This document shows positions 1-64,000 of a DNA stretch of 64,000 bases, piece by piece. The position numbers were made by a program, and so were the translations under genes. This DNA is from Candidatus Latescibacterota bacterium. GTDB lineage: Bacteria; Latescibacterota; UBA2968. Every line of letters begins with the position of its first letter. Positions within the stretch are counted from its first letter, which is position 1. A model generated the notes under the pieces. That model had not been told where the DNA came from. It worked only from the letters and a program-made list of their open reading frames with translations, and did not search any database. Location: the NCBI GenBank assembly GCA_965208125.1, contig OZ242320.1, positions 736,001 through 800,000 of the forward strand, written 5' to 3'.

Positions 1-227
1 CCTCGCAAACGAATAGCCCGTTTCATATCCTCAATAGAGACCGGCTTAGAGGGGGGGGGCAAAATACCTTTCAAATCTCGGACATCTCGCAGATTCGATT
101 TTATAACCACATCTCCATTGTTTTGAATAACAATATTCAATCGGTCTCCTGGATGGAGGTGTAGATACTCCAGTACTTCTTTGGGCAAAAGCAGGTGACC
201 ATCTTCTTTGAGCATTGTTTCAGCCAT
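1..227 (-). CDS. AbrB/MazE/SpoVT-family antitoxin (3' end runs off the window)
   Basis: Translated by hand (absent from ORF track): MAETMLKEDGHLLLPKEVLEYLHLHPGDRLNIVIQNNGDVVIKSNLRDVRDLKGILPPPSKPVSIEDMKRAI...; AbrB-type G-x-L-x-LPK...L-x-PGD pattern; RBS AAGGAGGT upstream of ATG 227. Confidence 0.8.
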   Translation of the reverse strand, partial: MAETMLKEDGHLLLPKEVLEYLHLHPGDRLNIVIQNNGDVVIKSNLRDVRDLKGILPPPSKPVSIEDMKRAIRLR

Positions 228-428
228 AGTGAACCTCCTTCGTTTCTGCTGCAAAATTTGCTTTTCTTTCATCATTTCGGCAAGCGTGAGACTGTATTTC
301 TTCTGAGAAGAAAATTTAAGGGACTGACCTTAGAAAGTCAATCAATGTTCATATTAGGGAACCCGACCGCCCTTCACGATGTCTAATACCGTAAATCGTT
401 ACCGCGCCCTACAAAAAGGAGCGACCCA

Positions 429-1208
429 ATGCACACCAGATGGTTTTTCCCCTTCGCTCTGTTCCTTACTGCCTGTATAGGCCCGTTAGACCCGAACAAT
501 TCCGAATACATTGAAATCAGGGAAATAACCATCGGTCCTGCCCTGGCCAGATGCTACGGCGTGGGCGAACAGACCTGCATGATCGTTGACGGCTCATTGT
601 TCTACGACGGCATAGAGGGCTTCAACTTTGAAGCGGGCTACAACTATCGTCTGCGGATCGGCAAATACGACCCCTATGATGGAAAGGAACCGCCGCAGGA
701 TGCCAGCCAATACAGTTATCGCCTGCTGGAACAAATAGAAAAAACCCGCGCGCCATCCACTCCGACAACCATATCTGTGGGACCAACGCGGGTAAAATGC
801 ACGCAAATCGACGACTTTTGCCTGCTGATTAACGGTGCGCCCTACAACGACATCATCACCCACTTCGATTACGAAGCCGGGTATCACTATACCCTCAATG
901 CAAACCAGTACAGCGACGGGCGATACGTCTTGACTGAAATAGTCTCAAAAACTGAATTAACGGGCACAGAAGAAGAAATAACCGTAGGACCCCACAGAAC
1001 CCCATGCGGCGCCGTGTACTGCAACGTCGTCAACGGCGAAGCCTTCCTCAGTGAAATCGTGAACTTCCAGCCCCGGCACAACTACAGCTATCGCCTGCGA
1101 GTCGAACGATTCGACATGTTTTCCAGTAGCACAACCCCGCCGTCATCCAACATCCCGACCTACGGCTATCGCTGGCTGGAAACACTTGAGCAGAGCATCA
1201 ATAATTGA
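429..1208 (+). CDS. Lipoprotein with three DUF4377-like repeats
   Basis: Lipobox LTAC; three units of the form ITIGP..C....C..V.G..FY..I..F.FE.GY.Y.L; RBS AAGGAG. Confidence 0.75.
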   Translation: MHTRWFFPFALFLTACIGPLDPNNSEYIEIREITIGPALARCYGVGEQTCMIVDGSLFYDGIEGFNFEAGYNYRLRIGKYDPYDGKEPPQDASQYSYRLLEQIEKTRAPSTPTTISVGPTRVKCTQIDDFCLLINGAPYNDIITHFDYEAGYHYTLNANQYSDGRYVLTEIVSKTELTGTEEEITVGPHRTPCGAVYCNVVNGEAFLSEIVNFQPRHNYSYRLRVERFDMFSSSTTPPSSNIPTYGYRWLETLEQSINN

Positions 1209-1244
1209 TCCGCATCTGAGAAGTCTTCTGAGAACTATTAGATC

Positions 1245-1375
1245 ATATCAGTGAATTTGTGGTTATAACTTTCTACAGGATATTTCTTCAAGAAAAGAGC
1301 CCCAGAATTGCGTTTGTCATTGCGGCATGATTTTGAGCCGCAACCCATTGGGAAGTTGTAATCTAAACTAATTCC
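1245..1375 (+). repeat. Left arm of long imperfect inverted repeat, with REP-like hairpin GTCATTGCGGCATG..TTGAGCCGCAA
   Basis: 1269-1343 matches the reverse complement of 7950-8024 at 59/75 positions without gaps (hand alignment); weaker similarity continues on both sides. Confidence 0.85.
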
Positions 1376-3541
1376 CTAACTGGACTCCGCTTTTGACTGT
1401 TTACGCAACTCATCAATCTGCTGGCGGTCCTCACGTTCCTGGTCAGGTGTGTAGCTGGACCATAGCTGGCTATATATCTCCGCGACATAATCCTCTAACT
1501 CTGGGGACAGCTTTCGTTTGCTATCTACCAAGGCGAGTAGTTTTAATACCAAGATTTTATCAGCACGGTCACGCTGTCTCAGCGGAAACGCGCTGATCGC
1601 TATTGCAGTCTGCTCAGCCTCATCAATCGCGTCTAACAAGAGCCATAGCTGGCCCCAAAAACGCAGTGCTTCAAGGTTGAATTGCCCTCCATCACCAAAA
1701 CGATCCGAGGCGATGTGGATGATTTCAGGAATGATCATCTCGTCGTAGTGTGTATCTATCTCACCTTCGCGAGTGCTCTTAAGCTTTCGCTGGTCAATCA
1801 GAGCCCATAAGGCACAAGGTCCGACTCCCGAATCGCGTGCTTGATCCAGCAACCATGCGCCACTCGGATCGCCAAACTCAGCGGCATAGCGGGCCGCACG
1901 TTCTTCTACGATCGAGGCTTCGGTGCGGATAGATAGGTACTGTCCAGCGAAATGGGAGTGCCTCCACAGAGTCTCGGCGAGAGTGCGAACCGCGACAGGA
2001 TCAATTGTACGTCCGAGTTCTTTTAGCACTGGAATCGCGTGGAACGCGACCAAAAACCAGTGTTGCACGGCTCGGTCAGCGGTAATGAAAGCTTTGTAAT
2101 TCTCCTCAGCATCCCACACACTCAGCGACAATCCCCGACACTGAGCCGAGGCCCAACTCGGTAGATCAAGTTCCTCGCAAGACATGGCAAGAGCCGTGCC
2201 AAGGCCATTGATCCACTCGCGGTGGTGCCATTCACTCCAGTGCAAGAACAAATGGTTGCGTTCCAACTCCTCAGCAATGTGCTGATCGTGCAACTCGAGA
2301 GTTATTCGAGCGATCTCAGCGGCTCGCGCAGGCTCCAAATCGCGGATCTCCCAGGCAACATCCGCCAAGTGGCGGAGCCAAGTCGTTCTCCGGGTCAGGC
2401 GTAGGCCAGCGCGAAGTTCAACAAGCAGATCGTCGGACCAAGACTGGCGAACGAGGCGTGCGAGCAGTTCTGTGCCTGCCCTTTCAAGCTGCTCAATTCG
2501 GAGCGGCTTCTCCTGGCCGCCACCGTAGTGTAGCCCATAGGAGGCATGGCTGAGCAGTTCGCCGATCCATCGTGCGCACACCAGTGGATTGAACGCAGAT
2601 AGACGGTCAACTAAGCCTGTGAGGAGGCCTGCTGCTGCAATATTTAGGCCGTCGTCATCCCGCGGAATGCGGAGTTCCGTACTCCAATAGTGTTGATTTT
2701 GGTCTGAGCCCAAACGACTGGCGACCCGTAGATCGTCATCCAACTTGTTGACGGTGTTCAGCGTATGGTTGATCGCCAGCGCAATCAAGGCATCGCATGA
2801 ATCCTCGGTGATCCACTCCAAAGTCTTGCGGTAGTCCACTTTTAGGGCTACGGCGACCATGTGGTCAGCCGCCCGCGCCTGCACTACTGGATGATCCAGC
2901 ATCTCAATCAGGGATTCGAATAGCTCGGACCGCAATTCGACCACAAGTTCGATCAGATTGTCTACCGCACGATATAGTCCCCAATTGACTAAGTCGAAGT
3001 CATTGTCGAAATTCCGGAAGATCTCCAGCATCCCCTTGGACTCCATTTCTTTTTTTTTGATCTTGGCTTTGAAAAAATCTTGCGCTGCAAAGCCGGTATA
3101 GCGGGAGGGTTCAAGAACCTCGTCTTGTTCACAGCGCTCCTTTAGCATAGCAAGTGCGGCCTCGACAAACGAGTCAATCTCCTCAGAAGACCAGCAAGAA
3201 CGAATGATGCGTGCAGCCAAGTCGGCATCAATCGAGCCGATGGCCCAGATTGCGGTTTCCGAGCGAGCCGCCTTGATTTCCTCTAAGATCAGGCCTGCAA
3301 CCGGCTCACTCATATCAGACTTGAGCCATCGTTGATCTTCATGAGAATCGAACCACCCTCGGATTTCCGTGATGGCTCGATTCTGCTCGGTGCGGGAATT
3401 AATATGCTTTCGGATAATCGGCTCAATCAGTTCGTAAGTTGACCGGCCTGTTAGAGGCGATTCACCAGAGCCGAAGATCCGCCAGATAATGGCTTTTGCT
3501 TCGGCAGATAGAGAGATATTGGGTATGCTGTTGTTGGACAT
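1376..3541 (-). CDS. Hypothetical helical, Trp-rich protein (~721 aa), translationally coupled to the upstream gene
   Basis: Long ORF; likely start MSNNSIP at 3541 overlaps the upstream stop (TAATG). Confidence 0.8.
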   Translation of the reverse strand: MSNNSIPNISLSAEAKAIIWRIFGSGESPLTGRSTYELIEPIIRKHINSRTEQNRAITEIRGWFDSHEDQRWLKSDMSEPVAGLILEEIKAARSETAIWAIGSIDADLAARIIRSCWSSEEIDSFVEAALAMLKERCEQDEVLEPSRYTGFAAQDFFKAKIKKKEMESKGMLEIFRNFDNDFDLVNWGLYRAVDNLIELVVELRSELFESLIEMLDHPVVQARAADHMVAVALKVDYRKTLEWITEDSCDALIALAINHTLNTVNKLDDDLRVASRLGSDQNQHYWSTELRIPRDDDGLNIAAAGLLTGLVDRLSAFNPLVCARWIGELLSHASYGLHYGGGQEKPLRIEQLERAGTELLARLVRQSWSDDLLVELRAGLRLTRRTTWLRHLADVAWEIRDLEPARAAEIARITLELHDQHIAEELERNHLFLHWSEWHHREWINGLGTALAMSCEELDLPSWASAQCRGLSLSVWDAEENYKAFITADRAVQHWFLVAFHAIPVLKELGRTIDPVAVRTLAETLWRHSHFAGQYLSIRTEASIVEERAARYAAEFGDPSGAWLLDQARDSGVGPCALWALIDQRKLKSTREGEIDTHYDEMIIPEIIHIASDRFGDGGQFNLEALRFWGQLWLLLDAIDEAEQTAIAISAFPLRQRDRADKILVLKLLALVDSKRKLSPELEDYVAEIYSQLWSSYTPDQEREDRQQIDELRKQSKAESS

Positions 3542-5235
3542 TAGCGAATTTCCCGAACAAGAAGGCGTGTGGTGGTGCCCCCAACGGTCATTGCCCATAG
3601 CGACTTCGCTTCGGCGCGATAGATGCCATAGGGAAGACCAGCAAATGTAACTCCATCTTTGGGCCAGCCGTTGAGGGAGTGGGTGATGATAATCTCGCGT
3701 CTAGGTGTTATGAGATAACGATCGTGAAATCCAGGCGTGCCATCGTGCTTACGGAACGCCCGAACACTGACATGAGCCGTCAGGTGGTTAGGGTAACTCG
3801 ACCACCATGGTGACACATTGTTGTTATCCTTTTGTGTGCATAGGATACGCAAAGGACGGCCAGTAGTGGCAGCAAACATATCGAGGTATAGCTGTGTGCC
3901 TCTATTTCCCTTCAAACGGCCCATGAAATAGGGATCGGCTAAGTAGATCGGTTCCGTACGATCAGCATCTTGGCGCAGAAGATTAATGAAGTACTGGATT
4001 GCCTTATTGAGTTCGTCGGGGCCGAAGCGTGCAAAATTGCCTTCTCTGCGTACGGCAGCCTCTCGTTCGTGAACCCGACGATCAAGCCATAGTCGCCGGA
4101 TCCCTTTGTCGAGTTCGGCGCTATCTCGGTCGGACTGAACGTTGATTGTGGAGACCGTAGATGGATTGACACTGTGGGTGAAATGGCTTTTGCGTTCACG
4201 GAGATGTAGCGTTGGGCCAGACTCGATCTCCATGGAGACGGCGACTGCCATGACAAGAAGTACCTCCATCAAGTCAACACACTGTCCGTCACTAGTTCGG
4301 TAGATCTCAAAGCCAATATGATCTACATCCGAGGCGAGTTCGATCACGGTCTCGCCCAGCATAACCGAAACTTCTCGCCGAAGCACCTCGTCACCACTGT
4401 GGCTGGCCCAGACTGTGGCACGATAGGCCCCGGGCAGCAGTTCGTCCCCGTCCACCTGGAACCTAAGCGTTCGGTCATGACGCGCTACCAGATTGCAGGT
4501 AATCGCATCTTCTGCACCCGCAATCATGAGATTTCCGATCCGATCCGGGCGACGGTCGAGTGGGAAGCCCAGATGTGCGAGTTGAGGTAGCGCGTTGCCC
4601 TGGAACGATCCGATTACCTCGAGCCAGCGTTTGTGAGGCTCCGTCTTGAAACTCCAGTACTCGATAATCTCTGCACTGTATTTTGTGAACGGGCTACGCA
4701 TTGAGGCATCAGAGAGCGGGCGATCATCTCGATAGGCCCAATGTAGGCGGGGATTGGGTTCCAAGCTGTAGTGAACTTCAAGGCCATCTATCTCCAACGT
4801 TCCTGAATTCAAGATGTGATCAACCAATGCCTGACAGCACTCAAACGATGTATCGAACGTAAATAGCCGAAGTTCATGGCCAAGATCTTCGTTAGACCAG
4901 GTCTCATCCGGTTCGTTAGCCCAAGGCCCCAGCGCATCTTTCCGTCGGTGGCGTATGAGCGTGAACAGGTTGCAGGGCTGTGCGCCCGGATTCTGCCATG
5001 CTAGTACCGTCATCCGAGCGGTTCGATCCTTCATGTCCTCTTTTGTCACCGAGGCGCGAGTCGGTGAAACGAAGGAAAGCCCGCGTTCACGCGCCCAACG
5101 CACCGCTTCGTCGAGTGCTACAGACACATTGCGCCCGTTCCTTTGCACAGTCAGGTGCTCCCGGTGGATATGCTGGCGAACGTAAGTCTCGCTCTTATCC
5201 ACGGCCTGGGCTAACTCTGCAATAGTAAAATTCAT
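3541..5235 (-). CDS. HTH + PLD-like nuclease-domain protein (resembles the VPA1262 family)
   Basis: N-terminal excisionase/MerR-like HTH (FTIAELAQAVDKSETYVRQHI); C-terminal YLADPYF...FHDRYLIT...THSLNG, a degenerate PLD-type motif; RBS GAGGT. Confidence 0.65.
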   Translation of the reverse strand: MNFTIAELAQAVDKSETYVRQHIHREHLTVQRNGRNVSVALDEAVRWARERGLSFVSPTRASVTKEDMKDRTARMTVLAWQNPGAQPCNLFTLIRHRRKDALGPWANEPDETWSNEDLGHELRLFTFDTSFECCQALVDHILNSGTLEIDGLEVHYSLEPNPRLHWAYRDDRPLSDASMRSPFTKYSAEIIEYWSFKTEPHKRWLEVIGSFQGNALPQLAHLGFPLDRRPDRIGNLMIAGAEDAITCNLVARHDRTLRFQVDGDELLPGAYRATVWASHSGDEVLRREVSVMLGETVIELASDVDHIGFEIYRTSDGQCVDLMEVLLVMAVAVSMEIESGPTLHLRERKSHFTHSVNPSTVSTINVQSDRDSAELDKGIRRLWLDRRVHEREAAVRREGNFARFGPDELNKAIQYFINLLRQDADRTEPIYLADPYFMGRLKGNRGTQLYLDMFAATTGRPLRILCTQKDNNNVSPWWSSYPNHLTAHVSVRAFRKHDGTPGFHDRYLITPRREIIITHSLNGWPKDGVTFAGLPYGIYRAEAKSLWAMTVGGTTTRLLVREIR

Positions 5236-5269
5236 AGTGGTTACCTCAGTATCTATGTGGTCGCTTTAG

Positions 5270-5315
5270 TAATTGTAACATATTGTAAATTACAAATGTA
5301 ACTTACGCACGTCAA
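5270..5315 (-). promoter_or_regulatory. Sigma70-type promoter overlapped by palindromic operator-like sites
   Basis: TTGACG (5315-5310), 17 nt, TAATTT (5292-5287); palindromes TTGTAA-A-TTACAA (5283-5295) and GTAA-C-TTAC (5298-5306). Confidence 0.6.
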
Positions 5316-5535
5316 GTATTTTTTTCATCAGTTGCACCTGTAACTTGCTCATCTGGTCCGATCTCCTCAATATGGAAAGTCCTAACAGGTCATCAGTCAT
5401 CTCTACCTCAATACCGAATGGCGGTCTGTAGGATGCTGTTTTATTTCCCTCTCTACCGCTGTTGATCAGATGCAATCAGGCGTTGCTGATAGTGAAGAAA
5501 ATAGCAGTTTCTGTACTGGCCGGTGTGGCTTTCAT

Positions 5536-5574
5536 AAAACAAAAGGGGCGTCGGAGATACTCTCTCCGACGCCC
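5536..5574 (-). terminator. Intrinsic terminator after the three-gene module
   Basis: 12-bp stem GGGCGTCGGAGA/TCTCCGACGCCC followed by a T-rich tract on the minus strand. Confidence 0.8.
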
Positions 5575-5626
5575 GGAACACTCGCCCATCTAAGCCAAAA
5601 ACCACAATGACCTCGATCCGCTACAC

Positions 5627-7003
5627 CTATACGGGTAGCCGTCCCACTCGGTCAGACAAACCGTCAATCTGGTTCACAACACGCTCCAGTGCCTCAATTT
5701 CCTTCTGCTCTACCTCTCCCCAGAGCTTCAGGTTTCTGTCCAACAACGCCCATTTGAGAGCATGAGAACCGTTCCATATAAACCCAATCCACGCCGCGTA
5801 GTTCAGATTAAGGATATCCTTGGTGATGTACACCTTGGCTCCATTCACCGATGCCATTGTTCCATAAGCCATAGCGAGCATCATCCTGAAACGGGGATTC
5901 ATCTTCAGGGGCATCGTATCCATCAGAGCTTCCCCCAGCGACGCGCCAGCGCACTTCACCTGTTTGACAGCGTAGAAGACGCGCATCATCACCTCCATAA
6001 TCAACACGGGAATACTGGTTACGACAAACTGACGAAAGTCGTACCCCTTGACGTACATATACTCGATCTGTTTGCCCAGATCGGAATCTCCCACTGGGAG
6101 GCTGTCAAACATGCGAAGGAAACCCATTAAGGGAGCGGGTAGCCCCATGCCCCTATTGCCTTTTGCAGAGGGGGCATTAACATCGGACAGAAGATGTCCG
6201 AACAGGCGACCAAGCAGTTGGAACAAGCTGCCACCCACAGGTTCCTTTGTAGTCTGGTAGATATTGAGTCCACCGTTCTCAATTACCGTGCATGTGCCGC
6301 GCTGCATATCCAAAACGCCGAATAGAAACCCAAGAATGGGATCGTGAGATAACGACCGCAACCGATGGTTCATGGGATTCAATGTACCCGGCAGTGCCCC
6401 CAGTAGCTGAGCCACAGTGCTGGAGTCTGCACCGCCAATAGTGTTCAGCCTACCGAGTTCCTTGCTAATATCGGGCGGTAACAGGCTGTTGAATGCCTGC
6501 TGTACCCACTTGTTGAACACGCCATCCACCTCCTTAGTCCATTCGGTGGTCGGCTTAGCAGGAGCCTTCACGAACAGCAGGTCAAGCATCGCTGCGAACA
6601 GGCCGCATCCCCCAGCAATGGCATAATCCCACCCATCAAGGGCGTAGCGGGCGTTGAAGTCCTTAATATAGGCAGCTATCCGCTTATCCACGATCTTCCA
6701 ATCGCCTGCAGTCAGGATATCGTCCAGTTTGGCATCCTCCGGATACGCCGCCTCTGCCTCATTGTATATGGTTTCCGAGTCAACGGCCGGGAGTGACCTG
6801 TGCTCGCTCATCGCGTCAAGATGCGCCTGCTTTCTCTCCACAAAACCCGACGATGACTTGTCAACATCGCCCAGTTTCGACAGTTGTCTTTTGATAGAGT
6901 GAATGTCCCTATTGATCTCGTCATGTGCTTCCTCAATGGTTTCAGACCGCTGTTGCAGATGTCTGATGGCCTTAATAGTCCGTTGTTCGTCCTTGCTGGT
7001 CAT
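5627..7003 (-). CDS. Hypothetical protein with N-terminal coiled coil and hydrophobic segments
   Basis: 458-aa ORF; motifs WDYAIAGGCG, HRLRSLSHDPILGFLFG, GMGLPAP; several hydrophobic helices. Confidence 0.8.
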   Translation of the reverse strand: MTSKDEQRTIKAIRHLQQRSETIEEAHDEINRDIHSIKRQLSKLGDVDKSSSGFVERKQAHLDAMSEHRSLPAVDSETIYNEAEAAYPEDAKLDDILTAGDWKIVDKRIAAYIKDFNARYALDGWDYAIAGGCGLFAAMLDLLFVKAPAKPTTEWTKEVDGVFNKWVQQAFNSLLPPDISKELGRLNTIGGADSSTVAQLLGALPGTLNPMNHRLRSLSHDPILGFLFGVLDMQRGTCTVIENGGLNIYQTTKEPVGGSLFQLLGRLFGHLLSDVNAPSAKGNRGMGLPAPLMGFLRMFDSLPVGDSDLGKQIEYMYVKGYDFRQFVVTSIPVLIMEVMMRVFYAVKQVKCAGASLGEALMDTMPLKMNPRFRMMLAMAYGTMASVNGAKVYITKDILNLNYAAWIGFIWNGSHALKWALLDRNLKLWGEVEQKEIEALERVVNQIDGLSDRVGRLPV

Positions 7004-7014
7004 GACAATACCTT

Positions 7015-7488
7015 CTATGGCTTTTGATGTTTAAATTGGTCAATGTAAGCCTTGATTTCTGCCAATTCGTCGCGGAAATACTCAGCATTCGCAATAAGCC
7101 GTTCTTGGATTTTGTAGAGTTTCTCAATAGCTCTGTCCAATGCCGCCGCCAGTTTCGCACTCCTCCGCTTCTTGACGATGGCATAGCCACCAACCCCCAA
7201 GATAGCCACCGGCAATGTCAGGACACCTATTCCGGCTAGCATTCCGGCACCGAAACCTGCCGCTGCCAACCCGGAGGTGATACCGGCGGCCGATAGGCCC
7301 GCCACAGATCCTCCGAAATAGAGGGCAGTGAAAGATGCAGAACCACCCAGCGCAATGCCCACTACTGCTCCAGCCGCATCGGCTGCCTTTGGTTCGTCGC
7401 GACGGAGTTCATCAATCGTCTCCTTCATATCTTCGTGTGCTTCGTCCTTCATCCGCTGGATCTCTGCGGGGCTAAGTTCTCTTCCCAT
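7015..7488 (-). CDS. Glycine-zipper membrane protein with C-terminal coiled coil
   Basis: 157 aa; GLSAAGITSGLAAAGFGAGMLAGIG; RBS AGGAG. Confidence 0.8.
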   Translation of the reverse strand: MGRELSPAEIQRMKDEAHEDMKETIDELRRDEPKAADAAGAVVGIALGGSASFTALYFGGSVAGLSAAGITSGLAAAGFGAGMLAGIGVLTLPVAILGVGGYAIVKKRRSAKLAAALDRAIEKLYKIQERLIANAEYFRDELAEIKAYIDQFKHQKP

Positions 7489-7524
7489 GATTATCTCCTA
7501 TCTTTGCGCCAGAAATATCTTCTA

Positions 7525-7869
7525 CTACTTTTGGCGTTTAAGTTCATCAATGTAAGCCTTGATCTCAGCCAGTTCCTCACGGAAGTGCTCGGCGTTCGCA
7601 ATAAGCCGTTCTTGGATTTTGTAGAGTTTCTCAATGGCTCTGCCCAGTGCCGCCGTCAGTTTCGCTTTCCTCTCCGTGTCCATCCGCTTCTTAGCTATGG
7701 CATAGCCAGCAACCCCCAATGGCCCTGTCAGGAGAGCCACGCCTGCCGCAGCTACCACATCAACCACCTCTGGGAAGTCGCGTTGGACTTCATCAAATGC
7801 TTCCTTTATTTCTTTCTGTGCTTCGTTCTTCATCCGCTGGATCTCTGCGAGGCTAAACTCGCTTTTCAT
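7525..7869 (-). CDS. Tandem paralog of 7015-7488 lacking most of the glycine zipper (114 aa)
   Basis: Start MKSEFSLAEIQRMK with the same AGGAGATAATC-ATG leader; shares AEIQRMK and RAIEKLYKIQERLIANAE.FR.ELAEIKAYID. Confidence 0.75.
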   Translation of the reverse strand: MKSEFSLAEIQRMKNEAQKEIKEAFDEVQRDFPEVVDVVAAAGVALLTGPLGVAGYAIAKKRMDTERKAKLTAALGRAIEKLYKIQERLIANAEHFREELAEIKAYIDELKRQK

Positions 7870-7914
7870 GATTATCTCCTTTCTTTGAGGAGAGTCTTTG
7901 TTTGTCAAGGTGCA

Positions 7915-8052
7915 GGAGGAGTTGCGTTTGAGGTCAAACCCCATGTGGATTGCAGCTCAAAACCATGCCGCAATGACAGGTGCAATTCTGTAGTGCCTCT
8001 CTCAGAGAAATATAATGTAGAAAGCCATATACTTCAATCTCATTAACTGATG
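7915..8052 (-). repeat. Right arm of long imperfect inverted repeat
   Basis: TGGATTGCAGCTCAAAACCATGCCGCAATGACA plus flank is the reverse complement of the 1269-1348 region. Confidence 0.85.
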
Positions 8053-8365
8053 TTACGCAAAAACCACTGCAACAGCCACCTGGTCAAGCGATACATATCT
8101 TTCACATAACCGCTCATTCATCGCTCAAAATATACACTTTTTCCGCCGACATTTGTGCTCCTCCACCTCCGCTTCAACAAACATTCCACAAATTCAAGTT
8201 GTGAATAAGACCGCAATACTACATATTGAAAGCATAATGAGGTGCCTGAGTTTCTTAAAAGCCCCTTTTATCGCTCAATTCTGTGATAATTGGCCTGATA
8301 TTTGCTTGAGTTCTGACTGTTGCGTTTGTCCAAAATACGACCAACCCTCAGACCAGGCATCTCAC

Positions 8366-9286
8366 ATGGCAGAATTTGATACGATTTCTAAACACCTCAT
8401 TCAGAAATATCCCGACGACTTTGCCGGATTCACTCTCGGACGCGAGGATGTTGAAGTTCTTGCAGTCATTGACACAGAGCAATACACTGTTGAAGCACGC
8501 CAGACCGATAGCCTGATTCGCGTACGTATGGATGACGAGGAGGTATTGGTCCACAACGAGTTTCAAACGACTGACAGCACCAATCCTCCTATGCCACGCC
8601 GCATGGCGGGCTATATCGGACGCGCGATTGAGCATCACGGTCTGCCGATCTATTCCAATGTCATCTACCTGCGTCCCAATGCTGGGCAGCACGATACCGG
8701 GTACTATGTCCAGGAGCATCTCGACTACGAAATCACGATTCGGTATCGCGTGATCAGACTGATTGAGATAGAAGGCGAGCACGTTCTGGAATCGGGGCAA
8801 TCGGGTCTGATTCCCTTCACACCGTTGATGAAGTCCCCTGAAGGGATGGCCTCGGATGCGTGGTTGCATCAGTGTATTCACACGGCTCGAACGCACCCCA
8901 TCGCTCGGTCATATAGGGCGGATTATCTGGCTGGCATGGTCGCCTTGAGCGAATTGGTATATGAGTCTGAAACGATTTCTGGTATTATTTTCAAGGAGGG
9001 TATCATGGATCTGATCCGCGAATCATCACTTTTTCAATCCCTTACTCAACAAAGCAGAGAGGAAGCCAGAGAGCAGGGCCTGGAGGAGGGCATTGAGCAG
9101 GGGGTCATGCAACGTGCCATCGAAGATATTCTCGAAGTGTTAGAGGTTCGATTTGACCTGAGCGAAGCGCACCCCCTATCCACACGTATTACCGCCATCG
9201 ACGATTTGCAACGCCTCAAGCAATTGCACCGTGCGGCAATACAGGTGCCCAATCTCGAGGCATTTCAGCGTGTGCTATATGCGTGA
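8366..9286 (+). CDS. Rpn-family recombination-promoting nuclease / PD-(D/E)XK protein
   Basis: MAEFDTISKHLI...RQTDSLI...HNEFQT...MPRRMAGY...NVIYL; C-terminal EQGLEEGIEQG repeats and DUF4351-like tail. Confidence 0.85.
   Translation: MAEFDTISKHLIQKYPDDFAGFTLGREDVEVLAVIDTEQYTVEARQTDSLIRVRMDDEEVLVHNEFQTTDSTNPPMPRRMAGYIGRAIEHHGLPIYSNVIYLRPNAGQHDTGYYVQEHLDYEITIRYRVIRLIEIEGEHVLESGQSGLIPFTPLMKSPEGMASDAWLHQCIHTARTHPIARSYRADYLAGMVALSELVYESETISGIIFKEGIMDLIRESSLFQSLTQQSREEAREQGLEEGIEQGVMQRAIEDILEVLEVRFDLSEAHPLSTRITAIDDLQRLKQLHRAAIQVPNLEAFQRVLYA
9005..9286 (+). CDS. Putative internal in-frame small protein (RpnS-like, 93 aa)
   Basis: AAGGAGG immediately upstream of an in-frame ATG at 9005 (MDLIRESSLFQ...). 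Confidence 0.6.
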   Translation: MDLIRESSLFQSLTQQSREEAREQGLEEGIEQGVMQRAIEDILEVLEVRFDLSEAHPLSTRITAIDDLQRLKQLHRAAIQVPNLEAFQRVLYA

Positions 9287-9348
9287 TATGATTTCCATAA
9301 GCCTGACGAGATATTGGGACACTGCGTAACATCAGTCAGTAATATGAA

Positions 9349-10428
9349 CTACGAAAACGCCTGACTCAAATTCTTTCGATGTAAAATGAACCAGATTACA
9401 ATCGGCGCGCCAATCAGGGACGTCACTGCATTCAGCGGCAAAACAAATTGACTACCCGGCAAATGGGCGATCAGATCGGATAGCAGTGCCAGCGTCGCCC
9501 CCAGGCAAGTGACCGCAGGCATAAGCACGCGGTGATCCGACGTATGCAACAGACTGCGACAAAGATGCGGCACAGCCAGACCCAAAAACGCAATCGGACC
9601 GCAAAAAGCAGTCGTTGCGCCCGCCAGAATCGACGCACTAACCAAAATCCACAAGCGAATGTGCTTGACATTCAAACCCATACTGCGCGCATAATTTTCC
9701 CCCAGCAAAAGCGCATTGAGCGGCTTAATACACAAAAACGCCAGCAAAAGCCCCAGAAAAATTGCACATATAAGCACAGGCATCTGTCGCCAGGTCACAC
9801 TGCCAAAACTGCCAAAAGTCCACAAAATGTACGACTGTATCTGTTCGGGAACGCTAAAATAAATCAAAATACTGACAAAAGCTCCGGTCGCATACCCGAA
9901 CATCAGCCCCAAAATCAGCAACGTCATCACACTCTGCACACTGCGAGACACCAGCAACACACAACCCAACACAGCGGCTGCACCCATAATAGCCGCAACC
10001 GCCAAACCCAAATCGCCCAGAAAACCCAACCCCGCGATAAGCGCACTACCAACCGCCCCCACCGTCAGCACCACAATAGCAACGCCGAGACTCGCGCCGG
10101 CACTGATACCCAGCACAAAAGGATCCGCCAGTGGATTTCGGAAAAGCGTTTGCATCTGCAACCCACTCACAGAAAGCGCCGCGCCCGCCAGCACAGCCGT
10201 AATCGCCTTTGGCAGCCGAATCGAATGAACAATAATCGCCCATGCAGGAGAAGACACTTCTCCACCCGTAAGAATGCCAAACAAGGCCGCCAATGGAATC
10301 TGAACTGACCCCAGCGACAAACTCAAGCCGAACGCGATCAGAAGCAGCAGAAATAACCCCGGTATAATAACCGGGTACCGCGATCTCCCCTGCGCTTCAT
10401 CTTTGTATTGAGCCTCCATCCCGATCAT
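9349..10428 (-). CDS. btuC: Cobalamin/iron ABC transporter permease (FecCD family)
   Basis: IRLPKAITAVLAGAALSVSGLQMQTLFRNPLADP; LLLGENYARSMG; GPIAFLGLAVPH; B12 operon context. Confidence 0.9.
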   Translation of the reverse strand: MIGMEAQYKDEAQGRSRYPVIIPGLFLLLLIAFGLSLSLGSVQIPLAALFGILTGGEVSSPAWAIIVHSIRLPKAITAVLAGAALSVSGLQMQTLFRNPLADPFVLGISAGASLGVAIVVLTVGAVGSALIAGLGFLGDLGLAVAAIMGAAAVLGCVLLVSRSVQSVMTLLILGLMFGYATGAFVSILIYFSVPEQIQSYILWTFGSFGSVTWRQMPVLICAIFLGLLLAFLCIKPLNALLLGENYARSMGLNVKHIRLWILVSASILAGATTAFCGPIAFLGLAVPHLCRSLLHTSDHRVLMPAVTCLGATLALLSDLIAHLPGSQFVLPLNAVTSLIGAPIVIWFILHRKNLSQAFS

Positions 10429-10432
10429 TCTC

Positions 10433-11425
10433 TCATCCCCTTAGTCCCGCAATCAAATCGCAAATAGAATCGTATTCCCGAACCACGCCATCGCGCTCAA
10501 CACACCAGGTCCCGCCCTCCCCAATATCGACACGCCACTCATCCCCCGTATCTCCCACTTGAAACCCGGCCCTCTCCAGCGCGCGCCTGGTCCAATAAGC
10601 GCGCCGTCCTTCCCCAGACACAGCAACTGAAGCGTGACCGCGTTGGGCATTGAGCTTAAACGCACCCGTATCCGCGTCAAAACGCACGCCATCACTCTGA
10701 AACGCGCCTTCAAAAGCGCCATTGAGAATTAAATCCTCAGGCGCGCCGGTCTGCAACGCACCCTCAAACGGCAAAAGATAGATGCGATCTGCACAGCGCA
10801 GTGCCAGATCCAAATCGTGCGTTGAAAGCAAAATCGCCTTACCCGTAGAATGTGCCAGATCCTGCAACAAAGCCATAATCTCAGCGCGACGAGGCAAATC
10901 GAGAAAAGCCGTAGGCTCATCCAGAATCATAAGATCGGGCTGCTGAGCCAGCGCGCGTGCAATCATAACCTTTTGACGCTCACCATCGCTGAGTTCAGCC
11001 ACATTGCGATACGCCAGATCCTCAGCGCGAGCTGCCCGAATAGCCCAGGAAACAACCCGCTCATCTTCCTCTGTAAAGCGCCCGATCCAATCCGTATGGG
11101 GATATCGCCCCAGACCGACCAGATCGCGCACTGCCATAATACCAACACCAATGCGATCCGTAAGCACCACGCTGATCACCTGGGCAACTTCTGTCGCAGA
11201 CATATCCACGATATCTCGACCCATAAGATAAACCTGCCCATCGAGCGGCGGCTGCATCCCCACAAGCGTACGAATAAGCGTGGATTTCCCCGCGCCATTG
11301 GGACCCAGCAAACACACAAACTCACCGCGATGGAGCGACACATCCATATCGCGCGCCACAACGCGAGGCGGACGACGACCGTATTTATAACCCACAGCGA
11401 GATTTTGTGTTTTGAGAATCGCCAT
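10433..11425 (-). CDS. btuD: Cobalamin/iron ABC transporter ATP-binding protein
   Basis: GPNGAGKST, LSDGERQK, ILDEPT, STHD. Confidence 0.9.
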   Translation of the reverse strand: MAILKTQNLAVGYKYGRRPPRVVARDMDVSLHRGEFVCLLGPNGAGKSTLIRTLVGMQPPLDGQVYLMGRDIVDMSATEVAQVISVVLTDRIGVGIMAVRDLVGLGRYPHTDWIGRFTEEDERVVSWAIRAARAEDLAYRNVAELSDGERQKVMIARALAQQPDLMILDEPTAFLDLPRRAEIMALLQDLAHSTGKAILLSTHDLDLALRCADRIYLLPFEGALQTGAPEDLILNGAFEGAFQSDGVRFDADTGAFKLNAQRGHASVAVSGEGRRAYWTRRALERAGFQVGDTGDEWRVDIGEGGTWCVERDGVVREYDSICDLIAGLRG

Positions 11426-11435
11426 TTTCCATCCG

Positions 11436-11496
11436 AATAAATAAAAAACGGGTCGCGCCTTTTCTTCTATATTCACGAAACCCGTCTCTTTTTTTT
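11436..11496 (-). terminator. Possible terminator-like hairpin between the Cache gene and btuD
   Basis: Imperfect stem ACGGG...CCCGT flanked by A and T tracts. Confidence 0.35.
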
Positions 11497-11509
11497 GATT
11501 ATTCCACTA

Positions 11510-13099
11510 CTATTTTGCCAGCAACATCTTGCGCGTGACCACATCTGCCCCTGCTTGCAAGCGATACACATACATACCCGTACTCACCTGATGCCCAGCA
11601 GCATCACGCCCATCCCACACGACTGTATAATTTCCCACGGGCTGGAACTGCTGAACCAGCAACCGAATTTCCTGCCCCAATATATTGTAGATCGCCAATC
11701 GCACATTCACTGCATCGCCCAAAGAATAGCGAATAGTCGTCGCTGGATTAAACGGATTTGGATGGTTCTGCCTCAATGAAGCTGCAAAAGGATTGATAAA
11801 GCGCACATCACCATTCAAATCAATCTCATAAGTCACACGACTTCCGGGCACTATTGGAATACTGGACCACCTCGCAATGGTCGCACCATCTGCCGAACGC
11901 ACGCGCGCCTGATACATGCCATTCACACTCCTCTGGTCATCCGCCATCACCCTCACCACAGCACGCCCCATCTCATCTGTCGTATTATGCCACGCATAAT
12001 TGGGCACGCGACCGGCAATCGAGCGAGAAACCTCCACCATCAAACCGCTCACATCGCCATCACCTACAACCTGTACATCCACCAGACCGGCACCCTCGAA
12101 CGCCGTATCGGACTCCAGATAAATACCAGCACCCACGATAAAAACCCGACCAAATATGTTAAGCGGGATCACATAGCTCTGCTTGGGCGATTGGGTATCT
12201 TCATCTCCTTCTACCGCTGGATTGTCCCAATAATACTTGACAAAACCGCCGCCCGCTGTAGCTGCCGCGATGATCTCCTGCACAATTTTGACCCCATTGA
12301 CATCTTCGACATCAATCATATTTTGCCCATAGGAACTCGGGTCAGCAGTGCCGTGAAAGATCAACACACCGCTGGTATCTATCACAAAAATGTAGATCGA
12401 ACCATGCTTGAAATCCTCCCCCTCGGTCCTGATTGCAGCCTGGACGGTTGCCAGGTAGGGATAACCCTTTTCCTCAATAATGGGAACGAGAACTCTCAAG
12501 CCCTCTACAAAAGCCTTCAGAGTTTCCCGATCCACCACATCACGGGCTGTTACCTCCAGAATATCAAAGATATTTGGCTCAACATCAACGCCGGACAGAT
12601 CCATATAAAAGCCGGCAGCTACGATAAACTCTATACCGCGTATGGTAACCGGGACAGCGTAAGTCAGCTTGGGCGAATCGGCATCTCCTTCCACTGCCGG
12701 ATCATCCCAATAATACGCGACAAAACCGCCTCCTCCGGCGGCTGCGGCGAGCATCTCCTGGACAATTTTAACGCCTTTGGCATCTTCGAGATCAAGTACG
12801 TTTTTATCCTCAAATGTCACATCGCCCCCGTGAAATTGCACGAGACCCTCGGAAGTCAATACGACGAGGTACATCGAACCGGCCTTCCAATCCCCCTCGT
12901 TCCTGAACACCTCCACTAATCTTGAGACCTCAGCAAAATTAGCAGCACTCTCTAAGGAATCCTTTGCCCCTTCTACAAAAGCTTTCAGAGTTTCTCGGTC
13001 CACCACCTCACTCGCCGTTACCTTCATATCCTGAGCAATGGTGGGACGCACGACAAAAAAGAGACTGGCCAGCCCTAAAATGATTATCAAATATTTCAC
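11510..13099 (-). CDS. Secreted protein: two Cache-like domains + beta-rich domain + FlgD/T9SS-like C-terminal domain
   Basis: Signal peptide; duplicated unit VVDRETLKAFVEG...D..GVKIVQE..AAA..GGGFV.YYWD.PAVEGD; C-terminal LRQNHPNPFNPATTIRY...WDGRD..G..VSTGMYVYRL. Confidence 0.8.
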   Translation of the reverse strand: MKYLIIILGLASLFFVVRPTIAQDMKVTASEVVDRETLKAFVEGAKDSLESAANFAEVSRLVEVFRNEGDWKAGSMYLVVLTSEGLVQFHGGDVTFEDKNVLDLEDAKGVKIVQEMLAAAAGGGGFVAYYWDDPAVEGDADSPKLTYAVPVTIRGIEFIVAAGFYMDLSGVDVEPNIFDILEVTARDVVDRETLKAFVEGLRVLVPIIEEKGYPYLATVQAAIRTEGEDFKHGSIYIFVIDTSGVLIFHGTADPSSYGQNMIDVEDVNGVKIVQEIIAAATAGGGFVKYYWDNPAVEGDEDTQSPKQSYVIPLNIFGRVFIVGAGIYLESDTAFEGAGLVDVQVVGDGDVSGLMVEVSRSIAGRVPNYAWHNTTDEMGRAVVRVMADDQRSVNGMYQARVRSADGATIARWSSIPIVPGSRVTYEIDLNGDVRFINPFAASLRQNHPNPFNPATTIRYSLGDAVNVRLAIYNILGQEIRLLVQQFQPVGNYTVVWDGRDAAGHQVSTGMYVYRLQAGADVVTRKMLLAK

Positions 13100-13157
13100 G
13101 ATAGTCTCCCGTAATCAGTTCACTGGATTGCTACAGAACAAAAATAGGGGTGTGACC

Positions 13158-14138
13158 TCAGAAAGTCAACGAATGCGAACGCGATAGGAACACATATAAA
13201 ACCGCCAGACCTGTCGCGAGTAAACAGGTAACAATCACAAAAACACACATACGGCGCATATCCCCGGGTTGACCACCTTCGGGATCATCCGCATCGCCCA
13301 ACCAGAGATCTGTAATCTGCGTCCCACCCTGCCAAACAGGACCGACCAATCGCCTCTGCAAAGCACCTGCGGCTGTAGCCTCGCTCCACCCGGAATTTGG
13401 CCCCGGAACAAGCGCGTGTTGCCGCCACCCGATAAGCAGTGCCTTGCGGCTGGAACATCCGGGCATAAAAAACGCCACCAGCACCATCCCCAAATACGCC
13501 AAACGCGCGGGAATAAAATTGAGCACATCGTCCAGCCGCGCCCCACACCAGCCAAAATATCGGTATTGCGGCGTCTTAAACCCCACCATGGAATCCATCG
13601 TACTGACCACCTTAAAAAGTACAACACCCGGCAATCCCAGTATAGCGTACCAAAAAACGGGCGACACAAACCCATCCACAGCATTCTCGCTCAAACTCTC
13701 CATACCCGCACGCCGGCAAGCCGCAAAATCCATCACCTCGGTATCGCGCCCCACAAGCATAGACGCGGCCTCTCGCGCACGCGCCAGATCAGCAGCGCGA
13801 TCAATCGCCAACCCGTGCTTGCACAAATCTTTGAGTGCAAGCATAGAGTACAAAACAAAAACCTGAAAAATCCACCCCACCCCAGATTGGACATAATGCA
13901 ACACACAAGCCAATGCACAGACAACCCCCACCCAAAACGCAGACAGCAATAAAAACAGCAAACACCCCCCCGCATAACCATTCAAACGCAGCCCGCGAAG
14001 CATCCGCTCAAAAAAAGACAGCGTCGCACCCATCAAACGAATGGGATGCAACGCATAAACCGGATCGCCAAAAAGACCATCTAAAACGACCGCGCAAAGG
14101 AGCAAAGCTGGATCCGGAGCAAGTATTGTCACGTCCAT
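13158..14138 (-). CDS. cbiB: Adenosylcobinamide-phosphate synthase
   Basis: LDGLFGDP..HPI; LVGRDT; ESLSEN; STMDSMVG; ARLDDVLNFIPAR; PNSGWSE. Confidence 0.92.
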   Translation of the reverse strand: MDVTILAPDPALLLCAVVLDGLFGDPVYALHPIRLMGATLSFFERMLRGLRLNGYAGGCLLFLLLSAFWVGVVCALACVLHYVQSGVGWIFQVFVLYSMLALKDLCKHGLAIDRAADLARAREAASMLVGRDTEVMDFAACRRAGMESLSENAVDGFVSPVFWYAILGLPGVVLFKVVSTMDSMVGFKTPQYRYFGWCGARLDDVLNFIPARLAYLGMVLVAFFMPGCSSRKALLIGWRQHALVPGPNSGWSEATAAGALQRRLVGPVWQGGTQITDLWLGDADDPEGGQPGDMRRMCVFVIVTCLLATGLAVLYVFLSRSHSLTF

Positions 14139-15247
14139 TTTAAACGCCACCCAAGCGCAAATGCATCGTAAACGACCTCCAAAAATGCGTTTTCATCCAC
14201 GCGCAACTGCTCGTAACACGACAACCAGACATCTGGCCTCGCCGCCAGCGAAGTCGCCAATATCGCTGCCTGCTGTCGCAACACCGGATCTGCCATTGCA
14301 TGTGAAAGCGTCCCATACCGCACGCGATCCCAAACCGCTGCAAACCCATACACCGCCGCCGAAACACGCGGTTCGTAAACAACAGACTTGAAATTTTTCT
14401 TCAACAATGCAAAATCATCTGCTTTGAGCCGCTTCTCCATCGCCTGCAAAAAACGATCCTCTCTAAACCCAAAACGCTTCAACGCATGAAAAACGCTACG
14501 CGTATGCGACGCCTCCAAACCGTTTTGCCATCGCAGCGCCTCCAGCGTAGCCCTGCGCACAGATTTGCCGATCAACTCGCCCAATTTTGCGTGATGTCCC
14601 GCATTGGTCTTGGGCACCCGTGTCTTATCCAAAGGCGCGGCAATACAGTACTGATCTGTCCCCGTACCCGTTGCGAGATCCTGAGAATACCGACTCGAAA
14701 TAGCGAGATCTCGAAGCGCGGCAGACTTCCCCTCGGTCATCGTCACCACTGACCGCGCCATCGCCCCTGGCGTAAGCGGCCAATTGATAAACACCATCGC
14801 ATTGATCGTACCCTCATAGAGATGGCGCCACCCCGCATCCTCTTCGTGCCAACTCGCCCCATCGCCTGCACACCCCGCATTGCCCTCAACACCTGCGGTA
14901 ACAACCGCACACACGCGCAACTCGGCATGCGTATCCACAACGCAAGCCGCATAATTCATATTCGCAGCCGTACCCATCAGCGCAACCGCGTCCGGCGGCA
15001 AGCCGCGTTCTCCGCATACATGGCGATGATACCCCACCTCACCCAGTTGCTTAATCAACTCAAAACGCGCATCGTGCCCATTGCCCTCACAACTCTGGTG
15101 ATTCACCAGATATCGGATATTATCGTACAAACCACCGCGATATGCCGACGTACTCAGCACCTGATGCGGCACCAGCAATTCCGCGGTCAAAAAACGCCCA
15201 TCGCGCTTCAAATCGTAATATTCATGCTGATCGATAAACTCACCCAT
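14129..15247 (-). CDS. cbiZ: Adenosylcobinamide amidohydrolase
   Basis: LMGTAANM, VTAGVEGNA, GTIN, TMTEGKS, ATGTGTD motifs. Confidence 0.88.
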   Translation of the reverse strand: MGEFIDQHEYYDLKRDGRFLTAELLVPHQVLSTSAYRGGLYDNIRYLVNHQSCEGNGHDARFELIKQLGEVGYHRHVCGERGLPPDAVALMGTAANMNYAACVVDTHAELRVCAVVTAGVEGNAGCAGDGASWHEEDAGWRHLYEGTINAMVFINWPLTPGAMARSVVTMTEGKSAALRDLAISSRYSQDLATGTGTDQYCIAAPLDKTRVPKTNAGHHAKLGELIGKSVRRATLEALRWQNGLEASHTRSVFHALKRFGFREDRFLQAMEKRLKADDFALLKKNFKSVVYEPRVSAAVYGFAAVWDRVRYGTLSHAMADPVLRQQAAILATSLAARPDVWLSCYEQLRVDENAFLEVVYDAFALGWRLKWT

Positions 15248-15248
15248 C

Positions 15249-15809
15249 TCAAAAATCAATCCCGGGTTGAGCAACAATACCCTGATCGCTAAACGGATGC
15301 TTAATTTCGCGCATCTCGGTCACCATATCGGCAAAATTTATCAACGCGTCTGGCGCATCGCGTCCCGTAATAATCACATGCAACATCTCCGGCTTATGCT
15401 CTCGCAACCAACCCACCACCTCTGTTGCATCCAACCAGCCAAAAGCCATCAAATACGTAAACTCATCCAGAATAAACAGATCGTAATCGCCACTTGTAAT
15501 CCGCTCCTGCGCCACTTCCCAACCGCGCAATGCCCGAGCCTGTGTCTCATCGATATCCTTGCTCGTCCAAGTCCACCCATCGCCCGTACCGATCCAATCG
15601 ATCTCCATGCGCCTGGCCGCACGAATCTCGCCAAAATTGGCATTCTCGTGCTTCAAAAACTGAATCACGCCCACGCGCATCTTGCGCCCCCATGCGCGGG
15701 TCATCACCCCAAGGGCAGCCGTAGTCTTACCCTTGCCATCTCCGGTATTAACCATCACCAGACCCTTTTTTACATGCCGCTTGCGTTCTGTCTCTTTTCT
15801 CGCACTCAT
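15249..15809 (-). CDS. cobO: Cob(I)yrinic acid a,c-diamide adenosyltransferase
   Basis: [33 protein letters not shown]. Confidence 0.93.
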
Positions 15810-15841
15810 AGAAACCTCTCTAACGCAAATGAAGACTTTAT

Positions 15842-17074
15842 TCATTCCCCTTCAAATTCCAAAACAAAAATTAGAAAATCGGGAAAATCAACCGAACCAT
15901 TGCCATTCAAATCGAACATAGCATCACTCGCTGATTTCCCAAACGCGGAAGCAAAAGCTAAAAAATCGCTAAAATCAACCACACAATCGCCATTAAAATC
16001 AGCCACACTGCCCACAAACGCAATAGTCGAAGGTGGCAATCCCGTATTGATCGGACCAGCCACAAGCTGATCCGTCTTCACATCATAGACCTTCACACCA
16101 GCAGATGTCGGATCGACAAAACTCCCTCGATCCAAAACATACAACCGTCCCCCAAATACCCCCAGACCTGGGACAAATCCGCCTGAAAGACCACTCAAAC
16201 CCGACGATACAGACTGCATCCCCAAACCGAACCGTTTGACCACATTGACAAAACTCGCATCTAACACAACGACATACCCCTCGTCATCCGAAATCATCGC
16301 CAGAGAACTCAGATTGCCCCCAAAAGCCATCTCACCAAGCACAACACCTTCACTCCTCAAATTTGCCAGATCAATCACCTCAATCCCGCCATCCGTTAAA
16401 TCATCAAACGTATTGACCGCACTCAAAAACCACTTATCCCCTCGCTGCACCGCACCCGCGGGATTCTTACTCGCCATCACAATCCCCTGCACACCCGCTG
16501 TATTTGCATCCACATCCACCACCTGATCTGTCATCACATCGACAACCGCAATCACTGAAAAATCCGTTGGCACAAACCCATTATCTCGATCCAGCCGTTG
16601 ACACGCGGCAAACAAATAATTGTCGTACAACGCGAGCTGAGATACTTCGGGCAAACCATCTGTATCTGCAAAACCCGATAAATCCACTGCGCCTAATGAA
16701 TCCCCCGTAACCGGATTTACAATCAGCAAATGCGTGCGCTCATACCGAGAAATATACGCTTTCTCCGTACTGACAAAAGCCATATCGTGTGGATTTGAAC
16801 CATTGCCCGTCGAATACTGCGTCAAAGGCATCTTTAGATCACCGCGATTCAAAACAATCACATTATCCTGTCCCAGGCGATTGATAACATACACCTTATC
16901 CCGATACGTCCGCACCACTGCATCCGAGTGAATAGTCAGATGATCGTTTGTTGCCGTATTTGTGCTGAGATCCAGACTCGTAAAACTACCACTGCTATAA
17001 TCCGTCGTCGTAATAACCGCTTGATTTGCCAGTGCATCTGTTGCAAAAAACAGAACGACTAAAAACCATCTCAT
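15842..17074 (-). CDS. Secreted beta-propeller (YncE/BtuG-like) with C-terminal dockerin/EF-hand-like domain
   Basis: Propeller-like repeats ([16 protein letters not shown]); C-terminal [16 protein letters not shown]...[17 protein letters not shown]; directly after btuB. Confidence 0.7.
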
Positions 17075-17113
17075 TACATCCTCCTCCAGTGTTAAAAAGA
17101 ACCTCTCATTTCC

Positions 17114-19309
17114 TTAATCCGCATTCACACTCACAAAAACCGCGCGTCCCGGCAGCGGATAACCCCAGATATCGGCGATTTGTGCTCCGGTTAAATTCTT
17201 CACCTCCAATCCAATGTGAAATCGCAGCCCCGTATCCACCTTCACACCTGCATTGTGAACATGCCGTGATAATAGCGGACGTCGATTCGCCTGATCGAGA
17301 AAATTGCCATCTTCAAACGCATAATCGTAAAACGCAGTACAGCGTCCCAGACGCATTGTCGCGCGAACAAACAGCGCGTGTGGCGAGCGATTGGGCAAAA
17401 TATTGCCCGTCAAATGGGGGATATTGGACTTATCAGTAGCCTTTTGATACGTGTAATTACCCGACAAATCGACCCGAGAACCAAAGCGTCTCTGCGCGGT
17501 CATTTCGAACCCATACACGCGCGCTTTGCCAATATTAACCGGACGCGACGTAGCCTGTGACGTGTGAACAAACTGGATCAAATCCTCATAGCGATGGTCA
17601 AAAAACGCGCCTTCCAAAGTGGTCGTCCCATCTGCATAACGCAGACCCGCATCCCAGGTCAAACCATATTCTGGCCTGAGATTGACATTGCCGACCACAC
17701 CGCCGCGATCGCCAAAAAGCTCGTAAAAAGAAGGCACGCGAAACACACGCCCCGCATTGGCCTTAAACATCAGATGGGATGCCAGATCAAAACGCACCCC
17801 CGAACGCAGACTGGTAAGACTGCGCGTATTGGCCGAATCGGGCGCGAGCGGCGAAAAATTAAAAGGACTCGCACCGGTAAACGAACTGTATATCCGCCGT
17901 TGCTCCGCGCCAAAAGACCAGATACCGATCTCACCCGGCAGTGAAATATCCACACCCATGCGTGCGGAAAAAACCCACCGCTGACTATCAAACAAATTGG
18001 CAACAGACCGAATGCGCGTCGTGGGGAAATAAGTCTCCTTGTGCAACCCAATCGCAGCGGCGATATCACAGCGCGAAAACAAAACCGTTTGCAAACGACC
18101 CAACCACCCATAAGTGCGCGTGAGATAATCATTATCCTGGCGGCCAATCCCGATTTCGCCATCCAGATCGCGGAACCGCTCTTTGACATGCGTGACATAA
18201 AGCGATTGGCGCATATTTATACCCCGCAAAAGAACGCGATCTTCATAAGCGACTTCCGTCATCGTCTGAAAAGCATCCAAATGTGCATTTTGCGACTGAT
18301 TATTGCCAATACCGGGCATACCCTGATATTTCCAGTACACAGTCTCGTGGACGGATAAAATTCTATCCTCTCCAAAAGCGCGACGCCATTTGCCCAGCAG
18401 ATTAAAAGAGCGATGATCGTTATTCTGACGCCTGCTCCAAACATCGTCACTGTCATTGTATTCAGTCCCATTATCATCGAGAAATCCAAAATCGTTATCG
18501 CTATGTGCATAATCAGCCACAATGAGAAACTCCGACTGTCCAAACCCACCCGCGAACACACCACTCAGCAGCCGCGTATCAAAAGCACCCCACGATCCTC
18601 GAATCCCATGAAACCATCGTCTCTGCGTCCGTCGCGTACGCACATGCACCGTACCACCCAGACCATTGCCGCCAGCACCTGCACCGCGATACACCTCAAT
18701 CTGCCCGACGTGAGCCAAAGGCAAATTGCTGAGATCTACCCCACCACCAAAAGCGGTATTGAGCAAAACGCCATCGAGATAGACCTCAACCTGATCGGCT
18801 GATGAACCGCGCAACGAAAGCGTGCTAAAAGCACCCAACCCACCGAGACGTTTGACGTGTACACCCGTGGCCTCAGCCAATACATCGGGCAACGTCGTCT
18901 CCCTACCCTCAAAACTTTCGCGCGTAATAACCGTCGCATACGCCGGATTCCTGTGAATATCACTCGCCCCTATTGGATCGGCAATCACCGAGAACTCATC
19001 GAGCGGAAGCGTCCTCGGCGACAGCGCAATAAAAACCTCCGTCGTCTCTATCACGCGAACCGTGCGTCGCACCTCATTGTAAGCCACATGTGTCAGGGCA
19101 ATCGTATAAGAACCGGGCATCAAATCGGCAAAAGCAAAGCGTCCATCCCCATCCGTTTGCGTCACAAAATCCGTATTGAGAATGCGAACACGCACACTCG
19201 CGATGGGCGTTCGGGTCTCCGCATCGGTAACGCGACCAACAATCTCCGCTCCCCAAAGCGGCGCATTCGCGTAGAGAATTAAAAAAATTAAAAAACGCAT
19301 CGTTTTCAT
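17114..19309 (-). CDS. btuB: TonB-dependent receptor, probably for cobalamin
   Basis: N-terminal carboxypeptidase-regulatory-like domain; plug motifs LSLRGS..VYLDGV..IEVYRG; C-terminal YPLPGR; riboswitch context. Confidence 0.85.
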   Translation of the reverse strand: MKTMRFLIFLILYANAPLWGAEIVGRVTDAETRTPIASVRVRILNTDFVTQTDGDGRFAFADLMPGSYTIALTHVAYNEVRRTVRVIETTEVFIALSPRTLPLDEFSVIADPIGASDIHRNPAYATVITRESFEGRETTLPDVLAEATGVHVKRLGGLGAFSTLSLRGSSADQVEVYLDGVLLNTAFGGGVDLSNLPLAHVGQIEVYRGAGAGGNGLGGTVHVRTRRTQRRWFHGIRGSWGAFDTRLLSGVFAGGFGQSEFLIVADYAHSDNDFGFLDDNGTEYNDSDDVWSRRQNNDHRSFNLLGKWRRAFGEDRILSVHETVYWKYQGMPGIGNNQSQNAHLDAFQTMTEVAYEDRVLLRGINMRQSLYVTHVKERFRDLDGEIGIGRQDNDYLTRTYGWLGRLQTVLFSRCDIAAAIGLHKETYFPTTRIRSVANLFDSQRWVFSARMGVDISLPGEIGIWSFGAEQRRIYSSFTGASPFNFSPLAPDSANTRSLTSLRSGVRFDLASHLMFKANAGRVFRVPSFYELFGDRGGVVGNVNLRPEYGLTWDAGLRYADGTTTLEGAFFDHRYEDLIQFVHTSQATSRPVNIGKARVYGFEMTAQRRFGSRVDLSGNYTYQKATDKSNIPHLTGNILPNRSPHALFVRATMRLGRCTAFYDYAFEDGNFLDQANRRPLLSRHVHNAGVKVDTGLRFHIGLEVKNLTGAQIADIWGYPLPGRAVFVSVNAD

Positions 19310-19312
19310 AAG

Positions 19313-20419
19313 CTATGGATCGAGCTTTCTATAATACTTGAGTTGATGATCCAACAACAAATCGGGATATAGAATTTTAATAATATCAGCCAACACAACA
19401 TCTGGCTCAATAAGCCCCGTCTCCCAATAATCATTGCCCCCATGCGCGTTGAGCCTTGCATTGGCATTGAAAACATTCCCGGTCTCAAACGCCGTGAATT
19501 TTTTGTACCGCTCGTCCTCGGCGACAACATCGTCTCGAGAGTACCACTCATTTCTCATCGTAATCCAGCAATCCGCATCGTGTGCCTTTTCGTAAACCGT
19601 TTCAAAATCGAGCGCCAAACTCTGTTGTGAATCATCATCTGCCCACAGATAATTTGCACCCGCATCCCTCAGCAACTGTGCGGGATAGGTTTTGCCCCCA
19701 GACATAAACCAGGTCCCGCGCCAGAGAGACCCCACAAAAACAGTGGGACGCTTATCCACCGGCAAATTCTGCGTCAGTGCTCTGTGCGCCTCATACCTCG
19801 CAACAATGCTATCAAATTGAGCCGATGCCAGTTCTTCTTTTTTAAAAAAAGCACCCACAAACTTGATCCACTCCACGCGCCCCAGCAACGAAGGCTCCGC
19901 ATAAGCAGCATTCACCACAACGGGCACACCCGCTTCTTGAAGCGCGACAAGAGCATTATCCTGTGATTGCACGTCTGTCATAACGAGATCGGGTTGAAGC
20001 ACTAAAATTTTTTCCAAATCAATAGCTCTATCTCGCCCAACTTCTGTCAACTTACCCGCTGCAAAGCGCTGGTTGACAGCCTCTGAACTGACGTATTTGA
20101 TATTATCAATTCCAACCAGGCTATGCACCTCACCGAGTTTTTCGATATGTGGCAAATGCGTCGTAGATGTCGCAATCACAGTCCGCACGGGAATTTCTAT
20201 TCTCGGAACGCCTTCATAGCCCTCGGGCGACTCGTGTCCGCGCTGCACCAGGACATACTGAACCTTTTCCCGATCTCCACCCCCGGGCGCGAGCACTGTT
20301 ACAACCCTGTAATCATCGAAATAATCAACGCGAAAACCCTGTGCGTATTGCAAAGACAATTGTGCCTGAACAGGTATGGTCCAAACCCCGATACAACATA
20401 TCATCCATATTTTTAACAC
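19313..20419 (-). CDS. btuF: Cobalamin/iron ABC substrate-binding protein
   Basis: IPVRTVIATSTT; LEKILVLQPDLV; EPSLLGRVEWIK; NDYWETG; first gene after the riboswitch. Confidence 0.85.
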   Translation of the reverse strand: MLKIWMICCIGVWTIPVQAQLSLQYAQGFRVDYFDDYRVVTVLAPGGGDREKVQYVLVQRGHESPEGYEGVPRIEIPVRTVIATSTTHLPHIEKLGEVHSLVGIDNIKYVSSEAVNQRFAAGKLTEVGRDRAIDLEKILVLQPDLVMTDVQSQDNALVALQEAGVPVVVNAAYAEPSLLGRVEWIKFVGAFFKKEELASAQFDSIVARYEAHRALTQNLPVDKRPTVFVGSLWRGTWFMSGGKTYPAQLLRDAGANYLWADDDSQQSLALDFETVYEKAHDADCWITMRNEWYSRDDVVAEDERYKKFTAFETGNVFNANARLNAHGGNDYWETGLIEPDVVLADIIKILYPDLLLDHQLKYYRKLDP

Positions 20420-20445
20420 AACGCCTACACCTCCTGCTTTTAGCT

Positions 20446-20481
20446 AAAAAAAATCCCCGACTTCCTTGCGGAAATCAGGGA
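20446..20481 (-). terminator. Intrinsic terminator, likely the riboswitch expression platform
   Basis: TCCCTGATTTCC-GCAA-GGAAGTCGGGGA followed by a T-run, between the aptamer and btuF. Confidence 0.75.
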
Positions 20482-20567
20482 CATATCGATACGCGACAAA
20501 ACCACATACAAAGCGCACGCATTATCTCACCTCTTTCCCAATCCACGAGGAAATCAACAAGGTCTGA

Positions 20568-20714
20568 GATTCAGGCAGGTTTTCTGGCTTCTGGGTCTCG
20601 TGCCTCTTGCGCCTTCCCGGTTTTTACCAGTGGCATAATGCGAGAAACATCCCCAGTTACAGCGGCGGGACCGCAACGGAATTTCACCGTTTTCCCTATA
20701 CTGCAACCTGAATC
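20568..20714 (-). ncRNA. Cobalamin riboswitch
   Basis: Minus strand: AGGGAA..CGGTGAAATTCCG..GCGGTCCCGCCGCTGTAA...CCACTGG...CCGGGAAGGC...AGCCAGAAAACCTGCC; closing GATTCAGG/CCTGAATC stem; upstream of B12 genes. Confidence 0.95.
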
Positions 20715-20738
20715 CGAGAGTATAAATTTAATTTTTTA

Positions 20739-20981
20739 CTATAACGTAACTTCCTCCACTGAAAGACCGCGATCTTTGAGATACGGTAAAAGACCTTTTT
20801 TATTCACCGTTCGCAGTGCGCGGGCAGAAAGTTTGATACGCACAAAGCGCCCCAGTTCGGGAACGTAAATGCGCTTGCTCTTCAAATTGGGTTTCTGCAC
20901 CCGCTTGACTCTTCGTTTGGAGTGGGACACATGATTGCCACTCAGCGGTCCCCTACCCGTAATACTACAACGTCTGGCCAT
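20739..20981 (-). CDS. rpmB: 50S ribosomal protein L28
   Basis: MARRCSITGR...GNHVSHS..R.KR.QKPNL. Confidence 0.95.
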   Translation of the reverse strand: MARRCSITGRGPLSGNHVSHSKRRVKRVQKPNLKSKRIYVPELGRFVRIKLSARALRTVNKKGLLPYLKDRGLSVEEVTL

Positions 20982-21005
20982 GGAAAAATCCTCTTATATT
21001 TATCG

Positions 21006-21170
21006 CTATCTATCTTCCCGATAAAGCACATGCTTCCGCAGTATGGGATCGAACTTCTTCAATTCGAGACGATCGGGATGATTCTGTCGATTTTTTTCCG
21101 TGTGATAATGGTGCGAACTCTCTGTACTTTTCATTTTAATGAGAATGCGGCTGCCCTGTCGCTTAGCCAT
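21006..21170 (-). CDS. rpmG: 50S ribosomal protein L33 (Cys-free type)
   Basis: [23 protein letters not shown]...[19 protein letters not shown]; RBS GGAGG. Confidence 0.95.
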
Positions 21171-21227
21171 AGCGTACCTCCAGTATCTTTGTATTATACC
21201 GCCAACACGCGGCAGGCAAGAAATTGG

Positions 21228-21256
21228 AATATACAGTGTTACCACTATAACATCAA
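21228..21256 (-). promoter_or_regulatory. rpmG-rpmB promoter with palindrome in the spacer
   Basis: TTGATG, 17 nt, TATATT; inverted repeat TGTTA-N6-TAACA at 21237-21252. Confidence 0.5.
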
Positions 21257-21354
21257 GAATTTTGTATTACACAGCCAAATTCCGATTGGCAAAAACAGGT
21301 CCTATTCGCTATCATAGAGTCTGTGTTCCCAAACCCCCACCAAAGGAGAGAACA

Positions 21355-21705
21355 ATGGCCGAAGAAACGATCTTTAGCAAAATTATTCGACGCGAAATCA
21401 ACGCAGACATCGTTTATCAAGACGACCTGGTAACCGCTTTTAGAGACATTAATCCCCAGGCACCCACCCACGTATTGATCGTGCCGAATAAATTGATCCC
21501 AACAATCAATGACATAACAAAAGAAGACGAACCCGCACTCGGACGCATGATAACCGTCGCGGCAAAAATCGCAGCAGAAGAGGGCATTTCAGAAAACGGG
21601 TATCGCCTCATCATCAACTGCAACCGCGACGGAGGCCAGGAAGTGTATCACATCCACCTGCATCTGATCGGCGGACGACCTCTGGGCAGGATGTTGGCGA
21701 GATAA
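21355..21705 (+). CDS. hinT: Histidine triad nucleotide-binding protein
   Basis: ETIFSKII; [11 protein letters not shown]; [14 protein letters not shown]. Confidence 0.93.
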
Positions 21706-21709
21706 ACGA

Positions 21710-21985
21710 TCATTGATCAGAGGGTGGGGGAACCGGATCGTACCCACCTTTGGCAAACGGACGACAGCGCAAAATACGTCGTATCACAAGAGAAAGAGCA
21801 TACGCGAAGGAATGCTGGCGAAAAGCCTCAAGCGCGTAATGCGAACATGTGGGATGATAGCGGCAAGGACTGGGCGCAATGGCAAAAAAGCGCATCAGAG
21901 GCGACAGCACATATTGATAACCCTTGATAAGCACACACGCGGTGGTGGAAAACATTCTATCGACAATTTTTATAGGATTGACCAT
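21710..21985 (-). CDS. yidD: Membrane protein insertion efficiency factor
   Basis: [32 protein letters not shown]. Confidence 0.92.
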
Positions 21986-22043
21986 TTTGCATTTTGAGGT
22001 ATATTAGGCCGAACTTTTTTAAATTTCCGCCACGGAGAACTGA

Positions 22044-22889
22044 ATGAACCTACCAGACATACAAAACTCACATGACAAACGCGGCATTGAAATCGACCAG
22101 GTCGGTGTTTCCAATGTGCGCTATCCATTGACCTTGCCGCTGCGCGATAACGGCGAATTTCACACAGTGGCCAATCTATCCATGACCGTGAGCTTGCCCC
22201 ACCATCAAAAAGGCACCCACATGTCGCGGTTTATGATTGCACTGAACGAGCAACACAAGCACTTTACACCTGATAGCGTACACATCGTACTTGAAGAAAT
22301 GCTCGAATTATTGGAAGCCGAAGAAGCGTTTCTCAGCATGGCATTTCCCATTTTTTTAACGCGCAAAGCACCTATCACGGGCATTGAAGGCATGCTGGAC
22401 TACAACTGTGAATTCAGAGCAATGTTGACAAATGAAGGCCTGCAAGACAAGCTAATCGGCGTGCGCGCCAACGTGGCAAGCCTCTGCCCGTGTAGCAAAG
22501 AAATCAGCGACTACGGCGCGCACAATCAACGTTCCGAAATCACAATGGATGTGCGGCCTTATGAGGATGAATTTATCTGGTTTGAAGATTTGATCGACAT
22601 TGGCGAATACCATGCGTCGTGTCAACTCTATCCCATTTTGAAAAGAACAGATGAAAAATACGTAACCGAGCGCGCATATAACAACCCCAAATTTGTCGAA
22701 GACATCGTACGCGATGTGGCGACAGACTTACTGGCAATGATGGACGAAGAGCGCATCGCGTGGTTTTACGTATCGAGCAACAATTACGAAAGCATCCACA
22801 ACCACGATGCTTATGCCAAAATTGAGCGCGGCGTGCGCGGTCCGTTATTGACGCACCGCAAAGAAGCGGAAAATGCGCTGATGGTCTAA
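22044..22889 (+). CDS. folE2: GTP cyclohydrolase IB
   Basis: KGTHMSRF; SLCPCSKEIS.YGAHNQRS; NPKFVED; ESIHNHDA. Confidence 0.95.
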   Translation: MNLPDIQNSHDKRGIEIDQVGVSNVRYPLTLPLRDNGEFHTVANLSMTVSLPHHQKGTHMSRFMIALNEQHKHFTPDSVHIVLEEMLELLEAEEAFLSMAFPIFLTRKAPITGIEGMLDYNCEFRAMLTNEGLQDKLIGVRANVASLCPCSKEISDYGAHNQRSEITMDVRPYEDEFIWFEDLIDIGEYHASCQLYPILKRTDEKYVTERAYNNPKFVEDIVRDVATDLLAMMDEERIAWFYVSSNNYESIHNHDAYAKIERGVRGPLLTHRKEAENALMV

Positions 22890-22909
22890 AAAATTATTAA
22901 ATTTTCAAC

Positions 22910-22950
22910 AAAAAAAGGGCCTGTGAGTTTTCCTCATAGGCCCTTTTTAT
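22910..22950. terminator. Bidirectional terminator between folE2 and sufE
   Basis: AAAAAGGGCCTGTGAG-loop-CTCATAGGCCCTTTTT. Confidence 0.85.
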
Positions 22951-22961
22951 TATTCATCACC

Positions 22962-23381
22962 CTATGCCGCTGTGGCAAGCGCGAGTTCGTGAATGCGCTT
23001 GACCATAGAAGCAAAGCCATTGGCGCGATTGATACTGAGGTGTTTGGCGAGATCGAGCTTTTGAAAAATGCTGCGAATATCAGCCGTGAGAATTTCCCGA
23101 GCGGTCTTGCCCGAATACAGCGACAACAAAATAGCGACCAACCCCTTGACGATCTGCGCATCGCTATCTGCGCGAAATTCGATCACAGGGGGATCGCCAT
23201 CTCGAACATCGGTCACGAGCCACACCTGGCTTACACATCCCCGCACCAGATTGTCATCAACCTTGTATTCCTCATCAAAAGGCGGCAACTTGCGACCGAG
23301 TTCAATAATATACCGGTAGCGATCTTCCCAATCCGTGAGGACATCAAAATTTTGCATAATGCGATCAATCGTAATATCCAT
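22962..23381 (-). CDS. sufE: SufE-family sulfur acceptor
   Basis: WEDRYRYIIELG; VRGCVSQVW; ADSDAQIVKG; R.NG. Confidence 0.93.
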   Translation of the reverse strand: MDITIDRIMQNFDVLTDWEDRYRYIIELGRKLPPFDEEYKVDDNLVRGCVSQVWLVTDVRDGDPPVIEFRADSDAQIVKGLVAILLSLYSGKTAREILTADIRSIFQKLDLAKHLSINRANGFASMVKRIHELALATAA

Positions 23382-23389
23382 AAAAAATC

Positions 23390-24361
23390 TCACCTTACCA
23401 CCCGCGCAATATCGCGCGCAAAATAGGTCAGAATAAGATCTGCACCCGCGCGTTTAATACTCACCAGAACCTCGTCTCGCACCCGGACTTCATCCAGCCA
23501 GCCATTTGCGAAAGCAGCTTTGAGCATCGCAAACTCGCCGCTGACATTGTACGCGGCAACCGGCACGCCAAACTCTGTTTTCACCCGGTAAATAATATCC
23601 AGATAGGGCAATGCGGGCTTGATCATAACGATATCTGCGCCCTCCTCAATATCCAGAGCCACCTCGCGCATGGCCTCATCGCCATTTGCCGGATCCATCT
23701 GATAGGATCGGCGATCGCCAAATTGCGGCGCAGACTCTGCCGCTTCTCGAAATGGACCGTAAAAACCCGAGCAGTATTTGGCCGAATATGCCATAATAGG
23801 TATATGGTCAAACCCCTGGGCATCCAGAGCAGAGCGAATAGCCCCAACGCGGCCATCCATCATATCCGAAGGCGCAACCATATCTGCGCCCGCGCGAACA
23901 TGGGAAAGGGATTCCTCGACGAGAAGATCAACCGTTTCATCATTATCCACATCGTTATCCACAATCACACCACAATGCCCGTGATCCGTATATTCGCACA
24001 AACACACATCCGTAATCACATAGAGATCCGGCGTATGTTCTTTAATCGCAGATATAGCACGCTGAATAATACCATCATCGCAATAAGCCCCACTGCCCCG
24101 CGCATCTTTGTGATCGGGAATCCCAAAAAGAATCACCGCAGGAATACCCAGATCGGCAATTTCTCTACACGCCTCAACCGCGATATCTATCGACATCTGA
24201 TGGTTGCCCGGCATAGACCCGATTTCTTTCTTCACACCTCTGCCCGGGCACACAAACAGGGGCATAATCAAATCGTCAACGCGCACGTGATTTTCGCGCA
24301 CCATTCGGCGCGTCGTCTCACTCTGGCGCAAACGGCGCATACGGGTAATCGGAAAAGTCAT
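23390..24361 (-). CDS. hemB: Porphobilinogen synthase (Zn-type)
   Basis: [14 protein letters not shown]; [10 protein letters not shown]; FYGPFRE; [10 protein letters not shown]. Confidence 0.97.
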
Positions 24362-24374
24362 AAAAGTCTTTCTC

Positions 24375-25871
24375 TCACGCCAACTGCTTTATAGCAACCG
24401 TACCTTCCGGCGCAGTGCGAACCTCATAGCCCGCATCAATGAGCTCTTGTCGCAGACGATCGGCAGTATCGTAATCTCTGGACGCGCGAGCCTCATCAAT
24501 CTGTTTGCAAATCGCCTCGCCGGTATCTGTCTCATCCGATGACTCAGTCTCGACATCGGCAATCCCCAGCACACTATTGATCTTGTCAAACACATCCAGC
24601 GCTTCGGACGGGTCATCTACCTCTTGCCCCATCCAGTTATGCACCACAGCAAGCGCTGCACTGATATTGAGATCACTGGACAGAGCACTGAGAAAATCGG
24701 CAACAACGGGATGATCATTGCCGACCTCCGTCGCACTGCCATTCGCCGCCTGAGCAAGTCCCTGTCCAAACTCTTGAAATCTTCGCACGGCATTGGCCGA
24801 ATCACGAACGCCCTTTTGCGTAAAATTCGTCTGCGTGCGATAATGCGTCTTGATGAGTTCGTAACGCAAAACTGAAGGATGAACGGGACGCCCGGTCACC
24901 TCGCCTTCCAGCACATCGCGCACCGTAAAAAAATTGCCCTTACTCTTGGACATCTTCTCGCCTTCAACCATTAAATAGCGCGGGTGAATCCAGTATCTGG
25001 CAAAATGCGAATGCCCCGTCGCACAACACGACTGGGCAATCTCGCATTCGTGGTGCGGAAAAATATTATCCTCGCCCCCCGTGTGAATATCGATAACCTC
25101 GCGCCGCAGCATCTTCATCGCCATAGCCGAACACTCGATATGCCAACCCGGATACCCTTCACCCCACGGAGAGGGCCATTTCATGATGTGAGACGGATCG
25201 GGTTTCCACAAAAAGAAATCAGCGGGATTGCGCTTAATCGCCTGGTGTTCCTCAAGCACGCGCCCACCCGAACCCGCGACAAGTTGATCGAGATCATTGC
25301 CCGACAAACGACCGTACTCGGGAAAAGATTCAACACTAAAATAAACCACACCATCATCGGCAACATAAGCGTGACCCTTATCCAACAGCTTCTGGATCAT
25401 CACCTGTATGGCATCGATATGTTCCGTGGGACGCGGCATATTGCGCGGATAGTCGTGCGCCACTTTAATCCCCAGCAAACGCGCATCTTCGACAAATGCA
25501 TCCGTGAAATATTGCGCCACTTCAAACGGATCATCGGGATTGGAAACCGCATCATCGGGCAACATGCCCAACTTCTTTTCCTCCTTGAGCTTGCGCGCAG
25601 CGACCGCGATTTTGTCCTCGCCAGTCGCATCGGCCACATCGTCGTCCGTCATATGCCCCACATCGGTAATATTCATCACATGGGTAACATTATAACCGGC
25701 CAAATCGAGAAAGCGACGGAGCATATCGGAAAACAAAAAAGACTTAAAATTGCCGATATGGGCAAAATCGTACACCGTTGGACCACAGGAATACATCGCC
25801 ACATTCGGAGGATCGAGCGGCTCAAAAATTTCTTCGCGATTCGTCAGCGTATTGTAAAATCGAATATCCAT
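24375..25871 (-). CDS. cysS: Cysteine--tRNA ligase
   Basis: CGPTVY..AHIGN; PGWHIECS; FPHHE; KMSKS. Confidence 0.97.
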
Positions 25872-25907
25872 AATCGAGTTTAAAAATAAACCGAGGTCAT
25901 AATTTTG

Positions 25908-26654
25908 TCAATGCTGAGGCCTTTTTCGGCGCAGATGGATGAGATAAATCCCTGTAACCGCGAGACCAATACTAACCCATTGATGTACCGTAAGCCCCAT
26001 AAAAACTTCGGGCGTGAGACGCACAAACTCGACAAAAAAGCGGGCAACAGCCATCAAAACGAGATAAAGGCCAAAAATCCTACCGGGTCTGAGACGATCG
26101 CGCAGAGCCAACAGAATCCCGAAAATACAAACCATCTGAATCATCTCGTAAATCGGCGTCGGATGCACAAAATCAAGCGTGGGCACAAGACCATTGGGAT
26201 AAGCCATGCCCCAGGGCAAATCCGTGGGAATCCCATAGCATCCATCGCCCGAAAGCTCACATCCCCCCCGCCCAAAAAAGTACCCCACTACAAGAGCCGG
26301 TGCAATCGCATCCACAGCGGGCCAATCGAGCGCATTATAGCGGCGAAGCCAAAGGAGCACAGTCGCAGCCCCACCCAAAAGTCCGCCATACCAGGCCCAA
26401 CCCACAGAAGAAAAAATCGTACCAAAAGGATCGGCCACAAAAGCGTGGGGATACTCAAAAACGTGAAAAATTTTACTCCCCACAATACCGCCAATCACAG
26501 CGACAAATGCAATGCGATCTGACAGCGAAGGGTCAAGACCCCGACGCCGAAACTCGCGTTTGAGCACCCACGACGCACAAATCAAACCAACCGCGAGCAT
26601 CACGCCATAAACGCCGATGCGAATCGGCCCGTATTCAAAGAGAATTGGAGACAT
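25908..26654 (-). CDS. lgt: Prolipoprotein diacylglyceryl transferase
   Basis: MSPILF..GPI..YGVM; WYGGLLGG; GR.GC; HPTPIYE; RFFVEFVR. Confidence 0.9.
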   Translation of the reverse strand: MSPILFEYGPIRIGVYGVMLAVGLICASWVLKREFRRRGLDPSLSDRIAFVAVIGGIVGSKIFHVFEYPHAFVADPFGTIFSSVGWAWYGGLLGGAATVLLWLRRYNALDWPAVDAIAPALVVGYFFGRGGCELSGDGCYGIPTDLPWGMAYPNGLVPTLDFVHPTPIYEMIQMVCIFGILLALRDRLRPGRIFGLYLVLMAVARFFVEFVRLTPEVFMGLTVHQWVSIGLAVTGIYLIHLRRKRPQH

Positions 26655-26662
26655 AGTATTTG

Positions 26663-27784
26663 TCAGACCGCCTTCTTCTCGAGCAAAAACAAAAACTCCC
26701 GGTTCGGTTCCTCGGCATCCCTCAACCATTCATTCGTCCACTTCATCCCCGCCATCACATTCTTCTTATAATTGAGCGCGACCACATCCACTATCTCACC
26801 ATTGCGCCGCATCACATCGTTCAACCCCCTGGCAGTCGCCCGCCCGCCAGAACTGTACGACAGAATAATCCATCGCGCCCGCGTCGCCGCGATCAAATTC
26901 TCAATCGCCTCAACCGCGATAAAGCGCCCCTCATCACTGCGCCGAAACGCCTCAAAAACAGACGCCGCCACAGTATCCGACGTATCCCTGCGGCGATTGG
27001 CCTTCCCGAAAAGAGCCGGTTTATCGGCGCAAATCACACTCGTCCACAAATGGTAATACGAAGCGTACCGCACCCGCGACGGTGGCATCTTCTCGTTATT
27101 CGATCCATAAGGGGGATCGAAATACGCCAGATCAACGGATATATCGGGAACGAGATCAAAAATATCCCTTTGGAATACCCGATGTTCCCCCGATGAACAA
27201 AAAATATTCGGCGCCTTCAGCACGAGCTTCTTATAAGAGCGAGGCGACCAGTCTTTCAGATAAGAAACAAAATGCCCCAAACTGCTATCCACGCGATCCA
27301 GTGCCAAAATCAGACTCGTAAGCGCCACAGCCTCATCAACCGGATCGAGCTTCAGCGCGTCGATCTCCCCTCGAATCGCATCCAACTTGCGGGTATTGTG
27401 AATCTGCCACGGCTTCTTGCGCCCATCCCGCTGTATCGCACATCCGTCATTGGCATAGCCCCCATAGTGCTCCGTGAACCACCCATCCACAGGCGAAAGC
27501 GCATTGAGATGATCGATAAGCGGCTGATAATTCTCTCGCCTCTTCTTATTCAGCAAATAGCAAGTCCCAAACACCTTCGACCACACCGCAACATCATTGC
27601 AAACAACCGTATAACCCAGCCTCGCGAGCGCCTGCGACACCCTCGTCGTCCCCGAAAACCCATCCAACACCGTCCTTGCATCAACCTTCTTAACCAATTG
27701 CAAAATATGCGGAAGAAGTTTCAACTTTGACCCCGCGTATTTGATCCCCTCTGTGTAGGGCACATCGCAAGTGACTCGCATCAT
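26663..27784 (-). CDS. DNA adenine methyltransferase (D12 class), orphan
   Basis: KYAGSKLKL; DGFSGT; YFDPPY; LSYS; no adjacent endonuclease. Confidence 0.88.
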   Translation of the reverse strand: MMRVTCDVPYTEGIKYAGSKLKLLPHILQLVKKVDARTVLDGFSGTTRVSQALARLGYTVVCNDVAVWSKVFGTCYLLNKKRRENYQPLIDHLNALSPVDGWFTEHYGGYANDGCAIQRDGRKKPWQIHNTRKLDAIRGEIDALKLDPVDEAVALTSLILALDRVDSSLGHFVSYLKDWSPRSYKKLVLKAPNIFCSSGEHRVFQRDIFDLVPDISVDLAYFDPPYGSNNEKMPPSRVRYASYYHLWTSVICADKPALFGKANRRRDTSDTVAASVFEAFRRSDEGRFIAVEAIENLIAATRARWIILSYSSGGRATARGLNDVMRRNGEIVDVVALNYKKNVMAGMKWTNEWLRDAEEPNREFLFLLEKKAV

Positions 27785-27802
27785 GCTTTATCCCCACAAA
27801 AT

Positions 27803-28459
27803 TTATCTGGACAATTGACGAACCACAGTCGCGATTTCTTCGGCGGTATGAGACGGGCGAAAAAAGAAACGCAAATCGCCGTTCTGGTCAACGAGATAGG
27901 TATAGAGGGAATGGTCGATAAGATACCCCGCCGCGGAATTCCGCTCCCCGATCTCATAATGGGCGGCATAGCGTTTGACCACCGCATCAATACTATCCTG
28001 CACCCCGGTAAGACCAATGGCTGGCACGTCAAAATGCGACAAATAAGACTTGAGCATTTGCGGGGAATCGCGCCCGGGATCAACACTGACAAAAAGCGTC
28101 CTGAGATCGCGTGCATCCTCGCCTAAAATCGTATAAGCACTCGCAAGCCGCGCCATCGTTTGAGGACATGCATCAGGACAACTCGCATAGCCAAAAAAGA
28201 GAAGAAACGGACGCTGTTGATCTGCCAAATGGAAAGAATTACCATCGTGGTCAACAAGCGTCAAATCGCCGCCAAAAGGATAAGGATCGGCAGAAAGGGT
28301 GAGATCGGGATCGGACTGCGGCACGCGCTCAAGCGGTTTACAAGCCATAAATAGCAACAGCAAAGTGCAAAGTACAAAGTGCAAAAAACCTCTCCAGTTC
28401 CCCCTTATCTCTTGCCATTTATCTGCGCCCATCTGCGCCCATCTGCGGATCGTATTCAT
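27803..28459 (-). CDS. SCO-family copper protein
   Basis: FFGYASCPDACP; VSVDPGRD; YLIDHS. Confidence 0.9.
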   Translation of the reverse strand: MNTIRRWAQMGADKWQEIRGNWRGFLHFVLCTLLLLFMACKPLERVPQSDPDLTLSADPYPFGGDLTLVDHDGNSFHLADQQRPFLLFFGYASCPDACPQTMARLASAYTILGEDARDLRTLFVSVDPGRDSPQMLKSYLSHFDVPAIGLTGVQDSIDAVVKRYAAHYEIGERNSAAGYLIDHSLYTYLVDQNGDLRFFFRPSHTAEEIATVVRQLSR

Positions 28460-28467
28460 CTGCGCCC
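28361..28467. repeat. Short tandem repeats at the 5' end of the SCO gene
   Basis: (CAAAGTR)x3 at 28361-28385; ATCTGCGCCC x2.7 at 28421-28447, plus one further copy near 28458. Confidence 0.7.
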
Positions 28468-28917
28468 TTCATTTCGAAAAGAAACAACAGGTGCCCGAAG
28501 CGTCTCCACATGACCATTTGCAAAAGTAAGCGTAAGCGCGAGAGAATCGCCCACAGCCAAATCGCGTCTGAGACCAATAAGCATAAGATGGTTACCCCCG
28601 GGTTGTAAAGTCGCTGAACCATCTTCTGGAATCGGCAAACGGTCAATTTTTTTCATCCGCATAATATTGCCATCAATCGTCATAACGTGAATCTCGGCCA
28701 CCTCAGCCGCAGGCGTAGAAGCGGAAACGAGCGCGGTTGCGGCACCGCGATTGTGAATAGCCAAATAAGCCGCAGTCATAGACTGTGGCGGAATATTCTG
28801 CCGCACCCAGGCGTTTTTAATGGACACAGAAGAAATATCCCGATCACTGCATCCCATCCCCAATAGAATGAGGGGAAAGAAAAATATCCCGCCCTTTATG
28901 AGAAATCGCAATCTCAT
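28456..28917 (-). CDS. Copper chaperone PCu(A)C
   Basis: AWVR..TAAYL; EIH...MRM; LQPGGNHLML. Confidence 0.9.
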   Translation of the reverse strand: MRLRFLIKGGIFFFPLILLGMGCSDRDISSVSIKNAWVRQNIPPQSMTAAYLAIHNRGAATALVSASTPAAEVAEIHVMTIDGNIMRMKKIDRLPIPEDGSATLQPGGNHLMLIGLRRDLAVGDSLALTLTFANGHVETLRAPVVSFRNEGRR

Positions 28918-29300
28918 TTCTGCAACGAAACAATAAAAATGGAAATAATCCTGCGTTCTTCTTCCGGGATTTGGGGATAGCCGGGCATACCCATGCCCCG
29001 TTCATTGAGCGCGCCTTTGAGGATCGTACGCGAAACAGCCTCAACCGAACGCCCGTATTTATAAACTTTGGGATCGTGAAAATCGCGTGGCCTTGGATTG
29101 AGAGTACGCGCGATCTGACCATTGCCATGGCCATTGCGACCATGGCAAACCGCGCACCCGTATTTTGTGTACAGAGCCTTTCCCCTTTCTATATCTGCCG
29201 CGGCAAACTGCGGTCTCTGAGGGGGTTCGGCTTTCTGTTCTGGTGAATTCTGGCAAGCCATCAAAATGACGCAGACAGTTGCGAGAAAGAGGCGAAACAT
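28914..29300 (-). CDS. Monoheme c-type cytochrome lipoprotein
   Basis: Lipobox LMAC; CAVCH; PRPRDF; distal MPGY. Confidence 0.88.
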   Translation of the reverse strand: MFRLFLATVCVILMACQNSPEQKAEPPQRPQFAAADIERGKALYTKYGCAVCHGRNGHGNGQIARTLNPRPRDFHDPKVYKYGRSVEAVSRTILKGALNERGMGMPGYPQIPEEERRIISIFIVSLQK

Positions 29301-30545
29301 AATGTCTCCCGATATAGTTGAGCGGCTGATGTACGTCAGGCCGGGCCGATAAGTCATACCACATCCAAAAGCCCCGCAAGAGAGACGGACTCTTCTACTC
29401 CCGCCTCACTGCGACATTCGCGAATAGTCCATTCGGTGCCCCCGAATTCGCGGTCACGATCTCCGGAAACCGATCACCGTTCAGATCGCCGACAGCCAAT
29501 CCGTACGTCGAGCAGTCCGCGCACCCAAAGCGAAACTCGTCGAACTCCGGGATCTCGCCGCCCCGGTTGAAGTACACCGCATTCTGCGCGCCCACGTTCG
29601 CCACGATAATATCCAGATCGCCGTCGAGATCCACGTCCGCCAGGCGGACCGCGTAACTCCGGTCGTCGGACCCGAACGGCAGGCTGCGCTCGAACCCTTC
29701 CGCCCCGTCGCCGAAGTACACTGCATTCGCCTCGCCGATGTTCGCCGACACGATATCCGGGTGGCCGTCGCCATCTACATCACCCACCGCCACGCCACGG
29801 GTCTCGTCACTGCCGGTTCCGTACCGGCTCACCCGCTCGAAGCTGCCTGCGTCGTTCCAGTGAACTGTGTTCGCGCCTCGGTTACGGTTGGCGAGCACAA
29901 GGTCCGGATCTCCGTCACCATCGAGGTCCGCAGCGGCGACATTGATCGTGGAGTCATCCCCGGTTCCGAACGGCGTTCCCTCGCCGAAGACCCCTGAACC
30001 ATCTCCATGGAAGATAAAGTTCTGGCGCCCCCGGTTCACAACCAGGATATCGGTGTGTCCGTCGGCGTCCAGATCGGCCAACGTCAGGCTCCGCGTCGAA
30101 CTCGGCGTGCCGAAGGTGGCCCCGGCCTTGAAGCGGCCCGCGCCATCGTTCAGAAAGACGAGGTTCCGCGTGCGGTCGTTCCCCACCGCGACATCCAGGT
30201 CGCCATCGCCGTCGAAATCGGCCAGCGGGACGGCATACGTGCTGGCCTCTTCATCCCCCAACCGCCGCGCGAGGGTGAAGGCGGCTCGCCCATCATTGAA
30301 GTAGATCCGGTTCTGCTCGGGCCAGTGGCGACCGTTGGCGACAACCACATCCAGTGTCCCGTCGCCGTTGACATCGCCCAGACTCAGCGAGGCCGTCAGT
30401 TCTCTGCCCGCGCCCAACGACCTGCGTGGCCGGAATGTCCGCTGAGAGGGTTCGGCTTTCTGCTCTGGCGGATTCTGGCAAGCCATCAAAATGACGCAGA
30501 CAGCCGCGAGAAAGAGACGAAACATAATGTCTCCCGATATAGTTG
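29217..30545. repeat. 104-bp direct repeat (29217-29320 and 30442-30545) containing RBS and lipoprotein signal
   Basis: 97/104 identical by hand alignment. Confidence 0.92.
29395..30525 (-). CDS. FG-GAP/VCBS-repeat beta-propeller lipoprotein
   Basis: Seven D.(N/D)GDG..D...AN-type repeats; signal MFRLFLAAVCVILMAC. Confidence 0.88.
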   Translation of the reverse strand: MFRLFLAAVCVILMACQNPPEQKAEPSQRTFRPRRSLGAGRELTASLSLGDVNGDGTLDVVVANGRHWPEQNRIYFNDGRAAFTLARRLGDEEASTYAVPLADFDGDGDLDVAVGNDRTRNLVFLNDGAGRFKAGATFGTPSSTRSLTLADLDADGHTDILVVNRGRQNFIFHGDGSGVFGEGTPFGTGDDSTINVAAADLDGDGDPDLVLANRNRGANTVHWNDAGSFERVSRYGTGSDETRGVAVGDVDGDGHPDIVSANIGEANAVYFGDGAEGFERSLPFGSDDRSYAVRLADVDLDGDLDIIVANVGAQNAVYFNRGGEIPEFDEFRFGCADCSTYGLAVGDLNGDRFPEIVTANSGAPNGLFANVAVRRE

Positions 30546-30583
30546 GCATGAATATACCCAAAACGCGGAACTTGAAAAAGCGA

Positions 30584-31621
30584 TCAGTCGCCTCTGCGAT
30601 TGGCCTGCGATTGTGGCGTGAGGTCAAACCACGTCTCGTGGCCCTGAAAAAAGCGATCGAGTTCATCGACCATAAGTTTGAAAAAGTGGGGATAATCATC
30701 GCCCGTATGGCCCGAAAAATGCGGACTTAAAAACACATTGGGAAGGTGAATAATCTCACTATCGGGGGGAATAGGTTCCGGATCAAAAACCTCGAGACCC
30801 GCGGTAATATCACCTCGCTTGAGGCGTTCGATCAGAGCATTGGAATCGACAATCGCGCCACGCGAAACATTGACAAAGGCCGACCCGGGTCGGATGAGAT
30901 CGAGTTCGCGTTTCCCAATCATACCTCTGGTGCGCGGTGTAAGCGGGGCAACACAGACAATAACATCGCATTCCGCAAAAATCTTATCCATCGAAGTCTG
31001 CGTAAAACCGACAATCTCGGCAATATCGCGGGACAAATACGGATCATAAACCCAGATATCCGTATTAAAAGGACACAAAAAAGAAATGAGACGGCGGCCC
31101 ATATGCCCACACCCAATAAAACCGACGCGCTTGCCGGTCAACATACCGCGCATGTCGCGATTTTTAGCGCCAATGGTATCGCCAGCGATAATGCGGCGAA
31201 AAGCCGCCCCCGCATTGCGCAACGCGATCAGGATAAGCGCGAGCGCCCATTCGGCAACCGGATAAGACGACCCCTGAGTCGTATCAACCGTGCGGATACC
31301 CCGTTCCCAGGCGGCATCGAGATCTATCCGCGCGGCAAAGCGATCGCCTTCCAATTCGCCAACCAGCTTCAAATTTGGCGCATTATCCATCACCTCAGCA
31401 TCAATCGTGGGGCACCCAGAGCACACGACAACAGCATCCGCATCCCCTATACAATCAACTAAACCCGCAATAGTTCCGGGATCGCGAGGAGCTTCATAAA
31501 TATTGCCACCCTCGCACTCAAACCAATCCCATGTGGCAAAGGTCTCGAGGCGGGCGAGTTCCTCCGGCGGAAAATAGCTATCGCGGATGCGCTTATTAGA
31601 CGCGAGAAGGACTTTTGGCAT
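30584..31621 (-). CDS. D-isomer-specific 2-hydroxyacid dehydrogenase
   Basis: GFIGCGHMG; FVNVSRG; VFDPEP; LSPH. Confidence 0.9.
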   Translation of the reverse strand: MPKVLLASNKRIRDSYFPPEELARLETFATWDWFECEGGNIYEAPRDPGTIAGLVDCIGDADAVVVCSGCPTIDAEVMDNAPNLKLVGELEGDRFAARIDLDAAWERGIRTVDTTQGSSYPVAEWALALILIALRNAGAAFRRIIAGDTIGAKNRDMRGMLTGKRVGFIGCGHMGRRLISFLCPFNTDIWVYDPYLSRDIAEIVGFTQTSMDKIFAECDVIVCVAPLTPRTRGMIGKRELDLIRPGSAFVNVSRGAIVDSNALIERLKRGDITAGLEVFDPEPIPPDSEIIHLPNVFLSPHFSGHTGDDYPHFFKLMVDELDRFFQGHETWFDLTPQSQANRRGD

Positions 31622-31659
31622 AACTAACCTCTTTTCGAATTGGATATTTTCTCATCTTC

Positions 31660-32511
31660 TCACTTCAACCCCTCACCCGGTATCCACTGTATCTCTATCG
31701 GCTCTGCCTCGCCATCATACGCGATTCTGAGCGGCTCCATCAGTGCCTGCAACTCTATAGACGATGACACAGCATCACTGTTATTACCTTCTGCCCGAGC
31801 GACCGTGGCCTGCGTGCGCTCGGGCAAAGCGACAAAGTCCGGATAGTACCACATCGTGAGCACAGTCCTGCGCTCATCTGTCTGATTCGCATGCGAAGCG
31901 TGTAACAGACTGCCATAACCCATCACGAGATCGCCGGCTTTAACGGGAACATCGATCTCGTCATCCACCCGAGAAAACCCCGGATCGTCCGGATTGGCAA
32001 ATGTTCTGAGTTCATCTGTATGGCTCGGAGAAATCTCGTCGTGTAAGGCATGGCGCTTGAGATGCGACCCCGGGACCACGCGCAAACACCCGTTTTGCGG
32101 CATCGTATCGGTCAAATAATACATCAAAAAACACTGAATGGGCTGCGTCGTATAGCTCACTGGATCATCCCAAAAACGACCATCTTCATGCCAGAACAGG
32201 GGTGGACTATGCGGCGGCTTGCTGATAATGCGTCCATGTCCAAACTTCGGTTCATCAAACCCGAGCTGTTTCAACGCATTGAGCGCATTGGGATGGGCGA
32301 TGAGTTCAGCCATCACCGGATACTGATACGCCATAGCCCAATCGATCATGACCATACTCCCGGTCGTGCGATGCATCTCAAAATGTTCCAGCTCCTGTTC
32401 GGAGAGCACATCATCGCTAAAGCGCTGCAATTGATCCACCAGGACAGAATCGAGAATATTCTCAAACACAAAGAACCCATCGCGGGCAAATTGTTCTCGT
32501 TTTGTAAACAA
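31660..32511 (-). CDS. Phytanoyl-CoA dioxygenase (PhyH) family protein
   Basis: WHED; NGCLRVVPGSH; LLHAS..N; TTG start after AGGAGG. Confidence 0.88.
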   Translation of the reverse strand: MFTKREQFARDGFFVFENILDSVLVDQLQRFSDDVLSEQELEHFEMHRTTGSMVMIDWAMAYQYPVMAELIAHPNALNALKQLGFDEPKFGHGRIISKPPHSPPLFWHEDGRFWDDPVSYTTQPIQCFLMYYLTDTMPQNGCLRVVPGSHLKRHALHDEISPSHTDELRTFANPDDPGFSRVDDEIDVPVKAGDLVMGYGSLLHASHANQTDERRTVLTMWYYPDFVALPERTQATVARAEGNNSDAVSSSIELQALMEPLRIAYDGEAEPIEIQWIPGEGLK

Positions 32512-32524
32512 GGCAAACCTCCTG

Positions 32525-33979
32525 CTAAATCCCGGGCAATGGAACGCTATCATCTGTCCGTATCTGCCATTGACGAATACGCTCAGTCAGGTCTCTAATA
32601 CGATCTCTGCATTTGGGATCGTCGAAATAATTGATAGTTTCACATGGATCGGTATTGAGATCATATAGTTCACACTGATCGTGCGCGCTGAGATTGAGTT
32701 TCCAGCGGTCGGCGGAAATAACAGATCGCCAGGGCGTACTCATAGCGGGATTGACCTCAGCCTCACCGGGACGCGGATGTCCATCGCTGCGGTTCCACTG
32801 AATAAAAACATCATTCTCCGACAATGTCGCATCGCCATCCAGCACGGACACGCGGCTCTCGCCTTGCAGATGACCGGGAATAGATTCACCCATCAAATCC
32901 AGAAGCGTAGGCACGAGATCAATATGTGAAATATTCCCCCCAATCATACGCTGCTGTCTGGACAGCCAGGGCACATGAATGAGAAGCGGCACCTTGACAG
33001 ACTCCTCGTACAAAACAGTCTTGCCCAAAATGCCGTGATCACCCACCATCTCGCCGTGATCGCTGGTAAACACAATAATCGTATTATCCGCCTGCCCACT
33101 CTCCTCAAGCGCAGCGAGAATCTTGCCAACAGAGCGATCAATCAACGTGACATTGCCATAATAGCGCGCGCGAACAGCACGCCAGCCCTCATCTGTGCGA
33201 AGATCGTAACCGTATTCTTCAGACTCCATATAATAAGCGGACAAAACGCGATTGAGAAGAGACGCATTAGCTGGCGGCTTCTGGCGAAACGCGGGACCAA
33301 CGGGAAGTCCTGAAGGATCGTAATAATCGTTTAATGGACCAGTATGCGGTGGATGCGGCTCCAGATAGGAAACGGCGAGCACAAAAGGATCATCGCCACA
33401 TGCGCGTATAAATTCGGCAGCGCGGTCGCCCTGGAAAGACGCCTTGGTAAACGGTTCATCCATACTCGCTTCAACATGGCGGGAAAAAACGTGCTGACCT
33501 TCGGATTCGGAATTGGGTTCAAAACCATTTTCCACGAGAAAGTGATGGTAGTCACTGCGGTATGCATGGCGTTCAGAACTCGAAAAAAAGCGACGATACG
33601 AATCCTCGGTACCAACCCATTCGGAAAAACCGTGCTGCGGAAAAATTTCATCGCCAAGATGCCACTTGCCATTATAACAACAGCGATAATCTGAAGACAC
33701 CATCTCCGCAATGGTTTGCACATCTCGAGGCAATGGCACATTGCACGCTGGCACGCGCGCGGTATGCGGGTAGAGACCACACAACATCGTGGCACGCGAG
33801 GGACTACACACGGGCTGGCTGACATAGGCATTCTCAAAGACAAAACTCTTATCCGCAAGCGCATTGAGATATGGCGTATCAATATGATCATTGCCATAAC
33901 ACCGCATCGTATCCGCGCGCTGTTGATCGGTAAAAATAAATAACAAATTCGGTTTTCTAAGAAATGAGTTCATCATCAA
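32525..33979 (-). CDS. Sulfatase (formylglycine-dependent)
   Basis: FTDQQR; CSPSRA; GKWHLG; TSDHG. Confidence 0.93.
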   Translation of the reverse strand: MMMNSFLRKPNLLFIFTDQQRADTMRCYGNDHIDTPYLNALADKSFVFENAYVSQPVCSPSRATMLCGLYPHTARVPACNVPLPRDVQTIAEMVSSDYRCCYNGKWHLGDEIFPQHGFSEWVGTEDSYRRFFSSSERHAYRSDYHHFLVENGFEPNSESEGQHVFSRHVEASMDEPFTKASFQGDRAAEFIRACGDDPFVLAVSYLEPHPPHTGPLNDYYDPSGLPVGPAFRQKPPANASLLNRVLSAYYMESEEYGYDLRTDEGWRAVRARYYGNVTLIDRSVGKILAALEESGQADNTIIVFTSDHGEMVGDHGILGKTVLYEESVKVPLLIHVPWLSRQQRMIGGNISHIDLVPTLLDLMGESIPGHLQGESRVSVLDGDATLSENDVFIQWNRSDGHPRPGEAEVNPAMSTPWRSVISADRWKLNLSAHDQCELYDLNTDPCETINYFDDPKCRDRIRDLTERIRQWQIRTDDSVPLPGI

Positions 33980-33985
33980 ACCTCC

Positions 33986-34047
33986 AGCAATCAGCGGTCA
34001 GCACTCAGCCCGCTCTACTCCCAATTCTCAATTTTTAATTTTTAATT
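33986..34047. repeat. Intergenic heptamer tandem repeats
   Basis: CAGCAAT-CAGCGGT-CAGCACT-CAGC, then AATTCTC-AATTTTT-AATTTTT-AATT. Confidence 0.6.
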
Positions 34048-35265
34048 CGTCAACCGCCACTGCGACCTGGGAATCACAACAGCGAGAACAGCGAGAACGA
34101 TACACCCCGCAATGGCAAAGACCGCGCAGTGCAAAAGCGTATGCGACAGCGCAACATCTGGACCTTCTGAAACACCGGCGAGAAGAGCAAGACAAAGAGA
34201 AAATGACAAACGCCCAATCAGACTCTGGATCGAAAGATACGTCGCGCGATGGTGTTGTTGCAAACGCGGAACGGTCGCCGCATTGAGAGGCGCAATCATA
34301 AGCGCGCGCGGCACAGATCGGAAAGCCAACAAAAGCGCAACAACAGGATGAAAAAAGACCCCCATCATTGCAATGAGAACAACCTGCACCCCTGCACTGA
34401 GCATAAGAGCTGACCGGGTGCCGAAATGATCGCGCAGGCGAATACTCTGTTTTGCAAACCACGCGGCAATACCCATCGTCAGCGCCGTGTGTAAACCCGT
34501 AAGCAACGGGGTGGAAGCCTGGGCACCGAGCAACTGGATATAGGGTTGATAAAATTCATAGGGAATATGGTTGATAACCGTCATAAAAACGGAAAACAAC
34601 ATCAACCACCCGAGCACGGGTTGGCCGAGATAAGCGAGACAGGCGCGAATCTGCGAAAAAAATCCCGAAGTCTGTCCTCCAGAAGCAGCATTGGACTCCC
34701 GGTCGGGTTCGGCAAATAACAAAACCAGCACAAAAGCCACACACGCCGTTAAAAAAGAAAAACCATAAGCGACGCGCAAAGCATAGATGGATCCTAATCC
34801 CCCCAGAAGCGCGGCACCTGCTGAAGCAATAAAAACATTCCGCGTAATGCGCGCTTCGCGCTGGGGATAGGCGTCTTCTCGCCCCAAACATTTGAGCAGA
34901 TCGTAGTGAAACGACGTATCCGTGCCAGATCGAAAGGCCATACTTGCAGCCAGCCCAATTTGCGCCAGCGCAAAAACGCCAAAAGACCCACCTGAAAAAA
35001 ACAGAGCATACGCAAAGATCGCTGAAACGGCAGAGATCAGAAGGGTCAGACGACGACCCAGGGTATCGGATAAATACCCGGAGGGCACTTCGAGAATAAC
35101 AACGGCGGCATAATAAATAGCTTCGAGACGCAGCACCTGCTCAATGGGCATGTGCTGGTTAAAATAGAGAAAAAAGACGGGCAACCAGAAATACGCCTGC
35201 GTTAAGGGGGCATAAATCGGATACAATCTAACGCTGCGGGTGAGTCCAGAATGTGACATCGTCAA
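34042..35265 (-). CDS. MFS transporter
   Basis: EVPSGYLSDTLGRR; SGTD; about 12 hydrophobic segments. Confidence 0.9.
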   Translation of the reverse strand: MTMSHSGLTRSVRLYPIYAPLTQAYFWLPVFFLYFNQHMPIEQVLRLEAIYYAAVVILEVPSGYLSDTLGRRLTLLISAVSAIFAYALFFSGGSFGVFALAQIGLAASMAFRSGTDTSFHYDLLKCLGREDAYPQREARITRNVFIASAGAALLGGLGSIYALRVAYGFSFLTACVAFVLVLLFAEPDRESNAASGGQTSGFFSQIRACLAYLGQPVLGWLMLFSVFMTVINHIPYEFYQPYIQLLGAQASTPLLTGLHTALTMGIAAWFAKQSIRLRDHFGTRSALMLSAGVQVVLIAMMGVFFHPVVALLLAFRSVPRALMIAPLNAATVPRLQQHHRATYLSIQSLIGRLSFSLCLALLAGVSEGPDVALSHTLLHCAVFAIAGCIVLAVLAVVIPRSQWRLTN

Positions 35266-35298
35266 TTGTCAAAAGCCATCCGCTCTGCGGATGATCGT

Positions 35299-35643
35299 TT
35301 ACTCATGCCTGAAACTGACCATAGCGCGGTTCACCGTTCTGAACGTTTGGAAGGCCGAAGCCAGAGACGTAACCATAAGAATGCTCTCGATTCTTCTGGT
35401 AATACCCACCAGACGCAAATCGCCACCTGCTGCCTTAACAGTCGCCAGAGATGCGGTGAGAACCCCGAGCATCGCACTGCCAAACCATCTGACAGCAGAA
35501 AAATCGACAATCACGCGATTGGTGCCACTTGCAACGAGTTGTTTGATGTGGTCGTGAAACGGCATAACATCAGGACCGTCCATCAGTTCACCTGTAAGGG
35601 TAATAATCGCGATATCGTCCTTGATTTCTTCCCTTAGATTCAT
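35299..35643 (-). CDS. STAS-domain anti-sigma factor antagonist
   Basis: IITLTGEL; VIVDFSAVRWFGSAMLG; GGDLRL. Confidence 0.88.
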   Translation of the reverse strand: MNLREEIKDDIAIITLTGELMDGPDVMPFHDHIKQLVASGTNRVIVDFSAVRWFGSAMLGVLTASLATVKAAGGDLRLVGITRRIESILMVTSLASAFQTFRTVNRAMVSFRHE

Positions 35644-35773
35644 AGCTACTTCCTTTGTTGAATGAGATTGGATATTCTTTGAATGCGATAACATAAGCCT
35701 CTTGCACCGATTTTACAACTATTTCTTAATCTACAAAAGGGACTGGCATGGAATTTGCAAGAGGAAAATATAA

Positions 35774-35810
35774 CAAAAAACGGGACACCTGAATCTGGTC
35801 CCGTTTTTTG
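35774..35810. terminator. Intrinsic terminator after the Gfo/Idh/MocA gene
   Basis: CAAAAAACGGGAC-loop-GTCCCGTTTTTTG. Confidence 0.8.
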
Positions 35811-35814
35811 CTTT

Positions 35815-36927
35815 TTAAGTCATCGGATCTCGTTTGAGCAAAGGCAGGGAATTGGGTGTGACGAGCACACCTCCATTTTCATAGGATTCAATCGCCGCCC
35901 ACGTGTATTCGAGGGCAGCGAGCGCATCGTGACCCGAAGCGCGGAGTTCTTCTCTGGGCACACCGTTGGTGACATCCTCGAGAAAAGCGTGGATGCGATT
36001 GGGAAAAGTGGAGCCAAAGTCAGTAATCCCCGTATCATCGACAATGGGATCGGGTGCGGCACCGTGCGACATATTCTCCGGCATAGGTGCTGTGCCAGGC
36101 GCGGGCCAAAAAGTGATTTTTTCAACGCAATTTTCAATACAAAAAGTCCCGCGCGTACCCGCCACTTCGACACTCCACCAGCCGCCCAGACCAAAAGTGA
36201 CATCGCCGCGCTGGCTCAGCAAATAACCCATCGCGCCGCTTTCAAAACGCACGTGAATGCTGTTGAGAGAAATCATGAGATCGCCCGCTTGCTTGCGAAA
36301 ACTGGGGCGGTCAAAAAATGCCTGCACATGCGTGATATTGCCGCAAAAATCGCGCATCACGCTGAAAGGATGTGTGAGAAAAGCCTTGACGTGAAAATAG
36401 GGATGTCCCCACGATTTAGGTCCTTTGCTCGGCTTATAAGTCGCTTCGCCGCCTGCAAAACCCATCTTGTGAATACAGTAAATCTGTTCGCCCACTTTGC
36501 CTTCTGCGATATATTCCCGCGCCTTGTCCGCAGGTTGAGAAAAATAATGGTTGAGATTGCAGCCGAGGTACAGATTTTGTTCTGCGGCATAAGCGACCAT
36601 ATCGCGGGCTTCATCAATATCGTTGGACAGGGGTTTTTCACACAAAACGTGCTTGCCAGCGGCGAGAACCTCCATCGTCGGTTCATAGTGCCAACTGCCA
36701 TTCTCATTTCCCCCAGTAGTAACATCGACAATATCCAGGTCTTCATTCTCCAACATATCTTTGAGACTATAATAAGCCCTGACCCCGTGTCTTTCCGCAG
36801 CCTTATCCGCGGACTCTTTGACAACATCACACACCGCAACGAGATCTGCAAGATCGTCTTCTGCATGACAGCCTGCATGCCGATTGCCAACACCACCCAT
36901 ACCAACAACGCCAACTTTAAGTGCCAT
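35815..36927 (-). CDS. Gfo/Idh/MocA oxidoreductase
   Basis: MALKVGVVGMGGVG; GKHVLCEKP; RBS GGAG. Confidence 0.9.
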   Translation of the reverse strand: MALKVGVVGMGGVGNRHAGCHAEDDLADLVAVCDVVKESADKAAERHGVRAYYSLKDMLENEDLDIVDVTTGGNENGSWHYEPTMEVLAAGKHVLCEKPLSNDIDEARDMVAYAAEQNLYLGCNLNHYFSQPADKAREYIAEGKVGEQIYCIHKMGFAGGEATYKPSKGPKSWGHPYFHVKAFLTHPFSVMRDFCGNITHVQAFFDRPSFRKQAGDLMISLNSIHVRFESGAMGYLLSQRGDVTFGLGGWWSVEVAGTRGTFCIENCVEKITFWPAPGTAPMPENMSHGAAPDPIVDDTGITDFGSTFPNRIHAFLEDVTNGVPREELRASGHDALAALEYTWAAIESYENGGVLVTPNSLPLLKRDPMT

Positions 36928-36982
36928 AAAACTATCTCCAAAAAGAGGTGAAAAAACCAAACGCGAATCGCGTAATCTAAAT

Positions 36983-38161
36983 CTAAAGTATCCCGCACTC
37001 AAACCGCTTGAGCACCTCGCCCAGACCAGCCAGCGGCACAACCTCACCATCTCGTCGAGATTGCCGGTCTGCACCCCCATAGACGACCACTTTACCGGAA
37101 ATTTGCGGCAACACCTTTGCAATTCGGTTGAGCGCGTTAAAATAATCAGAGGCAATTGTAGCACCGGACTTGATCTCAATAGCACAAAGACCATTGCCAT
37201 TCTCATACAGAAGATCGCACTCCAACCCCCGGGCGTCTCGAAAAAAAGACAAATTGGACCGGTAGCCTCGATTGAAACGGTGCTTGAGAGTCTCCACCAC
37301 AACTGCATTTTCAAACAGCGCCCCGCGGAGCGGATGGGTGGCAATCTGCCCGGCATGCTCAATGCCTATAAGATAGCTCGCCAACCCGACATCGTAGAAG
37401 TACAGCTTGGGAGACTTGACCAGCCGCTTGCGAATATTGGCGTAAAACGGCGGAAGTTGAAAAACCACATAGCTCGCTTCCAGGACCGTTAGCCAGTGTC
37501 GCGCCGTAGTGTGAGAAACGCCAGCGTCTGCACCCAGAGCCGAGAGATTGGCCAGTTGCCCCACGCGCCCGGCACACAAGCGAATGAAACGACGAAAACT
37601 GGAAAGATTGCGAATCTCCCCAATCTGGCGCACATCGCGCTCGACGTAAGTCTCGAAATAGTCGCCAAGAGCTTGACGCGGTTCCAGTTTCTGATCGTGA
37701 ATGCGGGGATAAAAACCAGAGTACAGGATATCATCTACGCTTTCGCTCGCGCCGGATCCTCGGCGTTCTGCAAGTGAGAAAGGCAACAGGCGAAGCAGTG
37801 CTGTGCGCCCTGCCAGGGACTGGTTAATGGCATCGGAGAGCCTGAACTGCTCGCTGCCCGTGAGTACGAAAAGGCTATTTCTGCGCTGTTCATCGGCAAG
37901 TACCTGCAAATAGGACAAAAGCTCTGGCACGCGCTGGATTTCGTCCAAAATGGCACCCTCGCCGATATGAGAGAGAAAGCCTCTGGGATCGGACTCGGCA
38001 AATTCCCGCTGATCGGGTGCTTCCAGGTTGACATACTTCAGATGCGGAAAAGCTACGCGACAAAGGGTGGTCTTGCCGGACTGCCGCGGTCCAGTCACAG
38101 TGACAAACGGATATTTTTCGAAAAGTTCGACCAGACAGGGTGTAATCTCGCGCTTAATCAT
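36983..38161 (-). CDS. AAA_14 ATPase + DUF4143 protein
   Basis: GPRQSGKTT; LDEIQ; LTGS; KSPKLYFYDVG; ECD...IEIK. Confidence 0.9.
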   Translation of the reverse strand: MIKREITPCLVELFEKYPFVTVTGPRQSGKTTLCRVAFPHLKYVNLEAPDQREFAESDPRGFLSHIGEGAILDEIQRVPELLSYLQVLADEQRRNSLFVLTGSEQFRLSDAINQSLAGRTALLRLLPFSLAERRGSGASESVDDILYSGFYPRIHDQKLEPRQALGDYFETYVERDVRQIGEIRNLSSFRRFIRLCAGRVGQLANLSALGADAGVSHTTARHWLTVLEASYVVFQLPPFYANIRKRLVKSPKLYFYDVGLASYLIGIEHAGQIATHPLRGALFENAVVVETLKHRFNRGYRSNLSFFRDARGLECDLLYENGNGLCAIEIKSGATIASDYFNALNRIAKVLPQISGKVVVYGGADRQSRRDGEVVPLAGLGEVLKRFECGIL

Positions 38162-38226
38162 AGCACCTAAAATAACCGAAGATGTAACAATATGCAACTT
38201 AAACTTTCAAATTTACCCCACTTTCT

Positions 38227-39966
38227 CTATGCCGCGCTGGCCTTGCTCCGAATCTCCGTCAGATGAAAAGGTGTTGCCGCCCTTCCACCCCCGGGCAGGC
38301 CAAGGGGCAATCTCACATCCAGCAAAAAGGGGCGTTCCTCGCCCTCCACCACATCCAGTCCCCGCGCAATAGCACCATCCAGATCCGATTCTTCATCGAC
38401 CTGCACCCCCTCCACACCAAACCCCTCTGCAATTTTCACCGGATCAATCCCATCCAGAACCACGCCCGGGTATTCTCCCGTCTCCTTCATCACACCGCCC
38501 GCCCGCTCAAAATTGGTCGCCACAATCCCATAAGACCGATTATTTGGAATCACAAAAAGCACTGGAATCTGGTGGTGGGCAGCCGTCCAAAGCCCGGAAT
38601 CGGCATAATACATTGACCCATCGCCTACCAGCCCAACCACGGGCTTGTGCGGCACCGCCAGTTTCAACCCAATCGTACCACCAATCCCATAACCCTCCGA
38701 TCCCCCAGCCGCCCGGATATAGGCATTGCGCCCCGCGCCATACGCATCTCCTCGACTATCTATTGGCAGGGCGTATTGCTCGACCATCATCAAACCACCA
38801 CCCAACCTCTCCAGCCCCCGATCGATTGCATCTACCAGCACATAGGGTCTCACTTGCCCGGCCTCCTGCGCCACGCGCTTTGCCGCCGCTTTTCGCTTTG
38901 CGTGAAGAGAAGCAGCGTGCATCTCGGCGCGGGCGAGACGCTCGGCAAAAGACACCTGAGACGAAGCGCGCTCAATACATTCAAGCGTCCTGAACTCATC
39001 TGCTAAAATCGCGAGATCCAGCCCCGGAAGATTCGTAAAATTCTCGACATCTGGCCCAATCCCAATCAGGCGTTGCGCACCCGACAACACATTAAAATCC
39101 TGGGGTTTCCCGCGACCATTGTGGCGCACGCCAATGCACACAATCAGATCGGGTGACACCTCGGCAACAGCCTCTGCGATCCGCCCACAGTGCAAGCTGT
39201 GGCTTCGCGGAGTCCTGCGCATCTCGGTCCATGTACCCGCAATCGGACATCCATACTGCTCTGCCAGCGCCGTAATTCGCGCCTCTGCCCCACTCTTCCA
39301 AATACCGTCCCCAACATAAAACAGCGGACGCTGGGCATCGGACAGCGCGCGAATAACGGCTTCGACATCCTCATCTGCCGGATAACCCGCCCGCACCGAC
39401 TGAATCTCCCCCTCAATAATCTCTGTACTCACCATATCATTTCCGAGCAACCGATCGTAAACAGCGAGATGAACCGGACCGACCGGCGGTGTTTTGGCAA
39501 CGCGCAGCGCGCGCTCAATCGCCTGGGGCAAGCCATCCGATTCAATCACCGTCCAGCTCGCCTTGGTAAAAGGCTCCGCAATCGAAGTTGGACCCACATT
39601 ATGCGTCAAATCCAGACCCACCCGGTCTCCATAACTCCCCGTATCTCCCGCAAACGTGAGCACCACCACGGGCAGGCTTCCACTCCAAACATTGATCAAC
39701 TGCCCCAAACACTGCGCCAACCCAGCACCCAGATGGACGACCATCACAGCCGGATCGAGATTCCCCTGCGTATATCCCCCCGCCATCGCAGCCACACTAC
39801 CCTCGTGAAGTGCCAGAATACCGTTAACATTGGGATTTATGTGGAGCGCGTCAAAAAAAAGAGCCTCCCGAGAGCCAGAGTTGTTAAACACATACTGCAC
39901 ACCCAGCGCGGCGAGTTGCTCGACAATAATTTGGGATGGGGTTGCGGTAACTGATCTCTTTTTCAT
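38227..39966 (-). CDS. Thiamine-pyrophosphate-dependent enzyme (decarboxylase-like)
   Basis: LALHEG; GDGS...NNRSYG TPP motif. Confidence 0.88.
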   Translation of the reverse strand: MKKRSVTATPSQIIVEQLAALGVQYVFNNSGSREALFFDALHINPNVNGILALHEGSVAAMAGGYTQGNLDPAVMVVHLGAGLAQCLGQLINVWSGSLPVVVLTFAGDTGSYGDRVGLDLTHNVGPTSIAEPFTKASWTVIESDGLPQAIERALRVAKTPPVGPVHLAVYDRLLGNDMVSTEIIEGEIQSVRAGYPADEDVEAVIRALSDAQRPLFYVGDGIWKSGAEARITALAEQYGCPIAGTWTEMRRTPRSHSLHCGRIAEAVAEVSPDLIVCIGVRHNGRGKPQDFNVLSGAQRLIGIGPDVENFTNLPGLDLAILADEFRTLECIERASSQVSFAERLARAEMHAASLHAKRKAAAKRVAQEAGQVRPYVLVDAIDRGLERLGGGLMMVEQYALPIDSRGDAYGAGRNAYIRAAGGSEGYGIGGTIGLKLAVPHKPVVGLVGDGSMYYADSGLWTAAHHQIPVLFVIPNNRSYGIVATNFERAGGVMKETGEYPGVVLDGIDPVKIAEGFGVEGVQVDEESDLDGAIARGLDVVEGEERPFLLDVRLPLGLPGGGRAATPFHLTEIRSKASAA

Positions 39967-40151
39967 AACCCCTCACCTCCTTGGCTATTTGTCCTGAAAA
40001 AAAACCATCGTGAAGTATGATAACCCGTCGCCCAGAACAGCACAAGCAATACCAGAACAGGTGTAATTTCCTTTGTCGCGCTCGGGAGGCACTTTATATT
40101 GCTGCGGCAAAACCAATTATATCTTCAGAGTTTTATTAACAGGAGACCACA

Positions 40152-41234
40152 ATGAAAATCACAGATATCAAAATGACAGTTGTAAAACAACGCCTGGAAA
40201 AACCATTCTGGAACTCGATTGTCACCACGCGCTCCAAGTCTCGCGCCAGATTGGAAATCTATACAAATGAGGGCCTCACAGGCATGACCATGTGTTCGGG
40301 ATCTGTGCGGACAAAACTGAACACCTTAAAAGAAAAATTGATCGGTGAAGACCCCATGCGAATCGCGTACTTATGGGAAAAACTATTCATGGGCGGCACG
40401 CGCAAACCCATAGCCAAAGGCGAATACATCAACGCCATCAGCGCAGCCGACAATGCCCTCTGGGACTTAAAGGGCAAAGCACTCAGTCAACCCGTGTGGA
40501 AATTGCTCGGCGGCGTACAAAACAAACTGTGGGCCTATGCCGCGGGTGGATATTACGAAGAAGGCAAGGGCATACCAGAACTCTGCGAGGAAATGACAAC
40601 CTATGTAAGCCAGGGATTTCAAGCGGTAAAAATGAAAGTGGGATGGCCCGGCGTCACATTGAAAGAAGACGCAGAACGAGTCCGCGCCGTACGCAAAGCC
40701 ATAGGCGACGACATCGCCCTGATGATCGACGCGAACAATGCCTGGGACGCGCATACCGCAATTCGATTCGGACGCATGATCGAACCCTATGACCCCTACT
40801 GGTATGAAGAACCCGTGCGCCCGGATGATCTCGAAGGCTCTGCACTCGTCGCCGAGGCACTGGACTATCCCGTTGCCAGTGGAGAAAACGAAGCCACGCG
40901 CTGGGGATTTCGCGACCTGATCGAACGCGGCGGTGTACGCATCGTCCAGGCCGACCCAAACAACTGCGGCGGAATCAGCGAATGGATGAAAATTGCGGCC
41001 ATAGCCAGCGCCCATCACCTGCAAATGGCCCCGCATGGACAGGGAGCCCTGGGTTGCGTCTTAGTCGCCGCGGTAGATAATGGACTGGTAGTGGAAAATT
41101 ACCTGCGAAACTTCAGCACAGATATGGTAGGCGATTTAGAATTTAAAGACGGGCATGTCATTATGAACGACGCACCCGGTCTCGGCATCGAATGGAATGA
41201 AGACCTGATCGAAAAGTATGGAGAAAAGTATTAA
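40152..41234 (+). CDS. Mandelate racemase/muconate lactonizing family enzyme
   Basis: KMKVG; MIDAN; YEEP; ASGEN; APH; PGLG. Confidence 0.92.
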   Translation: MKITDIKMTVVKQRLEKPFWNSIVTTRSKSRARLEIYTNEGLTGMTMCSGSVRTKLNTLKEKLIGEDPMRIAYLWEKLFMGGTRKPIAKGEYINAISAADNALWDLKGKALSQPVWKLLGGVQNKLWAYAAGGYYEEGKGIPELCEEMTTYVSQGFQAVKMKVGWPGVTLKEDAERVRAVRKAIGDDIALMIDANNAWDAHTAIRFGRMIEPYDPYWYEEPVRPDDLEGSALVAEALDYPVASGENEATRWGFRDLIERGGVRIVQADPNNCGGISEWMKIAAIASAHHLQMAPHGQGALGCVLVAAVDNGLVVENYLRNFSTDMVGDLEFKDGHVIMNDAPGLGIEWNEDLIEKYGEKY

Positions 41235-41241
41235 AGGATGT

Positions 41242-42045
41242 TCAACCTGCAATCACTGCCCGCAGGTGGGCAACCGCCAGCCGGATCACCTCAGTATCGT
41301 CGCACGCATTCAAATCCTTGCCTTCAAAGACCACCGAGACAACCCCGTTGAAGTCCACATCCTTCAGGATCTGAATAATCCGCGGATAATCCAGCCACGT
41401 CTCCTCCCCCGTATCGATCTTGTAAAACTTGGCCCGAACATGGGACGTATATGGTGCTGTCTGTTCCATAAACGCGTAGATATCCACCTCCGGATCCGGC
41501 ACCCCCTGGTTCCGCGCGGGCGATCCGACCCACTGTCCGGTATCCATAATAAGCGTAAAATTTTCCCGGTCTGTCTGTTCCAGAATCCGCAGCACATCTT
41601 CCCCCGTAGAAGGATGGTTCTGTAGCCCTACAGCAATCCCCTTCTCTGCGGCATAATCGGCCGCTTCCCGAAAACACCGGATTTCCCGCCTCTGCGCTTC
41701 GGCATCTTCCAGCGGAGGCCCGCAAAACAGCCGGATCATAGGCGCACCTATAAACGCCGCCGTATCCACATCTGCTCTGACCTGAGCCAGTTTCTCAGCC
41801 AGATCCGCATCGGACCCCACAAAATGCCCACCCGAAGCCAGGTACCCGATTGACAGCCCATATTGGAGACACTGCATCTTCACCTCGAGCAAGTACGCCG
41901 GCTGCTTCGACTGGAATCCGCGTCCGCTGTGGAAATCGATCACATCCAGCTTCAATTGGTACGCCAGTTGGATATAGCTCTCCACACTCTCCAGGCGGGG
42001 CGGATCATCCTTCCCGAACATCGAAGCGTAAACACCCACTTTCAT
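41242..42045 (-). CDS. Sugar phosphate isomerase/epimerase (TIM barrel)
   Basis: IRLFCG; LQNH; MDTG; HVRAK; VFEG. Confidence 0.82.
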   Translation of the reverse strand: MKVGVYASMFGKDDPPRLESVESYIQLAYQLKLDVIDFHSGRGFQSKQPAYLLEVKMQCLQYGLSIGYLASGGHFVGSDADLAEKLAQVRADVDTAAFIGAPMIRLFCGPPLEDAEAQRREIRCFREAADYAAEKGIAVGLQNHPSTGEDVLRILEQTDRENFTLIMDTGQWVGSPARNQGVPDPEVDIYAFMEQTAPYTSHVRAKFYKIDTGEETWLDYPRIIQILKDVDFNGVVSVVFEGKDLNACDDTEVIRLAVAHLRAVIAG

Positions 42046-42060
42046 AGCAAACCTCTCAAT

Positions 42061-42438
42061 TCAGACGTGATCGGATTCGCGCCGAAACAATTGCAGGAGC
42101 ACGTCATTCGGCCCATTGAAAAAGCTCAACCGGATGTCGGCTCCTTCGGCATCGAAAGGCTCCACGGCAATGTCCACGCCCTTGTCCTCGAGTTCCCGGG
42201 CGCTGTCGTCAACACTGTCAACCTTAAAGGATATGTGGTGAAAGCCCACTTCTGCGTCCATGGTCTTTTGGGGCATCAGTTCCAGAATGATATCTCCGGC
42301 CTGCAAAAAGACGAAATCCTCGTCATCCTCGTTGTGAAAGCGGTCAATTTCCACCAGGCCCAGAGTCCGGGTATAAAATCGCACGGCGCCTTCGATATCG
42401 TCGCTGACCAGGGCAATTTTGTGGATATTGTCGATCAT
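42061..42438 (-). CDS. VOC/glyoxalase family protein
   Basis: FYTRTLG; LELM; HHISFKVD; FFNGP. Confidence 0.88.
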   Translation of the reverse strand: MIDNIHKIALVSDDIEGAVRFYTRTLGLVEIDRFHNEDDEDFVFLQAGDIILELMPQKTMDAEVGFHHISFKVDSVDDSARELEDKGVDIAVEPFDAEGADIRLSFFNGPNDVLLQLFRRESDHV

Positions 42439-42499
42439 GTCCTTCTCCTGTCGTTAGGATCGAAAAACCCTCAATCTTATTTTAACCACACATGCTGCT

Positions 42500-43507
42500 T
42501 CAAACATTCCACACCCGCTCGAACAAATTCATCCAATTCCCTCCCAACAGCCTGGTGATATCCTCGGCGCTGTACCCGCGATTGACGAGTGCCTCTGCCA
42601 GATTGGGAAACTCCGCCGGGCTATCAATCCCCTTCGGTTGAAAACTCAGTTCGGTGTATGGCACCGAGCCATCGGCAAAAGTCGAGGGAAACTTCGTACC
42701 TTGCTGCGAACCGATATAATGCCAGAACTCGAGCGGCTGATCGTGCGTGGAATCCGTCCCAATAGCCACGTGATCAATGCCGACCCGCTCCACCATATCA
42801 TCAATAGCATCGACAAAATCCTCGACAGTCGAATCGAATCCTTTGGGAAGAAAATGGGCATAAGACGTGGCACCTACAACGCCCCCCTTTTCGGCCAGAA
42901 GCTTGAGCGCATCTTCCTCCTTATTCCGCGGATGATTGCAAAAACTGCGCGCATTGGCATGGGTAATGGCGACCGGCTGCTCGGACATCTCAATAGCGTC
43001 CATCGTCGTTTTCGGACCGACATGCGACAGATCAATAACAATACCGAGCCGGTTCATTTCGCGCACCGCATCCACGCCAAAATTGCTCAGGCCACCATCG
43101 GTTCGCTCCCAGCAGCCACTACCCAGCAAATTGGTCTCGTGATAGGTCAGTTGAATCACCCGAACACCGAGGGCGAGAAATAGTCCCAGGCGATCCAACT
43201 CGTTTTCTATGGGCGAAGCATTCTGAAAACTGAGAATAATTCCGGTCTTCCCCTGCTCTTTGGCAGCATAAATATCAGCCGTCTCTTTCACCTGCAAAAT
43301 GTCATCGCGCTCGCGAAAGCGCCGCATCCACACCGATAGATGCGCCATCGTCTGCAAAAAATTTTCCCACGTAGCCACCGTGGCATTGATCGCGGTGATA
43401 TTGCCGGCTCGCAAACGCCTGAACACCGCATCGCTCTCCCAGTTGCTAATACTCAGGCCATCTATCACAATCGCCTCGTCGTAGATCTTCCTCGCATCCG
43501 TACTCAT
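42500..43507 (-). CDS. Membrane dipeptidase (M19) family protein
   Basis: GVRVIQLTY; IDLSH; THAN..HPRNK; IGTD; LLGGN. Confidence 0.9.
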   Translation of the reverse strand: MSTDARKIYDEAIVIDGLSISNWESDAVFRRLRAGNITAINATVATWENFLQTMAHLSVWMRRFRERDDILQVKETADIYAAKEQGKTGIILSFQNASPIENELDRLGLFLALGVRVIQLTYHETNLLGSGCWERTDGGLSNFGVDAVREMNRLGIVIDLSHVGPKTTMDAIEMSEQPVAITHANARSFCNHPRNKEEDALKLLAEKGGVVGATSYAHFLPKGFDSTVEDFVDAIDDMVERVGIDHVAIGTDSTHDQPLEFWHYIGSQQGTKFPSTFADGSVPYTELSFQPKGIDSPAEFPNLAEALVNRGYSAEDITRLLGGNWMNLFERVWNV

Positions 43508-43522
43508 CTTCCTGCTCCTCTA

Positions 43523-44623
43523 TCAATAATCTGACACCGCCCCATCCCGGAGCCTCGCATTCGGCCACTCGAATGGACGCGCTGGACTCTTACCCACTTC
43601 GATAGCGCGCGCTTCATTGACCTCAACGCCCAGTCCGGGTCCCTCGGGCAAAGAAACATAACCTTCGTCATCCATTTCCCAGGTCTTAATCGCCACATCT
43701 TCGGGAAGCACACCCGCGTACCCCTCGTGAATCAAAAACATCGGCACCGACGCCGCCACATGCAAGCTCGCCGTCAAACCCAGGTGAGACATCGTACAAT
43801 GCGGTGCAATAGGGACAAAATGCGCTTCGGCGAGCGTAGCCACCTTCTTCATCTGGGTAATCCCCCCACCGTGACCGCAATCCGGCTGAAGCACGTCAAT
43901 CACCTGCGCCTCCAAAATCTCCCGCACCTCCCAGATCGTGCGATCCCGCTCACCAGTCGCAAGGGGCACCGGCACCATCTCGCGAACCTTCTTCATATTC
44001 TCTATATTCCCCGGCACCCACGCCTCTTCCAAAAACAGCAAATCATCGGACTTCAAATAGCCCGCAAACTGCCTGACCAGAGGTGGTGGCAAACAGCTAT
44101 GCGCATCGAACATCACGGCACCGTCGTGTCCCACCTTCTCCCTCGCATCTTTAATCTTCTGAACAATTGCCTCAATCTCGGCAGGCGTACCCGCAAAATA
44201 CTGGGCACCACCCGGCCCGGTCTTAATCGCCTTTGGACTTGGATACATCCATATCTTATCCCGACACGGACCGCCCAACAGGCGATACACTGGAACCCCG
44301 TGCAGCTTGCCACAGATATCCCACAGCGCCATATCAATCGCGGAAATCGTATGAACCATCAAACCGCCGTTGCGGATATTGCGATGTGCGCGGAACATCC
44401 GCTGCCAGAGGTGCTCCGTACGCGTGGGATTCTCTCCAATAATCAACTCGGAAAGCGACTCTGCAAGCGCGCAAGTTACCCTTGTCTCCATATTATTGAT
44501 CTCACCCCAACCCGTAATCCCGGCATTCGTCTCGACCTTGACATATCCCTTCACGCCAATCGGTATCGCAGTCAACCCCGTAACGCGAATACTCGATGCT
44601 CTGTCTTCATGATCATTGCTCAT
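43523..44623 (-). CDS. Enolase-superfamily dehydratase (galactonate dehydratase-like)
   Basis: AIDMALWDI.GK..GVPVY.LLGG; FDAH; LEE; TGER; APH. Confidence 0.88.
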   Translation of the reverse strand: MSNDHEDRASSIRVTGLTAIPIGVKGYVKVETNAGITGWGEINNMETRVTCALAESLSELIIGENPTRTEHLWQRMFRAHRNIRNGGLMVHTISAIDMALWDICGKLHGVPVYRLLGGPCRDKIWMYPSPKAIKTGPGGAQYFAGTPAEIEAIVQKIKDAREKVGHDGAVMFDAHSCLPPPLVRQFAGYLKSDDLLFLEEAWVPGNIENMKKVREMVPVPLATGERDRTIWEVREILEAQVIDVLQPDCGHGGGITQMKKVATLAEAHFVPIAPHCTMSHLGLTASLHVAASVPMFLIHEGYAGVLPEDVAIKTWEMDDEGYVSLPEGPGLGVEVNEARAIEVGKSPARPFEWPNARLRDGAVSDY

Positions 44624-44783
44624 ACAGTCCTCCAGCGGATAGAAGTGTAACGCGCATACTGGTCGAACAGCTTGACCAAACAGAGTGTAATTTAGCGTTT
44701 GATAAAAAATATGGTATCTTTATTTTACCATGCCAACGACACGCGAGTAGAAAGCATCAAACTTTATCCCGAGAAACAGTAAA

Positions 44784-46616
44784 ATGACCTGTGCAACACT
44801 GTCAGCAAAAACGCGCCAACAACCACCCGACTGGGCCATGCGCCAGCGCCAACTAATAGCGGTAATGGACCGCGCTGCCCACCCTTTTGTCGAACACAGC
44901 ACCCGCCCGGACGGCACTCTAATCCAGCGCACGGTATGGACGAGCATGGACGGCACGGACAACGGCTATGAAGCCTTCCTCTCCTTCCCCCTCTTCTACC
45001 TGCTGGGCGGCGGCGAGCACATCCATCGGATCGCCCGCAAAGAGTGGGACGCCATCACCTATCAATACGCCAACTACGGCACAGTAGATCGGGAATTCGT
45101 CACAGGCTTCGACTGGTTCCACCACTCCGAGAGCTATACCTACATCTACTATCTGGCCATGGCCGATCCCGAGAACCACATCGACCGCACCCGCGCCCTG
45201 CGCTACGCCGCCATGTACACTGGCGAAGATCCGCTGGCACCCAACTGGGATGCACAGCACTGCATGATCCGCTCGCCCCTCAACGGCAGCAAAGGACCGC
45301 GCTTTGTAACCACCCAGATCGATTGGGACTACCACCGCCCCATTCTCTCCGGGTACCTCGCTCCGTATGAAGACATAGAGGGCGCTGACAGTTCTGACCC
45401 ACTTTTCAAAGTCGATTGGACCGACGACCGGGTCTTCGCCCGGGTACTCGACCAGATCAATCAACGCATGACCCGCGGCGACGTGCCCCTCAATCTGAGT
45501 GCCACCAGCCTGATTACCAACGCGTACCTCTACACGGGCGAAGACAAGTACCGGCAGTGGGTGCTGGATTATTTGCGAGCCTGGGAGGCGCGCTGCGCCG
45601 CCAATGATGGCATCATGCCCGACAATATCGGTCCCAACGGCATCATCGGCGAGTTAATGGATGGCAAGTGGTGGGGCGGGTACTACGGCTGGCGCTGGCC
45701 GCATGGGGCGCGCAATATTGTCGAGCCAGCCCTCGTAGCTGGCAGTTGCGCCCTGCTCATGACCGGCGACATGTCGCATCTGAACCTGGCCCGCTCACAA
45801 CTCGATATGCTCTGGGAAAACCGACGCGAGGAGAACGGTCAGATCCAGGTGCCGGCACGGCACGGCGACCGCGGCTGGTTCGACTTCCGCCCGCCCGATC
45901 CCCATTTGTACATCCACCTGTATTACCTGAGCCAGAGCGCCGAGGATCTGGCCCGTCTCGACGAGATCTTCCCGGAACGCGAGGGATTTGCGGGCTTGCC
46001 ACCCGACTGGGGCGCGGCCAAGGCCGGTATCTGCCCCCCAAAAGCCTGGTTCGCCTTTACCGAAGGCAAAAATCCCGACTACCTCGACCAGGCCTTCGAC
46101 TCGACCTACTCCAGCATCTGCCGCAGCCTGGAGCGTTTGGAAAGCGATGACAGCGACCCGGAAACGCGCGAATGCTACCACTTCCAGAAACTCAATCCAG
46201 TGCTGCCCGAAGCCCTCATTCAAATGGCCATGGGCACGCCAGCAGCCATGTACAACGGCGGCATGCTACAGGCCCACTTGCGCTATTTTGACCCGCAACG
46301 CCACCGCCCGGGACTGCCCGAACACGTCGCGGCACTGGTTGATCGGGTCAGCGCCGACCAGATCAGTGTATCGCTGGTGAATACCGATCCGGTGGAGAGC
46401 CGAGCCGTATTGCTCCAGGCCGGTTCCTTTGGCGAGCACTGCTTTACCCAGGCCCGCCTCGAAAACCGTGAAGACGCTGACCAGTCCGTCGAGGTAAACG
46501 GCAAATATCTTCGGGTACATCTGGGTCCAGGTGCTCAGGCACGCCTGCACCTGGGACTGAAGCGCTTTGCCTTCCAGCCCTCCTATGCTCTCCCGCCTGT
46601 TACATGTCTTCTTTGA
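44784..46616 (+). CDS. Conserved hypothetical aromatic-rich protein (610 aa)
   Basis: Long ORF; DG.D.GYE, DWFHHSE, PDNIG, WWGGYYGWRWPHG motifs. Confidence 0.8.
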   Translation: MTCATLSAKTRQQPPDWAMRQRQLIAVMDRAAHPFVEHSTRPDGTLIQRTVWTSMDGTDNGYEAFLSFPLFYLLGGGEHIHRIARKEWDAITYQYANYGTVDREFVTGFDWFHHSESYTYIYYLAMADPENHIDRTRALRYAAMYTGEDPLAPNWDAQHCMIRSPLNGSKGPRFVTTQIDWDYHRPILSGYLAPYEDIEGADSSDPLFKVDWTDDRVFARVLDQINQRMTRGDVPLNLSATSLITNAYLYTGEDKYRQWVLDYLRAWEARCAANDGIMPDNIGPNGIIGELMDGKWWGGYYGWRWPHGARNIVEPALVAGSCALLMTGDMSHLNLARSQLDMLWENRREENGQIQVPARHGDRGWFDFRPPDPHLYIHLYYLSQSAEDLARLDEIFPEREGFAGLPPDWGAAKAGICPPKAWFAFTEGKNPDYLDQAFDSTYSSICRSLERLESDDSDPETRECYHFQKLNPVLPEALIQMAMGTPAAMYNGGMLQAHLRYFDPQRHRPGLPEHVAALVDRVSADQISVSLVNTDPVESRAVLLQAGSFGEHCFTQARLENREDADQSVEVNGKYLRVHLGPGAQARLHLGLKRFAFQPSYALPPVTCLL

Positions 46617-46626
46617 AGGAAACAGC

Positions 46627-47856
46627 ATGAGTCGATTGTACTACAGTGAAGAAGGGCGAGTGATGCCGTCTCTCTGCGAGGAATTAACGATCTTTCGGCG
46701 GGCGCGCAAAACGCTCATCTTGCCCACGACGAACGCGCCGGGAATAGTTTATATACTCGCCCGACCCTATCCGGAAAACAACGCGCCCTTGCGGGTGTCA
46801 GTAAATGGTGCGGAAGTTGCCGCGCTAAAACCGACCCGACGCGGCGCATATTCATGGTATGAATTCTCAGTGGAAAAACTGAAGGAAGGCGAGAACATCT
46901 TTGAACTGTGGACCGACCACACTGCAATGGCCGGCTGGTCGCTCGCAATGGAAGCGGGACATCCCGCGCCGGATAGCGCCATAAGCGATGATGGCGGACA
47001 GACCTGGCGCAGCGAGCGAATGGGATACTTGAACGCGGTTCTGGGTGAATACGTCATTCGAGTCAGACTGACCGAGGGAGAAGATCCCCCACCGCCCCCT
47101 ATGACATGGGAAAACGCGGATGCACCCAGATTTGAATCCCTGAGGCAAATGCTACCTCCTGCTGCACGCGATGAAGGACCGTTAATCAAACGGGTACGCG
47201 CACTATCGGCCTGGCTGGCATCCAGTTGGGAACACACCAGTTCGGCAAGAGCAGAACAGTACGCGCCGTGGGATGCAGAAACCCTGTTGGCCTGGGCTCC
47301 GGGACAGATTGGACACAATGGAAAACGGCCAGTGGCAATGTGTGTACACTATGCAGCGGCATTTGTGAGTTGCGCGCAAGCTATCGGCATTCCAGCCCGA
47401 TGCGCGGTCTTGACAGAAGCGGTGAACAGCTTCAATGGACATTTTGTAGCAGAAGTCTGGTTCGATCACCTGGGCAAGTGGGTAGTGGTAGATCCGAATA
47501 CGGACGCGCTATTTTTAAAAAACGGGATACCGATGTCAATGGATGAGATACAGGCCGCGGGGAAGAATCTAAAAACACATGTCGAATACGGACAGGGTAC
47601 AGAATTCCAGCGCACCTTTCCGCACATCGTGGAATTTATGCGGGAAAATCTGGAAAAGGGAGTTTGTTTTCAACACCGGAGCGTCTGGTTCCGGAGCGAC
47701 CTCCTGGGACACCCCGAGTTTTCACCACCAGCGCACGGATCGCTGAGCTATTGCGAAACCGGCCTGGTGTGGGAACAGCGAGACAGGCAATCGGGATTCG
47801 GAATGTTTCCCCATTTTGGCAATGAGGACTATTTCAACACAGCACCTGTCAGGTAG
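46627..47856 (+). CDS. Transglutaminase-like domain protein
   Basis: Candidate triad AMCVHYA / NGHFVAEVW / VVVDP. Confidence 0.78.
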   Translation: MSRLYYSEEGRVMPSLCEELTIFRRARKTLILPTTNAPGIVYILARPYPENNAPLRVSVNGAEVAALKPTRRGAYSWYEFSVEKLKEGENIFELWTDHTAMAGWSLAMEAGHPAPDSAISDDGGQTWRSERMGYLNAVLGEYVIRVRLTEGEDPPPPPMTWENADAPRFESLRQMLPPAARDEGPLIKRVRALSAWLASSWEHTSSARAEQYAPWDAETLLAWAPGQIGHNGKRPVAMCVHYAAAFVSCAQAIGIPARCAVLTEAVNSFNGHFVAEVWFDHLGKWVVVDPNTDALFLKNGIPMSMDEIQAAGKNLKTHVEYGQGTEFQRTFPHIVEFMRENLEKGVCFQHRSVWFRSDLLGHPEFSPPAHGSLSYCETGLVWEQRDRQSGFGMFPHFGNEDYFNTAPVR

Positions 47857-48622
47857 AGTCCGGAGCGATCACATTGGGCCGACTGCCAACCGCCGGAGCG
47901 CCCATAATCCGTCGTTGCTGTGGCGTAGGATCGAAATAGTTCGCCGGGTCGTAGGACGCCTGATGATTGGCCATGTGTCCCGGATTGTATTTGTAGAGAA
48001 AGGCACGCCGTTCGTGGGTACTGCGCCAACCCTTCGTTCCGTGGGTCAAAGCCTCGGTAAAAATAACCGCATCGCCCGCATCCACCTCGGGCTGTACCAC
48101 ATAGTGCGGCACCCTCTTCAGTGTGCGCACATCCTCAGGCAGATTCTGGGAAAAATTGCCCTTGTGGCTACCCGGAATACACACAAACCCGCCATCTCCC
48201 GCCCCGGCTGGAGCCAGCATAAAAGTCACCACAGTTAGACCCGTCCGCACCTGCCCATCCAGATAGTGAAAATATCGATGCGTCCCCAACTCTGGCAGAC
48301 CGTGTAGATTCCCGCTGGCGCTACCAGTATTCATAAACATGGCGTAATCGTGATCAATGCGGAATTTGGGACCGAGAAACTCCGCCAGAACCGGCACAAT
48401 TCTCGGGTGATCAAGCAGCCGCTGGCAGGCTGGATCCCACCGGGAGACATAGCGAACATTGCGAATGCCGCGGCGCCCCTTGGAATCATTGCCGTCCGAG
48501 TAGTCCCTGGGATACACCCGATCCGAGACCTCGTTCAGTTCATCCACCTCCTGCTGCGTCAGCACGCCGCGGAGCACCAGATAGCCCTGCAAATCGAACA
48601 AGTATCTCTCTTCGTCAGTCAT
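47849..48622 (-). CDS. Phytanoyl-CoA dioxygenase (PhyH) family protein
   Basis: ERYLFDLQGYL; GGFVCIPGSHK; EALTHG. Confidence 0.88.
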   Translation of the reverse strand: MTDEERYLFDLQGYLVLRGVLTQQEVDELNEVSDRVYPRDYSDGNDSKGRRGIRNVRYVSRWDPACQRLLDHPRIVPVLAEFLGPKFRIDHDYAMFMNTGSASGNLHGLPELGTHRYFHYLDGQVRTGLTVVTFMLAPAGAGDGGFVCIPGSHKGNFSQNLPEDVRTLKRVPHYVVQPEVDAGDAVIFTEALTHGTKGWRSTHERRAFLYKYNPGHMANHQASYDPANYFDPTPQQRRIMGAPAVGSRPNVIAPDST

Positions 48623-48632
48623 ACAATCTCCC

Positions 48633-49394
48633 TCATTTATACTTCGCCCGGTGTTCCGGCAGCGAACCATCGTCCTCTGGCTCGAACCCTATCAACTCCC
48701 GCGCATTGGACAAATCCCACTTCTCCTCACCACCCCGGGACACCCCGTAGAAAATCTCAAACTTCAAATCCTCTGCCTCAATACACCGCCAGGTCATCTG
48801 AGCGATATCCCGAGGGCTGAACCAGCGGGACAGCCCCGGCTCATAATCCCGCCCCGGTTCATTCAGCCCATTGAAATTGGCGATCCGCAAACAGAACACC
48901 CGGATCCCGTACTGATCGGCATAAAACCGTCCCAGAGCCTCTCCAAACGCCTTGCCAGCGCCATAGATCCCGTCCGGACGCACGGGTTTGTCCGGCTCAG
49001 AACGAATGCCCTCCTTCTCGTTCATACCAGTCACATGATTCGTACTCGCATAGACCACCGTTGGCACCCGATTAATCCGCGCTGCCTCGTAGATATTGTA
49101 CGTCCCCTTCATATCCACATCAAACGTCACCTGTGCCCTCTGTGCATTCGGCATCCCCTGCCAGGTTCTAAAAAGAGCCAAATGGGCAATTGCATCCACC
49201 CCGGCGGCGGCCTCCACCATAGCCTCAAAATTGGAAATATCCGAAACCACCACCTCGTCCTTCTCATCCACATCGTCCGGAATCTGAGAGTGAAACATCA
49301 ACCGAAAATCGTACCGGTGTCGCAGATGTTTTCGCAGCGCCGTCCCAATCTTGCCCGCTGCCCCCGTAATCAACAACTTCTTGCGTTCTGCCAT
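48633..49394 (-). CDS. NAD-dependent epimerase/dehydrogenase (uronate dehydrogenase-like)
   Basis: ITGAAGKIG; ASTNH; YGAGK; LRI. Confidence 0.88.
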   Translation of the reverse strand: MAERKKLLITGAAGKIGTALRKHLRHRYDFRLMFHSQIPDDVDEKDEVVVSDISNFEAMVEAAAGVDAIAHLALFRTWQGMPNAQRAQVTFDVDMKGTYNIYEAARINRVPTVVYASTNHVTGMNEKEGIRSEPDKPVRPDGIYGAGKAFGEALGRFYADQYGIRVFCLRIANFNGLNEPGRDYEPGLSRWFSPRDIAQMTWRCIEAEDLKFEIFYGVSRGGEEKWDLSNARELIGFEPEDDGSLPEHRAKYK

Positions 49395-49573
49395 ATCGAA
49401 TAATCCTTCTCAAATTAGTATTAAAAACCAGTATCGCCCTCATCTCCAAAAGTCGTGAAACCAGGAGTCTAAATCAAGCAGAAACCAAATCGGAAGCGAT
49501 CATTTTTTGATTGCCCCGGGGGTTACATCCCACTTTCTTGTTCCCGGGACTTCTTCCTCGAAAGGTGATCACC

Positions 49574-51565
49574 GTGAACATACAAAAACATCCCGACCAC
49601 GCAAAAGTACAGGCTCAATACGTGGCCTACCTGCGGGAAAAACTCGCAAAACTCCCCGAAAAGCGGATCAGCGACGCCTTTCCCCGCACCCGGGAAGAAT
49701 GGAAAACCCACACCGACAAACTGCATCCCATCCTCCGCACAATCTTCGACTTCCCCGAAACCAGCGGACCCCTCTGCCCCCGCACAGTCGGGAAAATCGA
49801 AAGAGACGACTTCACCATCGAAAAAATCATCTACGACGCCGAACCGGGATCCTCTGTACCCGCCCACCTCTTCCTGCCAAAAGGCGTAACCTTTCCGGTC
49901 CCGGCCCTCATCTTTCCCAGCGGACACGGAGGGAGTAAAAGCGCGTTCTACAACCACTACGCGGGCCAGATCTACGCCAAAGCGGGCATCATCTGCCTGA
50001 TCCCCGACCCTGTCGGCGAAGAAGAACGGGACGAAGAAAACCGCCCGGGAATACGCGGTCACCGTCTGGACTTTAGAATCGACCGGTGCTTTGAAGTGGG
50101 CCGATCAGTCATCGGCAAAATGACCTACGACATCATCCGCGGCATCGACTACCTCTGCATCCGTCCCGAAGTAGATACCGATCGAATCGGCTGTGTGGGC
50201 CACTCGCTCGGCTGCACCATCACCATGAACGTCCTCTGCACCGACGACCGCCTGGCCCTCAGCCTGCCCGCCTCCTGGGTAACCCATTTCGACTACATCG
50301 TGGGCGACCTGAGCTGCGAATGGCGTCCCTATCGCCTCAAGCACCATGTCGATATGCCGGAACAAATCGCAATGGGTGCCCCCCGGTGCGCCACGCTCAT
50401 CCTCGCCGGAGAATGGGACTATCCTCCCCATGCGTATCGTGGGCTACTGGAAACCTGCCGACAAGTGCAACAAGTCTATGACATTTGCGACGCTGCAGAC
50501 CGGTTCGATGTCCACATCACCCCAAAGGGCGGCCACCGGCCCTACTTCCTCAACAAACCCGCCTTCGCCTGGGTGGAAAAACACCTGGGCATGCCGAAAT
50601 TCGACGCAGAAGCAATACAACGCCTGCCAGAAGTCTATCTGGGAGACTGGACAGACGCCCACGGAATCAATATCGAATCGGGCTATAAGAGCCACAAGCA
50701 CTACGCAGGAACCGCGGTCATCGATCTAAATGTGGCACCAGTACCGACCGACGAACTCACCTGCTTGCCTCCGCGAGGCTATGAAGCACCGGAGTTCGCG
50801 ATGCGGGGATGGGTGGCATCCATCTTGAAAGAATTACCGCCCAAACTGGACATACCTCAAAGACTGGAAGACTGGAAACGCGTGCGAATAGCTCTCCAGG
50901 ACACAGTGGCAAAAATCCTCGCAGTACCCGAAAACAGACCGAGCCTCTCACCCGAAACCATCCGAACCTTCGAGGAAAATGAATTCACTGGAGAAGAAAT
51001 TCGCTACGGCGCCCTCGGCCTCTCATCCTTTCTATTGATGCCAAAGGATGCATCAAAAAATACAGCCCTCTATCTCCACCAGAGCCGTACCAAACAGGGC
51101 GCCCTGCAAACAGGTGAAGTACGGCACCTGATAGCTTCTGGCACAACCGTCCTCGCACTGGATTGTGTCGGCATGGACGACAGCGGGATGCTGCTGGGAG
51201 AACCATCGACAACAGCCAACGTACAGCATGTCATCGAAGCATTGGACCTCCTGAAACAGCGAGGCATTCAGCGTGCAGCCTGCTATGGATACGTCGATGA
51301 CATCGCCCTGTACGCGGCGATCCTGGACGACCGAATATCCGAAATCATCCTCGGCTCCAGAGGGGGAATTGAGCCGCACCACCAGCAGCGCTACCGACAG
51401 GAAGGCGTCGTACCCTACATCTCCCGACATATCGGGCGACCCGGACTCCTCTCACTGTTCGCCCCCCGACCACTCACCGTAAAAATAGAAGAAAAAGAAT
51501 TGGATCAGGTACAGAAAGTCTATAGCCTGTACAGCGCAGAAAACAGACTCAGAATTGTGGAATGA
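49574..51565 (+). CDS. Alpha/beta hydrolase (acetylxylan esterase-like, two domains)
   Basis: GIDYL..RPEVDTDRIG.VGHSLG; GGH; start uncertain. Confidence 0.8.
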   Translation: MNIQKHPDHAKVQAQYVAYLREKLAKLPEKRISDAFPRTREEWKTHTDKLHPILRTIFDFPETSGPLCPRTVGKIERDDFTIEKIIYDAEPGSSVPAHLFLPKGVTFPVPALIFPSGHGGSKSAFYNHYAGQIYAKAGIICLIPDPVGEEERDEENRPGIRGHRLDFRIDRCFEVGRSVIGKMTYDIIRGIDYLCIRPEVDTDRIGCVGHSLGCTITMNVLCTDDRLALSLPASWVTHFDYIVGDLSCEWRPYRLKHHVDMPEQIAMGAPRCATLILAGEWDYPPHAYRGLLETCRQVQQVYDICDAADRFDVHITPKGGHRPYFLNKPAFAWVEKHLGMPKFDAEAIQRLPEVYLGDWTDAHGINIESGYKSHKHYAGTAVIDLNVAPVPTDELTCLPPRGYEAPEFAMRGWVASILKELPPKLDIPQRLEDWKRVRIALQDTVAKILAVPENRPSLSPETIRTFEENEFTGEEIRYGALGLSSFLLMPKDASKNTALYLHQSRTKQGALQTGEVRHLIASGTTVLALDCVGMDDSGMLLGEPSTTANVQHVIEALDLLKQRGIQRAACYGYVDDIALYAAILDDRISEIILGSRGGIEPHHQQRYRQEGVVPYISRHIGRPGLLSLFAPRPLTVKIEEKELDQVQKVYSLYSAENRLRIVE

Positions 51566-51581
51566 GAACGCACGCCTTCTA

Positions 51582-52418
51582 CTACGCGGAAAAATTGGCC
51601 CAATTCTCTCCAACACGCGAAGTATCCGTTCGACCACAAAAAACAAACAACCGATACTCACTCGCGGTCGTCTCTCCCTGTGCCAGCGTCCAGGGACCAG
51701 CAATACAGCGGCTGGGCACAATGCCGAGTTGCCCATCAACGCGCCAGGGATTGGGGTATTCGGGATTGGTGGGATGATCCATCATCGCAATGCCTGCCCA
51801 GTCAGGGCGTCCTTCGATGGGAATGGAGACAGAAACCCATTGTGCGCGTTGTCCTTCAGCGTCGCGGTTGGTCTGACCCTCACTGTTGATGGCCTCGCCA
51901 CCGAGGTCTCTTTTGTAAGGCATACGAAGAAAGAGACCGCCGTAGGCGTATTCTCCAAAGGTAAGATCAATTGATGCGGTGAGGGACCATGTGATATCGA
52001 TATCGTACGTATCGCCCTGATCGTTGAAAGTCCAGGCCTGTATTTCGGTGAGCATAGGCGCACCGTTGGGATCTCGCCATTCGCTGGTAACAGTCCAGGT
52101 GGCGGTGTTGTTATGCACACCTGCGTTGCTGATCGGTCCGGGGTGAAAGGTCCCGTCCAGATCTTTGCGCCGTTCCTGTAATCCCTCTGTCCAGAACCCA
52201 ACCCCGTTGACTTCGTTGAGACCCACATAAAGACCATGCTGCCAGGGATGGTGCGAGGGGGTGTCCTCGGTGAGAATACCATTGCCGTCGGGTGCCACAA
52301 TAGGATGAATATAGGCGCGGGTATCGGCTTTGGCGAGTTGAACAAGAATGGGATCTTTTTGTCCGCTGCGGAATATTTCAACGCGATCTGGTATTGCCCT
52401 TTGTTTGAGTTCAGTCAT
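51582..52418 (-). CDS. DUF6807/'PmoA-like' family protein
   Basis: YIHPI; HHPWQHGL; YGGLFLR; MMDHPTNP. Confidence 0.78.
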   Translation of the reverse strand: MTELKQRAIPDRVEIFRSGQKDPILVQLAKADTRAYIHPIVAPDGNGILTEDTPSHHPWQHGLYVGLNEVNGVGFWTEGLQERRKDLDGTFHPGPISNAGVHNNTATWTVTSEWRDPNGAPMLTEIQAWTFNDQGDTYDIDITWSLTASIDLTFGEYAYGGLFLRMPYKRDLGGEAINSEGQTNRDAEGQRAQWVSVSIPIEGRPDWAGIAMMDHPTNPEYPNPWRVDGQLGIVPSRCIAGPWTLAQGETTASEYRLFVFCGRTDTSRVGENWANFSA

Positions 52419-52467
52419 TATTCTCCTCGGTTTGATGGATAGCATAGGTGTTGGAAAACGCGCGCTT

Positions 52468-53070
52468 CTATGGCCTTTCGGGCAGATCAATACCTGCAAA
52501 CCCCGCCAATTGCGCGACCATGCGATAGGTCAGCCCCCACAGCACGGGGCGATTGACACCGAGCAAATCAATAGCCGGCATATTGTGCCAACCTTCGAGA
52601 TTGAGCGTTTGCCACCGCGCGGAATCGACGAAATGTGCAAAAGGCGTCCAGAAAACATCGCGCACCTCGTCGTTGGGCGCAACCTCAACGCCTTCAAAAA
52701 TCGCATAAACAAAACAGGCGACCTGGATGGGTAGCGTCGCGCCCGCGACATCGTCCAGACGGCCGAGGTGCTGCGCATTGCTCAGATCGAGACCGAGTTC
52801 CTCGCGCGTCTCGCGCTCAGCCGTGTATTTGAGATCGGGATCATCGGGTTCGGCTGTGCCACCGGGAAAGGCAATATGCCCCGACCATGGATCTGTCGGA
52901 TGCGCGGCACGCTCGATAAAAAGAAGATAGAGATCATCCCGTCGCGGATGAAAAACCGCAGCAACAGCCGCTTGCGTCTTATTCGTCTCCGAACGAATAC
53001 TGGGTTGATACGCCGATAGGGCTGTCGCAATCCTTTGAAAGATATTCATAAGTTCCGCACCCACCGTCAC
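52468..53070 (-). CDS. Nudix hydrolase (CoA pyrophosphatase-like)
   Basis: WSGHIAFPGG...AERETREELG; LWGLT. Confidence 0.9.
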   Translation of the reverse strand: MTVGAELMNIFQRIATALSAYQPSIRSETNKTQAAVAAVFHPRRDDLYLLFIERAAHPTDPWSGHIAFPGGTAEPDDPDLKYTAERETREELGLDLSNAQHLGRLDDVAGATLPIQVACFVYAIFEGVEVAPNDEVRDVFWTPFAHFVDSARWQTLNLEGWHNMPAIDLLGVNRPVLWGLTYRMVAQLAGFAGIDLPERP

Positions 53071-53582
53071 GTCAACTCACTCATCCGAAACAACGCGCGA
53101 AGTTCAATACCCTCTTTGGCGAGATTCTCTGTGCCACCGGACTCGCGGTCAATTACACATATCGCCTGTGAAACGCGCGCGCCCAGATTGCGAAGATCCC
53201 GAGTGGAAAGAACAACTTGCCCGCCAGAAGTGACCACATCTTCAACAACCAGCAGATTCTTGCCAGATATATCAACACCTTCGGCAAGTTTACAAGTACC
53301 ATAAGTTTTGGCTTCTTTGCGCACAAAACATGTGGGCAACCCAGACAACTGGGAAAGCATAGTCGCAATGGGCACGCCACCGAGTTCGAGACCTGCGAGA
53401 ACATCTGTATTGTCGGGAATCAAAGGCTGGAGATGCGCGGCGAGTTCGCAGAGAAGTTCGGGACGGGTTTCAAACTGATACTTATCGAAATACTCTGTCG
53501 CAATTGCGCCTGAACGAAGCGTAAATTGTCCGGTCAAATGAGAAGTCTGATAAATGCGATGAGCGAGTTCAGATCGGGTCAT
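53067..53582 (-). CDS. pyrE: Orotate phosphoribosyltransferase
   Basis: FTLRSG..YFD; VRKEAKTYGT; VEDVVTSGG. Confidence 0.93.
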   Translation of the reverse strand: MTRSELAHRIYQTSHLTGQFTLRSGAIATEYFDKYQFETRPELLCELAAHLQPLIPDNTDVLAGLELGGVPIATMLSQLSGLPTCFVRKEAKTYGTCKLAEGVDISGKNLLVVEDVVTSGGQVVLSTRDLRNLGARVSQAICVIDRESGGTENLAKEGIELRALFRMSELT

Positions 53583-53778
53583 CGTGTGGAATCTCCATGT
53601 CTAAAAATACTTGTGCTTGTTCGCGGCTTACCGAAGGAAATCCATCTAAGAAATCTTCGAGGCTGTCGCCTGCTTTGAGATGGTCAACCAGTGACTTTAT
53701 GGGTACGCGCGTACCCTTAAAAACAGGTGTGCCCCCAAGAATCTTTTTATTGCAGGTGATAATGTGATCGCATTTCAT
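53569..53778 (-). CDS. DUF433 antitoxin-like protein
   Basis: ILGGTPVFKGTRVP..G.SLEDFLDGFPSV. Confidence 0.88.
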   Translation of the reverse strand: MKCDHIITCNKKILGGTPVFKGTRVPIKSLVDHLKAGDSLEDFLDGFPSVSREQAQVFLDMEIPHDDPI

Positions 53779-53810
53779 TTTTTGCCTCCTCAATTTCTTT
53801 TATTAAAATA

Positions 53811-55307
53811 TTACGGCTCTATCAACTTATAGAACTCTATCGCCCCATTGACAATGCGGTTGATAACCGCACTCTTGGTCGTATGTCGATTTTCATCATA
53901 ATGTGAAATAACCGTTGCCCCGCTATAATCCCTCGTCGCTGCAATTTCATCGCGAATCGCCATCGGTGTCAACTCCTTCGCCCGAAGCATCGCCAGAGCC
54001 ACCAATCTCAGGGCATCGTATCCCAGCGCACCGCCCCCGTCTGGCGCGACGCCAAACATCGCCGTGTACGCATCAATAAAACGATGGGCGTCTTCACTCA
54101 AATCGCCCGGTGTGACTTTGGACGAGAAAAACGTACTGAAAAAACTCCCTTCGAGAATCTCACCACTCGTGGCAACCAAATCAGCGTTATCCCAACTATC
54201 GCCACCGAGAAGAATCCCCGTAATGCCGAGCGCCTTTGCCTGTTGAACCACCAGTGGAATCTCGGATGAGAAACCCGGCAGAAAAAACACATCCGGTGCC
54301 GACTCCGCAACCGGGGTCAATTGCGCGGTAAAATCGGTATCCCCCTGCATGTAAAACTGCGCGTGTACAACCTCGCCCCCATAAGCAGTAAAATTGTCAA
54401 CAAAAGTTTGCGCCAATCCCTCCGAATACAGAGATCCCTTGCGCGCGAGAACAGCCGCGGTCTTTGCTCCCAAATCCTCGATAGCAAACTGCGCCATCAC
54501 TTCGCCCTGAAAATCGTCTGTAAAAGCCGCCATAAACACAAAATCACCCGCAGCAGTAACCGTTGGATTGGTCGCCGTAGTAGTCACCATCGGTATCCCA
54601 TGGCTTTGTGCGACCGATCCGGCAGCCACCGCAAAAATCGAGCGATTGGGACCCGCAATTGCCGACACCCCCTCTCTGGTAATCAATTCCTCGGCTATCT
54701 CTGCGGCGTGTTCGGGATCTCTTATATCTCCCCGCGACACAATTTCGATGGGCATACCGCGCACACCGCCCATCTCGTTCAATTGCATCGCCGCCAATTC
54801 AGCACCTCTCAGTGTATTGCTACGCGTTGGCGCAGTGTACATAAAACCGATCTTGACCGTAAGCAACGCCGAATGCGCGACACGCACCCTTCCACCTATG
54901 GGCAAATCGAGCACCACCTCATGCCCGCCATTGATCGGAATACTCGACCATGAACCGATCTCTCGCCCATCTATTGATGCACGCGCCTGATAATAACCCA
55001 TCGCATCATCCGATGTAATCTCCACACGCGCCCGACCATTCTCATCCGTCACCCCCGACCACTGATAATCTGCCGCCTGTCCTGCAACAGAACGCGAAAA
55101 TTCCACCTTCGCCCAACTCACAGGTGCGCCGTCTCGAAGCACAGTCGCCACTACCACAGCCTGCGACGCACTCGTCTGCACAGCCAATTTACTCAGCGGA
55201 CGTCCAACCTGCTCTTCTCCATCTACCATCTGCGACTGCATCACCTGCTCGCCGCCACAGCCCCACACCAACCCTATCGCAAACACACAAAAAAAACCTC
55301 GCAACAC
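53811..55307 (-). CDS. LivJ-type ABC substrate-binding lipoprotein with extra N-terminal domain
   Basis: Lipobox VWGC; GAELAA..LN..GG; ATNPTVT; FTDDFQG; DFTAQL; ALGYDA. Confidence 0.85.
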   Translation of the reverse strand: MLRGFFCVFAIGLVWGCGGEQVMQSQMVDGEEQVGRPLSKLAVQTSASQAVVVATVLRDGAPVSWAKVEFSRSVAGQAADYQWSGVTDENGRARVEITSDDAMGYYQARASIDGREIGSWSSIPINGGHEVVLDLPIGGRVRVAHSALLTVKIGFMYTAPTRSNTLRGAELAAMQLNEMGGVRGMPIEIVSRGDIRDPEHAAEIAEELITREGVSAIAGPNRSIFAVAAGSVAQSHGIPMVTTTATNPTVTAAGDFVFMAAFTDDFQGEVMAQFAIEDLGAKTAAVLARKGSLYSEGLAQTFVDNFTAYGGEVVHAQFYMQGDTDFTAQLTPVAESAPDVFFLPGFSSEIPLVVQQAKALGITGILLGGDSWDNADLVATSGEILEGSFFSTFFSSKVTPGDLSEDAHRFIDAYTAMFGVAPDGGGALGYDALRLVALAMLRAKELTPMAIRDEIAATRDYSGATVISHYDENRHTTKSAVINRIVNGAIEFYKLIEP

Positions 55308-55325
55308 AACAACCTCCTCATACCC

Positions 55326-56162
55326 CTATGTCTCAAGCCGTGCCCACGCAGTCACATGCGGTGGCAAGAGAAGCGGGCGTTTCGACATCCTGATCTCTTC
55401 CCGAATCCGATCTGATAGTGTATCCACATCGACCTCTTCAGCAGTCGCAATTCCAAACTCCTCCATAAGCGGGACCAGGCTGCGAAAGGCGTTGGCAATA
55501 AAATCGTACCCAGCCCACGATTCTGCGCCCCCCAATGGCGCTACAAAATGCAAAACAGGCGCAGGTAAACCGGCATCCAAAAAAGTACCGTGAAGATCCA
55601 TGCCCATTTCAGTATGCGCCCCTGAATGTTGAAACACTGCTATTCCCCATTCAACCAGCTTGTTCATAAGCGGCGTATCTGAACGAGAAATCGATACATA
55701 AGGCGTAAAATCCACCTCCTGAAAAGCGACAATACCCCCCGGGCGCAAGTGCCTTGTGAGCTCTTTCAAAGCATCTGCGGGATCAGACATATACATAAGC
55801 ACAAGGCGCCCAACCACCGCATCGAATTCACCCTCCGTATCCAGAGTTCGGGCATCTCCCGCTATGAACTGGATATTTTCAAAACCCAGTTCTCTCACCC
55901 GCGCCTGGGCTGTCTCGAGAATCGCCGCATTGACATCCACACCCACGACTTCCCCCTCTGCACCGACCAACTCAGCAGCCGCCATTGCAACATCTCCGGC
56001 GCCGCTCCCCACATCGAGAACCCGCATCCCGCTAACCAGACCTGCCTCCTGAAAAAAACGCAGTGTCACAGCCTCGTAAAGTTGTGACTGCTGAATCAAA
56101 CGCTCCGTCTCTCCTTCACTGCGCCCCATCGTATATCTCGGATCGCTACTCGACTCACTCAT
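55326..56162 (-). CDS. Class I SAM-dependent methyltransferase
   Basis: VLDVGSGAGD; FDAVVGR; LRPGG. Confidence 0.9.
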   Translation of the reverse strand: MSESSSDPRYTMGRSEGETERLIQQSQLYEAVTLRFFQEAGLVSGMRVLDVGSGAGDVAMAAAELVGAEGEVVGVDVNAAILETAQARVRELGFENIQFIAGDARTLDTEGEFDAVVGRLVLMYMSDPADALKELTRHLRPGGIVAFQEVDFTPYVSISRSDTPLMNKLVEWGIAVFQHSGAHTEMGMDLHGTFLDAGLPAPVLHFVAPLGGAESWAGYDFIANAFRSLVPLMEEFGIATAEEVDVDTLSDRIREEIRMSKRPLLLPPHVTAWARLET

Positions 56163-56295
56163 GGTACTTTCTCCTTTTGTGATATTCTCTTTGTGACATC
56201 CTCTGAATTTCAAAAAAATTACAACTTTGAGCAAATAAAAAACACCGTGACAGCCACCCAATAATTAGTTACTTTTTAGACAAATATAAGGAGAA

Positions 56296-59214
56296 ATGCA
56301 CATGTCATCTCGACTATTTTTCGTTCTTTGTCTCTCTCTCAGCATCCCCATTTCGGCCTTTGCCCAACTCAACATTAAAGGCACAGTCAGCGACGAGCGA
56401 GGCGAGGGCCTGCCCAATGCCAATATCATTGTCATCGGCACAACAACCGGCACGAACACCGATACCCAGGGCAATTTCGCGCTATATTTGTCAGAGCCAG
56501 AAGCGGAAACCACCATTGAAGCGCGTTTTGTGGGCTACAAATCCGCCAGACAAACCATTCGCCAAAACAGCGGCCTTGCGGAAGTCTCTTTTCAACTCGC
56601 CGTAGATGTCTTGCAATTCGATGAAATCGTCGTCACAGGCCTTTCCGTTGCAGCCAGCAAAAAACAACTGGGAAATGCCATTTCCACCCTGACCGATCGC
56701 CAATTGGAATCAACCGGTGCCACATCCCTCGACAAAGCGCTGACCGGTAAATTAGCCGGTGCGCTCATCCAGCAAAACTCGGGCAATCCCGGCGGCGGCG
56801 TAACCATCCGTCTGCGCGGAACCGGTACCGTCCTGGGCGATGCCGACCCCCTTTATGTGGTAGATGGCGTCATTGTGAACAACGACTCGCCAGAACTCAT
56901 CCGACTCGGCGGCGGATCGCAAAACCGCCTCATCGATCTCAACCCAAACGACATAGAACGCATTGAAATCGTAAAAGGCGCAGCAGCAGCAGCCCTTTAC
57001 GGATCGCGTGCAAACAACGGCGTCGTGCAAATATTTACAAAACGCGGCGCACAGGGCAAACCCCGCATAAACTATACCTATGGTCTCACAACGTCAAAAA
57101 TACGCAAAACACTGCCAGTAAATCGAGCAACCGTTGACAATAGGGGAAATAAAAATCCCGACGGCTCCGATGTCCAGCGCTTTGACCATCAGGACTTCAT
57201 CTTTAGACGCGCCGCGGGAATGGAGCACTATGCGTCGATTTCGGGAGGATCTGGCAATACCCGTTATTTTGCCTCCGGGTCCTATCTCGCCGATCAAGGC
57301 GTGGTTGAAAACACATTGTTCCGGCGGATCAGTGCCCGAACGCGCATCGACCAGAATTTGTCGAACTGGTTGGCCTTATCTGTGGGAGGAAATTTCGTAT
57401 TTAGCAAAAGCAATGACATCCCCAACGGCGGACTAAATTCAAACTACGGCTCGATGACGGGTTTTATTTTTGGCCCCAACACCTATAATCTCACGCCCGA
57501 CCCCGAAACCGGTACTTATCCGGACGACGGCATTCTCGCCAATCCCCTCGAAGTCATCGATCGATACGATTTCACACAAGAAATCACGCGCTATATTGGA
57601 AATGCACAGTTAAATGCAACCCCGCTATCTGGACTGAGCATCGACTATACCCTGGGCATTGATACCTACGATCAAACGGCCATCGCATTTATTCCTACCG
57701 GTACCTCTGCGCCGGGCCTGGCAAATGGCTTTTCTCGAAGAGCCGTATTCGATTTTCTGCAACTCAACAATGACCTCAACATCAGATACCAGCGGGACAT
57801 ATTTCCCAACGTGCAATCAACCACGCGCATCGGCGGAACCCTGCAATACGAAAAAGGAGAAAACTTCAGCGCAGAAGGCAGAAATCTGAGTCCCGTTGCA
57901 GAAGTCGTATCGAGCGGTGCAAACGTCGTCGCAGGCGAAACCAGAAGCAAAAGGGTCATTTATGGCGGATTTATCCAGCAAACCTTTGGAATCGCCAACC
58001 GTCTTTTTGTCACGGCTGCTGCCCGCATCGACGCCTCCTCGGTCTATGACGCGGATAATCGCTGGCAATTTTATCCAAAAGCGAGTGCCTCCTATCTCAT
58101 TTCAGATACGGGCTTCTGGCAAAATAGCGCACTTCAAAACATCTTTTCAGACTTCAAATTGCGAGCCTCCATAGGCACTTCAGGGGGGCAAACAGCTATT
58201 GGGCCGTATGACCGCCTGACCAATTACAATGCATCCTCTTATGACGGCAACCCCGGTCTGGTGCCCAGCACACAACTCGGCGGAACAATCAAACCCGAAA
58301 GACAGCGGGAAATTGAAGTGGGTGCAGATTTTAGTCTCCTGTCCAATCGCCTGGGTATAGAACTGACCTATTACGATCAGCGCATCGACGACCTGTTGCT
58401 ATTCCGCACATTATCCCCCTCCACAGGTCATTCGCGTGCCCTGCAAAATGTCGGCACCATGGACAATACCGGGTTGGAACTCCTCGTGCGCGCGATTCCG
58501 CTTGCACGCCCCAATCTCCGCTGGGAATCGACCTTCACGTATTCGACCAACAAAAACAAAGTCGATGGCATTGAGGGCGGGCGATTGATTATTCCAAATT
58601 CGTTTTCCCAGGTCTCGGCCATCAACGGCGAACCCCTCGGAGTTTTCTTCAGCACGGCTTTTGAACGCGATGCCCAGGGCAATATCGCAAACGACGAAAA
58701 CAATCTCCCGATACAAGCGGCTGATCGCAAAATTATTGGGGATCCCAACCCGGACTTTACCGCTTCATGGATCAATCAGATCGCCCTGGGACAAAACTGG
58801 TCATTTCGCATGCAATGGGACGCCATCATAGGTGGCGATGTGTTCAATTTTACCAGACGCCTGGCCGCATTGAGCGCATTCGGCGTTTTAACAGACTACG
58901 AACGCGAATTAAACGGCGAACTTCCCTCTGGCTATAATGCGCGGGTCTTCCGAATTTTTGAACAATGGATTGAAGACGGATCCTTTGTGAAATTGCGCGA
59001 ACTATCTGCATCTTATCGCTGGCAGCCCCAATTTTTGGGATTGAGCAGCATTCAATTGAGCCTGATTGGTCGCAATTTGCTTTCCATAGACGATTACAGC
59101 GGTTACGATCCGGAAACCAATATCGCCGGACAGCGCACCGCAGTCCGCGGATTTGACTTCGTAGAAGTGCCCATCCCGCGCAGTATTGCATTTCGTATAA
59201 GTTTGAACTACTAA
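56296..59214 (+). CDS. SusC/RagA TonB-linked outer membrane protein
   Basis: SGNPGGG..IRLRG; PLYVVDG; DLNPNDIERIEIVKGAAAAALYGSRANNGV; SFVKLRE; GYDPE. Confidence 0.93.
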   Translation: MHMSSRLFFVLCLSLSIPISAFAQLNIKGTVSDERGEGLPNANIIVIGTTTGTNTDTQGNFALYLSEPEAETTIEARFVGYKSARQTIRQNSGLAEVSFQLAVDVLQFDEIVVTGLSVAASKKQLGNAISTLTDRQLESTGATSLDKALTGKLAGALIQQNSGNPGGGVTIRLRGTGTVLGDADPLYVVDGVIVNNDSPELIRLGGGSQNRLIDLNPNDIERIEIVKGAAAAALYGSRANNGVVQIFTKRGAQGKPRINYTYGLTTSKIRKTLPVNRATVDNRGNKNPDGSDVQRFDHQDFIFRRAAGMEHYASISGGSGNTRYFASGSYLADQGVVENTLFRRISARTRIDQNLSNWLALSVGGNFVFSKSNDIPNGGLNSNYGSMTGFIFGPNTYNLTPDPETGTYPDDGILANPLEVIDRYDFTQEITRYIGNAQLNATPLSGLSIDYTLGIDTYDQTAIAFIPTGTSAPGLANGFSRRAVFDFLQLNNDLNIRYQRDIFPNVQSTTRIGGTLQYEKGENFSAEGRNLSPVAEVVSSGANVVAGETRSKRVIYGGFIQQTFGIANRLFVTAAARIDASSVYDADNRWQFYPKASASYLISDTGFWQNSALQNIFSDFKLRASIGTSGGQTAIGPYDRLTNYNASSYDGNPGLVPSTQLGGTIKPERQREIEVGADFSLLSNRLGIELTYYDQRIDDLLLFRTLSPSTGHSRALQNVGTMDNTGLELLVRAIPLARPNLRWESTFTYSTNKNKVDGIEGGRLIIPNSFSQVSAINGEPLGVFFSTAFERDAQGNIANDENNLPIQAADRKIIGDPNPDFTASWINQIALGQNWSFRMQWDAIIGGDVFNFTRRLAALSAFGVLTDYERELNGELPSGYNARVFRIFEQWIEDGSFVKLRELSASYRWQPQFLGLSSIQLSLIGRNLLSIDDYSGYDPETNIAGQRTAVRGFDFVEVPIPRSIAFRISLNY

Positions 59215-59224
59215 GGGAAAAAAT

Positions 59225-60529
59225 ATGAAATCGAGTCGCCTGTATATTCTCCCGGCATTGCTGCTCTTTGTCACACAAGGTTGCGATTTAAACATAACAA
59301 ATCCAAATCAGGCAGTGGAAGAGCGCGTTTTAACCACCAGTGACGGCATTATCGCACTCGCCATTGGCATGCAACGAGATTACGCGAGTCAGAATGTCGA
59401 TTCATACATTCGTCATCCGGCAATTACAAGCCGCGAATTTGCGGCAAACACGACATTTGCCAACCTCATACAATTAGAGGATGGCCTCAACGCTTTGTCT
59501 GGCGCGAACAGCGGTGTCAGCGCGATCTGGTTCGAATCATATCGCGTCATCGGAATAGCCAACGACCTGATCGAAAACGCGCCCAATGTGCAACTTTCAG
59601 AAGGTACGCGTAGCGGCATCATTGCACTATCTCAACTTTACAAAGCGATGTGCCTGGGATTCGTCGCACAGGCTTTTGAACAGGCACCAACAGATGTACA
59701 GACCGATGGACAAGCTCCTTTTCAGCCGCGGTCTGAGGTATTTGCCGAAGCGATTCGGTTGCTGGACAACGCGCTCCAAACCATCTCAGCCACGCCACCA
59801 TCTACTCAATTCAACGCGGATATCCTGGGACAGGGATTCGATCTCTTAAATACGATTCACGCTTATCGGGCACGCTATAACCTGTTCGCGGGAAATTATC
59901 CAGCCGCACTTGCAGCCGCCAATACCGTCGATCCCTCGGCAACTTCTGTCTATACTTATGGCGCCGACAATCAGAACCCCATCTACAACCAGGTTTTTGT
60001 TGCGGATGATTATGCGCCAAGAGATAATTTCGGAACGCTGGTCACAGACAGCAACGATGCGAGACTTGCATTTTATCTCATGCCAAATGACCGCCTGAGC
60101 AATCCCAACGCCTTGCCGATTGAAACGCTATCCGGCTTTTGGAACACCGCCACATCGTCCATCCCGGCATATTTGCCCGGCGAAATGGCTCTGACAAGAG
60201 CAGAGGCAAACGCAATGATGGGAGATATCACAGGTGCAATCGCCGAAATAGACGCCATCCGCACAAAAACACCCGATCGTGATCCCTTTGGCATTGGGGC
60301 ATCGCTACCACCCTACAGCGGTCCACAAACCATCGAGGCCGTGACAGAAGAAATCTTTCGGCAGCGCAGAGCGGAATTATTCCTGAACGGTACTGGATTG
60401 GAAGACAGCAGGCGTCTCGGTCAACCCGGTCCCTCATCTGACCCCTTTGAGCGAAATCGAAATTTCTATCCCTATGCCGACCAGGAGCGGTTAAACAACC
60501 CCAATACGCCTTCCGATCCAGCGAATTAG
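59225..60529 (+). CDS. SusD/RagB lipoprotein
   Basis: Lipobox TQGC; L.RAEA; QRRAELF..G..D.RR; directly after susC. Confidence 0.88.
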   Translation: MKSSRLYILPALLLFVTQGCDLNITNPNQAVEERVLTTSDGIIALAIGMQRDYASQNVDSYIRHPAITSREFAANTTFANLIQLEDGLNALSGANSGVSAIWFESYRVIGIANDLIENAPNVQLSEGTRSGIIALSQLYKAMCLGFVAQAFEQAPTDVQTDGQAPFQPRSEVFAEAIRLLDNALQTISATPPSTQFNADILGQGFDLLNTIHAYRARYNLFAGNYPAALAAANTVDPSATSVYTYGADNQNPIYNQVFVADDYAPRDNFGTLVTDSNDARLAFYLMPNDRLSNPNALPIETLSGFWNTATSSIPAYLPGEMALTRAEANAMMGDITGAIAEIDAIRTKTPDRDPFGIGASLPPYSGPQTIEAVTEEIFRQRRAELFLNGTGLEDSRRLGQPGPSSDPFERNRNFYPYADQERLNNPNTPSDPAN

Positions 60530-60540
60530 ACCCTTCCTAT

Positions 60541-60583
60541 AAAAAAAGCAGAGAGCCGTGCAAAATAGCACAGCTCTCTGCTT
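60541..60583. terminator. Terminator between the convergent susD and RND genes
   Basis: AAGCAGAGAGC.GTGC-loop-GCAC.GCTCTCTGCTT. Confidence 0.8.
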
Positions 60584-60603
60584 GGGAGAAATTTTTTATT
60601 ATT

Positions 60604-63600
60604 TTAATCCGCCGCCTGCACCGGGTCATCCCCCCATCGCTCTGACCTCTGGAAACTCACTGTGGCAATCCGCTTCAATGACCCGCGCAAATCATCCAGC
60701 AAAACGTAAAACAGCGGAATCACAAACAGCGTCAGCGCCGTTGACACAATCAGCCCACCCATCATCGTAATCCCCAGCGGCGCATAGGGCATCCCCATCA
60801 TCGTACTGCTGCCAATCGCCATGGGAAACAACCCGAACACCGTCGTGCAGGTCGTCATCAATATAGGACGAAAGCGATTGTGACCCGCCGCCATAATTGC
60901 CGCCGTGCGATCCATACCCGCCTGGCGCAACCGATTGATCATATCGATCAGCACAATCGCATTGTTGACCACCACCCCAATCAGCACAATCGCCCCCACA
61001 TTCGACATAAAATCCATCGTCGTACCCGTCAACCACAACCCCCAATACACCCCCAAAAACGAAAATGGAATCGAAAAAATCACCGCAAAAGGCAAAATAA
61101 CCGACTCAAACAACACGCCCATCAACAAAAACACAAACACGATCGCCATAATCACGGCAAATGTCATCGCCTGGCTTTCCCGGCTGTATTGCGAATGCCG
61201 CTCGCCCTTGTTCCACTCATAACCCCTCGGCAGCGTGAACCCCTCCATCACCCGATCAACCTCCTGATACAACCCTTCCATATCATCCTTGGTCGTATAA
61301 ACGCGCACGCGCAACCGATTGCGACCATTATGCCTGAAAATATGTCCTGGACCTTTGGCCACTTCAAAAGTTGCAAAACTCGACAAAGGCAGCTTTTCAC
61401 CCGAATCGGTCACAAACATAAAATTCTTCAACTGCACCAGCGACTGCCGGTCGGATTCATCCAGAATCAACTGCACATCCACCTCGTGATCATCCGTCTG
61501 AAACCGCGGCAAAGTCGCACCGCGCAGTTGATATGCCAGCGTGCGGCTGATCCGCTCTGCCGGAATACCGTGCTTTTTGGCCTGAGCGCGGTTCACGCGA
61601 ATGCGAATCTCGTCTTTGCCAAACTCCAGATCGCTTTGCAAACTCGTCACTGATGGAATCTGCTGCAACCGCCGCTCCACTTCCCCCAGCATATCTTCTA
61701 ATTTTTCAAAATCAGGACCGTATAAATACACGCCCACATAGGGATCTCGTCCGCCCGAATTTCTGGATTCTACAGCAACTCGAAATCCCACATAGCGCGG
61801 CACCTCCTTATTCAACTCGTCAATAATCTCTTGTCGCGTCATCCACCGCTCAATGGGAAAACCGATCAAATTGCCTGCCCAGCGATACACAGCATACCAC
61901 CACTCTTGATGGGGATCTTCCTCGAGATTCATTCGCAAATTGATATACCCACGCCGAAAATACGTCATAACATTTCTGATTTTATACCTATCCCGCCGCT
62001 CATTCACATAAACTTCCAGATCGCTCGCAATTTTATCCATCTCTTCCAGGGAAAAATTTTTGGGGCCATACATGCGAATGGTCACGCGATTCGAAGAAAA
62101 ACGCATCTGATCGGTCTTCTTCACGTTCTGATATGGAAAATAAATCGTAGCAAACAAAACCAGCACCACGAGAAACGCATCCCGCCGATGGTGAATAACC
62201 CAGTTCAAACCGCGCCGATAAATGCGGCGGACAAAAGCGATGGATTTTGGATCTGATCTCACCACCACATCGCCAAACCGCTGTGCAGCCAGAGGAATAA
62301 ACAACAGCGCCACAAACAGAGAAGCCACCAGCGCAAACACCACGGGCATCCCAATTTTTGACAGCAAAAACTTCATATCAAAGCTGTCATTCATCAGCAT
62401 CATCGGCAAAAACACCACCACAGTGGTCAAAGTCGCCATCGTAATCGCCAGCCCCACCTCGCTGGCTCCGTAGATAGATGCACCGCGCGGCTCTTTACCC
62501 TCTGCCCGCAAGCGATAAATATTCTCCACAATCACAATCGCATTATCCACCACCATGCCCACCCCCACCATCAACCCCATCATCGTCAACAAATTGAGCG
62601 ACCACCCCATAAAATAGAGCACGGTAATCGTCATCATCACACACAGCGGAATGGACAGCGTAATCAGTGCCGTCATACGCAGAGCACGCAGAAAAAACAG
62701 CAACACCAGCGCCGCAAACAACCCGCCCCAAAGTCCCGTGACTTTCAAATTATCCATCGAATCTTCTATCAGCTTGCCCTCGCTGTAAAACAGGCGAAAC
62801 ACCGCAGGCGTATTGGCCTCAATCTCCTCCATTTTCATCACAATACGCTTGCACAAATCGACGATATTCTCACCCGACTCCTTATACACATCCAGACCCA
62901 AATTGCGCTGCCCATCCACGCGCCATACCCGGTCTCGAGGCGGCGCAGCATACACCACATCTGCCACATCCTTCAGACGCACCTGCACATTGCTATAACG
63001 GCCCTGAACAACAATACCCTCAATCTCCTTCAGGCTTTGATAATGCGCCAGAGATCGCACGTAAAACCGCTTACCCCCCTCCTGCACCTGACCGCCAGAC
63101 AAAGAAAAATTGTCCTGCTGCAACGACGCCACAAGCTCGTGGGTTTCAATACCGTGCGTCCGCAACCGCTCTTGATCCACCAAAATCAAAACCTCCTTGT
63201 TCTCAAACCCCCACACGCTGGTCTTTGCTACACCATCAACCCGCTCAATCGGATCGAGAACATGGGTTTGAACCCATTGCTCCTTATCGACAATATCCTC
63301 TGGAATAGACAGCCCGGTCCAGATCACCTCGGAATCGGTTTCCTGATTCCACGAATACACCTTGATCTGATCGCGCACTTCCTCGGGCAAATCGAGCCTG
63401 GCGTGCTCGAGCCGATCTGCCACCCGAACATACGCCTCTCGCATATCCGTGCCCCGGTGAAATTTCAACTCAACTCCTGCCCACGGATCGCCGGCAAAAG
63501 CGTAAATATCGCTCAGTTCTCTCACCGTACGCATATGCCGTTCCATCGGCAGCGCAATGGTATTAAACCGCTCTTGAACCGACGCATTTTCTGTGGCCAC

Positions 63601-63774
63601 ATCCACCCAAAACCGATTCCAGTCATTGCCCGACGCCCATGCCTGAATGGGAATGCGCCAATAAGCCACCAGCCCAATCACCATCAACCCCACCAAACAC
63701 ATCGTCACAGTCACCGGCCGCGTCACCGAAATCCTGGGCAAAAGCGATGTTCTCTTCTCATTCTTCTCAGCCAT
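60604..63774 (-). CDS. RND efflux transporter permease (AcrB family)
   Basis: RPVTV; GMVVDNAIVIVENI; TLTTVVVFLP; GVVVNNAIV; RFRPILMT. Confidence 0.93.
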   Translation of the reverse strand: MAEKNEKRTSLLPRISVTRPVTVTMCLVGLMVIGLVAYWRIPIQAWASGNDWNRFWVDVATENASVQERFNTIALPMERHMRTVRELSDIYAFAGDPWAGVELKFHRGTDMREAYVRVADRLEHARLDLPEEVRDQIKVYSWNQETDSEVIWTGLSIPEDIVDKEQWVQTHVLDPIERVDGVAKTSVWGFENKEVLILVDQERLRTHGIETHELVASLQQDNFSLSGGQVQEGGKRFYVRSLAHYQSLKEIEGIVVQGRYSNVQVRLKDVADVVYAAPPRDRVWRVDGQRNLGLDVYKESGENIVDLCKRIVMKMEEIEANTPAVFRLFYSEGKLIEDSMDNLKVTGLWGGLFAALVLLFFLRALRMTALITLSIPLCVMMTITVLYFMGWSLNLLTMMGLMVGVGMVVDNAIVIVENIYRLRAEGKEPRGASIYGASEVGLAITMATLTTVVVFLPMMLMNDSFDMKFLLSKIGMPVVFALVASLFVALLFIPLAAQRFGDVVVRSDPKSIAFVRRIYRRGLNWVIHHRRDAFLVVLVLFATIYFPYQNVKKTDQMRFSSNRVTIRMYGPKNFSLEEMDKIASDLEVYVNERRDRYKIRNVMTYFRRGYINLRMNLEEDPHQEWWYAVYRWAGNLIGFPIERWMTRQEIIDELNKEVPRYVGFRVAVESRNSGGRDPYVGVYLYGPDFEKLEDMLGEVERRLQQIPSVTSLQSDLEFGKDEIRIRVNRAQAKKHGIPAERISRTLAYQLRGATLPRFQTDDHEVDVQLILDESDRQSLVQLKNFMFVTDSGEKLPLSSFATFEVAKGPGHIFRHNGRNRLRVRVYTTKDDMEGLYQEVDRVMEGFTLPRGYEWNKGERHSQYSRESQAMTFAVIMAIVFVFLLMGVLFESVILPFAVIFSIPFSFLGVYWGLWLTGTTMDFMSNVGAIVLIGVVVNNAIVLIDMINRLRQAGMDRTAAIMAAGHNRFRPILMTTCTTVFGLFPMAIGSSTMMGMPYAPLGITMMGGLIVSTALTLFVIPLFYVLLDDLRGSLKRIATVSFQRSERWGDDPVQAAD

Positions 63775-64000
63775 TTATATCCTCCGAATGGTATCCCATC
63801 TCTCCCCGTATAACAGCACTACGGGGCAGGCTCTTTCACCTATATAGACACACCCCAGAACCATCCGGTTTTCTTTTGGACAAAAAAAAATCCGCAAAGC
63901 GGATTGTAGAATTCCTAAATAATTTTTAATGTCCTGTACCTCAGATCACAAACCTCACCGCGAATAATCAAGCCTGGCCAGGAGCATCGGCAAAGACCGA

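Follow-up and report, generated by a model that had tools for sequence, protein, structure and literature searches.

A REP-bearing inverted repeat around a strain-variable, defence-type gene island in a Latescibacterota genome

In the 5.75-Mb genome of a Candidatus Latescibacterota bacterium (labelled G000), two short stretches of non-coding DNA that are imperfect reverse complements of each other enclose a 6.8-kb group of genes, which raises the question of whether the repeat moves these genes, once captured them, or only borders them. A sequence-only reading of the 64-kb window, the whole stretch of DNA analysed here, proposed either that a REP pair acts as the ends of a cargo element mobilised in trans, or that a palindromic REPIN loop is a hotspot that captures cassettes. 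The features of the locus are collected in Table 1.

Table 1. Features of the locus, in positions of the 64-kb window
Feature	Position	Strand	Basis or remark
Left flanking core gene, DUF4377 protein	429..1208	+	Pfam PF14302, E 7.2e-24; transcribed towards island
Whole segment missing from empty sites (arms, cargo, Rpn unit)	1209..9348	.	Alignments and junctions
Left arm, inverted repeat	1264..1347	+	Repeat search and direct count; gapped homology outward to ~1241
REP-like hairpin core, left arm	1316..1346	+	GTCATTGCGGC..GCCGCAACCC
740-aa protein, last gene of module A	1376..3598	-	ORF
564-aa protein, first gene of module A	3541..5235	-	ORF; RBS and ATG seen
Terminator-like hairpin between modules	5546..5574	-	12-pair stem, then CTTTTGTTTT (T run)
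BnzB-like protein, 458 aa	5627..7003	-	PADLOC PDLC03834 BnzB, E 5.7e-51, profile positions 37-488/504
157-aa glycine-rich hydrophobic / coiled-coil protein	7015..7488	-	PADLOC BnzA, E 1.5e-14, profile positions 305-412/544
114-aa paralogue of the 157-aa protein	7525..7869	-	Tandem duplicate without most of the hydrophobic stretch
Right arm, inverted repeat	7946..8029	-	Repeat search and direct count; gapped homology outward to ~8055
REP-like hairpin core, right arm	7947..7977	-	GTCATTGCGGC..GCTGCAATCC
Promoter-like site TTGAAG-17-TATATT	8009..8037	-	Faces Bunzi-like operon; weak consensus match
Left inverted repeat of Rpn unit	8037..8059	+	Pairs with 9323-9345; starts 8 nt outside right arm
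Rpn-family nuclease gene	8366..9286	+	306 aa from ATG; 337 nt outside right arm
Right inverted repeat of Rpn unit	9323..9345	-	3 nt from end of insertion
Right flanking core gene, FecCD-type permease	9349..10428	-	Pfam PF01032, E 1.9e-75; transcribed towards island

The arms and their hairpin family

A repeat search returned the two arms as 84 nt of 77% complementarity, and a direct recount of 1269-1343 against the reverse complement of 7950-8024 gave the same figures as the sequence-only reading, 59 matches out of 75 with 12 transitions among the 16 mismatches. Of the weaker similarity proposed out to about 130 bp, a gapped alignment of six arm copies retains ~105 nt, while ungapped comparison in 20-nt blocks beyond the arms gives 6-8 matches per block, the chance level, and the local alignment between 1209-1263 and the sequence on the outside of the right arm is not significant, 422 of 2000 shuffles reaching its score. 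The hairpin described for each arm is present in both at the inward end (two pattern matches in the window against none in 100 shuffles), with DNA folding energies of -8.1 and -5.4 kcal/mol. The arms also end near the outermost cargo genes, as had been claimed, the left one 28 nt from the stop codon (1376) of the last gene, while 76 nt separate the right one from the probable start codon of the first gene (ATG at 7869, preceded by an AGGAG site). The consensus fold of the six copies supports the hairpin alone (covariation term +0.86), with no covariation outside it; the arm hairpins are not followed by a T run, and the outermost parts of the arms are the least conserved.

The hairpin core belongs to a dispersed family of 64 copies in G000, with a concentration at 0.7-3.3 Mb, where a copy occurs roughly every 40 kb. 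Core orientation follows the replichore, with 20 '-' against 3 '+' at 0.70-2.02 Mb and 16 '+' against 0 '-' at 2.09-2.60 Mb, and the flip coincides with the GC-skew minimum; a replichore-oriented repeat pattern is typical of single-strand HUH transposition. Twelve neighbour pairs lie within 10 kb, ten direct and two convergent (6.6 and 9.5 kb). No inverted doublets were seen in G000, where the copies are singles or direct clusters, and relatives carry direct tandem arrays of the core.

Only the core is abundant. A whole-genome search with each arm finds the other (E = 1.2e-11 over 79 nt), and all remaining matches are confined to the ~32-nt core; the ~47 nt outside it have no further copy in G000. 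These outer ~47 nt are common only to the two arms, their orthologues in the records of three relatives and one solo copy in a sixth genome, and therefore the pairing of the arms is not due to chance. Full-length matches among 21 genus genomes (two in G000, two in G013, one in G005) all belong to this locus, and a scan of species-representative genomes adds one copy of the same locus (L051) and one chance match without the hairpin. The evidence supports the full arms as rare homologous copies, and the random pairing of abundant REPs that would have undermined the sequence-only reading is not what was found.

The solo copy, in G006, is degenerate and follows an HTH_3 gene, after its stop codon and before its terminator, at a place where G000 has ~45 nt of other sequence; the arm is thus a dispersed element and not a local one-off duplication. 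An arm stands directly 3' of a gene and co-oriented with it in three contexts, namely the left arm behind DUF4377, the right arm behind fecCD in a form of the island that lacks the Rpn gene (see below), and the G006 copy behind the HTH gene. This rule rests on three cases and fails for the hairpin cores at large, since the gene orientations around 45 of them split 14/12/11/8. Orthologous arms are 88-90% identical, similar to the flanks, while left and right arms are 72-79% identical both within and between genomes, their longest common exact run being 15 nt; at this divergence of 23-28% the comparison of left, right and orthologous arms gives no sign of concerted evolution.

The inserted block and its cargo

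The DUF4377 gene is kept in 11 relatives up to base 1206 or 1208, and in 11 of the 20 genus relatives this end is joined directly to 9349 or 9354 (nine alignments join 1206/1208 to 9349/9354, and two more join 1206 to 9354). The true insertion is therefore 1209-9348, and it occupies the short gap left where two core genes converge, stop codon facing stop codon. Junctions read in nine relatives have 0-11 bases between the flanks, metagenome contigs join 1208 to 9349 with 5 letters between, and the empty sites of many lineages hold a similar short spacer (AGCCC, AGTCC or AGTTC). No target-site duplication occurs at the junctions read. Outside the left arm there are 32-55 nt of island DNA, and outside the right arm 1.3 kb that include the nuclease gene. 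Comparison with these scarless empty sites supports a gain or loss of arms and cargo as one block. Every carrier has it at the same site, carriers do not form one clade in the flank trees, and over the last ~530 nt to the junction the left flank of G000 is 97-100% identical to that of G007, which has an empty site, against 86-96% for the other ten genomes.

In metagenome run X12, contigs with depths of 182-204 throughout chain DUF4377, the left arm, the cargo and the right-arm hairpin, with fecCD (9354) following ~92 nt on. By these contigs, one population appears to carry arms and cargo without the Rpn gene, which places the arms near both ends of the block, and the Rpn unit appears to be separable from the rest. 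Whether the cargo boundaries coincide with the arms has accordingly a divided answer: they appear to do so within a few tens of bases at both ends in this population, but in G000 the boundaries are 1208/9349. Two relatives have reduced forms. G013 lacks 2518-5531 and one copy of the small gene, and G005 joins 2176 to 8070, with loss of the right arm and the Rpn repeat; these changes are plain deletions that disregard the arms.

The cargo is made of two separately transcribed defence-type modules, a Bunzi-like operon and a 564-aa/740-aa gene pair (module A). The terminator-like hairpin between them and the occurrence of module A elsewhere indicate that they are independent units. The 740-aa protein has no family match in Pfam, NCBIfam or PADLOC, only weak Atlas leads, and the 564-aa protein has a sub-threshold VPA1262_N_dom match (25.7 bits against a cut-off of 80). 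In G028, a genome of another family, the 740-aa gene has a 64% DNA match together with its partner gene; there module A has no long inverted repeat, adjoins IrrE, DUF4411 and PD-(D/E)XK genes, and lies among defence-type genes. The two small genes of the Bunzi-like operon lie in direct repeats (7007-7506 and 7514-7887, 79-89% identical), their proteins are 46% identical (E 5e-35), and the BnzA-like gene is single-copy in G013 and in run X6. Only one promoter-like site was found against 1.4 expected in shuffles, so that it is not evidence on its own. The description of the island as transposase-free holds inside the arms, where Pfam and NCBIfam searches gave no transposase families, but the same insertion contains, outside the right arm, a gene of the Rpn "recombination-promoting nuclease/putative transposase" family.

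Possible origins of the arms and routes of movement

We tentatively favour a reading in which the arms, two boundary copies of a rare intergenic element with a REP, arrived with the cassette, gain and loss being due to ordinary recombination. The 6.8-kb stretch would then be the core of a strain-variable insertion, bordered by old, diverged copies of an element of ~85-105 nt with one of the 64 REP-like hairpins at its inner end. Each arm would lie just downstream of a flanking gene and run in its direction, and the pair would be inverted because each arm is co-oriented with its own converging gene. The arms, we infer, may provide the converging transcripts of the two flanks with hairpin-bearing 3'-end or insulator pieces, and the right arm would putatively also contain the leader of the Bunzi-like operon, possibly with its promoter; the arms would not be active recombination sites. 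Exchange across the conserved flanks, together with internal deletions, would account for gain, loss and trimming of the block, and the Rpn-family gene with its own inverted repeat would be a later, separable addition.

Recombination is visibly at work at the locus, to judge by the G013 and G005 deletions, the G000-G007 flank identity and the carriers that do not form a clade. Nothing seen in the relatives suggests that the block is moved by the repeat, and hallmarks of transposition are absent: the junctions show no target duplication, the left arm lies within the inserted segment, and conservation is lowest at the outer tips of the arms. Against the favoured reading, two rare inverted copies bracketing one indel block have the look of a composite mobile element, and for the arm symmetry the reading can only appeal to history. 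Had the island simply been imported through flank recombination, the G000 flank would also not be expected to resemble that of an empty-site genome most closely as far as the junction, a pattern that site-specific insertion or excision would explain, and since a similar short spacer is kept in the empty sites of many lineages, repeated loss would have to be scarless. The 3'-end or insulator part has against it the missing T run, a fold that supports only the hairpin, and a promoter-like site no better than chance.

The first route of the sequence-only reading, in which two small REP-derived mobile elements bracket the cargo as working ends of a non-autonomous composite and are moved in trans by a Y1/HUH transposase, an Rpn-type nuclease or something else, is rather unlikely. 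It would resemble MITE-bracketed composites such as TIME-COMPs, a type of which integron mobilization units and mobile insertion cassettes are further examples. The rare homologous arms on either side of a block whose presence varies as a unit and the scarless empty sites agree with it, as do the solo arm at the unrelated G006 site as a small indel, the scattered carriers with the G000 flank nearest to an empty-site genome, and the replichore-oriented hairpin family. However, all carriers have the block at one site, with boundaries at 1208/9349 in G000, island DNA outside the left arm, poorly conserved outer tips and no target duplication, and the arms are 23-28% diverged without concerted evolution. 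Neither a second locus with an arm pair nor arms around different cargo, both of which had been sought, was found among the 21 genus genomes, the species-representative scan and two JGI metagenome scans. No partner enzyme is evident either: no co-occurring RAYT was found, and the only two Y1 transposase genes in the genome belong to IS605 TnpA+TnpB pairs with other hairpins, arm-type hairpins not lying beside them.

It is improbable that the repeat is a by-product of the assembly of the block, an inverted duplication of ~100 nt around a REP hairpin, made by template switching at the hairpin or by repair of a nuclease break during cargo joining, and functionless since. The arm pair is unique to the locus and older than the species splits (left and right arms being less alike than orthologues), covariation is absent outside the hairpin, and a nuclease-family gene adjoins; yet the solo G006 copy marks the arm as a dispersed element, and the Rpn gene, missing from one carrier, need not have been present when the block formed.

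A former REPIN-like palindrome between the two genes, with its arms adjacent and a loop that captured the cassettes, is very improbable. The arms do face inward with the hairpins innermost, like halves of a long palindrome, and the 14-mer ends of the Rpn unit offer a miniature parallel, since G000 also has them as closely spaced, gene-free inverted pairs with separations of 28 and 89 nt. Adjacent arms were nevertheless found in none of the 21 genus genomes, the species-representative scan or the two JGI metagenome scans, non-carriers with both flanks have a bare short spacer instead, and the hairpin family forms direct clusters and arrays, not inverted doublets. Chance pairing of two ordinary REPs 6.6 kb apart in opposite orientation, for which the commonness of the core and its 12 neighbour pairs might speak, is refuted by the ~47 nt outside the core that only the arms share in the genome and by the E value of their match.

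Comparison with known systems

REPs linked to RAYT genes start with GTAG, whereas the core here starts with GTCAT and no RAYT was found. As portrayed in parts of PMC3337134, PMC3116915 and PMC3390384, REP/REPIN-RAYT systems share with the core a short imperfect palindrome, tens of dispersed intergenic copies and genus specificity, and the REPIN, an inverted REP pair as a unit, is what was first proposed for the arms. REPIN doublets in these accounts are 60-70 bp apart, unlike the single or directly clustered cores; the arm pair is 6.6 kb apart and has extra common sequence outside the core. According to a portion of PMC3390384, strain-specific DNA in Pseudomonas tends towards REP deserts, while the island is bordered by REP-bearing arms.

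The TIME-COMPs, as far as sections of PMC13367494 describe them, are similar in that two small non-coding copies bracket passengers with no transposase between and the small element also occurs solo. Here, by contrast, the junctions show no duplicated target, the arms stop short of the ends of the insertion and are 23-28% diverged, only one insertion site is known, and no autonomous partner whose ends match them turned up. Defence islands at core-gene hotspots, in parts of PMC10121019, are likewise variable defence-type blocks between core genes, modular in content and matched by empty sites in closely related genomes; the present one differs in its long inverted repeat of a host-specific element and in its insertion into a short spacer between converging stop codons.

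The cargo resembles Bunzi, as outlined in part of 10.1101/2022.05.11.491447, in its strong BnzB profile match and in a small membrane-type partner matching part of the BnzA profile. The TerB protein of Bunzi has membrane helices and a lipid-binding domain in that account; the cargo gave no TerB-domain match, and the small partner, at 157 aa for a profile of 544 positions, is short and occurs in duplicate.

Rpn (YhgA-like) nucleases, in parts of PMC5350276 and PMC10400941, similarly have many sporadic paralogues per genome and a nuclease-type N-terminal fold, and Kingston et al. suggest that they may be eroded ancient mobile elements inserting independently at the same position (PMC5350276). 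The term "inverted repeat" is absent from the main text of that paper. The gene here differs in matching the family models only below their cut-offs, in its ~320-nt leader, which is kept among paralogues, and in the 23-nt inverted repeat at the ends of the unit (83%, of which 14 nt are perfect; score reached by 0 of 2000 shuffles). Rpn units at other loci are also variably present or absent.

Boundaries of the inserted block

The island, which the sequence-only reading placed at 1245-8052, is in fact bounded differently. The flanking genes are joined from 1208 to 9349 in the empty sites of relatives and in metagenome contigs, and the true insertion in this genome (G000) is therefore 1209-9348, between the converging DUF4377 and fecCD permease genes.

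The search for empty sites, proposed earlier as a check, was productive in 11 of the 20 genus relatives, whose flanks are joined directly with a bare short spacer. In nine of them (G003, G004, G006, G007, G008, G014, G015, G017 and G019), which are those in which the junction sequences were read, the alignment passes straight from 1206/1208 to 9349/9354, and in G011 and G020 it passes from 1206 to 9354. Six of the nine junctions read ..AATAATTGA, five bases (AGCCC, AGTCC, AGTTC or AATTC) and CTACGAAAACGCC.., the junctions of G014 and G004 consist of overlapping stop codons, and the spacer in G006 is about 11 bases long. Contigs of the metagenome runs X1 and X5 contain the same empty joint from 1208 to 9349 with AGTCC, AGCCC or AGTTC in between. 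In X1 this joint has a depth of 167 and contigs identical to the window's island have a depth of 4-6; X1 is possibly the source sample, so its island contigs are not independent support for the island. No direct repeat indicative of a target-site duplication is present at 1208/1209 and 9348/9349, and the insertion begins 32-55 nt beyond the outer end of the left arm of the inverted repeat.

The remaining relatives are more varied. G013 keeps both arms and is missing 2518-5531 and one small-gene copy, while in G005 position 2176 is joined to 8070 with loss of the right arm. In six relatives a different sequence precedes fecCD, and the 12-13 kb inspected there shows no homology to the arms or to Rpn; in G012 the contig ends at the site.

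In trees of the flank genes the carriers do not form one clade, as G000 groups with empty-site genomes and G013 and G005 are paired apart. Over the final ~530 nt of DUF4377 (690-1208), G000 and the empty-site genome G007 are 97-100% identical, compared with 86-96% when G000 is set against the other ten, and no comparable high-identity tract is found in the right flank. This tract shows a recent recombination that ended at the island edge, and it fits an exchange between carriers and non-carriers or a site-specific gain or loss alike.

Defence islands usually have no visible means of arrival, and here host-specific repeat copies stand at both borders. In comparison with defence islands in core-gene hotspots, this one is ordinary except for those borders. 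The site is also unusually tight, and its empty alleles, found in sister species and even in the same sample, are clean.

Coordinates of the features discussed (window positions unless marked G000)
Feature	Coordinates	Strand	Remarks
DUF4377 gene	429..1208	+	left flank
Left arm	1264-1347		84 nt, 77% complementary to right arm (repeat search)
Module A		-	564-aa and 740-aa proteins; no family at threshold
Terminator-like hairpin	5546-5574		12-pair stem; ends module B unit
Module B, 458-aa BnzB homologue		-	PADLOC BnzB E 5.7e-51, profile positions 37-488 of 504
Module B, 157-aa paralogue	7015-7488	-	tandem duplicate; glycine-rich hydrophobic stretch
Module B, 114-aa protein	7525-7869	-	ATG behind AGGAG
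Right arm	7946-8029		
Rpn unit	8037-9345		306-aa protein gene at 8366-9286; 23-nt inverted repeat at ends
fecCD permease gene	9349..10428	-	right flank
IS605-type TnpA+TnpB pair (L021)	G000 1,107,427		with L022, sole Y1 transposase genes of genome
IS605-type TnpA+TnpB pair (L022)	G000 552,558		with L021, sole Y1 transposase genes of genome

The arms and their hairpin family

On recounting, 1269-1343 and the reverse complement of 7950-8024 agree at 59 of 75 positions with 12 of the 16 mismatches being transitions, exactly as first described, and the hairpin attributed to each arm is present on its inner side, at 1316-1346 (+) and 7947-7977 (-), with DNA folding energies of -8.1 and -5.4 kcal/mol. 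The hairpin pattern has two matches in the window and none in 100 shuffles. The proposed extension of each arm to roughly 130 bp is only partly borne out: with six arm copies aligned and gaps allowed, homology runs out to ~1241 and ~8055, and in ungapped 20-nt blocks outside the arms only 6-8 of 20 positions match. No match to Rfam was obtained for 1-10000 at E <= 1, and a consensus RNA fold of the six copies supports the hairpin alone, with no covariation. No T run was found at the arm hairpins, and the right arm's promoter-like site does not exceed chance expectation.

The arms are rare as well as similar. In a search of the whole G000 genome they match each other (E 1.2e-11), the remaining matches cover the core of the hairpin only, and the outer arm sequence has no other match anywhere in that genome. 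Among the 21 genus genomes, full-length arms occur at the syntenic locus only, two in G000, two in G013 and the left one in G005. A pattern scan of species representatives yielded those G005 and G013 contigs again, one chance match devoid of the hairpin, and L051, a 3.4-kb MAG contig with the same junction of DUF4377, arm and 740-aa gene. The L051 contig is titled 'uncultured Rhodothermaceae', and its place in that record is probably a binning error. Two scans of JGI metagenome contigs gave 0 matches to the arm patterns; most relatives of this lineage are ENA assemblies, which lie outside these DNA searches for arms. Paired arms with different cargo, another pattern that the earlier reading had suggested, are not seen, as throughout these genomes and scans the pair is confined to this locus. 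Chance pairing of abundant, randomly oriented copies has therefore a negligible probability, the full arm being rare.

A solo arm copy with a degenerate hairpin, the only one found among the 21 genomes, is located in G006, where it follows the stop codon of an HTH_3 gene and precedes that gene's terminator, beside gidB/mnmE/yidC; at the corresponding position G000 has ~45 nt of unrelated sequence. The arm is thus a low-copy intergenic element of ~85-105 nt that is able to stand alone. Each arm lies downstream of, and is co-oriented with, a gene reading towards it in all three known contexts. Orthologous arms are 88-90% identical, as opposed to 72-79% for left against right within and across genomes, which places the arm duplication before the species splits. 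The longest run common to left and right arms is 15 nt; the arms undergo no homogenisation and are too diverged for efficient homologous inversion.

The hairpin core, GTCATYGCGGC-loop-GCCGCRATCCAG, belongs to a much larger family, with 64 intact-stem copies (30 on the + and 34 on the - strand) in the 5.75-Mb single-contig genome, where the window occupies 736,001-800,000, and with matches in 17 of the 21 genus genomes. No family-wide conservation extends beyond the ~32-nt core. Its copies are concentrated at 0.7-3.3 Mb of G000 and stand singly or in direct clusters, and relatives contain direct tandem arrays. Among the 12 pairs of neighbouring cores spaced within 10 kb, 10 have the same orientation and two are convergent (6.6 and 9.5 kb), namely the island arms and the pair at G000 1,346,656 (+) and 1,356,137 (-). 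Core orientation follows the replichore, with 20 '-' and 3 '+' copies at 0.70-2.02 Mb and 16 '+' and no '-' copies at 2.09-2.60 Mb, and the switch falls near 2.0 Mb, where cumulative GC skew reaches its minimum. The left arm is among the few core copies opposing their own replichore. Orientation by the neighbouring gene was considered and rejected, as 45 cores split 14/12/11/8. Other repeat families adjoin the core hairpins at many G000 sites, namely GC-rich hairpins of the GTAGGGG type, whose heptamer is present 227 + 225 times, runs of the purine-rich GAAGTG type, and a CTGGACTCC...GGAGTGACGA hairpin.

REPs linked to RAYT transposases have a conserved GTAG at the 5' end. The core resembles REP/REPIN-RAYT systems in copy number and palindromy and differs from them in three respects. 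It starts with GTCATYGCGGC rather than GTAG; inverted doublets at short fixed spacing, the REPIN layout, are absent among the core copies of G000; and a co-occurring RAYT gene, which the earlier reading had proposed to look for, is not evident, as the only two Y1 genes of the genome belong to IS605-type pairs. Each of the two PF01797 matches in G000 adjoins an OrfB_IS605/TNB gene, and no GTCAT-type hairpin lies within 450 nt of either Y1 gene.

Cargo genes and readings of the arms

All genes between the arms are on the - strand, and the region is transposase-free, as originally stated. The 114-aa and 157-aa proteins of module B are 46% identical and are encoded by tandem DNA copies (7007-7887) at 79-89%, the upstream (114-aa) copy being shorter by ~45 residues of the hydrophobic stretch. 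A single small-gene copy is found in G013 and in the metagenome run X6. The 157-aa protein matches PADLOC BnzA with E 1.5e-14, over positions 305-412 of the 544-position profile. The TerB protein of Bunzi has membrane helices according to the available text of its description (10.1101/2022.05.11.491447). No TerB domain was found in a Pfam search of the cargo proteins, and module B is therefore called no more than a Bunzi-like operon, with a putative anti-phage role.

For module A, the best Protein Atlas scores (0.87 for the 740-aa and 0.85 for the 564-aa protein) are leads only. The pair recurs with 64% DNA identity in G028, a genome of another family (locus L047, G028:C14 8126-11964), where it adjoins genes for an IrrE-type peptidase, a DUF4411 protein and a PD-(D/E)XK nuclease, and where no long inverted repeat surrounds it. 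A 306-aa ORF beside this homologue was considered as an Rpn relative and rejected as not related. The pair of 564-aa and 740-aa proteins is a candidate for a portable two-gene defence module.

The arms travel with the cargo. REP elements act as transcript-end stabilisers, and by analogy the arms may have a regulatory role at transcript ends. The reading that we prefer, if tentatively, takes the arms for boundary copies of a 3'-untranslated element that bears a REP. They would enter together with the block, each behind the gene that reads towards it and in that gene's orientation, the block would move by ordinary recombination, and the Rpn unit would be a later addition. If the arms are transcript-end or insulator modules of this kind, the locus would show how an island is made tolerable between two converging genes.

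Both routes proposed in the sequence-only reading now rank below this one. The first, a MITE-bracketed composite with the arms as working ends moved in trans, is possible and on the unlikely side. In its favour are the symmetrical placing of two examples of so rare an element, the solo arm in G006, the scarless empty sites and the scattered distribution. Measured against such composites (TIME-COMPs), as portrayed in the part of PMC13367494 considered here, the island agrees in that two copies of a small element bracket a cargo with no transposase inside and that the element also occurs solo, as one degenerate copy in G006; it differs in target duplication, in the terminal position of the ends and, in the same searches, in its occurrence at a single site. 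The arms are, moreover, preceded by further inserted DNA on the left, their outer tips are the least conserved part, they show no concerted evolution, no partner enzyme was found for them in this genome, and the deletions in relatives ignore them.

A functionless inverted duplication is less probable still. The second of the earlier routes, in which cassettes would be captured in the loop of a palindromic element, is very improbable.

A bolder combination, in which a REP-derived mobile arm pair and a trans-acting enzyme insert 6.8 kb of defence genes into a gap of only a few bases that separates converging stop codons, beside an Rpn unit that is still mobile, is improbable as a whole. The enzyme would perhaps be a single-strand Y1/HUH transposase, because the hairpin family is replichore-oriented. 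Were the arms mobile, the locus would provide a transposase-free route for defence cassettes, and any part of the arms in movement would link REP-type repeats to cargo transfer. No paper treating REP sequences, inverted repeats and defence islands together was found in a literature search.

The Rpn unit at the right edge

The terminal inverted repeat of the Rpn unit (8037-8059 and 9323-9345) is 83% matched over its 23 nt, with 14 nt perfect, and none of 2000 shuffles reaches its score. The segment 1209-1263 was considered as a relic of an Rpn-unit end and rejected, its score being reached by 1289 and 422 of 2000 shuffles. Relatives of the protein with 82-83% identity bear the source name 'Rpn family recombination-promoting nuclease/putative transposase'. 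The family model TIGR01784 gives 23 bits, below its curated cut-off of 52.1, and Pfam Transposase_31 is matched by one of 16 aligned relatives with E 0.035. In the structural model (pLDDT 79), residues 1-135 align best to PD-(D/E)XK nucleases, with Z scores that are all below the caution line of 8: McrC 7.3, NucS 6.0, AF1548 5.7, R.BspD6I 5.3, an XisH-like protein 5.3, AspBHI 5.0 and Can2 5.0. Foldseek with this model gave no match in the PDB at E <= 0.001, and PDB sequence searches with the protein and its profile returned nothing below E 0.39.

The unit may have arrived after the rest of the block. In the metagenome run X12, DUF4377, the left arm, the cargo and the right-arm hairpin are linked through a series of contigs with equal depth (182-204), and a contig reaches fecCD (9354) ~92 nt past that hairpin; the chain rests on depth and overlap, the contigs breaking inside the repeated hairpin. 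This appears to be a form of the island with no Rpn unit. Should this chain be correct, the original block extended 32-55 nt beyond the left arm and a few tens of nt beyond the right one.

As in other genomes with the Rpn (YhgA-like) family, several sporadic paralogues are present, though here the family-model cut-off is not reached. A tblastn search of G000 gives nine matches of 44-100% identity, the window's own included, of which six are near full length and three are fragments. Each relative has many copies, and a leader of ~320 nt is common to paralogues. Six copies in the genus begin with (T)TAACTGATGTTACGCA, that of G009 also having a matching right end. In five further Rpn units no terminal inverted repeat of at least 14 nt was found, and one of 13 nt is discernible by eye in G009. 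Rpn units occur in relatives where the G000 flanks are adjacent; the G008 unit corresponds to G000 1,348,830/1,348,860, 30 nt apart. This G008 site falls between the convergent cores at 1,346,656 and 1,356,137.

Altogether the Rpn-family unit looks mobile or recently mobile. Rpn proteins were suggested to be eroded mobile elements, and in the part of that paper considered here their past or present mobility is left open (Kingston et al. 2017, PMC5350276). The terminal repeats on this Rpn-family gene are the most testable lead of the locus and bear on that suggestion, as a terminal-repeat Rpn gene whose presence varies among close relatives is a concrete substrate for the question of Rpn/YhgA mobility. 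On the bolder reading above, the unit, which has its own terminal repeat and is present or absent without a scar, would still be mobile, in a family until now seen only as eroded relics. A literature search of main texts found no published description of terminal-repeat Rpn genes as insertion sequences.

Rpn matches and hairpin repeats are occasionally neighbours: at two of the nine G000 matches a hairpin repeat is no more than 100 nt away (window 7947-8037 and G000 1,417,252-1,417,814), the hairpin directly abuts a truncated Rpn leader in G002 (L020), and the G000 sites corresponding to Rpn units of G002 and G015 hold the hairpin repeat. The 14-mer of the Rpn end is itself dispersed in G000, four exact copies being present against 0.04 expected and about 10 single-mismatch copies against ~1.8, at sites that include 689,289; 2,719,863; 2,734,659/2,734,687; and 5,455,997/5,456,086. 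Two tight inverted pairs of the 14-mer, 28 and 89 nt apart, are gene-free between, and at least two further small repeat families start with a solo copy.
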